This document shows positions 1 through 43,045 of a stretch of 43,045 nucleotides of DNA, piece after piece. Numbering within the stretch: the first letter of the stretch is position 1; each line of letters starts with the position of its first letter. Source of the DNA: an uncultured virus (IMG/VR IMGVR_UViG_2049941000_000128) (Duplodnaviria > Heunggongvirae > Uroviricota > Caudoviricetes); the IMG/VR virus record IMGVR_UViG_2049941000_000128. One strand, 5' to 3'. The position numbers and the translations under genes are program-made. Under the pieces are notes generated by a model. That model saw only the letters and a program-made list of their open reading frames with translations. It was not told where the DNA came from and made no database searches.

Positions 1-221
1 TACAACTTGGCCATCACCGGGTTGTCCGGATAGGTCTGGATGAGCGCATCCACCAAGGACGGCTTCTGGTTCGGCTCGGCCACTTGCATGAGCTGCACGA
101 TTTCTGCACGTGCTTGCTTGAGGGCCATCCATTCGATAGGGCCCTGAGCGATGCTGATCGTACCTTCGACGCCCATCATCTTGCCGACCATGTCACCGAG
201 CGCCTTGAAGCTGGCCTGTAG
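1..221 (-). repeat. Allelic copy of an internal portal gene segment (matches 6485-6705)
   Basis: Colinear with 6485-6705 with mostly synonymous changes (EPNQKPSLVDAL vs EPQQKPSLIDAL); ends at an N gap. Confidence 0.9.
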
Positions 222-231
222 NNNNNNNNNN

Positions 232-363
232 GCTGTAAATCCATGTTTACCACGTCGGCGCTGATTTCGTGAGTATCATTGTCTACGTGAATCGGAGCTA
301 TACCACTGTATTCAGCACCACCAGCACCGCCAGCGATTGCAGAACCATTTATACTGCTAATCT
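232..363 (-). other. Gap-bounded tail fibre gene fragment
   Basis: Minus strand reads ISSINGSAIAGGAGGAEYSGIAPIHVDNDTHEISAD, the same module found in the other fibre genes. Confidence 0.75.
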
Positions 364-373
364 NNNNNNNNNN

Positions 374-1671
374 GCAGTTGCGGTAATCCCATCGTAGACC
401 GCGCTGACAGTCATATCACCACCATAGTCCATCTGAAAGAACAGCTTGGAGTTTTCGTTTGCAGACGGCAGGGTACATACAACCGGGGTATCTGGTCTTA
501 ACTGTCCGCTATTTCCAACGACCGTCGTTGCGTAACCTGGAACAATCGTTGTGGTAACAGCCGAATTGGTAGCCTCTACATTGAAACCGTTGGCCACGAT
601 GGTTCCGTTCTGTGATGTTACCCCGGAAGGAATCGATGTCTTGCTCGCTAGAGAACTTAGGTATCTCCCATTCGGGTCTTGCGCGGCTGTGTAGGTGTAG
701 TTAGCCGAGCCAGCCCACTTTGCAGAAACCGGAATGCTATTGATGGAGCTTACGTACTTGTCATTGTAGATGTTCTCGTAGATGCCAAGGTCAATCGGGG
801 TTGGAATATCCTCCTTCCATGCAAGCTCCTTGACAGCTGAATACGGAAGACCCGGATAAACAAACAAGACAGGATTAGATCCAGACAGTGTTAAAGAACC
901 ACCATCTATCTTCAGTTTTGAATCCCAGACCGAGTAGATATTGCTAGTGCTGAGTAGTCCACCAGCAGATATAGAGCTTGCTGGTAATACAAACGAAGAC
1001 ACTAGGTTTCCTAGATCCGTGTTGGCAGAAACCCAGGCTGTTCTGGTTGCGGTACTGGAATTGTATAGTAAGCCGACACCCTTTGCCTTGAACGTAGGAT
1101 AGCTACCTAAAAACTCATAGGAGTTAGAGTAATTCGAGTAGTTAGCTTGACCTGAATTGTTTACATCCAAGCCTTCAGCTGTACCAATTGCAGAGTTCGT
1201 AGCCTCAATAGCCGTGCCATCAGTAACCGTAATCGTGCCAGACGGAGATGCGACAGATCCACCGCCACCGCCTTGCCCAGCAAGAGCAGAGCCGTTGATT
1301 GCAGAAATCTTGTTATCGTCATAGCTGAAGGTCAGCTCGTCTTGCTTGGAGCTTGCTGCACTCTCCGCATAAGCGGAGGCAATAGCAGACACCGTTGCAC
1401 TGTCTGGCAAACTCGAGATAAGCCGACCAGTTCCGTCGTAGTAGGCACTGTTGGCCATCGAGGCATTGGCAGCGTTTCCTGCACGGGATGCACTAATAGG
1501 TGCGTCGTTAACACTTGTTAAGTAAGCCGTGCCAGCGTAAAGCTGGGTTGCAGTTGCAGACACCACTTGGTAAGCCGAGGCAATAGCGGATACATCCGCA
1601 GAGTTGGTTGGTGCAAACCCGGCTGACGGTGCGTAGAACGGAATACCAGAAAGCGAAGAATATACTTGCAT
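374..1671 (-). CDS. Tail fibre-like protein, Ser/Ala/Gly-rich (3' end lost in gap)
   Basis: Likely start MQVYSS at 1671 after CAGGAG SD and upstream stop at 1673; ISAINGSALAG module; internal repeats (SASRAGNA/SAKWAGSA, SPSGTI/SQNGTI...EATNSA). Confidence 0.7.
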
Positions 1672-1672
1672 G

Positions 1673-3527
1673 CTAAATTTCTCCTGTTCCCAGTGCGGAC
1701 GAGTACACATAATCGCCGCTGGGAGCGAACTGTGCCGCATTGACACCCAGAACTGCGGAACTTCCGCTGTTGTAGGCCGTCATCGTGCTGTCTACGCACA
1801 AAGTACGGTGGTCGACGCTGATAAGGCGCGAGTCATTGTCGACATTGACCGGGGCTACGCCGGAGTAGTCGGCTCCTCCCATCCCGGCCAGGGAACTTCC
1901 ACCGATGCCGGAAATGGCAGTACCGCTGTAATCCAGAGCGGAATACGGAACCCAAGCAGACATGGAGCTGGACGGCTGGAACCAGGCCGAGTCGTACGCC
2001 GAAGCATCCAGCTTCGAGCTTACCGCGCTGTCAACGTATTGCTCGCTGGCATAACCAGCCAACGACTGATGGGCTGTCAGAAAACCACTCGGATTTCCCG
2101 TCATCGGGTAGAAACTCGACGATGCAGAAGCATCTAGCTTTCCGCTTACTGCCGAAGCTACGTCGCTTGTATAGGCAAGGTCGTCGGGCAATGAAGTCAG
2201 GAACTGCGAGCTAGCTGTCACGTCCAGCTTGCCGCTTACCGCACTATCGACATACGACTCGGTGGCGTAACTGCTCATGGCACTCACCGGCTGATATGAG
2301 GAGAGTGCAGAGCTGTCCGCCTTGCTGGAGATGCTTGAGAAGTAACCGCTCCACGCGGAGATTCCGGACACTGCTGACTCGGCGTAGCTGGAAGCCACGC
2401 TGGACACGAACGCGCTGTCGATTCCGCCAGCTATGGCGGAGCCAGAGATTCCGGTGATTTCGTTGTCCTGATTGTACTCGATAGCCGAGTAGTCGACCTT
2501 TCCGGACAAGTTAAAGTCGAAGTAACCGCGCACCCACTGCTGGGTCGCACACGTGTCAGGAACCGCGTTGATGCCACTATAGATGCGGTGGCACTGTACT
2601 TCGCCAGTTACCTCGCACGTGCCTGGAATAGTCAGTGTAAAATAAACGAAGCTGTCTTCTTCCGGCACAAGGTCGTACGAGAACTCGCACATGACCGAGT
2701 CGTTCACGGAAGTGTCGATGTCGAAGTTGCGGCTGTCCACAATCTGGTCGCCGCAGTACATGTTCACGGTGAAGGTATCATAATTGATTCCCGTTCCGTC
2801 AGGGTCTACATAGAAAGTATTCGTGAAGTGGTAGAGATGGCCGCCATGCACCTTGATGCCCTGGCCAGCCTCGGTCTCCATCGTGCCAGCCTGATAGACC
2901 GGCTTCCAAGTTGCGTCGCAGTCTTCCTCGGAGCACTTAATCCATTCAAGAAATTCGTCGTTGTCTGCCGGAGCAATGCCGATGTCGTAGGTGCGTTCAG
3001 TGNNNNNNNNNNACCTTGATGCCCTGTCCAGCCTCCGTCACCATCGTTCCGGCCTGATAGACCGGCTTCCAAGTGGCGTCGCAGTCTTCCTCGGAGCACT
3101 TGATCCATTCAAGGAATTCGTCGTTGTCCGCAGGGGCGATACCGATGTCGTAGGTGCGCTCAGTGCCAGCGATGTTCTCTTCGACGCTGATGGATCCGTC
3201 CGTAGAGACAACCCTTGTGACGGACATGCCGGAGCCAGCGTTGCCAGTACACCAGACTGGCTCGGTAGTCCACTGGAGCATGCCTTCGGAGTCATAGACC
3301 TCGACACGGTAAGCCTTGGCCTTGTCCACAATGGCACAGAAACGACCGTTGTCGTCGATAACGATCTTCTGGGGATTCACGGTGCCGTTGAAGTCGGCGT
3401 AGGTAGTAGCCGGATCGTCCGTCCCGGCAAGGAACACCATAACCCAGCCAGCCGTGAGGTTGTGGCCATCTTTGGCTTGGAGCTGGGTAGTGTCCGGATA
3501 AAGTCTTGCGTATTGAATAGCGGCCAT
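1673..3527 (-). CDS. Tail fibre protein with podophage head-binding-like N-terminus (one gene, split by duplicated segment 2850-3002/3013-3165)
   Basis: N-term DGHNLTAGWVMVFLAGTDDPATTYADF...NPQKIVIDDNGR resembles P22-type virion attachment domains; C-terminal SAVSGKLDASAS repeats; the two ORFs overlap in the duplicated stretch. Confidence 0.7.
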
Positions 3528-3537
3528 AATTTGTCCT

Positions 3538-3552
3538 CAACTATAACTATGC
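3538..3552 (-). promoter_or_regulatory. Candidate phage late promoter GCATAGTTATAGTTG
   Basis: One of four near-identical copies at minus-strand gene junctions; followed directly by SD and the ATG at 3527. Confidence 0.6.
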
Positions 3553-6001
3553 TACGATCCGCTACGGACAAAGGTCGTGTAGCCGTTGGAGTTGTAGTTA
3601 GCCGTATCGGTCGACCAAGGCGGTTTCGAGAGCCACACATTCACCAAGAAGCGGTTGTTGTAGTCCTCGTTCTCAAGGTTTTCCGGCGTGGACAGACCAT
3701 TTGCGTACCACACGTCGCAATCAGCCCAGTCACCGTCCGTGTTGCTTTCCTGGATAAGCGCGGTCACGTGGCTATTCGGATTCGCAGGGTCAAGCATCGA
3801 GTGCGGATTCTGGTTGGCTCCGCCTGGTTCGTAGTCGTACGGCATGAACAAGTAGTACGTGTCGTTGCTGCGGTAGTAGTGATGCGGCCCAATCGGATCC
3901 TCGTAGTGGTGAGTCCAGTTATTGTAGTTGTCGATGCGCGGCGGTGCCATGCCAGGGCAGTTTCCGCTGTTGCCAGTGTACTCCCAAGTGCCCATGTTCC
4001 TGTCTGCGTAGGTGGCGTACATGTACGGTTCCATGTAGGCAATATGCCACTGCGTCATTTTGATGGCGTGTGGGTCGACCGTGTCGAAACGGTTGTTCAC
4101 AATCTTCATCATGTTGAACTTGACCGCAGTGCCACGCACTTCGTAGTGCGGATGGTCTGCATCGTGGTAATACGTTATCCACAGACGGAAGTTGCCAATG
4201 AACTTGTTGTCAGACATCAGCAAATTGTAATAGAACTTGTCACCACTAGCTGCCGGGTAGAGGTCAATCTTTCCAGAAGCATAGCAGCCAACCATCTGCA
4301 AGTAGTTAAGCCTCCAGCTGAAACTGTCAAGGATATGGACGTTCTGGAAGATAATCTGCTTGTTGAGCAAGTAAGCGTTGCAGTGGTCTGTAGACATCTT
4401 GATGAGGCCGCTGAAAGAGCCACCGTACATTGTAATGCCGCAGTCGCACGGGTCGATACCTTCAGCACCGACAATGCTGATATCGGAGTCTACTGCCTGA
4501 ATGCCACCCAACCCACTGTGGTAACGCTCGATCGTTATCTTGGAGTGGTTCGCGTAGATCAGGTTGTTCGCGTGGGTGAAATTGATACGAAGGGAAGCCT
4601 GTACGTTGTAGAAGCTAGTGCTGTAGCCAGCGCAAGTAATCGTACCCGTGAAGTTTCCGTTCTTGATCGTGGTGAAGCTCGCGTCGCCCAAGTAGAGGTT
4701 TCCGGCGGTTCTGCCCTGCAAGTCCAGCGTGTAGTCGCTCCATACAACGTTGTTGAGACGGTTACGCCTTTCCAGCATAGTGCCGAGCCAACGCTGCGTG
4801 TTCTCGAACAAATCAAGGTCTGGCACCAAGTCGAACTGGATGTGGTGTCCCTGGTTGATAAGACCCGGATCCCACGAGCCAGTGCTGCGGAAGATTCCGT
4901 CACCGATGCCAGTACCGCTTATACGGACAAAGTCACTGGACGGAATGAAGAAGTTGTCCGGAATGTCAGCCGTGAGAGCCACGTTGAAGTATGCGCTGTT
5001 CGCATAGGCCGTAACGGCAGTGCCGCTGCCTTCGACAGTCTTGTCTGCAAGCGTGACGATGCTGCGGAGCACGGAGTCGGAGAAGTGGTTGTCCGTATCC
5101 ACGATAAGGATGTCGGCACCGGAATGCCAGAAGTCCTCAACGCGCTTGTACCAGTGCGAGTGCGCGGTACAGCCAGGACGGATGAACTCGATATTGCCGT
5201 ATGCGGTCTCAGGAGCTACACGGTTCAGCACTTCGATATCGCACGGCACTTGGATGGTTCCAGTCCACTGCGTCTGAGGCCCGACAGCCAAGCGCTTCGA
5301 GCACACATATACGTTGTTCAGATTGTAGTTGCCCGGTTCCAGCCAGATCGTGGTCGGCGTAATCATATTCATTGAGCCGATGACACGCGGGAAGTTGAAC
5401 AGGGCGTTGATGTTCGTAATTTCGCCGTTAATGACGCCGTACACGCTCGAACGGATGTAAGGACAGTCGGATAGAAGTAACCAACGACCGTGGTCGCTCA
5501 CATCGGATGCGATGACAACACCTCCGTCCTCCATATCGATTGCGTCCGGATCCCAGAGGTAGTCACGACGAGGGTATTCCTCAACCGTAACGACATCTGT
5601 ACACACCGTCGGATCCAAATCCTTCAGCGCCTCGATGTCCTTCACGGAGTCACGGCCAACCTGGTCTAGCTTTGCATCGATACCCATCTCATAGTTGTCG
5701 AAGTCCTCGAAGGTTCCGTCGCCGTTGTACTTCTCAAGCTTGACATCGTAAATGCCAAGCTCAGCGAAGATGGACGCGCCAAGACGGCCAGCCTCGTCGA
5801 GACGGACTGGGTTGTCCATAGACACGTAGTCCTGACCTTCAAGGCTGTAGATGTTGGCCAGTACGTTCGTGTCATGGTTGTACACGGTAAGGCGACCCCC
5901 TACCANNNNNNNNNNNNNNNNNNNNNNNNNNNNNNNNNNNNNNNNNNNNNNNNNNNNNNNNNNNNNNNNNNNNNNNNATAGCATTCCATCATCGTAGCCA
6001 T
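3552..6001 (-). CDS. Tailspike-like protein (head-binding-like N-terminus, probable beta-helix body); N gap near 5' end
   Basis: Likely start ATG at 6001 in a TAATG overlap with the portal stop; GGRLTVY...NIYS...DNPVRLDEAGR motif; DGGVVIAS...GRW motif; Asn/Ile-rich beta-strand C-half. Confidence 0.65.
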
Positions 6002-7902
6002 TATTCTTCTTCCTCACTGTTGTTCTGTGCGGCTTCTTGCTGTCTTGCACGTGCCGCAGCCGACTGGACGGCGATGCGGTCTAGCGCGGACTTCTTGGCC
6101 AGCTCCATACGGTTCTTGGCGTTCTGCACATCGAGCTTCTGGCGTTCTCCGTCAAGCTTGATTGCGAGCGACATAGCGTCTGCCTCAAGACGGTTCGCTT
6201 CACGCTCAGCCTCGATGGCGGCCCTGTCGGCATCCACGCCGGAGTCCAGCTGTGCCTTGAGGATAGCGTCCTCGATGTCGTACTGGTGCTGGAGCTGGAG
6301 CTTGGTAACTTCGAGTTCGCGCTGTTCCTTCTGATCGCGGAGCATTTGTTCGTACTCCTTGAGCTTCTGGTCAAGCTGCATAATCACTTGCTGGTCTTGC
6401 TCTATCTTCTGCTTCATCATCATCGCAGTCTGTTGCATTTCCATTTCCATCGGAGTCGGAGTCGGCAAGCTGTGGAGCTGTGCGTACAACTTGGCCATCA
6501 CCGGGTTGTCCGGATAGGTCTGGATGAGCGCATCGATAAGCGAAGGCTTCTGCTGCGGTTCCGCAACTTGCATTAGCTGCACGATTTCGGCTCGTGCTTG
6601 CTTGAGACCCATCCATTCAATCGGGCCTTGTGCGATGCTGATTGTGCCTTCGATTCCCATCATCTTGCCGACCATGTCACCGAGCGCCTTGAAGCTGGCC
6701 TGTAGGTGAACCATGTAGTGGCGGATGTTGGTGGAATAGGCTTCTGCGGCATAGGATACTTCCGTAGCCGTCTTCATCGTATTCTGGTCGATTAGTCCGT
6801 GCGCATCCACGCCGGTCACGCTGCCCATTACTGACAACATATTGCCGATGACTCCGCCGAGGTCTTCGAACTGCACCTTGGCATCGAAACGCTGCGGAGG
6901 TTCGAGCACATCCTTCTGGTCAGCGGACTTTCTGTTGTACGGAAGAATCGGGTTCAGTCCGGCACCGGCGTCCTTGTAGTACTTGTCAAGACCCTTGAAG
7001 GCTTCGACAGTGCCCATCCACTGCGGCTTCGGAGACAAACTAAGACGCTCCGCCAGCTGGGTGACAGACAAGTTAACGAGCTTCTGGATGCTTCTTGCCT
7101 TCTGAACCATACCGTTCCAGTGCAAGTCGCCTTCGTTGTCGTAATAGCGTTCGCCATAGACAGGGACGACTGGCACACGGTTGAGCGGTAATATGCCACC
7201 GTCGATTGCCCTGTTGTTCACAAGCGTATAGACATGGCAGCCCTGTTCCTCAAGCACAAAGTAAGTGATGATGGGAACCATATCCTTGCGAGCTGGCACG
7301 ATATTCTGTTCACGGTCTCCCGGAACCCAGTCGATACCATAGTTAAGTTCGACCCAACGCTTGCCACGATAGTCGATAAGAGCCGCCTCAACCATATCCG
7401 CGCCATCGATCTCGGTACTGTCCGGATCGAGGACGACACGGTCGAAGTCGTTGATGGCATAGATGCAAGGCAGTCCGTCGTCGTCCGTACCCATCGCCAT
7501 CACGCCGAGACCAAGTCCGGCGGAGTTCTTCAGGGCTTCAGTGCCAGCCATGTCGTTCGAGCCACGCTTGAGCAACTTGTCGAGAAGCTGGTCTTCTTCT
7601 GGGTTGCCGGTATACCAGACGAACGGGAATACGCTGTACTGGTTAACGACGGCATTTACGCTGTTCGAGATGATGTTGAGGATCATGCGGTTTCGCTTGT
7701 CCGAAACGTGCCTTCCGTCAGCCTTCGTCCACTGCGTCGTGCCGTTAAGGAAGTCACGGTCGGTACGCATCTTCTCGTAGTTGTCGGCGAACTTCCGCTT
7801 CGAGCGGTCACGGAAGTCACGGAACTTGTTGACAATCGACTCGGAATCGAAAGCGTCCGCCGGGTCAATGAGGTAATCTTGAGTATTTTCCATATCTGCC
7901 AT
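6001..7902 (-). CDS. Portal protein, P22-like
   Basis: ~630 aa from MADMEN (GGAG SD); DRDFLNG..QW, VVLDPDS, VPVVPVYGE, GMVQKARSIQKLVN motifs; long C-terminal coiled coil. Confidence 0.85.
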   Translation of the reverse strand: MADMENTQDYLIDPADAFDSESIVNKFRDFRDRSKRKFADNYEKMRTDRDFLNGTTQWTKADGRHVSDKRNRMILNIISNSVNAVVNQYSVFPFVWYTGNPEEDQLLDKLLKRGSNDMAGTEALKNSAGLGLGVMAMGTDDDGLPCIYAINDFDRVVLDPDSTEIDGADMVEAALIDYRGKRWVELNYGIDWVPGDREQNIVPARKDMVPIITYFVLEEQGCHVYTLVNNRAIDGGILPLNRVPVVPVYGERYYDNEGDLHWNGMVQKARSIQKLVNLSVTQLAERLSLSPKPQWMGTVEAFKGLDKYYKDAGAGLNPILPYNRKSADQKDVLEPPQRFDAKVQFEDLGGVIGNMLSVMGSVTGVDAHGLIDQNTMKTATEVSYAAEAYSTNIRHYMVHLQASFKALGDMVGKMMGIEGTISIAQGPIEWMGLKQARAEIVQLMQVAEPQQKPSLIDALIQTYPDNPVMAKLYAQLHSLPTPTPMEMEMQQTAMMMKQKIEQDQQVIMQLDQKLKEYEQMLRDQKEQRELEVTKLQLQHQYDIEDAILKAQLDSGVDADRAAIEAEREANRLEADAMSLAIKLDGERQKLDVQNAKNRMELAKKSALDRIAVQSAAARARQQEAAQNNSEEEE

Positions 7903-7907
7903 ATAAA

Positions 7908-9617
7908 TTACTCCACTTCGTATGTGGGACGGAACAGTTCGGTTCCACGGAGAATATCCTGACCACGGACGAGCAACCAGTTCTTGAACTTGCTGGAACT
8001 GCCTTCGCCGTACCCTTCCATCATATTGGGATTCTTGACAAGCTTGTTGAGCCATTCACGGTCTTCCGCGTCCAGATCCTGCGTCTCAAGTATCTGTCTG
8101 GCCTGGGACTTCTTCACTTCCGTACGCTGGTTTTCGATATCCTTCTTGCGGGAATCCTCCAGCTTCTTGGATAGGTTCATGGACGGGTCGATGGAACCGA
8201 GCATCTTCGATACACCGCCAAGGAGGATATCTGCATCCCTCTTGGAGCCGTACTTGTTGACGCCCCAGTTCGTACCGGCCTCGATAGCGGCATCCACCGC
8301 ACCGGCAAGCTTCGGGTTGCGGTAGCGGAGCATATCCATAGTGTTGGCGTCCTTGATGACCTGGTCGGAAAGACGGATGATGTCGTCGAAGTTCTGGGTC
8401 TCGGTCATCCCTTCGAGAATCTGGTCGACACCCTTGTAGCCCATATCGTCAGCAGCCTTCTGCACGAAGCCAGCCTCGATGTAGTTCTGCGCGGCGTTGT
8501 TCGGAGTGTTCTTGTCCATGTACTTGACAATGCTGGATGCACGGCTCTTGTCGAGCATCGAGTTCGTTGGAACCCCGGTCTCCATTTCGCTGATGAGGTT
8601 CTCGTGGAACTCAGGCATTACCTTGTCCACTTCGCCGCCGTGAGTCTGCAAGGAGTTGTACTGCTTCACAGCCTTGAGCGTCTCCTTGTCCGGCTTAGTC
8701 CAGAGTCCGTCTGCGATAGCCTGGTCTAGCTGTGCCTTGCCCATATCGCTCATGCCCGGCTTGCCCTTGCTTCCCGGAAGGTAACGGTTCAGCCGTCCGA
8801 ACTTCATTTCGAGTGCCTTCGGTGCGACGACATTCGTCAGGGAACCGAGCAATGCGTCGGACTCGCGGTATGAGGAACGGTCTAGGTTCTCTTCCGGACT
8901 GTAAGCAACGGCATCAAGAGCCTCCATAGCGTGAGGAACGCCGACAGTAGCAGCAGCGTAGGCTCCGCCGTTCAGAATCTTGCTCGCGATGCCGGGAAGA
9001 CGGGCGAGACGACCGATTGCCTTCGCACCGCCACCGAACGGCAACGCCATAAGCACATTCTCCGTACGGTCGAGTGCCCTGTCCTTGTCAGTAGGAGCAC
9101 GGCCTTCAGCACGGGCCTCCGCCTCACGCGGACTGATTACGGCGTCAAGAATCTTGTTGACGGTGCTTCTGTTGTCGTAAGCCTTCTTTGCGGCGTACTC
9201 GCGGTTACGCTTTTCCACTTCCAGACGACGGCGAAGGAACTCGGTTCCTCCCTGACCGTACACATCGTTGATAGCGACATTCCAGTTGCGCTTTATGTTG
9301 TCCGGAGTGTTCGGGTCGTTGTATGCAAGGTAAAGCTGGTCTCCGGCAGTCAGCGTCTTGTTGCCAATCTTCTGGTCGGTGAAACCGGCTGCAGTGGCGA
9401 ACGACTGGAGGTCGTACACCTTGCCCTTGCGGTTGATAATCTTCACGAGCTTTACGCGCTGGTCTGCGTCGTCATAGACCTTGGCGTCGTGGAGCTGCTG
9501 TGCCAGGGCGGACATCCTTTCGTCCCGCGTACCCTTCACGTCCAAGTCGCCGTTCTCCGCGAGCCAGTTGATCTGCGCTTGCGTAAAGTTCTGGTGCAAA
9601 AGGTCGTTGTTAGTCAT
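7908..9617 (-). CDS. Putative internal virion/ejection protein
   Basis: 569 aa, helical, Ala/Lys/Asp-rich; lies downstream of the tail hub genes where podoviruses encode ejection proteins. Confidence 0.5.
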   Translation of the reverse strand: MTNNDLLHQNFTQAQINWLAENGDLDVKGTRDERMSALAQQLHDAKVYDDADQRVKLVKIINRKGKVYDLQSFATAAGFTDQKIGNKTLTAGDQLYLAYNDPNTPDNIKRNWNVAINDVYGQGGTEFLRRRLEVEKRNREYAAKKAYDNRSTVNKILDAVISPREAEARAEGRAPTDKDRALDRTENVLMALPFGGGAKAIGRLARLPGIASKILNGGAYAAATVGVPHAMEALDAVAYSPEENLDRSSYRESDALLGSLTNVVAPKALEMKFGRLNRYLPGSKGKPGMSDMGKAQLDQAIADGLWTKPDKETLKAVKQYNSLQTHGGEVDKVMPEFHENLISEMETGVPTNSMLDKSRASSIVKYMDKNTPNNAAQNYIEAGFVQKAADDMGYKGVDQILEGMTETQNFDDIIRLSDQVIKDANTMDMLRYRNPKLAGAVDAAIEAGTNWGVNKYGSKRDADILLGGVSKMLGSIDPSMNLSKKLEDSRKKDIENQRTEVKKSQARQILETQDLDAEDREWLNKLVKNPNMMEGYGEGSSSKFKNWLLVRGQDILRGTELFRPTYEVE

Positions 9618-9619
9618 CG

Positions 9620-10381
9620 TTAGTCTCCCAGTGCGTCGGCAACGGTCTTCTTGTTACGCTTGTTGCGGAGAGCGTCACCCTTTTTCTTCTGGCCTTTCTT
9701 CTTGAAGTCCTCGATTATCTTGTCCCAGGCCTCCATGCCGCCCATCCTAGAAGTAGCACCGGCGTCGGCGAGTTCTTGCATCTTCGCCTTGAACAAAGGA
9801 ATCGACACGGACAGAGCCTTGTCTATCTGGTCGCCGTTCATCCCGGCCAAGTACATAAGGTCGGTGTTGAGGCTGTTCTCAAGAGCGTCCATCTTGCTCT
9901 GGGCATCCTTCTTGGCCGCTGCAGCCTTCTCTTCCTTCTGCAAGTCTTGCTGGAACGAGCTGACCAACAGCGACTGCAATGCGCCGGGATTTCCACCCAT
10001 CATCATCATTGCCGCCACTTGCATACGCGGGTCTTCGCGCATACGTGACTTGTCCGCCTCGATGCCTTCTTGCAGTTCCTTGATGCGTTGCATATCGGCT
10101 GCCTTGTCGGCCTCGACCTTCGCTTGCAACTCCTTGATACGCTGCATATCGGCAGCCTTCTCGGCTTCCTGTGCGGCTTGCTTAGCCATCGCCTCTTGGT
10201 ACGCGCCAGAGGTTCCGAGCTGTTCGCCCAGAGCCATCCAGTCGTAAGCCTGTGCCGCACGGGCGTTGGCCTTCTGAAGCGGAGCCAATTCCTGTGCATC
10301 TTGCCTTGCAGCTTCCATGCGTACAAGTTCATCTTCATTCGGATGACCGCCCATCCAGCGGAATTCCATACCCTGTGCCAT
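9620..10381 (-). CDS. Putative ejection protein, coiled-coil, with 18-aa tandem duplication
   Basis: KAADMQRIKELQ present twice; GGAG SD; position in cluster. Confidence 0.5.
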   Translation of the reverse strand: MAQGMEFRWMGGHPNEDELVRMEAARQDAQELAPLQKANARAAQAYDWMALGEQLGTSGAYQEAMAKQAAQEAEKAADMQRIKELQAKVEADKAADMQRIKELQEGIEADKSRMREDPRMQVAAMMMMGGNPGALQSLLVSSFQQDLQKEEKAAAAKKDAQSKMDALENSLNTDLMYLAGMNGDQIDKALSVSIPLFKAKMQELADAGATSRMGGMEAWDKIIEDFKKKGQKKKGDALRNKRNKKTVADALGD

Positions 10382-10390
10382 ACAAACTCC

Positions 10391-10894
10391 TTAGTACAGT
10401 TTGTGCGTAACAGCCCATCCGCCGTTACGGTTAAGTTCCCTTTCGATGTCCGGCGCTGTAACCAGACGCTGCGCCTCGCGTGATGCCTCGTAACGGTTGG
10501 GGCCGCCACGGTAGGAGTACCATTTGCCTTTGTTGCCGAACTGGATGCTGATGCTGTTGTCCGGATTGATACGGATTCCGCTCATCATATTCGAAGTCGG
10601 CCTAGTGGCACGGCGCGGACGCAGATCGTCCCAGAATTGGGGCAACCTCTTCTCTTCTTCCGCACCCTTGGCAACCGCCCACTGCATCTGTATGGGATCC
10701 ATTCCCGGACGCAGATACTTTGTCAGTGCCGCACGGTGTTCCTCAAGCGACTGCATCCTTGCCGCCTCGGCATCCTCGCCGAAGACGGTGTTGAACGCGG
10801 TAGATCCGGGGAAGTAGTTCACCGGGTAGACGAAGGTTCCGCTGGACGGATATTCTTCCGGAAGGTCAAGAATCTGTGAGAGTAGCGTCGGCAT
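10391..10894 (-). CDS. Protein with C-terminal KTSC-like domain
   Basis: TSNMMSGIRINPDNSISIQFGNKGKWYSYRG follows the KTSC pattern SSxIxxIxYD...LxIxF..GxxYxY. Confidence 0.5.
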   Translation of the reverse strand: MPTLLSQILDLPEEYPSSGTFVYPVNYFPGSTAFNTVFGEDAEAARMQSLEEHRAALTKYLRPGMDPIQMQWAVAKGAEEEKRLPQFWDDLRPRRATRPTSNMMSGIRINPDNSISIQFGNKGKWYSYRGGPNRYEASREAQRLVTAPDIERELNRNGGWAVTHKLY

Positions 10895-10904
10895 ACCGTA
10901 TAAA

Positions 10905-11465
10905 TTATCTCATCTTGAAGAGCTGAGGATTGAGTCCGTTCATTACGTTGGTAGCATCGCCGACGGAGCCTTGGTACTTGGCAAGAAGCTTCTGGAGTTC
11001 GAGCTGTTCCGGACTTGGTTGTCCGTTACCCTGATACTTCTCAAGGAGCTTCTGGAGTTCCTGTTCCTTCTGGGAATTGCCGAAGAACTTCTCGTAAGCC
11101 TTGCGGTTCCATTCGTCGTACATCTTCTGCCGTGCGATGTCGTACTGCTGCTTTTCCTGTGCAAGCTTGAGACGGTCAAGATTCAGACCGTAATCACGAC
11201 TGGCATTCAGCTGTTCGTACAACTGCTTATCCTTCTGCAGCCGGTTCGTAGCATCGAACTGGCGAACCTTCTCCGCATAGTCACGAGCGTTCGTAGTCTC
11301 AAGCCACTTCTGCTTCTCGTCGGCTCTCTGGTTCTCGCCGCTCTTGATGAGTCCGGATGCAATCGAGTCAAGTCCAGACAAGAAGTCTTGACGGTTGCCG
11401 GCAGCCACCTTGTCCGGGTCTCCGACAGTCGGCATTCTCCAGTTCCAGTTTACATTCAGTGCCAT
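10905..11465 (-). CDS. Putative ejection protein, Gln/Lys-rich
   Basis: 186 aa, AGGAG SD, ELQKLL.KYQG repeated twice. Confidence 0.5.
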   Translation of the reverse strand: MALNVNWNWRMPTVGDPDKVAAGNRQDFLSGLDSIASGLIKSGENQRADEKQKWLETTNARDYAEKVRQFDATNRLQKDKQLYEQLNASRDYGLNLDRLKLAQEKQQYDIARQKMYDEWNRKAYEKFFGNSQKEQELQKLLEKYQGNGQPSPEQLELQKLLAKYQGSVGDATNVMNGLNPQLFKMR

Positions 11466-11477
11466 ATCAGTTTCTCC

Positions 11478-12254
11478 TTACATTCCGAAGATGCCGCCGA
11501 GAACCTTGCCTACGCCGCCGAGGATAGAGCCAGCGCCGCTGTTCTCCTGCATAGCCAAGTTCGTCTTGGCTTGGGTGAGGTCGGATTTTGTCTGCAAGTC
11601 AGCATTGTTCTGGCTGGCCATGTTCGAATAATAATCGCCCATCGCATTGAACAGCTGGTTGCGGTCGTTTCCGTACAAGTTAGTCACGCTGCCGAGGTTG
11701 CCGATGTAGTTCTGCTTGCTCTGCTGACCAGCTTGCCATTCAGCGAGCTGCTGCTGACGGTCTTGCATCATCTTGTCGTACGCCTTAGACCATTCTTCGG
11801 AAGCCAGAGCTTGCTGCTTGGCGGCCATATTGTTCATATAGTCGCTTGAGAACAAATTCGCACCGCCCATATTGCGCATCGACTGCATGGCGGCATCCGC
11901 TCTCTGGTTGGCGAACTTATCATAAAAGTTGTTGATATCTTGTTGATAAGTGAACTGGTCTGGGCCTTCGCCTATCGCCTGTTCATATCTGGCAAGCGCG
12001 TCGTTGTACTTCCCGGCATTTTCGCCGTACATCTGGTTCGCCTTGCCCATATAGTCGTTGTAAAGCGAACGGTTCTGGTTGCCAACCTGGTTCGCTTCCG
12101 CTAGCAAGTTGTCAAGCGAAGCCATGCCAGCTTGCACTTGCTTGCGGTTGGACAGACCGAGCTGTTCACCTAACTGGTCAAGGAAGCCATACCCTGCGTC
12201 CCCAAGACCGAATGGATTCGCAACAAACGAACCCGCAGATTCCATGAAAGCCAT
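11478..12254 (-). CDS. Putative DNA ejection/pilot protein
   Basis: Gln/Asn/Ala-rich helical protein with Gly-rich hydrophobic C-terminus (GSILGGVGKVLGGIFGM), typical of podovirus ejection proteins. Confidence 0.6.
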   Translation of the reverse strand: MAFMESAGSFVANPFGLGDAGYGFLDQLGEQLGLSNRKQVQAGMASLDNLLAEANQVGNQNRSLYNDYMGKANQMYGENAGKYNDALARYEQAIGEGPDQFTYQQDINNFYDKFANQRADAAMQSMRNMGGANLFSSDYMNNMAAKQQALASEEWSKAYDKMMQDRQQQLAEWQAGQQSKQNYIGNLGSVTNLYGNDRNQLFNAMGDYYSNMASQNNADLQTKSDLTQAKTNLAMQENSGAGSILGGVGKVLGGIFGM

Positions 12255-12256
12255 AA

Positions 12257-12568
12257 CTATTTATCTCCTTGGCCGTAAATGGTGATACGGACAAAGCTAC
12301 TCTGTCCGTCAATAACTATGCTGGTAGAACCGGGCTTGACCATCTGCTTGGTGTTGCCGCCGTCCCACACGATATCTGCGAAGGTCTGCTTCCATACCGT
12401 AAGCGGCAACAGCGCAGTGCCTTCCTCACAAACTTTTTCCATCACCGTGAACAACGGACACGAAACGATGTGCCATCCGTTCTTCTCGTATTCGACCCAG
12501 TCGCCGGACAGCACTTGGCGCACCATCTCAAGCGGCTGGTTAAGGTTGATAGATCCACCACGAAACAT
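12257..12568 (-). CDS. Hypothetical virion-module protein
   Basis: 103 aa, TGATG-coupled to the gp10-like gene. Confidence 0.6.
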   Translation of the reverse strand: MFRGGSINLNQPLEMVRQVLSGDWVEYEKNGWHIVSCPLFTVMEKVCEEGTALLPLTVWKQTFADIVWDGGNTKQMVKPGSTSIVIDGQSSFVRITIYGQGDK

Positions 12569-14163
12569 CAGATCATCGCTCCAGTCTTTGCAGCACGGAC
12601 ATCGCAGTCTGTGAGTACAAAGTCCATAGGTTCAGAGAACGTTATACGTATAACAGCAAGGCGCACCATTCCGAGCGCATGCCAGCGCACACGATGCGAA
12701 TACTCGCCAGTCATACCGAACGAAGCCGACCTCATATTTCCGAAAGTGTTTCCGCCGTCCTTCGACACTTCGAGCAAGACTTCCGGACGCTGTGCGTAGT
12801 CCGGACAATGGCCGACATTGCATTCGAGGGCAAGCTCTTCCATCACAAACGGCCTGTTGTCCGAAACGAACACAGGGCCTTGGCGGTGTCTGATAACCGG
12901 CATCTCGACCTCGTCCTTCCACTGCTCCGTCCATCCGGTGAAGCGGCAGAACAGACCGTCGTTGGTGAATGCATAGAACTTCTCGCGCCAGTAGGCGACG
13001 CCACCGACACGCCACTGCTTCTCAAGTCCAGTGTTGCGGTCACGGCTCGTGCGCTGATGCCATTCCTTCGTGGTCAAGTCGTACGTCCAAGTTTCTCCGA
13101 TAGTGTTTGCTTGTAGCGTAACGAACATGTGGTGCGAAGTACTGTATGGGAACATATAGGCGGTATCAGTGATTTCGCTCTCAAGCTTCTCGTCGAGCCA
13201 CTGGTCACTGATAACCTGGAAGTCTGTTCCAGTAACGCCCATAACGCACTTACCCCTCTGCTGGCCAGACGAAACAAAGAAAACGGTCGTACCTACTTGG
13301 CACAAACTATTCGGTGATTCAAGACCAAACGAACTAACGGCTGAGAAGTAAAGGTCAGACCAGGTGTTGTACTCGGAACCCTGATACGACTTGACCTCGA
13401 CCGACTTCGGGCCGAACACATACAAATACGAACCGACGCTAATCAGTCCGTTGACGCAGTCGCTCGAACCAGTCGACAGGAAGAACATCTGTGTGTGGTA
13501 GTTGTCGTAGAAGCACCAGTCGTAAGAATCAACGGTCATCTTCTTAACGGTGATCCCGTCCGGCTCATACTGGACTTGACCGTTGAGCAAGTCGAACACT
13601 TCCCTTGTCGGTGAAGACAAAGGATATCGAATAGAGTAATACACATAACCGCTTTCGGTATCGTTGATAACGACACATCCGTCGATAACGGCCACGTGAC
13701 TTGGCTTGACCATGTGTCCGTCGTTCTCGACGGCGACAGGCAACTGAACCTTGCGGTATTCTCCAGTGCTCAGATTGTATGCGTGTAGGTTGAAGCCGTC
13801 TGCACACAACATAATCGGAGTCGGGCCGCCAGTCTCCGCAAAGCAGACACGCTGGGAACCCGGAGCGATGTTGAACAACTTCTGCTTCTCGTTCTCCTTC
13901 AAGCGGTATACGACATTACCCATCGCGGCGAACATGTCTTCGGTACTGCGCTCGGAGTCGAGACCGCGTGTACTGACATAAGTGCCACGGCACTTTCCGT
14001 TTATCTGGAAAATTCGCTGCAGACCCGGAACGGATTCAAGGAAGCTAACGGAGCCGTTGTCCGAATGGAACATGTTGACAGAAAGCTCAGTACCTTGCAC
14101 CGCAGGGTACTTGGCCTTGTTGGTCGAGCCTACAAGCAAGTTAATAACTTTCGATGTCGCCAT
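12568..14163 (-). CDS. Tail hub / packaged DNA stabilisation protein, P22 gp10-like
   Basis: 531 aa beta-rich; LYVFGPKSVEV, TWTYDLTTKEWHQR, LEVSKDGGNTFG, GEYSHRVRWHALG motifs. Confidence 0.85.
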   Translation of the reverse strand: MATSKVINLLVGSTNKAKYPAVQGTELSVNMFHSDNGSVSFLESVPGLQRIFQINGKCRGTYVSTRGLDSERSTEDMFAAMGNVVYRLKENEKQKLFNIAPGSQRVCFAETGGPTPIMLCADGFNLHAYNLSTGEYRKVQLPVAVENDGHMVKPSHVAVIDGCVVINDTESGYVYYSIRYPLSSPTREVFDLLNGQVQYEPDGITVKKMTVDSYDWCFYDNYHTQMFFLSTGSSDCVNGLISVGSYLYVFGPKSVEVKSYQGSEYNTWSDLYFSAVSSFGLESPNSLCQVGTTVFFVSSGQQRGKCVMGVTGTDFQVISDQWLDEKLESEITDTAYMFPYSTSHHMFVTLQANTIGETWTYDLTTKEWHQRTSRDRNTGLEKQWRVGGVAYWREKFYAFTNDGLFCRFTGWTEQWKDEVEMPVIRHRQGPVFVSDNRPFVMEELALECNVGHCPDYAQRPEVLLEVSKDGGNTFGNMRSASFGMTGEYSHRVRWHALGMVRLAVIRITFSEPMDFVLTDCDVRAAKTGAMI

Positions 14164-14172
14164 GCTCTCTCC

Positions 14173-14931
14173 TTAGCCGATAGTCAGGTCGTTACCAGCA
14201 ATGCCGTCGTAATATGGCTTGTCATAACTTGACATCATTCTGGTTCCGTTTTCCATCATTCTGTTGTTCAAGGTGTTACGGTCGATCATCGCAAGTGCGG
14301 CGTTCTTCTCACGGCTGATTTCCGGCTGGTAGTCCGTTAGCTTGAACTGGATGCACATCATTTCTGCCAGCGAGTAAAGTATTGCGTCATGGTACAACGG
14401 AGATATAGGAATTGCGTCGGTCAGCTTTAGAGTCGGGATGCGTCGATTCATGAACACCTTTATAGCTGAAAAGCCAGCACCGTTGAGCGACAGCTTTCCG
14501 ACCAGACGGTTGTGCGGCGTGTGGTCGTGAGGGGTCGTTTCTGCAAACACCTGATAGCAGTAGTGTGTCGGCAGAGTCATCGAAGTGACTGCGGCCATGT
14601 CTTGCGGGTTCGTTCCGTACAGCTCAAGCCAGCGGATGCCCACTTTACGGCTAACGCCGACAATGGCTTCCGGTGGCTCCATGTCGATGACTACCTGACC
14701 TTCCGGTACAATCTCGCCGTCTTCCAGCTTCTTGAACTGAATCTCACCAGCGGCATTCGCTTCGACCGTTTCTAAACACGAGCTAAAATAGTTGTCATTG
14801 TTCAGCTTGGCGATTGTACGGTTCAAAAGGTTGAGGCAAGAGGCCGCGACGGTGCCGTCAACGGCTTCCCCTAGCCCAGTCATCGAGCACAGTTCGGCAG
14901 CTTCTTGTATAAGTGCGTTTACGCTAAGCAT
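14173..14931 (-). CDS. Head-tail adaptor, P22 gp4-like
   Basis: VNALIQEAAEL...GE......CLNLLN and IPISPLYHDAILYSLA motifs; lies between coat and hub genes. Confidence 0.75.
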   Translation of the reverse strand: MLSVNALIQEAAELCSMTGLGEAVDGTVAASCLNLLNRTIAKLNNDNYFSSCLETVEANAAGEIQFKKLEDGEIVPEGQVVIDMEPPEAIVGVSRKVGIRWLELYGTNPQDMAAVTSMTLPTHYCYQVFAETTPHDHTPHNRLVGKLSLNGAGFSAIKVFMNRRIPTLKLTDAIPISPLYHDAILYSLAEMMCIQFKLTDYQPEISREKNAALAMIDRNTLNNRMMENGTRMMSSYDKPYYDGIAGNDLTIG

Positions 14932-14953
14932 TTGACGCTCCTAGATAAAAAGT

Positions 14954-14961
14954 CTATATTT
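14954..14961 (+). promoter_or_regulatory. Candidate host-type -10 element CTATATTT for the HNH gene
   Basis: Same octamer occurs at 26938 and 28887 upstream of plus-strand units. Confidence 0.45.
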
Positions 14962-14966
14962 CCCAT

Positions 14967-14981
14967 CACCTATAACTATGC
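14967..14981 (-). promoter_or_regulatory. Candidate phage late promoter GCATAGTTATAGGTG
   Basis: Motif copy 35 nt upstream of the adaptor gene ATG (14931). Confidence 0.6.
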
Positions 14982-14990
14982 GAGGTAGGT

Positions 14991-15557
14991 ATGATTGCGA
15001 CAGTGTACAGCGCTTTAAGCGGCAAACTTGTTGGTAAACACCCAACTCTAGGGGTATTGGTTAGGGAAGATGGGATGGTTTTGAAGCCTAGAGGATGGTC
15101 AAAAGGATGTTCGTTGCGGAAAGACGGCAAATACAGATACGTGCTTATGGATGGGAAATGGAAAGGGGTACATAGACTCGTAGCCCAGACATTCTTACCA
15201 AACCCTGAAAACAAACCTACCGTAGACCACATAAACCGGGACACTACTGACAACCGTCTTTGCAATCTTCGGTGGGCAAACCACAGCGAGCAAAGAGACA
15301 ATTCCTCACAAGTACTTGATGCAATGGACTTAGGCGTACGGCATAAAGATGACCCGGCTGAATGGGCAAGACGGAATGCAAGACGGTTGCGGGATATCAA
15401 GCTACAAGACCCGGAATGGGTGGAAAAGGAGCGAACTCGTCTAAAAGAGTATGCTCGTTTGCGTAGACAAGACCCTGAATTTCTCAAAAAAGAAGCTGAA
15501 AAGCAACGGGAGCGTAGAGCAAGAAAGAAGGCCGAGCAAGAGGCCCGGTCTTCTTAA
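14991..15557 (+). CDS. Free-standing HNH endonuclease (homing type)
   Basis: VHRLVAQTFLPNPENKPTVDHINRDTTDNRLCNLRWA; GAGGT SD; antisense to flanking structural genes. Confidence 0.9.
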   Translation: MIATVYSALSGKLVGKHPTLGVLVREDGMVLKPRGWSKGCSLRKDGKYRYVLMDGKWKGVHRLVAQTFLPNPENKPTVDHINRDTTDNRLCNLRWANHSEQRDNSSQVLDAMDLGVRHKDDPAEWARRNARRLRDIKLQDPEWVEKERTRLKEYARLRRQDPEFLKKEAEKQRERRARKKAEQEARSS

Positions 15558-15584
15558 TTTGTATGTTACTTTACGTACAAGCTA

Positions 15585-16907
15585 TCACACTTCCACGTAT
15601 GTGACCACGTTGCGACGCGGTTCGAACACAGTGGCGATGTAGGACACATCGATACGGGTCATTTCAACACCGTTCTTGCCGTCACCGAAGCTCATAGCCT
15701 TGAGCACAACCGGGCCGTCGTTACCGACATTTTCCCTGCGGGAGCCAGGAAGGTCTTCATAGGTATAGGCATCGAAAGTCAAGGCATCATCTGTACGAAC
15801 CTGACCAACCCAGTAGGACTTGCCAGCGCCCATGCCGTCCACGAATGCGCAAGTCACAGTCGTAGTGCTGGAGCCAGAGTCGAACGTAGTCGGGTCAACC
15901 CAGACGTTCGGGGTGCCGAAGGATTCACCCTTGGCAGTCACGAAGATGTCTTCGGTGCCGAGAGCTTCAGCGAGCTTACCCTGGTTGGCCTTGGTGACTA
16001 CCACTTCGCCGTTCACCGTGGAAGTCAGAAGACCAGTGATCTTCTTGTGAACGATGAGCACGAGTTCCTGGTTGGTTTCAACACCTGATTCGTCGAGCAA
16101 GTAAACGCCCGGAACCTTGTATGCGGCACCCTCTTCGAGAGTCTTGCCAGCGCCACTTGCGGTCAATGCACCAGCGGTATAACCGATGATGTTGCCGTTG
16201 TCATCCACAACCTTGGTGAAGGTAATGGTCGGAGCCGTGTCAGCGTTAGCAGACAACGTAATCTTCGGCATGAGGGCCTGTTCAACGCAAGCTGCACCGG
16301 CGTACTGGCCGAGGTAGCGTTCACGGTAGATGTCCTTCTGGATGTCGTCCGGGATAAACTTGGCAAGGCCAGAGTTTGCCACCTTTCCGTAGATTGTCGG
16401 AGCTTGGAAGTCCACGAGGTCGCCAACGACAGAGAGTTCAGCGAGCTTGGTAGCAGCGTCGGAGAGCATTTCGAAGGACGGAGCGCTCACGCCGCCAACC
16501 TTCGGAGCAACTACAGCTTGCATGCCACGGAATACGTTGTGGTTGATGACATCAGCTTCAACATAACGAGCAAGCTTTTCAGCGCGCTTCTTGATGATTT
16601 CCTTTTCACGGTTGCCGATGTTGTGGAAGTTTTCCCAGAAGGTCGTTTCGACTGCGGAGTTCTTGTTCTGAACAAACGCATCGATCTGACGTTCATGGAC
16701 AGCATCCGGGTCGGCAACAATGCCGTCCGTCACAGTACCTGCGTCAGTGAGGTATTCGGAAACCTTAGCACCGAATTTCTTGCCTTTCAAATCCTGCTGC
16801 GGATAAGACTGCTTGGAAGCACGGACATAAGGCATGTTGTCAGCAACTGCGGTAGCAAGAATGTCAAGCTTATCGCGAGAAACAAAAGAATTAACTTCAG
16901 TAGCCAT
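15585..16907 (-). CDS. Major capsid protein, P22 coat-like
   Basis: 440 aa, strong AAGGAG SD; C-terminal MSFGDGKNGVEMTRIDVSY resembles P22-like coat C-termini; lies upstream of the adaptor and hub genes. Confidence 0.8.
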   Translation of the reverse strand: MATEVNSFVSRDKLDILATAVADNMPYVRASKQSYPQQDLKGKKFGAKVSEYLTDAGTVTDGIVADPDAVHERQIDAFVQNKNSAVETTFWENFHNIGNREKEIIKKRAEKLARYVEADVINHNVFRGMQAVVAPKVGGVSAPSFEMLSDAATKLAELSVVGDLVDFQAPTIYGKVANSGLAKFIPDDIQKDIYRERYLGQYAGAACVEQALMPKITLSANADTAPTITFTKVVDDNGNIIGYTAGALTASGAGKTLEEGAAYKVPGVYLLDESGVETNQELVLIVHKKITGLLTSTVNGEVVVTKANQGKLAEALGTEDIFVTAKGESFGTPNVWVDPTTFDSGSSTTTVTCAFVDGMGAGKSYWVGQVRTDDALTFDAYTYEDLPGSRRENVGNDGPVVLKAMSFGDGKNGVEMTRIDVSYIATVFEPRRNVVTYVEV

Positions 16908-17074
16908 ATAGATTCTCCTTTAAATAAAATAATGGCTGGGTTAAGTTGTTTGGATTGTGGGCAAAACTAACGGATTCGTCCGACCGCCCAGCCCAGACTG
17001 GAGAATACATGGGATTTAAATTTCGAGCTGCAAGGTAGCCGGAGAACCGAAATACGCGGCTTTTCTGCCCTGCT

Positions 17075-17089
17075 CATTAATAAGTATGC
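17075..17089 (-). promoter_or_regulatory. Variant late promoter motif GCATACTTATTAATG upstream of capsid gene
   Basis: Keeps GCATA, TTAT and terminal TG at the same spacing as the four consensus copies. Confidence 0.45.
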
Positions 17090-17203
17090 ACGAAAGCCGG
17101 AATGTAATCACCTTTTTTACAGAAAAGATGAATTGTACAGGCATTCGACTTGGAATTCCAAATAAAATGATCTAATTTATTACTTGTAACAAGGAGTATA
17201 ACT

Positions 17204-17689
17204 ATGGAACTCATATTATCAATCATTCTCGGATTCATCGTGGCCGGTCTAGGCTTCTGCATTGGCGTTGCTGCAGCAAGCAAATCGGAAATGAAGCTGG
17301 TCGAAGAAGTAAAGGCACAAGAGAACAACCTCAAATACGCACCTATGGTTATCGAATGCGAACTAGGTCAGCCGCTAACCGTAGAACAGATGGCTATAGA
17401 TGTAGTTTCGCCTAACCTCGTCAAAATCTGGCAACACTTTGACAAGGGTCTGGAAACGATGCCATCAGTGTCGAAGTATGCAGAAGAAATGCTAAAGTGG
17501 TACAATTCGGAATCAGAATACACCAAACTGGTCATTGTCGGCTATATGCTCGGCGGTATAGTCAGAATTGCTTGGACATGGCAGAAGGACACGAAATGGG
17601 TTGTAGATGCGGACGCTGTGGAAGGTCTTGAGAAGTATTACGAAGACGCGCTCGGCAATCCGATGATTCTCGGCAACCAAGAGGGTTAG
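17204..17689 (+). CDS. Hypothetical protein, N-terminal transmembrane helix
   Basis: AAGGAG SD; hydrophobic LILSIILGFIVAGLGFCIGV. Confidence 0.75.
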   Translation: MELILSIILGFIVAGLGFCIGVAAASKSEMKLVEEVKAQENNLKYAPMVIECELGQPLTVEQMAIDVVSPNLVKIWQHFDKGLETMPSVSKYAEEMLKWYNSESEYTKLVIVGYMLGGIVRIAWTWQKDTKWVVDADAVEGLEKYYEDALGNPMILGNQEG

Positions 17690-17691
17690 GT

Positions 17692-17931
17692 ATGGAAGAA
17701 GATCCGTTTGACATTTTTATTGACCATAGTAATGATATTTGGGAATCAATAACCCTTATCGAATCGATTCCCGGTCAACTGTCTGTCGCTAACAGAAAGC
17801 TTGACCCAAACAACTCTTTGGATGCAGCTATCCTTGAGTTTCTTTTCAAGTTTAACTTGAAGGTGGGTGGACTCAGCGACGAAGAGATTGCTGAAAAATG
17901 GAAGCAGAGTCCTTGGTACAGAAAGGGATAA
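17692..17931 (+). CDS. Hypothetical protein
   Basis: 79 aa, 2 nt after the previous stop, GAGG SD. Confidence 0.65.
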   Translation: MEEDPFDIFIDHSNDIWESITLIESIPGQLSVANRKLDPNNSLDAAILEFLFKFNLKVGGLSDEEIAEKWKQSPWYRKG

Positions 17932-17933
17932 GT

Positions 17934-18149
17934 ATGGGTGGAAGCAATAAATTTTCCTCCTTGACAGCTTGGCTGATTAAATGGGCTTGCTGGATTTACG
18001 CCGCATTTATGTCGCTGCTTGCTGTCGCTTTCGTGGTCAGTGGGTTCCGGACTAATGGCGAAGAATCATTTGCTTGGTTCGGTTTATCGGCAATAACTTG
18101 CATTCAGGGGTCTGCTGTAGGAATGCTACCCATAAGTAAGAAGGAGTAG
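17934..18149 (+). CDS. Small two-TM membrane protein
   Basis: Start MGGSNK 2 nt after the previous stop; two hydrophobic segments. Confidence 0.65.
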   Translation: MGGSNKFSSLTAWLIKWACWIYAAFMSLLAVAFVVSGFRTNGEESFAWFGLSAITCIQGSAVGMLPISKKE

Positions 18150-18151
18150 AT

Positions 18152-18298
18152 ATGGCACTAGGATTCATCATTGGTTTTGTTGTAGGCGCGGCTACGGTAG
18201 GTTACTTTATGGCTTGGCCGTTGGCAAAATTGCCTGAAGACGAACGCAACGACATCTTGCGTAAAATCCAGACCGCTGGCTTGCGTAAGAAGGAGTAG
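18152..18298 (+). CDS. 48-aa single-TM protein (absent from ORF track)
   Basis: MALGFIIGFVVGAATVGYFMAWPLAKLPEDERNDILRKIQTAGLRKKE; AAGGAG SD; fills the gap between neighbours exactly. Confidence 0.75.
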   Translation: MALGFIIGFVVGAATVGYFMAWPLAKLPEDERNDILRKIQTAGLRKKE

Positions 18299-18300
18299 GT

Positions 18301-18537
18301 ATGGCGAAATCGTTTACTTTTAATGCAGACGGCACTAAAACGGTTACCGAAGTCGACTTCCTTGCGGACATTGAAACGGTAGACAGTCCAGCGTCGCAGC
18401 AATTCTTGGCCGAAATCGGCAGAAAGTCCGCCACCAACTACATTGCAAGGCACGGCATCACACGGCCTCCAAAGGACGAAGCAGAGGCTTTACGCTGGGC
18501 GCAAGAGGCAACAGCCGAATACATCAAATCTATTTAA
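18301..18537 (+). CDS. Hypothetical protein
   Basis: 78 aa, AAGGAG SD. Confidence 0.7.
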   Translation: MAKSFTFNADGTKTVTEVDFLADIETVDSPASQQFLAEIGRKSATNYIARHGITRPPKDEAEALRWAQEATAEYIKSI

Positions 18538-18546
18538 GGGATAAGA

Positions 18547-18849
18547 ATGGCAGATATAACGATAACCGACAAGGAGCACGACCAAATTGCCTCAGTGGTA
18601 TGGGACGAGTGCCAGAAGATCTACGACCTCGACTACAAGGCCAACCACAATCTGCCAATGTTCGACCTTCCTTGGGAGATTTGCACGACATGCCGTAAAA
18701 GGCACCGATGCGTCGTCAGCATTGTCGACATGGCCGCCGAATGCTGCGAGTGTCGCTTCAAGCGTCGCATGACCGAAGAAGAGCAGAAGGTTATCGATAA
18801 TAAGCTGGCTTACCGTAAGGAGCAGCTGAAGGACTTTGCAGACATCTGA
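18547..18849 (+). CDS. Hypothetical Cys-rich protein, possible Zn binding
   Basis: CTTC..RHRC and CCEC motifs. Confidence 0.65.
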   Translation: MADITITDKEHDQIASVVWDECQKIYDLDYKANHNLPMFDLPWEICTTCRKRHRCVVSIVDMAAECCECRFKRRMTEEEQKVIDNKLAYRKEQLKDFADI

Positions 18850-18880
18850 CACTGTCATCAACGACATCATAAGCACATAA

Positions 18881-18912
18881 AAAAGAAGGCCGCCAAGTAG
18901 GCGGTCTTTTCT
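18881..18912. terminator. Bidirectional intrinsic terminator
   Basis: AAGGCCGCC-aagta-GGCGGTCTT stem flanked by A and T runs between convergent genes. Confidence 0.8.
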
Positions 18913-18913
18913 G

Positions 18914-19945
18914 TTACTTGTGTCCGTAAAGCAAGTTTCGTACGTAGTCGCGTCTTGCCTTCGGGTCGGCCATCGGGTTACCAGCGGTACCACCGCTGCC
19001 CTGCATACCCGGCTTACCCAGACGAGGAGTCGGTTTTGCAGCAACAGGTGACGGGGCATCCGCTTTCTTGCTACGGTCTGCGATGCACTGGCGTTCAACC
19101 TCCTTCAAGGTATAGAACTGCTCCATCGGAGAGATACCCTTGACAGGGAATACACGGCGGAAAGTGTCGGCATCGCTCATAATCTTCTGGAGCACGAGCG
19201 GGCCTTTCTCCGAGCCGAGCAAGTAGTCGCATGCCATCGGACAGGCTTCGAGCAAGTCACCGAGTCCCTTGCTGTTGGCGTACTGGACGCGCTTCAAAAA
19301 CTCCTTTCTTTCGTCGCCTTCGAAACATTCATCGATATTGGCCAGGAACCGAGTCTGACGCTGCTTGATGACAGCTTGTTCGGCTTCCTCAGCTTCACGC
19401 TTCTTGGCCGCTTCGGCAGCTTCGGCTGCTTCCTTTTCCGCCTTGGCTTTTTCACGAGCATCAAGGATTTCGTTGACATCCTTGTGGTTAAGATACTTGA
19501 TGTATTCTTCATCGTATTGGAAGTCGGCGCGGGTCTTCTCAGGTTCCTTCGACTGGGCGCGTTTCTTGAGTTCTTCCTCGACAGCCGCCTTTACGCGTTC
19601 ATCGAAACCAGCCTCCCATTCGGCCTTGAGCTTCACCTTTTCGTCCTCAAACTTCTTGGCCTGTTTTTCAAGACGCTTGCGGATGATAGAGTTGGTGTTG
19701 TCGATTTCGTCCATCACCTCATCCTTCGGCGTAGCTTCCGGTGCTGGGGTTTCCTCCGGCTTCGGTTCTTCCGCTGGCTTGGGTTCTTCAGCCGGAGCCG
19801 GTTCTGGTTCCGGAGTAGGCTCTTCGGAAGCCGGAATCTCTTCCGGCTTGCCCCCATCCTTCGGTTCTTCGTGACTCCATTCAGCTGGGGTCTGGTTGGA
19901 CGCATTCATTTCGTCCACGAGTTCATCAAATGTCTTTCTGGCCAT
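18914..19945 (-). CDS. Capsid scaffolding protein
   Basis: Pro/Glu-rich disordered N-terminus, long coiled coil, RADFQYDEEYIKYL motif, basic C-terminus. Confidence 0.75.
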   Translation of the reverse strand: MARKTFDELVDEMNASNQTPAEWSHEEPKDGGKPEEIPASEEPTPEPEPAPAEEPKPAEEPKPEETPAPEATPKDEVMDEIDNTNSIIRKRLEKQAKKFEDEKVKLKAEWEAGFDERVKAAVEEELKKRAQSKEPEKTRADFQYDEEYIKYLNHKDVNEILDAREKAKAEKEAAEAAEAAKKREAEEAEQAVIKQRQTRFLANIDECFEGDERKEFLKRVQYANSKGLGDLLEACPMACDYLLGSEKGPLVLQKIMSDADTFRRVFPVKGISPMEQFYTLKEVERQCIADRSKKADAPSPVAAKPTPRLGKPGMQGSGGTAGNPMADPKARRDYVRNLLYGHK

Positions 19946-20393
19946 CTTCAGGCTCCTTTTTAGAATTTAACTTAACTTGTTCATAAAGGTCGACTGTGCA
20001 AGTTCCGTCGATGTCGCACTCCACATCCTTCATGTTTCCTTCGATACTGGTAGCCAGCACCCTTCTGTGGTTTCTGGTATCCCTCATCATCCAGCGTACA
20101 CGGTTCTGGGCACTCTTCATCAGGCAATTGACGAAGCGTTTCGGCTCCGTGGTGTCTGCCTTCCGGGAGGTCTCGATAACATACATCAAGGCATCGCTTT
20201 CCAGTTCAACCGGGGCGTCGCCAAGGTATGTGCCGTTGCGTAACATACAAGTTATCGCATACTTGGTCACCGACATCAACAGCTCACCAAGCTCGTTGTC
20301 AGACCGTGTGTCAAGGTCGTCATTTCGGCGAAGTCTTTCCAGTGAAGCGAAAAGCTCCGCATCTTCATAGGGGTTTCGTGAAGCGTGGAGCAT
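19926..20393 (-). CDS. Putative T4 gp55-like (sigma domain 2 only) transcription factor
   Basis: DAELF...DNELGELLM.V....I.....GTY....ELESDALMYVIE...KADTT.PKRFVNCL...AQN follows my recollection of the gp55 pattern; 155 aa. Confidence 0.5.
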   Translation of the reverse strand: MLHASRNPYEDAELFASLERLRRNDDLDTRSDNELGELLMSVTKYAITCMLRNGTYLGDAPVELESDALMYVIETSRKADTTEPKRFVNCLMKSAQNRVRWMMRDTRNHRRVLATSIEGNMKDVECDIDGTCTVDLYEQVKLNSKKEPEDGQKDI

Positions 20394-21772
20394 CAGTCCT
20401 CTTCCATGATTTCCGCCAAGGCTTCCTTCAACAGAGGATCCTCAGTCGGGTTGAGTTTCGAATTTATTACTGGGTCTTTTCTAGGTACCTGGTGTGCAGC
20501 CAAGCAATACGCATCGCTTACGTCCGGAGACTTTCCGATTCTAATGCGTACATCGGTCTTCGGCTCGATTTGTAGCTTGTTCGAAGTGTTCTGCAACCAG
20601 TGTATGTTGGTCATCTCGCGCTTGAGTTCAGCCACCAGGGATTCGTCGACGAACTGGTTCTTGCTGAAAGTGTAGACATACAGTCCTTCGTCACGGATTA
20701 GCCTTGCACCCCGGAAATAGAGTTCAGCACGGATGTTGGCGTAAGTCTCAGGGTCTTCGGCCTTTCCGCCGAACGGTATTTGCGTACAAGGTATCTCATA
20801 TTTAAGTTGGTCGTAAACACTCTCAGACCACGCCAAGTCCATATTGAGTGAATTTATACGATATACCTTGTTAAACTTCTTAATCCAGGTTGCGACATCC
20901 GTGGAGTCAGCAGTACCGAAGTCGTGCAGTGCTACAATCTCCTTGTCTCCCAAGACCGCCGCAAACACATGACGGTCTCTATCTCCGGTATGAGCCATAT
21001 CGAGACCAGCCCAGACAAGGTCATTCTGTGACACGACCTTCGGACGGTCGGAGAAGTCATTTAATGACAGCATCGAAGTAGAGTTGTCGCCTAGAATCAG
21101 CTCTCCTTCGAGTTCCTGGCGTCGTAATTTCTCGTCAAAAATTGACGCAGCCATCAACGCACGTTGTTCTTCCGTGACATAGATGTTTTCCTTCGGCTTG
21201 GCTCTTAACAAAGTAATTCCGTTCTTCTCGGCCTCGATAATCATCAGCTGCCATTCGGAACTCATATTCGGAGTCGACACCGCACGGATCTGCGGATGGA
21301 TGTCACGACCGCGCAAGTCCCTACCACGCATAATAGGCGTGATAGAGGCTAGCATTGTCGGTTTGGACAACATAAATTCGTCAAGAATTGTCAGAGAGAT
21401 TTCTGTTGCACCACGGACGTTATCGGGATTCTCGTAGGTGCCCAGGAACATTGTCGCTTCACCCCACTGTGTCATCATATAACCAGTATAGGTAGAGCCG
21501 TTCCAACGCCAGCGCTCTTCGAGACCGAGCTTGCGTAAGAAATACTTCAAGTGCTTCTCTCCGCCCTTACGCCAAGCGGATAGGTCTTGAACGAAGTACA
21601 CGACATTCTGTCCGTCAAGGAGGCGGAGAATCATCAGCAATACGGCAACGAAAGTCTTTCCGGCGGCACGTGCAGAACAGATAGCGACGAACTTGTCTTC
21701 GCTCCGTAGAAACGCCTTCTGCACCGGCAGCAGCGGAATAGTGACTTCGATGCTATTGCTGGCTTCCGTCAT
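20393..21772 (-). CDS. terL: Terminase large subunit
   Basis: Walker A SARAAGKT, Walker B ILDEF, VSTP coupling motif, nuclease GLDMA..GDRD and SPDVSDA. Confidence 0.92.
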   Translation of the reverse strand: MTEASNSIEVTIPLLPVQKAFLRSEDKFVAICSARAAGKTFVAVLLMILRLLDGQNVVYFVQDLSAWRKGGEKHLKYFLRKLGLEERWRWNGSTYTGYMMTQWGEATMFLGTYENPDNVRGATEISLTILDEFMLSKPTMLASITPIMRGRDLRGRDIHPQIRAVSTPNMSSEWQLMIIEAEKNGITLLRAKPKENIYVTEEQRALMAASIFDEKLRRQELEGELILGDNSTSMLSLNDFSDRPKVVSQNDLVWAGLDMAHTGDRDRHVFAAVLGDKEIVALHDFGTADSTDVATWIKKFNKVYRINSLNMDLAWSESVYDQLKYEIPCTQIPFGGKAEDPETYANIRAELYFRGARLIRDEGLYVYTFSKNQFVDESLVAELKREMTNIHWLQNTSNKLQIEPKTDVRIRIGKSPDVSDAYCLAAHQVPRKDPVINSKLNPTEDPLLKEALAEIMEED

Positions 21773-22193
21773 TCTTCACTTCCTGTGCGTCTGTAAACTT
21801 GATAGAGAGCGGCTGGGTCGGGTCGCCATTGCTGGACACGTTAACTTGTACGCCGGGTGTTCCCACCTGGTCGCGGAAGGTAGCTCCGACAATCTTGAGG
21901 ATGGTCTCAAGCAGCTGTGCCTTTTCCGGATCCCTAGTCTTGATGGCTTCACGAAGCAAGTCCTCAAGACCAGCGTCGACTGCGGCATTGAGCAGATTTA
22001 TCTGAAGAGCAGTCTTGATGGCGCGAGCACGAACCATACGCTCGTGCCAGTCTTCCTTCGTCAAGCCGAGCACATCAGCATACTTGACAAGGTTGGCTGT
22101 CTTGTTGGGGTTATTGGCACCTTGACCGCGCTGTTTCGGAGCCAGCGGGTCTTTGTTTGCCTTGCGTGTTATGGGATCCTTCTTGCCAGCCAT
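21753..22193 (-). CDS. Probable terminase small subunit
   Basis: Immediately upstream of terL; basic N-terminus with NPN; C-terminal VNVS.NGD..QPLSIKF strand. Confidence 0.55.
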   Translation of the reverse strand: MAGKKDPITRKANKDPLAPKQRGQGANNPNKTANLVKYADVLGLTKEDWHERMVRARAIKTALQINLLNAAVDAGLEDLLREAIKTRDPEKAQLLETILKIVGATFRDQVGTPGVQVNVSSNGDPTQPLSIKFTDAQEVKNDGSQQ

Positions 22194-22465
22194 TACTTGG
22201 CCTCCAATGCCTTCCTTATGCGGTAAAGTTCACAGAGAATAGCTCGTTGCGGTGATGTCATACTGGCGACCGCCCACGGATAATCATTGTTGATGGCTTC
22301 GTTCGCCTCGTCAACCGGACTGTCCGGCCTAGCGAGCGACTCCGCGATTGGCTTAGGTAAGGTCTTACCCTGTTCCATCAGTGCATCAATCAAACTGGCT
22401 TCGGAGCAGTACGGTGCGTCAGTGATGACGCCTTCTGTAACTTTCTTTGAATTCTTCTTGGACAT
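22193..22465 (-). CDS. Hypothetical protein, first gene of packaging operon
   Basis: AAGGAG SD; TAATG-coupled to the next gene. Confidence 0.7.
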   Translation of the reverse strand: MSKKNSKKVTEGVITDAPYCSEASLIDALMEQGKTLPKPIAESLARPDSPVDEANEAINNDYPWAVASMTSPQRAILCELYRIRKALEAK

Positions 22466-22501
22466 AGCTATCTCCTTTCAGTTTATTAAATTACTTCAAA
22501 A

Positions 22502-22516
22502 CATGTATAACTATGC
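22502..22516 (-). promoter_or_regulatory. Candidate phage late promoter GCATAGTTATACATG
   Basis: Motif copy 36 nt upstream of the packaging operon ATG (22465). Confidence 0.6.
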
Positions 22517-22738
22517 ACGGATACCGCGTCGGCTCATATCCTTCCACATCTCTAGTGTCTTGTCGACATCACAGTCATCGCCGAAAATGGGCGACCCGTC
22601 CTCGTAATAGCCCAGAATGAGCTTACGGTCTTCGTCCTCCGGAGGATTGTCCCAAGCGTCCTTGATTACCCGGTAGCCGTAGTATGCCAATGCGGCCCCG
22701 GTAAGAAAAAATAAGAAAGGCTGTACGATCTTGCTCAT
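22511..22738 (-). CDS. Small single-TM protein
   Basis: 75 aa; hydrophobic N-terminus; TAATTT-N7-ATG start context. Confidence 0.6.
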   Translation of the reverse strand: MSKIVQPFLFFLTGAALAYYGYRVIKDAWDNPPEDEDRKLILGYYEDGSPIFGDDCDVDKTLEMWKDMSRRGIRA

Positions 22739-22767
22739 ACAGCCTAAATTAGTTCAATTCAGTCGAA

Positions 22768-23016
22768 TTATCGTTTCTACGACGAAACGATAAAATTTTC
22801 TAAGCCGTCTGTCAACCCCGAAAATCTTACAAAAACCTTATTTTTAGAGCGCCGGGGCCTAATTAGGCCCTAAGCGCCTGTATTCTAGTATACTAGTATA
22901 CTATAGGATTACATACAAATTCTAGAGAAATGACGATTTTGAGCGAATTTCGACAATTTGATAAAAAAAAATCCAATATAGAAGAATAATTTTATATATA
23001 GAATACATCTAGGGGG
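22768..23016. other. AT-rich divergent intergenic region with palindromes (origin candidate)
   Basis: 10-bp inverted repeat 22768-22793; perfect palindromes 22855-22870 and 22886-22903; runs into an N gap. Confidence 0.45.
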
Positions 23017-23229
23017 NNNNNNNNNNNNNNNNNNNNNNNNNNNNNNNNNNNNNNNNNNNNNNNNNNNNNNNNNNNNNNNNNNNNNNNNNNNNNNNNNNNN
23101 NNNNNNNNNNNNNNNNNNNNNNNNNNNNNNNNNNNNNNNNNNNNNNNNNNNGCTGGGAGTTAGCAAAATGGGTGCCAATCATTAAGCTAATTTCTCAGCC
23201 GAACCTTTAAAGTTAATGCAGAGTAAGAA

Positions 23230-24726
23230 ATGACCGAAGAACAAGAACAGATTTTCACAGATTGGTTTAACGCCAAGAAGTTCATCATCCAGTACAACGG
23301 CAAAGTCCGTGATGCCGGAAACCGACCCGTAGCCACGAAGGCAATACTTACCGCTTGGAAGGCACTGAAGGGTTTCAACGAGAATTATTTCGCGATAGAC
23401 GATGACGACATCGACGCATACGTCGCATCGCACATTCCAGTAAAGGAAGAGGTGTCCGACGGCAAGCCGACCGCACAAGAGCTGATGCTCAACTTCACGA
23501 GCAAGTTCCTTGACGAATTCGAATTGCGCATAGAGAGCAACACGCCCATCATCTTCAAGAAAGGCGGACTGTACAACGAACAGGTCGGTCTGAAGGACGC
23601 CGCAAAGGAAACTCGGATAGCCCTAATCCAAGATAACATACCGTGTCCGAAGCTGGAAGAAGCCACCGCCTATGCCGAACAGATCCACCGCGAGTTCGTC
23701 CGTAACCAGCGGGAGGAAGCACTCCGAAAGATTATGTACAATCCGGATGTGAAGGGTCGCGGATTCAAGTTCGTGGACTGGACTAACACCGTCTTCGAGA
23801 AATACGGCATCGCGAGTACCAAGCTAAACCGCAAGATGTGGCGGTACCTCATTCACTCCACGAAGAGGGCAGCATTCGGACTAAAGCCTAACGACTTGCG
23901 TATCTTCTTCCTGATTTACAGCCGTACGCAGGGCATCGGTAAGTCAAGGCTGCTTGCCCACATCTGCGACCCCTTCAAGTACGCATTCAACAACGCAGTG
24001 ACCCTTGGCGACTTCTTGGATAAGTCCTCCGTCAAGGCTTTGACCAAGGGAGCATACGCCTTGCTTGACTTCCAAGAGCTGGGTATGGGCAAGAACGCAT
24101 CCACCGTATCTGCCGCCGACCTCGGTGCCTTGATGAAGCGTGTCATTACGCTCGATGTCGAAAAGGGTAGGGAACTCTACACTACGACGGATACGGCAAG
24201 CTTGATGAATATGGTGTTTGCATCCTCTACCAACTTGCACATCAGCGATGTAATCCAGGACACGGAATACCGTCGATACTTCAGCTTCGACTCTATGCTG
24301 ACCAGAGACGAAGCCATCGACCGTGACTGGAGCGAAATTGACGAATTTTTCGATAACACCTTGATTGACGCCTACCAGTTCCTTGACGAGAACGAAGTGC
24401 CGACTCTTGGGGCTGAGATGGAGCACGAGCTTCACGAACTCCAGCTCACCTACAGCCGAAGGACGGACATCATTACGCTGTGGCTCCGCGATATGGGGAT
24501 GGAGCTTGTGGACTCTGTCGACGGCGAAGTACCGGACAATGCCGACTCGATGGAACGCAGCAAGCTCTACCGCGTATTCTCCAGATTCGTGAGCAAGAAC
24601 GGCTTTAAGCAGATGTCCGTCGCAAGGATGAGCCAGCTCATTTCGACCTCCAAGGACATCCTTCCGCAAGACAAGTCCGATGGAAAATCCTACTATTACT
24701 TGAGGAAGGTCGCCAATGAAGAATAG
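23230..24726 (+). CDS. VapE/VirE-like P-loop helicase (replication ATPase)
   Basis: SRTQGIGKS Walker A, LLDFQEL Walker B, FASSTN....IQDTEYRRYF, C-terminal winged-helix-like region. Confidence 0.8.
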   Translation: MTEEQEQIFTDWFNAKKFIIQYNGKVRDAGNRPVATKAILTAWKALKGFNENYFAIDDDDIDAYVASHIPVKEEVSDGKPTAQELMLNFTSKFLDEFELRIESNTPIIFKKGGLYNEQVGLKDAAKETRIALIQDNIPCPKLEEATAYAEQIHREFVRNQREEALRKIMYNPDVKGRGFKFVDWTNTVFEKYGIASTKLNRKMWRYLIHSTKRAAFGLKPNDLRIFFLIYSRTQGIGKSRLLAHICDPFKYAFNNAVTLGDFLDKSSVKALTKGAYALLDFQELGMGKNASTVSAADLGALMKRVITLDVEKGRELYTTTDTASLMNMVFASSTNLHISDVIQDTEYRRYFSFDSMLTRDEAIDRDWSEIDEFFDNTLIDAYQFLDENEVPTLGAEMEHELHELQLTYSRRTDIITLWLRDMGMELVDSVDGEVPDNADSMERSKLYRVFSRFVSKNGFKQMSVARMSQLISTSKDILPQDKSDGKSYYYLRKVANEE

Positions 24727-26914
24727 GGTTTACATCGACTTTGAATTCAACCAGCCCAATGAACTCCACATGGGCCTTATCTGCTGTGCTCTGTCCGTAA
24801 ATGGTGGAAAGGCGGAAAAGTTCTGGCTGTTGGACGGCTCCGATACAGATGCTTTGATCCGTAGGCTTGACGAGCTTGATTCGTACACGATGGTCGCATA
24901 CAACGTGGATATGGCTGAAGGACGGTGCTTCCGCGCTCTTGGACTAGACCCAAGGAAGTTTGTATGGAATGACCTTTACTTGGACTGGAAATGGCTCCGT
25001 AATGGCGACGACCGATACACTTACGGCAATGTCATCTCCAGCGACTACAAGACCTCTTGGTCTATGCCTCCGGTATCCAAGCTCACCAAGAGGATGAGCA
25101 AGGAAGACGAAGAGGACGCCCGTCAAGACAATATGGACGCATGCCGTGCCGAAGCTCGTGAACGCGGGTGTATGGTTACGAACCAAGAAGCTGGGTTCGG
25201 TCTTCTCGATGCCGAATACTTTTTCAATGTCATCGACAAGGAAGATGTAATTGAGGACAAGGAAACGAAGCACCGCATAAGGGAAGGCATCATTATCGCA
25301 AACCGCGACAATCCGGAAGCGATAGCCGATAACAAGGAGCTTATCCTAGAATACTGCTCTTCCGATATCAGTCGGATGGCTGACCTTGACAGAGAAATTA
25401 ACCACGAAATGTTGTCTGTAGGCTCTCAGCGTCATTTGTTCGTAATGGACGGGGAAATCCTCCAGTGTCCTTTGAACAAGATAAAGCCGATAAACGAAAT
25501 CCGCGATATGATGGGTCATTGGGCTGCACAGCTGGCTATGTATTCCGCAAGGGGAATCCCACTGCATAAGGACAAGTACGAGTCGGTGAAGGCGGCTGTC
25601 CCCAAGATTCTTACGGATACGCAGATGCGCTGGAATGTCGACCATCCAGACAATCCGATTTACCGTATCGGCAAGAACAATAGGATGATTCTGTCGAAGA
25701 AGAAGCAACTGCTGAAGAAGTCTCCGTACAAGGATCCGGTAATCACGAAGGATAGCGACTTAATCGAAGATATGATAGCAAGGTACTGCGAGACCAACGA
25801 TGTGGCTTGGCGACGAACAGCCGCCGGAAGCTACAGCCTTGATTCCAACTACCTCAAGGAAATGGACGACGGCGGACTTATCCACGACTACAAGAAGCAC
25901 ACGGAAGCACTGTCGTCCATCAAGGCGATGGCCGTGCAAGATGACGGCAGTGTTAAGTTGGATGCATCCATCGGTTCCGATGGTAAACAGAGACCGTCAT
26001 TCGGGCCGTTTGGCACCAAAACCGGGAGGAACGCCACGAAGGCGAGCACATTCATCTTCCTCGGCCCCAAATGGTTCAGAATTTTGGTTAACCCGAAGAA
26101 AGATACCTATGTCTGTGACTTGGATGCCCACTCGGAAGAAGTCGCAATCGCCGCCGCACTGTACAACGACGAGAACAAGCGAAAGGTCTACCGCTCTGCC
26201 GATGTGTATATGATGTACGCCCAGTTGGCCGGAGCCTATCCCGCTGATAAGCCTATCCTTACAGAAGACCAGCGAGAGACCGAAAAGTGGTTTAAAGAGG
26301 AACACTGGGATCGCGTCCGCAAGAACTACAAGTCTGGTTTCTTGGGAATGCAGTTCGGAATGGGCGCGAACAGCCTTCAACGCCGTGTAGCAGCGTCACT
26401 TCCACCAGCTGAACGCGACAAGCTTCCGTGGGATTTCGGTGAGAAGTTTGTCGACGAGTACCACGACACATTCGCCCAGGAGTTCGAATGCGTAAGTGAA
26501 TTGAAAGCTCTTTATAAGCAGGGATTCTGTGGCGGAATCGTGCTCGCAGATGGGTGGAGAATAGGCCCCGACGACCCCAACATTCTGTCTATTGGAAACT
26601 ACCCGGTGCAGGGAACGGGCGCTGTAATTCTGAGAAGAGCTTGTACGCTGTGCGACGAAGCTGGCGTTAAAATCTATGCGACACTGCACGATGCCATCTC
26701 GATTACGGGCAAGCTAAAAAATATGGATTCCGATATCCAGAAGGCGACGGCTGCGTTCGAGCAAGCTGCTGACGAAGTTCTGGGCGAAGACTTGATGCTT
26801 GTCGGAAATCCGGAAGTCGTTAAGCACGGTGAGAATTGGTTACACTCGTCCGATGCTAAGGATCAATGGAATTCGATGGCACAAAAGTACTTCAAGCAGT
26901 ACATAATCGACTAA
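24716..26914 (+). CDS. polA: DNA polymerase family A with 3'-5' exonuclease
   Basis: Exo YIDFE, VAYN, YCSSD; TKTGRN; motif A CDLDAHSEE; motif B RKNYKSGFLGMQFG; NYPVQGTGA; motif C TLHDAI. Confidence 0.92.
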   Translation: MKNRVYIDFEFNQPNELHMGLICCALSVNGGKAEKFWLLDGSDTDALIRRLDELDSYTMVAYNVDMAEGRCFRALGLDPRKFVWNDLYLDWKWLRNGDDRYTYGNVISSDYKTSWSMPPVSKLTKRMSKEDEEDARQDNMDACRAEARERGCMVTNQEAGFGLLDAEYFFNVIDKEDVIEDKETKHRIREGIIIANRDNPEAIADNKELILEYCSSDISRMADLDREINHEMLSVGSQRHLFVMDGEILQCPLNKIKPINEIRDMMGHWAAQLAMYSARGIPLHKDKYESVKAAVPKILTDTQMRWNVDHPDNPIYRIGKNNRMILSKKKQLLKKSPYKDPVITKDSDLIEDMIARYCETNDVAWRRTAAGSYSLDSNYLKEMDDGGLIHDYKKHTEALSSIKAMAVQDDGSVKLDASIGSDGKQRPSFGPFGTKTGRNATKASTFIFLGPKWFRILVNPKKDTYVCDLDAHSEEVAIAAALYNDENKRKVYRSADVYMMYAQLAGAYPADKPILTEDQRETEKWFKEEHWDRVRKNYKSGFLGMQFGMGANSLQRRVAASLPPAERDKLPWDFGEKFVDEYHDTFAQEFECVSELKALYKQGFCGGIVLADGWRIGPDDPNILSIGNYPVQGTGAVILRRACTLCDEAGVKIYATLHDAISITGKLKNMDSDIQKATAAFEQAADEVLGEDLMLVGNPEVVKHGENWLHSSDAKDQWNSMAQKYFKQYIID

Positions 26915-26933
26915 GTTGCCATTCAAATTCGAC

Positions 26934-26945
26934 TTTGCTATATTT
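26934..26945 (+). promoter_or_regulatory. Candidate host-type promoter TTTGCTATATTT
   Basis: Identical 12-mer at 28883-28894; followed by hairpin GAGGGG-atg-CCCCTC and an AAGGAG SD. Confidence 0.55.
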
Positions 26946-26991
26946 TAATCAATCACCGAGGGGATGCCCCTCACAAATAAAGGAGTTAGCA

Positions 26992-27651
26992 ATGGCTAAC
27001 ATGTTAGATACCCTCCGTGCCAAGCGTGATGCTGGCGAAATCTCCACTTCTTCTACCGGTGCCAAGATTGCCGGNNNNNNNNNNNNNNNNNNNNNNNNNN
27101 NNNNNNNNNNNNNNNNNNNNNNNNNNNNNNNNNNNNNNNNNNNNNNNNNNNNNNNNNNNNNNNNNNNNNNNNNNNNNNNNNNNNNNNNNNNNNNNNNNNN
27201 NNNNNNNNAGGATACGGATCCTGAAGCGATTGGTGGTATTTTCACGGAATACGTGTCCGTCAAGAACGAAGATATGGCGAACAAGAAGTACCTTCAGATC
27301 AGCGACTGGCTTTCTGCCGCTGGTGTCAAGGACGAAAAGATGGTCGACGAAGACGATGAAGGAATTCAAGAAGCTCTTCGCACACTAATTCTTTGCGCCC
27401 AGAAGTATGCGTCCAAGAAGGAAATCACCGCTAACTGCTTCCGCAAGGCAAGCGACAAGGTTGACTCCAACGGTCGCCCTTATTACAACAACTACTTCGA
27501 CGATCCGAATGCCGATGCTTCCGACGATGACGAAGCCGAGCAGAAGACCGAGAAGAAGGAAGCTCCTAAGAAGGACGATGCCGTAGTCGGTAAGTCGCCG
27601 TACAAGACCAAGACCCAGTCCAAGAACAAGGTCGAAGACGACGAAGACTAA
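26992..27651 (+). CDS. Putative single-stranded DNA-binding protein (N gap inside)
   Basis: Follows polA; GRPYYNNYF strand; acidic tail VEDDED; own promoter, SD and terminator. Confidence 0.55.
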   Translation: MANMLDTLRAKRDAGEISTSSTGAKIAXXXXXXXXXXXXXXXXXXXXXXXXXXXXXXXXXXXXXXXXXXXXXXDTDPEAIGGIFTEYVSVKNEDMANKKYLQISDWLSAAGVKDEKMVDEDDEGIQEALRTLILCAQKYASKKEITANCFRKASDKVDSNGRPYYNNYFDDPNADASDDDEAEQKTEKKEAPKKDDAVVGKSPYKTKTQSKNKVEDDED

Positions 27652-27670
27652 TTTTCCTGATGAAGCGTTG

Positions 27671-27702
27671 GGGAGGTCGGCCATTAGTCGGCCTCCCTTT
27701 TT
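27671..27702 (+). terminator. Intrinsic terminator
   Basis: GGGAGGTCGGC-catta-GTCGGCCTCCC then TTTTT. Confidence 0.85.
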
Positions 27703-27720
27703 CAAATCCCAAGGGGACTT

Positions 27721-28487
27721 ATGAAAACAGAAAACGAGATTTTAATTAAGGCTNNNNNNNNNNGGGGATGACCGCGACATTATCCACGCCGGTAGCCTTG
27801 ACAAACTTGTCCTTNNNNNNNNNNTGCAACATCAGTTGCATCGTGGAAGACGACGGCAGCTTTTTTCCTGTAGTCGATGGGCGTCTGGCAAATCCGCTAG
27901 ACCCGGAGAGCTACATATCTGTCTTCCGCCGTAACGAACGGTATCGCACATCCAACGCCGCAGAGTTGCTTGACAAGGTGCTGTGTACTTGCGAACATGC
28001 CTACAAGTTCCGCAAGGCTGGTTTCGAGGTTGTCACATACAGCACGACCGGTGTTCCGAAAGTTATCAAGTCGGAAGGCATCGTTCATATTTTGGGCGAC
28101 TATTCCAAGAAGAACAACTTAATTTATCCGATACTTTGCGTACAACTTAGCGATTCAACCTACGACCAGTCGAAGTCTGAGGCGTGGTCTAAGTACAAGT
28201 TCACGACTCCGGACAAGATAGATACCGTGTCGGAGTTCGACAGCAAGCCGGTGCGTGGGCATCTTGGTGCAGACGAGTGTTCAAGCACTACATATACGCT
28301 GAATGCGGACAAGTACGTGAACCAGAACATAGTCACGATACATGTTAGCGACGAATTTACAGCCAGAGGCCGTGACACGGATTACGAAGTCACATTCAGC
28401 TGCAAGGAAAAGCCAAAGAAGAGGAAGGCGGTTGCCAGAAAGACTACACCTGACTATGTTTGGCAAGACAAGGAGGATATCCAATGA
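27721..28487 (+). CDS. Hypothetical protein (interrupted by gaps and a misplaced fragment at 27764-27814)
   Basis: MKTENEILIKA start after AAGGGG; open frame resumes at 27825; the insert copies 31554-31603. Confidence 0.55.
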
Positions 28488-28876
28488 AATACGATGTAGT
28501 TACTTTGTACACATTCTCTATGTTCAGCTTGCTATCTGGTGCAGTAGTTTGTACGCAACCGACAGAGCTGGAAGAGGTTAAGCTTCGCTATGACGATATG
28601 CTGAAGATGCTCGGTAAAGAGGAACCGGTTGAGCTATTCCTTGCCGACGAGAACTACTGGCCGAACTACACTTCGGACAAGTGGCCGTGGGCTAGCAGCA
28701 GCACCGAATTTACGGAGTTTGTGCGCCAGATGGTTGTCGGTATTCCGGATTCCAAGGACAAGGACTTGCAAGTCTTTACGATGACTGCAATTCTTAACAA
28801 CGAGGAAATCGAGACGAAATACCGACTGTCGCGTGTAAAGCCTAAAGTTTTATCGCAAATGCTGTTGCCATTTTAA
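28484..28876 (+). CDS. Hypothetical protein
   Basis: MKYDVV start with GGAGG SD and ATGA overlap. Confidence 0.7.
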   Translation: MKYDVVTLYTFSMFSLLSGAVVCTQPTELEEVKLRYDDMLKMLGKEEPVELFLADENYWPNYTSDKWPWASSSTEFTEFVRQMVVGIPDSKDKDLQVFTMTAILNNEEIETKYRLSRVKPKVLSQMLLPF

Positions 28877-28882
28877 TCGCGA

Positions 28883-28894
28883 TTTGCTATATTT
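28883..28894 (+). promoter_or_regulatory. Candidate host-type promoter TTTGCTATATTT
   Basis: Second copy of the 12-mer at 26934. Confidence 0.55.
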
Positions 28895-28900
28895 AGGATA

Positions 28901-28997
28901 GGTTCACTTGTTGCCATAAGGGAACCGCACCGCACACATCAAGGGTAACTGTGCGGTGCAGAGCATGGGGATGCTCTCCTAGCCCCCGGCTGGGTTT
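28901..28997 (+). ncRNA. Candidate structured small RNA, four abutting hairpins (3' end at gap)
   Basis: GGTTC/GAACC, GCACCGCACA/TGTGCGGTGC, AGAGCAT/ATGCTCT, CCTAGCC/GGCTGGG then TTT; starts 7 nt after TATATT. Confidence 0.55.
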
Positions 28998-29009
28998 NNN
29001 NNNNNNNAG

Positions 29010-29297
29010 GTCAAAGACCGTCTGGCTAAGCTGACCGGGCAGGGTTCAATCAATGTCAAGGGCGTCCCTAGCGACAAGGTAGAGACGGCTCCAAAGAAGG
29101 ATTACCGTGCGAAGTGGTCGTCCGAGCGTGTCCGCGTGAAGATGGACGACGGTACTTGGAAGTGGCGTCTCCGGTCAGAGTGCGAGAAGGTTCCGGTTCC
29201 GGGACAGCGCGGTAAGTGGAAGTGGGCCGTGAAGTCCACAGAGGTTGAAATGTCTAATGAACCTCTGGAAGACGAGCACCAGTGCCTCAGTTATTAA
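29010..29297 (+). CDS. 5'-partial hypothetical basic protein (absent from ORF track)
   Basis: 95 open codons from the gap: VKDRLAK...VKMDDGTWKWRLRSEC...GKWKWAVK...CLSY*. Confidence 0.6.
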   Translation, partial: VKDRLAKLTGQGSINVKGVPSDKVETAPKKDYRAKWSSERVRVKMDDGTWKWRLRSECEKVPVPGQRGKWKWAVKSTEVEMSNEPLEDEHQCLSY

Positions 29298-29330
29298 AGA
29301 AGGACATCCTTACCGGATGCCTTTTTTCTT
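29296..29330. terminator. Probable terminator at convergent junction
   Basis: AAGG-a-CATCC-ttacc-GGATG-CCTT followed by a T run, preceded by an A-rich run. Confidence 0.55.
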
Positions 29331-30092
29331 TTGTTGGTAAAGTCTCTGTTTTTCTCGCCGCTTAGCGTTGTACTGTATCCAGTACTCGCGTGTAGCCGAC
29401 TTCGGTTTAGATGGGTCGTTGGCCGGGTCGTCCGCACCGTCGTATAGGCGGATATCGGATTCGCTGTAGTTACTGGTGAACCACTCGCGAAAATCCACCG
29501 GTGTTACATTGTTTTCATCGCACAGCTCCATATACCGCATATAGTCGTCGTCGACAAGTAGCACAAAAGCCTTGTGCTTGTTCCAGTATGTCTTGTAGGA
29601 ATCGAGCGATCTAGGCTCCTTGGCACTGTCCGAGTCGGTACGCAGCCGTGGAACAGACCCGTCGGCAATCATGCTGTACAGTGTAGTTCCGCCGTGATCC
29701 TTGTCGCTAATGACCTCGTTTCCGTCCATTTCGCTGTTGCGTCGCCGTATCCTTTCCATCCACGGCTCCACAATCACGTGAGAAAACTTGCTCCACGCTA
29801 CGCTACGGAGATTCTGCCATAGGTTGAAGTCGCGATTGTACTCTCCTTTTAGGACACGGCGACGGAATTCGACAAATATGGTCAGCCGCGCCTGTTGTTC
29901 AAGCTCTTCCATGTCTTCCTTCTGGTATGCATACAGGTTAGCCCAGCACAGCCATACGGATGCCGTCATATCGATAAGACGCCATAGGTTCTCCATCGGA
30001 GACAGCTCCGGGAGAAGCTTTACTGCGGTACGAACGGTGACGGCATCCGGAAACCAGACCGTACGTCCGTTCTTGAATCCCATCCTAGCCAT
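29310..30092 (-). CDS. Putative divergent sigma-70 region 2-like protein
   Basis: EDMEELEQQARLTIF......GEYNRDFNLWQNLRSVAW resembles D.EDL.Q...I.L...YD....F.T.....; GGAGG SD; basic C-terminus. Confidence 0.45.
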   Translation of the reverse strand: MARMGFKNGRTVWFPDAVTVRTAVKLLPELSPMENLWRLIDMTASVWLCWANLYAYQKEDMEELEQQARLTIFVEFRRRVLKGEYNRDFNLWQNLRSVAWSKFSHVIVEPWMERIRRRNSEMDGNEVISDKDHGGTTLYSMIADGSVPRLRTDSDSAKEPRSLDSYKTYWNKHKAFVLLVDDDYMRYMELCDENNVTPVDFREWFTSNYSESDIRLYDGADDPANDPSKPKSATREYWIQYNAKRREKQRLYQQKKKGIR

Positions 30093-30549
30093 TCGGCCTC
30101 CATTCTGTCATTACCTTGTTCACATTGCAGAACCACGGGTCATCCGATGTCGGAACACCGTACCAGCTTTTGGACAAACTAACAGCTCGTCTGATGATTT
30201 CGGATTTGAATGAGCCGTAAGAAGCCATATCACGCAACCACAGCTTTAAGAACAAATTCGTGTCAGAAAACGACAGAGACTGTGCATAGCCAAGGCAGTC
30301 GTGTAGCCACCATCCGCACCGTTCTTCGAATGTACCCAGATTAGGTACATACCAGTCAAGGAGCGCCGGGCCAGAGCGACCGTCGAACTGGAACCCCGGT
30401 TCCGTCCGAGCAATCAGCATGCCGACATCCGTAACCACGCGGAGTTCCACTGGACGTATCAAGGAATAGCGGCGCTGCTTGTTCAACTTTATGTCGAACA
30501 GCGTCGATGCTCCGGTTATGCAAGTGAAGCTGTATACTGCCTTCATCAT
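30085..30549 (-). CDS. DUF1353-like protein
   Basis: PGFQFDGRSGP...WWLHDCLGY matches GF.TDG.S.P...LHD.LY; start MMKAVY overlaps the GT-B stop. Confidence 0.7.
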   Translation of the reverse strand: MMKAVYSFTCITGASTLFDIKLNKQRRYSLIRPVELRVVTDVGMLIARTEPGFQFDGRSGPALLDWYVPNLGTFEERCGWWLHDCLGYAQSLSFSDTNLFLKLWLRDMASYGSFKSEIIRRAVSLSKSWYGVPTSDDPWFCNVNKVMTEWRPNG

Positions 30550-32368
30550 AGCAAGTCGAACGCAATCTGGTTTGCGTTTGCACCCCAAGTGTCGATGTAG
30601 CGACCGATGCAAGCTTCGGATTCCTGGATGCGGCCTTCGTTTATCAGGAACTTCCAGCCGTCGTCGATTAGCTTGTTATAAGTGTCGCGATCCTTCAGCT
30701 GGTGAAGGCGTTCGTCAAGCTGCTCGACCGTGAATCCCTGCGGCACCTGACAGATTTCCGGAGTATGTTCATACGGAGAATCCGGGAACNNNNNNNNNNT
30801 CTGCTAGCGCCGCATCCGTGACTATGTCAGCCGCTTTACGGCTATTGACCAGCCTATCGCCAGATAACCCCAAACCAACTAGGACACAGCCGCTGGATGC
30901 CGTCCAGTCGTTTCCTTCGTGTATACGGAACCCACGCGTAGGTTGGATGTTTTCGTTGGTTATGAGCGGTATCTCACGACCAAAACGAGGACTGTGGCAT
31001 ACCGTAAGCGTATAGATGTCTTCNNNNNNNNNNAAGCTTTTCATCCAGCTGTTCGACTGTGAATCCCTGCGGCACATGGCAGATTTCTGGAGTATGCTCG
31101 TACGGAGAATCCGGGAACACACTGCCAAGGAATGCAGACGAACTAACGGCAGCCTCTACATAACGGAGGTCGCTACGGCAACGATTGATTTCGTTTGGAA
31201 CCAAAGGAGCAATAATGAGGTCTGGCTTCAAGCGGCACACCAAGCCAGCGAAGCGGTTAGGCGTGACCCACGGAAGGCTCCTTACTCTATCCTGAATCTC
31301 GTTCCAAAGGAATGACGGATTGCCCATCTGGGTAAGCGTGATATCGCCTTCCTTGACGTGCTTGATAACCCATTCGCGCCATTCAGCACTTGCATAGTCG
31401 CCAAGCTGGTCTGGGATGTCGTTGCCCTTTTCATCCTTGTGTGCCGGAACCGCATGCTGCGGACATGCGGTAAGAACAAGGTGCAACTGCTTCAAGTCTT
31501 GCTGCAGCGGAGCACGGCGTTCAAGGTTCCACATACTTCTTGCGACTGCGTTTGGGATGACCGCGACATTATCCACGCCGGTAGCCTTGACAAACTTGTC
31601 CTTTAGATATTGCTTGGTGACAGTAACGACGTCGCATAGCTTTAACGCTTCGATTGTAGATTTGTTGTGCTTCTCGTCCCAAGTCTTGGTGTTGATTGCG
31701 TCAAAGTCGCTGTCGCCTTCTCGGTGGCTCTCACCAGTATAGAACGGGACGTCATCAAAGTCATTGATGATGCGGAAGCCGAACTTCTGCTGGGCAGCCT
31801 TGAGCTGCTTGATCAGTTCCAAGCCCTGCCAGCCAGCGCATGACTTCAGTACTATCGAGCGTGTGGCACTGAGGATGCCCGGCTCCATGAGCGGACTTGG
31901 GACTTCTATACAGTGTATGCNNNNNNNNNNGAGATACTGCTTGGATACGGTAATCACATCGCAGAGCTTCAACGCTTCGATTGTGGACTGGTTGTGCTTT
32001 TCGTCCCAAGTCTTGGTATTGATCGCGTCGAAGTCGCTGTCGCCTTCGCGGTGGCTTTCACCCGTATAGAACGGCACGTCGTCAAAATCGTTAATGATCC
32101 GGAAGCCGAACTTCTGCTGGGCAGCCTTGAGCTGTTTAATCAGTTCTAGTCCGACCCATCCCGCACAAGACTTCAGCACGATTGCTCGTGTTGCAGACAA
32201 GATGCCGGGTTCCATCAATGGATTCGGCACTTCGATACAGTGGATACCCAAGCCTTCAAACCAGTTCATACAGAACGCTGGCATGCTTGCTCGGTAGAAA
32301 CGGCAGCCGGAACCTCCGGAGGTTACGACTTGGACAAACGGCTTCGCCGGGTTAATATCTGCTTTCAT
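30546..32368 (-). CDS. GT-B fold glycosyltransferase (one gene, assembled as pieces 32368-31931, 31920-31034, 30789-30546)
   Basis: SGCRFYR..P, INDFDD, CDVVTVT, VIPNAV, DLIIAPL.PNEINRCRSDLRYVEA; start MKADIN at 32368 with GGAG SD. Confidence 0.8.
30800..31023 (-). repeat. Displaced allele of DUF5675 gene segment (33259-33482)
   Basis: Near-identical sequence, bounded by N gaps. Confidence 0.85.
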
Positions 32369-32555
32369 AGTCTTCTCCGATGCAGCCAGTGCTGCAGACA
32401 AATTCACAAGCCGTGGCACACGTGGTCACGCTCGCAGTTGGTGATGAGCACGGATAAGATTGCTTTACCGTGTATGACGGCTCTTCTTGTTTGTACGAAT
32501 CGAAAGCCCCAGCCGCCTGAAGCGCCAAGATTCCAGCAATTCCGCCGCCGATCAT
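32352..32555 (-). CDS. 67-aa peptide with hydrophobic N-terminus and CxxxCxxxCxxxC
   Basis: MIGGGIAGILALQAAGAFD...PCSSPTASVTTCATACEFVCSTGCIGEDYESRY; GGAG SD; ATGA overlap with the GT2 stop; overlaps the GT-B start. Confidence 0.65.
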   Translation of the reverse strand: MIGGGIAGILALQAAGAFDSYKQEEPSYTVKQSYPCSSPTASVTTCATACEFVCSTGCIGEDYESRY

Positions 32556-33205
32556 GATCTGAACTCCGATTGCTTGATAATTGGGAAGTCTACATGCGGC
32601 TTCCAATATGCCAAGAACTTCTGCCTAGCTTGTTCAAAGTCGGCGGTCATCTTGCCCTGCGAATCGTGCTTGCAACGGATGTCCACGATGGCGACATTCT
32701 TGCCCATCTGTAGGCATTGCAGACAAGCGTCTACATCGTAGAGATAACGCCAAGAACCGAAGTCGTGCGGTTCGTACTTTTGGACAAATTCCTTCGACAG
32801 AATGAGGAAGCAACCGTCAACGGATACTGCGTCCGGGCGGTAGCCTGGGCCGTCCAGCATTGGATAGCTTCCACCGTGACCGTCGCCTTGGAGTATTGCC
32901 CCCACGGTGACGACATTGCGCTGGGGATTCCACCAAGTTGCCGAATCAAACAGACAAAGCGTACCAATGAGTCCGCCGATGCCCACGTTGTCTCGGCGCA
33001 TCAGTTCGCACTGGGACGGGATAAGCTCCGGTGTCTCGATTTTCAAGTCCGTGTGATGGAACACGAAGTAGTCGGCATCGTAGTCCTTGAGCATGGCAAT
33101 TTTGCTTGCCAAGGATGTGTGATGCTCGTCATTTTCCAGATAGACGGCTTCTTCGATTGGCCGTTCTGGTTTCCGTATGACAGGAATACATTCTAAAATC
33201 TTCAT
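32552..33205 (-). CDS. GT-A/GT2-like glycosyltransferase
   Basis: DYFVFHHTDL, VGIGGLIG, AVSVDGCFLIL, YLYDVDACLQ, CKHDSQG motifs. Confidence 0.8.
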   Translation of the reverse strand: MKILECIPVIRKPERPIEEAVYLENDEHHTSLASKIAMLKDYDADYFVFHHTDLKIETPELIPSQCELMRRDNVGIGGLIGTLCLFDSATWWNPQRNVVTVGAILQGDGHGGSYPMLDGPGYRPDAVSVDGCFLILSKEFVQKYEPHDFGSWRYLYDVDACLQCLQMGKNVAIVDIRCKHDSQGKMTADFEQARQKFLAYWKPHVDFPIIKQSEFRS

Positions 33206-33215
33206 GTTTTATAAA

Positions 33216-33590
33216 TTAGTTCTTTTCGTGATAAATGGAGGATATCACAAGACTGCGGTCTGCTATCGACGCATCCGTAACTATGTCAGCCGCTTTACGG
33301 CTATCGACCAGCTTATCACCAGATAACCCCAAGCCAACTAGGACACAGCCGCTGGATGCCGTCCAGTCGTTTCCTTCGTGTATACGGAACCCGCGTGTAG
33401 GTGGTATGTTTTCGTTGGTTATGAGCGGTATATCACGACCAAAACGAGGACTGTGGCATACCGTAAGCGTATAGATGTCTTCCGGGAGTGCCTTAGACTT
33501 GTTTTCGAGCGTATATAGTACTAAAGAGTCGGTTATGTATAGCCGACCAAGTATAGCGTTGTCTGTCATCCTATCACGGACGAGCAACAT
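33216..33590 (-). CDS. DUF5675-family protein, putative endolysin
   Basis: ILGRLY..YTLE..LPE..Y...SPRFG..P....RGFRIHEGN....SSGCVLVG with His/Cys; follows the holin-like gene. Confidence 0.8.
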   Translation of the reverse strand: MLLVRDRMTDNAILGRLYITDSLVLYTLENKSKALPEDIYTLTVCHSPRFGRDIPLITNENIPPTRGFRIHEGNDWTASSGCVLVGLGLSGDKLVDSRKAADIVTDASIADRSLVISSIYHEKN

Positions 33591-33667
33591 TATCGCCTCC
33601 AGTCGTTAGGGTCGAACAACAACCAGCCCAGCCAGAGACCGACTATCACGAATACTATCGTGCTCAT
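33590..33667 (-). CDS. 25-aa transmembrane peptide (absent from ORF track)
   Basis: MSTIVFVIVGLWLGWLLFDPNDWRR; ATGA overlap upstream, TAATG downstream; intact in the second allele. Confidence 0.65.
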   Translation of the reverse strand: MSTIVFVIVGLWLGWLLFDPNDWRR

Positions 33668-34008
33668 CGGTTCCGTATACCGTCCTTGAGTTCGCGTAGG
33701 GTATCGATAACCGAGTCCATCTTCGTCAGCACGGTCGCAAGCTGGGTATTCAGCAATGCAATCTGCTTGTTGCTGTCAGCGACTTGCTCGAACAAAAGCG
33801 TGATATTGTCCTTGTTCTGGGTCGATTTGAACTCCAGGGACAGAACCTTGTCGTGCAGTTCCAGGGAGTCCTTGTCTCTAGCTTCCTTGGTGGCCGCACG
33901 GTCGTCCTTGGTAGCGATATTGTCGCCCCAAATTTTTATGACCGCTGCAGTATTGGTTAACAGTAACACTACAGCCCCGATAAGCGCAGCCCATAGCTCT
34001 GGTGTCAT
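33664..34008 (-). CDS. Holin-like protein (N-terminal TM plus coiled coil)
   Basis: AGGAGG SD; LWAALIGAVVLLLTNTAAVIKIW; heads the lysis cassette. Confidence 0.55.
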   Translation of the reverse strand: MTPELWAALIGAVVLLLTNTAAVIKIWGDNIATKDDRAATKEARDKDSLELHDKVLSLEFKSTQNKDNITLLFEQVADSNKQIALLNTQLATVLTKMDSVIDTLRELKDGIRNR

Positions 34009-34101
34009 AATTCCTCCTAATATCCGTCAAAGGTTACATTTCCATGCGTAGCCGTTACCGTACACCACACATAGTATTCTTCTGTAGACTGNNNNNNNNN
34101 N

Positions 34102-34457
34102 AGCATTATACTGGGTTCGGTATACGATATCCAGGTCTGGCGTGATAGCGTCGCAGTCGATTACCCANNNNNNNNNNACCGTATGCCCACATCTCTGGGA
34201 TTGAAGTATCGACAATCGTGAGGGTCGGGAAGATACGGACATCGTATTCCGGCTGTCCGTTACTCTTGGTAATAGAAAACCTTGTCAAGTTGTCGTTGGC
34301 GTGTTCGATGAGTATGGCTTGGAATTCACCCATAAGGCCGGAAGACGAAAGCAGAGCTTGCTTCTGGGCAAGGGTGAATGGAATCCACGGGGAATTGTAC
34401 TGGGTACGGTATACGATATCCAGGTCTGGCGTGATAGCGTCGCAGTCGATTACCCAN
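34102..34457 (-). other. Gap-bounded internal fragments, probably of the gene starting at 35121
   Basis: Open frame WVIDCDAITPDLDIVYRTQYN...PEMWAYG; first part present twice. Confidence 0.5.
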
Positions 34458-34466
34458 NNNNNNNNN

Positions 34467-34973
34467 TAACATTATCGCCTCCAGTCGTTAGGGTCGAACA
34501 ACAACCAGCCCAGCCATAGACCGACTATCACGAATACTATCGTGCTCATCGGTTCCGAATACCGTCCTTGAGTTCGCGAAGGGTATCGATAACCGAGTCC
34601 ATCTTGGTCAAGACGGTAGCAAGCTGGGTATTCAGCAATGCAATCTGCTTGTTGCTGTCAGCGACTTGCTCGAACAAAAGAGTAATATTGTCCTTGTTCT
34701 GGGTCGATTTGAACTCCAAGGACAGAACCTTATCGTGCAGTTCCAGGGAGTCCTTGTCTCTAGCTTCCTTGGTGGCCGCACGGTCGTCCTTGGTAGCGAT
34801 ATTGTCGCCCCAGATTTTTATGACCGCTGCTGTATTGGTTAACAGTAACACGACGGCTCCGATAAGCGCAGCCCATAGCTCTGGTGTCATAGTTCCTCCT
34901 AATATCCGTCAAAGGTTACATTGCCATGCGTAGCCGTTACCGTACACCACACATAGTATTCTTCTGTAGACTG
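34467..34973 (-). repeat. Second allele of the holin region (33585-34091), includes CDS 34546-34890
   Basis: Identical holin-like protein with synonymous differences; gap-bounded. Confidence 0.9.
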
Positions 34974-35121
34974 NNNNNNNNNNCTTGTAATTGAAGAATC
35001 CGGCCACGCCGTCATTCTCATACAGAATACGGTATTTCCCAGGAGTCGGCTCCGGCGGAACTTCCAAATTGAGCGGCCTGTTGTTGATACAGAGTGCCTT
35101 TTCTAACGATAAAATAGCCAT
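34909..35121 (-). CDS. Hypothetical virion accessory protein (middle missing in gap)
   Basis: Start MAILSLEK with GAGG SD; end VYRRILCVVYGNGYAWQCNL. Confidence 0.5.
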   Translation of the reverse strand: MAILSLEKALCINNRPLNLEVPPEPTPGKYRILYENDGVAGFFNYKXXXXVYRRILCVVYGNGYAWQCNL

Positions 35122-35123
35122 AG

Positions 35124-35759
35124 TTACCTCACATACCGCTGGCCGGAAATCTGGTAGCCCATCTGTACGACGGCGTACGATTGGTCAGACAGTCCGTCAC
35201 CCTTCGCCATAGAGAATTCTAGCATCGGGCGTGACGAATTCGACGGCGAGTCAGACATATAATATGGGAACGGGCCGATGTTCGGAATGATGCCCGACTG
35301 AAGTGCGGTGCTCGTGCTAAGGAACACGATGCTCGCGCTGTAGGTCGTATCTCCGACCCTTGCGGAGAAAGGCCACGGTTTCACATCCGTAGATAGGAAG
35401 TTTCTGGCGGAGGCGTAAGCCGATACGGTCACATAGATGTTTTTTGCCGTACCGCTTAGTTCTCTGCACTTTCCACTGCCATCGGAGTACTGAATAGTCT
35501 TGTTCAGCATAGGGAATCCGGTTGCAGAACGGAAGTTACCGGCGGCAGTCGCTGTCACGGTTCCGCTTACAGTCAGTGGCTGGAAGTCGACAGCCGTCAC
35601 TTGAGACGGATTCTTGCTGGTGCGTATCAAGCCACTGGCTGTCCAGCTGGACACCGTTAGGCTCGGAGGCCAGATAAGTTCGCTGTTGCACCATACGGAG
35701 TTGACAGATGAACCGTTGTATCTTACATCAGCAGCATTGTTCCAAATTGCGCTAGCCAT
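35124..35759 (-). CDS. Ser/Thr-rich beta protein, tail fibre accessory
   Basis: Start MASAIW with GGAGG SD; ADVRYNGSSVNSVWCNSELIWP N-terminal motif seen in small phage fibre proteins. Confidence 0.6.
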   Translation of the reverse strand: MASAIWNNAADVRYNGSSVNSVWCNSELIWPPSLTVSSWTASGLIRTSKNPSQVTAVDFQPLTVSGTVTATAAGNFRSATGFPMLNKTIQYSDGSGKCRELSGTAKNIYVTVSAYASARNFLSTDVKPWPFSARVGDTTYSASIVFLSTSTALQSGIIPNIGPFPYYMSDSPSNSSRPMLEFSMAKGDGLSDQSYAVVQMGYQISGQRYVR

Positions 35760-35767
35760 GTAGCCTC

Positions 35768-36682
35768 CTATGGCACGTTGCAAGTGATTTCGGTAGTATG
35801 GACGCCGTAAGTACGCATCCAGTTTTCTCCAAGGCGTACACAAAACGGCTGACCGTATTCTCCGACGCCGAATGAGAATCCGTCTGGTACAGTCAGCGAG
35901 TTAGCGATGCTGGAGTATGCGTTTCTGTAAGCACTGTCTACATAGTAGGCATGCTGGAGTAAATCAGAGAAATCGCTAGACCATTCAGCACCCGGATTAC
36001 CGCCGTCATTTCGTATAACTTGTGCGGCGGACATAGATCCAGAGCCAGTAAAGTAAATGTCGTAACCGAACGATATATTAGCCTTGTTTCCGGAAGGTAC
36101 ATTGAAGGCTGACCCTGAATCGATACACAGCAAGCCTATCGGATTTACTGCGCTTCCATTGTAAGTGCAAGCTGTAATCTTGAAGCTGGATACCAGCGAA
36201 GGAGTATGGTATCCAGATTCAAGCAGTCCGGTTGCTTCTACATTCTTGTATGTAACCAGTTCAAGATTGAAGGAAGCAGCGGATTTAACGATTTTTGCAC
36301 TAGCCGTTCCTATAGTTCCAGATGAAGACAGGTTATTGCGAATAAATCCAGCAGCAGAGTCTGTAGTAGTCGATGAACCAAAACGCGGTACCCATCTCTT
36401 GTACGGTGCCGATGACCCGGAAGCATATATACGGAACGGTGCTTTACCGGTGAACTTGATTCCAGACAAGCGTCCCGTAGTCGGTTCATGTTCGTACATG
36501 ATGACGCCGTTATCGTCTACAATTTTCACACCTACAATTGTGGATGAGCCTGAGTTTTTCAGATAGCCGCTGAACGCATCCGTTCCGGTAGAACCGCCAG
36601 ATACGAAAGTGCTTGTGCCACACACGCATGCGTGGTATGCAGATGTTCCGCTGACTAGCTGTTTCCCTGCACTTATCAGCAT
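35768..36682 (-). CDS. Ser/Gly-rich tail fibre accessory protein (5' end duplicated at 36711-36872)
   Basis: Start MLISAG with GGAGG SD; ~304 aa beta-rich. Confidence 0.6.
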   Translation of the reverse strand: MLISAGKQLVSGTSAYHACVCGTSTFVSGGSTGTDAFSGYLKNSGSSTIVGVKIVDDNGVIMYEHEPTTGRLSGIKFTGKAPFRIYASGSSAPYKRWVPRFGSSTTTDSAAGFIRNNLSSSGTIGTASAKIVKSAASFNLELVTYKNVEATGLLESGYHTPSLVSSFKITACTYNGSAVNPIGLLCIDSGSAFNVPSGNKANISFGYDIYFTGSGSMSAAQVIRNDGGNPGAEWSSDFSDLLQHAYYVDSAYRNAYSSIANSLTVPDGFSFGVGEYGQPFCVRLGENWMRTYGVHTTEITCNVP

Positions 36683-36856
36683 ATTAGCCTCCAAGTACTA
36701 NNNNNNNNNNGTGTGGATGAGCCGGAGTTTTTCAGATAGCCGCTGAACGCATCCGTACCGGTAGAACCGCCAGATACGAAAGTACTGGTGCCACACACGC
36801 ATGAGTGGTATGCAGATGTTCCACTGACTAGCTGTTTCCCTGCACTTATCAGCATA

Positions 36857-38132
36857 TTAGCCTCCAAGTACTACATAGACCACATTAAGCCCTGTCGCCT
36901 GAGATACGTCGGATACAATCTGTACGACGGCACCCTTCGTTCCAATCTGGATACCGTTTACCGTGCTGGCTGCCGTCATATTGGCGGAATCAACGATGAG
37001 GCTTGCTGTCGGAAGTCCACCGCCAGCACCGCCAATTGCAGAGCCAGAGATAGCTGTAATCACGCCAGCATTGGATTCAAGGGCGGAATACGGAATCTTC
37101 GAAGTGGTTAGATTGTTTACGCCAAGACGCGCTACNNNNNNNNNNACCAGCACCACCAATTGCAGAGCCAGAGATAGCTGTAATCACGCCGGCATTGGAT
37201 TCAAGGGCAGAATACGGAATCTTCGAAGTGGTTAGATTGTTTACGCCAAGACGCGCTACTAAGTCATATACGGCAACGCTGTCGATTGCAGAGAAAGTCG
37301 CCGTAGAAGGCCCGTTCTTCAAGGAGCTGTACGGCACATAGCTGGACATGGAGCTGGGATTGACCGAAGCAGCAGTACTTACACCTAAAGTAACGGTATT
37401 TCCGGCGATAGAGGATGTAATAGAAGTGTCCAGAGCAAGATCATACTTGTTCACTCCAAGAGCACTTCCAGCCAAGCCGTTACCGGTCATAGAGGAGTCA
37501 GTAACTACTCCGGTGAACGAGCCGCCTCCGCCTCCATTTGTGTCGTATATGGCCGATCCGTTGATGGAACTGATGTACGAGCCGGAATAACCGAACGTCA
37601 AGGCGTCCTGTTTTCCGCTGACAACGGAACTGATGCTGGTTACGTTGTTGGTAATATTACCTGTAAACGAACTGTACGAACTTTCGAAGACATAATTGCC
37701 CGATGGGGCGAAATTGCTCGATGCGGAGGCGTCAAGCTTGCCGGAAAGGGCAGATTCCTTGGCATAATCGGTCAAATTAGCCGTAGTTATGAATCCGGAC
37801 GGGTTTGTAGCACTGTAATACTCGCCCGAAGGCATGTAATTTCCGCTCGGTTGGAACAAACTAGACGCCGTGGCGTCCAATTTGGCCGAAACTTCCGCTG
37901 ACACGGCAGAACAACAGCTATCTACGGCACTCTGGTCGGCCTTTCCGCTCACCATCGAGGAAACAATGGACGAAACAACGGAAGATTCGATTCCGCCAGC
38001 GATAGCAGACCCTGAAATGCCAGAAATTGCACCGCTGGCATTGTATTCTAGCCCCGAATATGGGATATATGCACTCATGTTGGCGGCAGTGCCCAGGTCG
38101 AGCAGCTCGCCGATGCTTAAAATTTCTGGCAT
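36857..38132 (-). CDS. Tail fibre protein (one gene with duplicated segment 37021-37135/37146-37259)
   Basis: Three IS.I.GSAI modules; SGKLDASASS.F.PSGN repeats; C-terminal VQIVSD...LNVVYVV. Confidence 0.7.
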
Positions 38133-38144
38133 TTTAATACCTCT

Positions 38145-38159
38145 CAGCTATAACTATGC
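38145..38159 (-). promoter_or_regulatory. Candidate phage late promoter GCATAGTTATAGCTG
   Basis: Motif copy directly before GAGG SD and the ATG at 38132. Confidence 0.6.
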
Positions 38160-39682
38160 TAGATTGGCTGCATACCTTGGCTGGTCGCCCAGTTGTACAC
38201 GGCTTGGATGGCATCGATGCTGGACTTGGTAAGGTCGGCATATCCGCCAGAGTCGCTCATTCGGAGCTTGGCGTGGTCGAGCGAGGCCGTAAGCGAGGAA
38301 GCGTCCGAAGCCATACGGAAGCCGTCGTCTTGTAGGGTTACCAACCTTCCGGCCGTATTCGCGCTCATGCGCATCCCGTACTCGTTAAACACCGTCTTTG
38401 CTTCGAGTTGGTCGTTGTCCTTGTCCACGGAGCTAAATACAAGGTCACGGCTTGTCAGAGCGTAGTAGTAATCGCTGTGCAGACCGAGAAATTCGCCGGA
38501 GCAAGCGGTCACGCCGAGCGCGACATCCTTTCCGTTGCCGGACAAGCCGAACCCCACGTTGACAGACGACAGCTTATTGTTCCAGCTGGNNNNNNNNNNG
38601 CAAGCGGTCACTCCGAGCGCGACATCCTTTCCGTTGCCGGACAAGCCAAACCCAACGTTGACAGAAGACATCTTGTTATTCCAGCTGGAAATGCTTGACT
38701 GATAAATGAACGCAGATCCGTCGAACGGATTGTAAAATCCGATGTATGCCGGGTACAACTCCGCAGTTCCGTTGTTGTAACCGATGTATATGTCAAGTAC
38801 GGACTTCTCTTCGCTATTATTACCCATCTGGGCACGTTTGGAACTGTTCCAGCTATCCCAGATTTTGTAGTCGCCGAAACTGTTGACGCCCGTAATGCCG
38901 TAGGTTGTTACAACCCCGGCGTCTTGATTTGTTCCGGTAGGAGTGTATGTCGTCGCTGTGAATCCGTTAATGCCATACGTTGTATATTCGAGATTGCCGC
39001 CAATATCGTAAGAAAGCTTCAGTGCGGTGTTCAGATTTGTCAGCACGTCCGCTGTACGACCGAACTGAAGTCCGGTTCTGTCGTAGTAGGCGGATGGTCT
39101 GCCAGACTCATAGAATGAAAGACGGTCGTCCTTGAGCTTTGAAGTGACCGGTCTTACACCGTTTGAACTCAGCACTACTCCGCTAAGGTTGTACGAAGCG
39201 AATCTGTCTAGATCATTACCGTTGAAGAACTCTACAGATTCAGGTTTTGCAGTCAACGTGCAAGTACCAGAATCAGCGATTGTGATTTGGTTACTGTGGA
39301 TGTATGTTTCCCCACCAGCACTGTCCTTGAAGTAATTGGTGCCCAACCCCACGTAGGACGTGGCAGAGGCGTCGTGCATGTATATGCTGTACGAATTGAT
39401 AGTGTTGATGTACGGCAGCCCGGTAGATGACAGCGTAATCTCGCTGGCAAGGCCGAGCGGACTGGCCGACGTGCCACTTCCGGACAAGTTATCGTCATGC
39501 ACAACCTTGGTGAGTGCGTCTGGCTGTCCGACTGCCGAACCATCGATGGCCGTAATGGTAGAGCCAGAATACGAATAAGATATCGACGCCTGTGCGCCGA
39601 TGTTCGTTCTCGCTTGAAGCTGCTCGGCAGTCGTGAAGGACTGAGCAGTTGAAGCTAATATCTTGTTAATTTGTTCTGACAT
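38159..39682 (-). CDS. Tail fibre protein (duplicated segment 38500-38589/38600-38688)
   Basis: QSFTTAEQLQARTNIGA motif; LSGSGTSASPLG motif; repeated short beta strands. Confidence 0.75.
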   Translation of the reverse strand: MSEQINKILASTAQSFTTAEQLQARTNIGAQASISYSYSGSTITAIDGSAVGQPDALTKVVHDDNLSGSGTSASPLGLASEITLSSTGLPYINTINSYSIYMHDASATSYVGLGTNYFKDSAGGETYIHSNQITIADSGTCTLTAKPESVEFFNGNDLDRFASYNLSGVVLSSNGVRPVTSKLKDDRLSFYESGRPSAYYDRTGLQFGRTADVLTNLNTALKLSYDIGGNLEYTTYGINGFTATTYTPTGTNQDAGVVTTYGITGVNSFGDYKIWDSWNSSKRAQMGNNSEEKSVLDIYIGYNNGTAELYPAYIGFYNPFDGSAFIYQSSISSWNNKMSSVNVGFGLSGNGKDVALGVTACXXXXSWNNKLSSVNVGFGLSGNGKDVALGVTACSGEFLGLHSDYYYALTSRDLVFSSVDKDNDQLEAKTVFNEYGMRMSANTAGRLVTLQDDGFRMASDASSLTASLDHAKLRMSDSGGYADLTKSSIDAIQAVYNWATSQGMQPI

Positions 39683-39684
39683 AC

Positions 39685-40500
39685 TTAAACCTCTTTGCGA
39701 TTGATGCCGTACATGGCGTAGATGGGGTATGCAATGTATGAAATAGTTTTAGATGCCGTTCCATTTCCTCCCCAAGGGTTAGCCGCTCCCCAATTAGGCG
39801 AGAATAATTTCCCTCCTAGCGAGCTACAGACTTGTGTACCACTAGACCAGGTATATGTAGTGAGTGAAAATGCATTCACAGCGGTTGAACCCCAGTTAGC
39901 TCTAACACAAGTATTTGCACCGTCCCCCGAAGGTGAAGCTATTTCCCACGAATTTCTTGATTCACCACGGTCGCCAACACAAATTCTCAATCGCTCAAAC
40001 GCAGAAGCTGGCTCTGATAGCGTAAAAGACGCTGTTCTGGCCGTATTTTCAGCACTATAAAGCAACGTGGAGTTGTATCTAGTCCACCCAGCACCAGTTA
40101 GTGGATTACCTACTGCTGAATGTATGGTTCCAGCGGTACGATTTATACCGTATACTGTACTAAAAAACTTTATGTTGTTCGCCCTATTTACGCTTGACCC
40201 TAGCAACTGTAAGGAAGCCTTAGCTTCTTGGCACAAGTAGTTGTAATTTAATGCCTGTAATCCACTCCCGTTGTTAGTCACCTTGAACATGTACTGGACA
40301 TCCATATAGCCTTGGTTAGACCAGTATTTACCGACATTGAACCTCATGCTGTTCCAGTTACAAGAAGTCTCGACCAGTCGCTTATATGTGTCAGTGTTCA
40401 CTTCTATGTATTCGAAATTAGAGATGGGCTCTGTCAGGGTTATGGACGAAGCGTTAGAGCCACTGTAAAGCAAAGTTCTGTTGTAGTAGTTTTCGCTCAT
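39685..40500 (-). CDS. Putative receptor-binding protein with two tandem ~130-aa tip domains
   Basis: YN.TLLYS...S.TL.EP.S.FE....YGINR present twice; lower GC than core genes. Confidence 0.6.
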   Translation of the reverse strand: MSENYYNRTLLYSGSNASSITLTEPISNFEYIEVNTDTYKRLVETSCNWNSMRFNVGKYWSNQGYMDVQYMFKVTNNGSGLQALNYNYLCQEAKASLQLLGSSVNRANNIKFFSTVYGINRTAGTIHSAVGNPLTGAGWTRYNSTLLYSAENTARTASFTLSEPASAFERLRICVGDRGESRNSWEIASPSGDGANTCVRANWGSTAVNAFSLTTYTWSSGTQVCSSLGGKLFSPNWGAANPWGGNGTASKTISYIAYPIYAMYGINRKEV

Positions 40501-40508
40501 AATGCCTC

Positions 40509-41000
40509 CTATTGATACTTAACGCCTATGACTTCATGCACACAAAGGATTTTACGCCAATCATAGCTACCAGCTGTCCAGTTGCCGTTTAGGCTTGCTC
40601 TTGTTTGTATCCACCACCAACAAGAGCCAGTATTATTGACAACTTTCCAGTTAGTCGCATTAGACGAAAACCGAACTTCTGACAGATAATAACCCCACGG
40701 ATCCGTACCTGGATCGACCATAGGCACAGAAATTGCTCTATTGTTAGCTGTACCGTCGAATGTGAAATAATGCGTCGCATACGCAGGGTTAGCGATACTG
40801 CAACCAACAATGTATTCGTCGAATGCGGAAAGTGCCGACGGCAGTGTGCCACCTTCTTTTCCAGAACCGTCAGGCGTAGTCCACAGCTTGTACTCGTAGC
40901 GTGTAACTGGAATCACTGGGTCGTAATTCCATGCCACGCTTCCGCTTCCGCCGAAGGTGAGCCTGTCCGTGCCGTATGTGACATAGTAAGAGCTGGACAT
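40509..41000 (-). CDS. Putative receptor-binding protein with one tip domain
   Basis: EYKLW..TLPSALSAFDE...VIGVK; GGAGG SD; aromatic-rich. Confidence 0.6.
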   Translation of the reverse strand: MSSSYYVTYGTDRLTFGGSGSVAWNYDPVIPVTRYEYKLWTTPDGSGKEGGTLPSALSAFDEYIVGCSIANPAYATHYFTFDGTANNRAISVPMVDPGTDPWGYYLSEVRFSSNATNWKVVNNTGSCWWWIQTRASLNGNWTAGSYDWRKILCVHEVIGVKYQ

Positions 41001-41001
41001 G

Positions 41002-41867
41002 CTATGCCTCCGCCGTGCGGTTGATGCCGACTATTTGTACTAAGTAATTGTACCCAGAAGCATTATAGCCATTTCCAGCGAACGCCGTATTCAAGTTAAT
41101 CGTAGAGTTGTATGTGTTCGTTACAGCAGTCCCACTAATATTGAATTTTGCAAGTCGCCAGAAAATATCGGTTGTTGATGGGCCATTACATCTGAAGTCG
41201 TACAAAGTATACGGATTGTTGTCCGTAGCTTCGAATTCAATCCAATGTGCGTTTTGTACATACGAATCGCCGCCGTACAAGAACTTAACCCTTTTGAAGT
41301 TAGTGATAGTTTCATTGAGCGCCAATGGGAAAGTCAAGTCTTTCGTAAGCTTGCCTTCAGTATTACTCCACAGCACGGTTTCGTCCGTGCTGGCCACCAG
41401 CGTATTGCCAACCTTCTCAAGCTTTACACCCGGCCCGGCAGACAGTGCAAGCGCGGAGCCGCCCCAGTTGGCGGACTGGGTAGACACGAGGTCGACCGTG
41501 CCGCTCACATCCGCACTCAAGGCGTAGGAAGACAGTGCCGAGCTGTCGGCCTTGCCGGAGACTGCGCTTTCGGCGTAGCTGGAAGCAATGGCGGACACCG
41601 TGGCACTGTCCACGCCGCCAGCACCGCCAGCGATGGCACTGCCGTTGATAGCACTTATCTTGTCTTCACTGTCGTAGCTGTAGGTCGGCAGTGCCGATGC
41701 CCATGCCAGCTCGGCAATGCTACCCGGTGCGAGGTAATCCGCAGCCGATGCCGATGCAGAACCCAGCATGTCCCTGTACCAGGAGCCATAGAGGGAAACC
41801 GTGGTCGCGTTCGGCACACCGAGAACAACCTCTACATTGCCGGCGCCTGCTGAGGCAGTTGCGGCGA
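41002..41867 (-). CDS. 5'-partial tail fibre ending in a tip domain
   Basis: ISAINGSAIAGG module; ETVLWS...LNETITNFK...IVGINR; the ORF-track fusion across the 41868 gap is an artefact. Confidence 0.7.
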
Positions 41868-41877
41868 NNNNNNNNNN

Positions 41878-42300
41878 CCAACCATTTGTTTGGCCACACC
41901 TAGTAGCCATCCACCAGTTGCACGATCCAGTATTGTTCACTACGACCCAGTTTGTAGCGTTAGACGAGAATCGAGCTTCGGCCATATAAAATCCCCAAGG
42001 GGATGCACCGGGGTCAGTCATCAAACCATTTAAGCACACATCGTTCGCAGTCCCGTTAAATGTTTGGTACTGGCGAGTATAGCTTGGGTTCTGGATACTG
42101 TACGCTACAATAAATTCATCGAAGGCGGAAAGAGCGGATGGGAGAGTTCCGTTTGCACTACCGGAACCGTTTGGCGTAGTCCACAGCTTGTACTCGTAAC
42201 GCGTAACTGGAATCACTGGGTCGTAATTCCAAGCCACGCTTCCGCTTCCGCCGAAGGTGAGCCTGTCCGTGCCGTATGTGACATAGTAGCTGCTGGACAT
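41878..42300 (-). CDS. Divergent allele of 40509-41000 (3'-partial)
   Basis: First 43 aa identical, then many substitutions. Confidence 0.7.
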
Positions 42301-42557
42301 GCTATGCCTCCGCCGTGCGGTTAACGCCGACTATTTGTACTAAGTAATTGTATCCAGAAGTATTATAGCCATTTCCAGCGAACGCCGTATTCAAGTTAAT
42401 CGTAGAGTTGTNNNNNNNNNNGCCGTTATTGTGCTACCGGAATAGCTGTAATTAATCGACTGCTGTGCATCGATGTTGTCACGCGCTTGTTTCTGCTCGG
42501 CAGTCGTGAAGGCTTGAGCAGTGGAAGCTAGTACCTTGTTAATTTGTTCTGACATAC

Positions 42558-43045
42558 TTAAACCTCTTTGCGATTGATGCCGTACATAGCATAGATAGGT
42601 GCTGCGATGTAACTAGCTGTAGTTGACGCTGTTCCAGCTCCATTCCACGGATTAGCTGCGCCCCAGTTGGGTGCGAAATGCTTGCCATTCAATGCGTTAC
42701 AGACTTGTGTGCCGCTTGCCCACTGATAAGTAGATATTGAGAATGCATTGACTCCCGTATTTGTGCCCCAGTTTGAACGAACGGTCATATTGTCTCCGTC
42801 ACCAGACGGTGTGTTTACGACCCAAGAATTTCTGGCCTCGCCGGAAGTACCGACACATACACGAATGCGGTCAAAGGCCGAAGCAGGTTCAGATAAGGTA
42901 ATTGATGTAGCACCGTTGTTAGCTGCGCTATACAGCAGTGTTTCGTTATAACGAACCCACCCCTCACCAGTTGGAGGTACTGTTACGGCTGTGCCAGATG
43001 ATCCAGAGATTCTGTTAATACCCCATACTTCTTTGAACGCTTTTA
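42558..43045 (-). CDS. Divergent allele of 39685-40500 (5'-partial)
   Basis: ...WVRYNETLLYSA...TLSEPASAFD...PIYAMYGINRKEV; followed by an allele of the 39682 gene start at 42422-42555. Confidence 0.7.
   Translation of the reverse strand, partial: KAFKEVWGINRISGSSGTAVTVPPTGEGWVRYNETLLYSAANNGATSITLSEPASAFDRIRVCVGTSGEARNSWVVNTPSGDGDNMTVRSNWGTNTGVNAFSISTYQWASGTQVCNALNGKHFAPNWGAANPWNGAGTASTTASYIAAPIYAMYGINRKEV

Follow-up and report, generated by a model that had tools for sequence, protein, structure and literature searches.

A conserved three-hairpin RNA domain in the replication module of rumen phages, a candidate structured 5' leader with exchangeable neighbouring modules

Introduction

What kind of RNA is made where a phage promoter motif runs directly into a row of hairpins, and the row itself runs into an assembly gap? 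The question is raised by positions 28883-28997 of a stretch of 43,045 nucleotides from an uncultured virus (IMG/VR record IMGVR_UViG_2049941000_000128; in what follows, the window means this whole stretch). The original prediction, made from the letters alone, saw there an independently transcribed small RNA of four hairpins, whose loops would pair two by two and so build pseudoknots or multimers. We consider here the fold of the element, its promoter, its conservation in related phages and the genes on either side, and weigh a leader of the following gene against a free RNA, a processing block and a DNA element.

Genome setting and related loci

The window is a gapped scaffold, interrupted by 21 N runs (e.g. 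222-231, 5906-5977, 23017-23151, 27075-27208 and 28998-29007). Its ORFs encode a P22-like portal, a large terminase, a major head protein, a head-closure protein, a VapE-like primase/helicase and a family A DNA polymerase, a set of genes that points to a tailed phage of about 43 kb; of the 20 sequencing runs listed for the stretch, most are labelled bovine gut metagenomes and none is recorded as RNA. The RNA element lies in the replication module, 3' of the VapE-like primase/helicase, the family A polymerase and three small genes.

Relatives were gathered via the polymerase and the protein encoded just upstream of the element, and comprise two IMG/VR contigs (L001/L003 and L002/L004/L011) and five further metagenome contigs (L005-L010). 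All share one gene order, and in each the space 3' of the gene for the upstream protein is filled by a structured RNA. The upstream protein of L005 is 92% identical to that of the window; the polymerase gave one distant match, at 29% identity. Searched alone, the upstream protein retrieved nothing from viral contigs, and its alignment returned only the two known IMG/VR contigs; two matches among genome contigs (L014 and L015) are 13-residue chance matches and were set aside. A blastn search with 28300-29400 against a phage collection gave no match. The element is flanked as follows.

28484..28876, + strand: upstream conserved gene, 130 aa, aligning at 60-63% identity to L001 and L002
29008..29297, + strand: small downstream gene, C-terminal 95 codons, the first ~34 codons being within the gap
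29305..29327, + strand: terminator-like hairpin followed by a T run, which closes the + strand unit

The upstream 130-aa protein belongs to no Pfam or PHROG family. The downstream protein has 15 relatives (P0003-P0017) of 117-140 aa, with a helical conserved N-terminal half and a Trp/Lys-rich four-strand C-terminal part carrying a WKW motif; in L005 its gene occupies 3367-3771. It gave no Pfam, PHROG or usable protein-atlas match, and its AlphaFold2 model (pLDDT 72.6) found no PDB match by Foldseek at E ≤0.001, the best being 0.5.

Fold and strand of the element

The MFE RNA fold of 28883-28997 and the sequence itself reproduce the arrangement first drawn from the letters: TATATT and, 7 nt further on, four adjacent stems without linkers at 28901-28926, 28927-28959, 28960-28977 and 28978-28994, then UUU and the N run. 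The fold is worth -48.5 kcal/mol, where 200 dinucleotide shuffles average -35.75 ± 3.6 (z -3.54) and only one of them equals it. The first three hairpins are these.

28901..28926, + strand: hairpin 1, with an invariant GGUUC/GAACC outer stem, an inner stem and a conserved apical GUUGCCAU
28927..28959, + strand: hairpin 2, a 10-bp stem with a 13-nt loop that has the conserved GG(G/A)UAAC at its end
28960..28977, + strand: hairpin 3, a 7-bp stem with an invariant CAU-GGGG-AUG top (GGGG tetraloop)

The reverse strand folds nearly equally (z -3.49), so that the fold alone gives no strand; we assign the RNA to the + strand on account of its promoter, of the direction of the genes and of G-U pairs, those of hairpins 1 and 3 and of the terminal hairpins of the relatives being compatible with the + strand only. 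This near equality of the strands, and the location in the replication module, would also suit an element acting as DNA, i.e. single-stranded hairpins of a replication origin, of a priming site or of a packaging site. We hold this to be highly improbable: read on the opposite strand, the conserved G-U pairs of the + strand would turn into A-C mismatches, the element is tightly joined to a promoter and to a ribosome-binding site, and iterons, an AT-rich tract and repeats are all absent from the sequence.

A recurrent promoter motif

The sequence TTTGCTATATTT noticed ahead of the hairpins was confirmed at 28883-28894, and belongs to the following site.

28865..28893, + strand: promoter-like site, TTGCCA (28865-28870), a 17-nt spacer and TGCTATATT (28885-28893)
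28900..28901, + strand: predicted transcription start, purines 7-8 nt past the -10, placed by spacing only

With TG ahead of the -10, TTGCCA-17-TATATT gives a match score of 10/12 for a sigma-70-type promoter, and hairpin 1 begins 7 nt later. The motif TTGCCA-N17-(TG)CTATATT is not peculiar to this site: it has two copies in the window (26916-26944 and 28865-28893), with a weaker third at 28432-28460, and two or three copies each in L002, L005 and L006 (among them L005 1033-1061 and 2452-2480, L006 1040-1068 and 2449-2477, and L002 3380-3408), every copy standing ahead of a replication-module gene. At the studied site the extended -10 is kept, with a variable spacer, in L002, L005, L006, L007, L009 and L010. 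The last codons of the upstream gene (LLPF) contain the -35 box; as this box overlaps conserved codons, only the -10 counts as independent conservation. The -10 element is absent at this site in L001 and L008, where the RNA could consequently only be made as part of the upstream transcript.

Since the element lies between two + strand genes, and read-through is expected from the promoters at 26916 and 28432, one could also see in it an intercistronic block for the transcripts of the upstream replication genes, made of RNase III or RNase E sites, of 3'-end protectors or of a weak terminator (hairpin 4 with its UUU), and setting the levels of the upstream versus the downstream gene. The GC-rich and perfect stems would be appropriate for this, as would the UUU after hairpin 4 in the window. 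However, the hairpins are located downstream of their own conserved promoter; no intrinsic terminator was called at 28978-28997, only UUU being visible there before the gap, and the relatives have no U tract after their terminal hairpin; moreover the invariant loops and a three-hairpin domain detectable by a model exceed the needs of a processing site. Such a block seems to us decidedly unlikely.

Conservation and covariation of hairpins 1-3

Clear homologues of hairpins 1-3 were found in L005, L006 and L010, each of which folds by itself into the same three hairpins plus a long fourth one. A covariance model of the three-hairpin structure (R2), built from L006 and L010 only, matched L005 with 41.2 bits (E 3.8e-8) and the window at 28901-28978 with 38.5 bits (E 1.7e-7). 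Over 82,923 bases R2 gave no further match except a doubtful one in L001 (E 0.58), a locus which has a hairpin-3-like hairpin (model E 1.6). According to R2 and another model, R1, the domain is present in a single copy per locus, with no other copy in the window or in the related records G001 and G002.

MAFFT alignments of the hairpins were out of register and R1 aligned poorly, hence pairs were counted on the R2-fitted alignment and on a hand-made register. In the former, which is fitted to the structure and holds four sequences of which L006 and L010 are near-identical, 99% of the 105 cells are standard pairs and 12 of the 27 pairs show changes on both sides. None of 500 shuffles reached any of the five measures used, and sliding the partners by 1-3 columns lowered the paired cells to 34-49%. 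By helix the counts are as follows.

Helix 1: 97% of cells paired; 8 of 10 pairs invariant; compensatory changes at 0 of 10 pairs
Helix 2: 100% of cells paired; compensatory changes at 8 of 10 pairs
Helix 3: 100% of cells paired; compensatory changes at 4 of 7 pairs

The hand-made register agrees, with 40/40 cells paired in hairpin 2 and 27/28 in hairpin 3. Homologues thus bring compensatory changes to the stems of hairpins 2 and 3, as a structured RNA would have them. The match to the homology model and the covariation within hairpins 1-3 bear out a real RNA structure, under selection and behind a credible promoter, in line with the original prediction; at the level of the sequences compared, hairpins 1-3 are a conserved RNA domain, beyond what chance would give by homology and by covariation. 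Neither an exact 39-nt pattern of the element nor a 28-nt stretch invariant in the relatives matched anything in viral contigs, and L012 and L013, which had matched a hairpin-1 pattern, are chance matches in coding sequence that have no hairpin context.

The scaffold gap and the terminal hairpin

Hairpin 4 has a different standing, as it abuts the gap.

28998..29007, no strand: scaffold gap, ten N standing for 144 nt
28978..28997, + strand: hairpin 4 as first drawn, either a local 7-bp fold or a 5' arm (~28982-28991) with the loop start GGGUUU

In all four runs examined, from three studies of which one may be the source of the stretch, contigs bridge 28997-29008 with 144 letters and are otherwise colinear with the window; the contig of one run (X5, covering 28848-28987) shows 0 differences, while flanking coding contigs differ by 2.7-4.5%. 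This colinearity across three studies indicates that the short form found in the window is a real variant and not a mis-assembly. As ten N at 28998 proved to be 144 nt in the contigs of four runs, the other 10-N runs of the window probably also conceal lengths of their own, including parts of genes. The gap was to be closed according to the first proposal; these contigs supply its length, and the downstream protein indicates what most of it contains. In its 15 relatives about 34 residues, most often beginning with MTPQEE, precede VKDRL, which is the start of the part visible in the window, so that about 100 of the 144 nt would be coding and about 44 nt would be leader.

At the place of hairpin 4, the loci L001, L002, L005, L006, L008, L009 and L010 have a GC-rich hairpin of 12-16 bp, with a lineage-specific sequence and a loop that includes UGGUU or GGUU(U) in six of the seven lineages. 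In the window, GCCCCCGGCU with GGGUUU after it is compatible with the 5' arm and loop start of such a terminal hairpin, and the ~44 nt of leader within the gap would be enough to complete the loop and to accommodate the 3' arm and a ribosome-binding site. Hairpin 4 as first drawn is thus reproduced as a local fold, but the letters also fit one arm of the long hairpin that the relatives have there. The local hairpin is probably an effect of truncation: these letters would form the 5' arm of a longer terminal hairpin that the gap interrupts.

Proposed pairing between loops

The two loop pairings proposed at the outset fare differently. The apical GUUGCC of hairpin 1 is indeed complementary to GGUAAC of loop 2 in the window, and the duplex is worth -7.2 kcal/mol; but 9% of shuffled loop-2 sequences equal it. 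In L005, L006 and L010, whose partner is GGAUAAC, the duplex requires a bulged A and is equalled by 13-59% of the shuffles. The two loops being invariant or nearly so, there is nothing to covary. The complementarity thus stands for the window, while a selected pairing does not follow from it: it lies within chance, it is weaker in three relatives and it goes without covariation. For the second pairing, between GGGG of loop 3 and the C run of loop 4, the outcome is adverse, since this C run (28984-28988) is probably engaged in the stem of the terminal hairpin.

The relatives suggest another partner for the G tract. In MFE folds it pairs with a C tract across the terminal hairpin, as UGGGGUU/AAUCCCA in L002 and GGGGU/ACCCC in L008; in L009 the pairing is altered on both sides, to UAUGGUU/AACCAUA. 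After the terminal hairpin L005 has AUUCCC and L001 CCCC; L006 and L010 offer no more than CUCU, and this CUCU pairs with their Shine-Dalgarno GAGG as well. As a pattern read from seven lineages rather than a statistical result, a pairing of the G tract with the C tract across the terminal hairpin appears to fit the relatives better than the loop-loop ideas do.

Apparent exchange of RNA modules between related phages

The element of the window may be the short form of a modular RNA located between the same two genes in related phages. The closest relatives, L005, L006 and L010, have 240-280 extra nt that are absent from the window, and the distance between the -10 and hairpin 1 grows accordingly.

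Distance from the -10 to hairpin 1: window 7 nt; L005 284 nt; L006 249 nt; L010 247 nt

The extra part contains, in this order, a pseudoknot-like module, a GNRA-capped hairpin and a 155-nt element with an invariant basal stem of 17 bp. This stem carries a T arm (GGUUCGAGUCC), an acceptor-like stem of 6-7 bp with a GCAA cap and a D-like arm; RNAalifold gives the element 53 pairs, 11 of the 53 with compensatory changes. It matches the Rfam YrlA model as follows.

L005 3045-3199, L006 3007-3161 and L010 824-977: Y-RNA-like element; positions 23-87/88 of the 114 of the model, 33.9-38.4 bits for a gathering score of 69, E 3e-5 to 6e-4

The 5' module resembles an H-type pseudoknot and is seen in L006 (~2915-2950), L010 (~733-768), L008 (~1144-1180), L005 (~2920-2953) and L009 (~410-445), for example as GCCA..UCCCAG..UGGC..UAAAUAGA..CUGGGA. 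Read by eye, both of its stems show compensatory changes from one lineage to another, while ACC and UAAAUAGAC are kept as single strands; it has no Rfam match. A different central module takes the place of hairpins 1-2 and of the Y-like element in L002 (10166-10300), L008 (~1260-1400) and L009 (~470-560), and comprises a long stem, GCUCCAGUGG...CCACUGGAGC, and after it a hairpin whose loop is GUGUUGUAGC. Nearly every lineage shares the G tract, the terminal hairpin and, adjoining the ribosome-binding site, the C/U tract; L009 has no GGGG motif of the hairpin-3 type.

The intergenic site therefore appears to exchange RNA modules. A single site of the replication module would work as a kind of swap-shop, whose stock includes fixed-loop hairpins, a module resembling a pseudoknot and a Y-RNA-like tRNA mimic, for which no Ro gene turned up nearby. 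Within this modular RNA, hairpins 1 and 2 might constitute one module with conserved loops, and hairpin 3 (GGGG loop) with the long GC-rich terminal hairpin might be the core which, in the related lineages, sits just upstream of the ribosome-binding site.

Another gain concerns the coding side: between the RNA and the usual downstream gene, L006 (3302-3520) and L010 (1118-1336) have an ORF of 72 aa with a signal peptide and a lipobox-like LVGC. This ORF may be a moron, for example a superinfection-exclusion lipoprotein.

Leader of the downstream gene or RNA acting in trans

In L001, L002, L005, L006, L009 and L010 the structured region stops 15-50 nt ahead of an ATG on the same strand, and among the relatives with visible downstream sequence no hairpin with a U-tract terminator was found between RNA and gene. 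The layout runs from promoter to start codon with no terminator in L002, L005, L006, L009 and L010, and the window is consistent with it, its start codon being within the gap. Folds of L001, L002, L006 and L010 have the Shine-Dalgarno paired with a CU-rich stretch. This arrangement gives no support to the independently transcribed small RNA of the original prediction: the RNA of the relatives runs into a ribosome-binding site and an ORF, L001 and L008 do without the -10, and the 144-nt gap would divide into coding sequence of the next gene and a short leader. As the core adjoins the ribosome-binding site in every lineage, as there is no terminator and as the predicted content of the gap agrees, we read the element as a structured leader at the 5' end of the mRNA for the small downstream gene, in a rumen phage of ~43 kb, and put the chances of this reading at about even.

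How such a leader could work can be sketched from its parts. Transcription would start at one of the several phage promoter copies (TTGCCA-N17-TGCTATATT), and the transcript would open directly with a stem-loop; a 5'-terminal stem-loop is known to protect transcripts from decay that depends on the 5' end, and a stabilising role of this kind might apply here. Further on, the G tract, the terminal hairpin and the C/U-rich tract could adopt alternative or extended pairings close to the Shine-Dalgarno, and in this way set the translation level of the downstream gene. In hairpins 1 and 2, the conserved loops would probably contact a factor, or a tertiary fold, that biases the choice between these pairings. 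If the core does gate translation, it would represent a compact new expression platform able to accept different sensor-like modules.

Several observations do not fall easily under the leader reading. A plain stabiliser or a translational operator needs no invariant loops, such as GUUGCCAU, GGAUAAC and GGGG are; in L001 and L008, which have no -10, the RNA is not necessarily at the 5' end; a clear Shine-Dalgarno sequence that could be sequestered is missing from L005; and the extra modules of the relatives look like parts of functional ncRNAs, not of a translational leader. In addition, L006 and L010 have the 72-aa lipoprotein-like ORF directly 3' of the RNA, which indicates that the RNA is not tied to the operator of one gene.

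These points leave room for a stable ncRNA acting in trans. It would either be excised from the transcript or end in part at the GC-rich terminal hairpin, which would protect its 3' end; it would use its conserved loops for binding a phage or host protein, for pairing with another RNA or for self-association from loop to loop. The stems covary around loops that do not change; close relatives have gained or lost modules, and the extra ones (the YrlA-type domain, the 17-bp basal stem) are typical ncRNA parts; the RNA keeps its place in L006 and L010 despite a different next gene, and persists in L001 and L008 where it has no promoter of its own. Being part of an operon would be no obstacle, bacterial Y RNAs themselves being found in operons beside Ro60 orthologs (PMC4201824); a recent preprint (bioRxiv 10.64898/2026.07.01.735769) presents short phage-associated RNAs able to form RNA-only multimers. 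On the other hand, no terminator follows the block in any relative and the core always adjoins the ribosome-binding site; the loops do not covary, and the complementarity of loops 1 and 2 is of the order of chance. Nor does any Ro60/TROVE protein or other RNA-binding family appear in the selected window ORFs of at least 95 aa, or Ro60/TROVE in the related records G001 and G002, the positive controls being found in 2 of 14 genomes. We consider an RNA acting in trans less probable than a leader, and entertain it tentatively. If the RNA is free, it would be a new tool of phages on the RNA metabolism of the host.

A bolder version of the same idea takes the four-hairpin block for the smallest core of a new ncRNA family, modular and of phage origin, released from the transcript and acting in trans on host RNA metabolism or defence, a core which sister phages would have fused to a Ro-less tRNA mimic resembling Y RNA and to a 5' pseudoknot-like module. 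Such an RNA could be a decoy or a scaffold for host enzymes processing tRNA or other RNAs, or could assemble with itself by its conserved loops. This version we judge unlikely. Whether leader or free RNA, the element is a defined and testable object, and the natural short and long forms are at hand for comparison.

Comparison with known RNAs

The preferred reading, that of a structured leader, has to be compared with the RNA classes already described. At gathering score, Rfam 15 gave 0 matches over the whole window and, at E ≤1, two unrelated weak matches elsewhere than at the element; 28860-28997 searched alone gave five matches of 10-18 bits, all far under their cut-offs. ARAGORN called 0 tRNA or tmRNA genes in the window and in seven related loci. 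The first description had recognised in the element neither a tRNA nor a known riboswitch, and both searches, empty at these thresholds, agree. A CRISPR-repeat mimic, a loop resembling the operator of T4 gp43 and an RNase III site were also considered, and were dropped on reading the sequences.

Bacterial Y RNAs offer the closest likeness, though to the long forms: on a long basal stem, L005, L006 and L010 display a T arm, a capped acceptor-like stem and a D-like arm, as YrlA (RF02553) does. The tRNA-like domain is confined to these three loci and YrlA has no match in the window, which is devoid of the module; the scores of the relatives are half the gathering score, and their Y-like module is embedded in a longer leader. 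In addition the basal stem that binds Ro60 (RF02553 positions 1-22 and 88-114) was not matched in the relatives, whose basal stem has another sequence. Y RNAs with tRNA-like domains are encoded next to Ro60 in bacteria and in phages (Chen et al. 2014, PMC4201824). The titles and abstracts listed for YrlA with phage, and for tRNA-like or Y RNA with bacteriophage and Ro60, held nothing on rumen phages or on the RNA described here.

The phi29 pRNA (RF00044), invoked in the original prediction for its oligomerisation by loop-loop pairing, is likewise a phage RNA of ~100-170 nt with several hairpins, and the window does have two mutually complementary loops. The model of pRNA gave no match, however; the loop complementarity is within chance, the element sits in the replication module upstream of a gene, and this phage encodes a large terminase and a family A polymerase instead of the packaging and replication set of the phi29 type.

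ROOL, GOLLD, manA and EGFOA, ornate or self-assembling RNAs associated with phages (bioRxiv 10.1101/2024.12.08.627333 and 10.64898/2026.07.01.735769), share with the element a rumen or phage setting, a conserved multi-hairpin architecture and a function still unassigned; by contrast, the element is much smaller and is joined directly to a ribosome-binding site. None of these four families was found in Rfam searches at E ≤1 for the window and the seven loci, or at E ≤10 for the element and the L006 intergenic region.

There remain the structured 5' leaders and stabilisers, of which the 5' hairpin of E. coli ompA, the stabiliser of Bacillus phage SP82 and the leader pseudoknot of T4 gene 32 are well-known cases. 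Like them, the element consists of stable stem-loops at or near the 5' end, and a ribosome-binding site follows on the same strand, in the relatives with no terminator in between. Unlike them, it has three to four hairpins with invariant loops, its make-up is modular among close relatives, two lineages have no promoter of its own for it, the downstream gene varies, and it has no similarity to a curated leader family. As far as sequences can tell, the element would be in kind a phage mRNA leader, yet one that has a new fold supported by covariation and that belongs to a modular family. Uncultured rumen phages contribute here an RNA fold strongly backed by covariation and outside all Rfam families.

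The second copy of the promoter motif in the window is itself followed by a structure, as seen from motif and fold.

26916..26972, + strand: second promoter-motif copy with a small hairpin GAGGGG-AUG-CCCCUC (26958-26972), before the next gene

This small hairpin after the 26916 copy is kept in L005 and L006.
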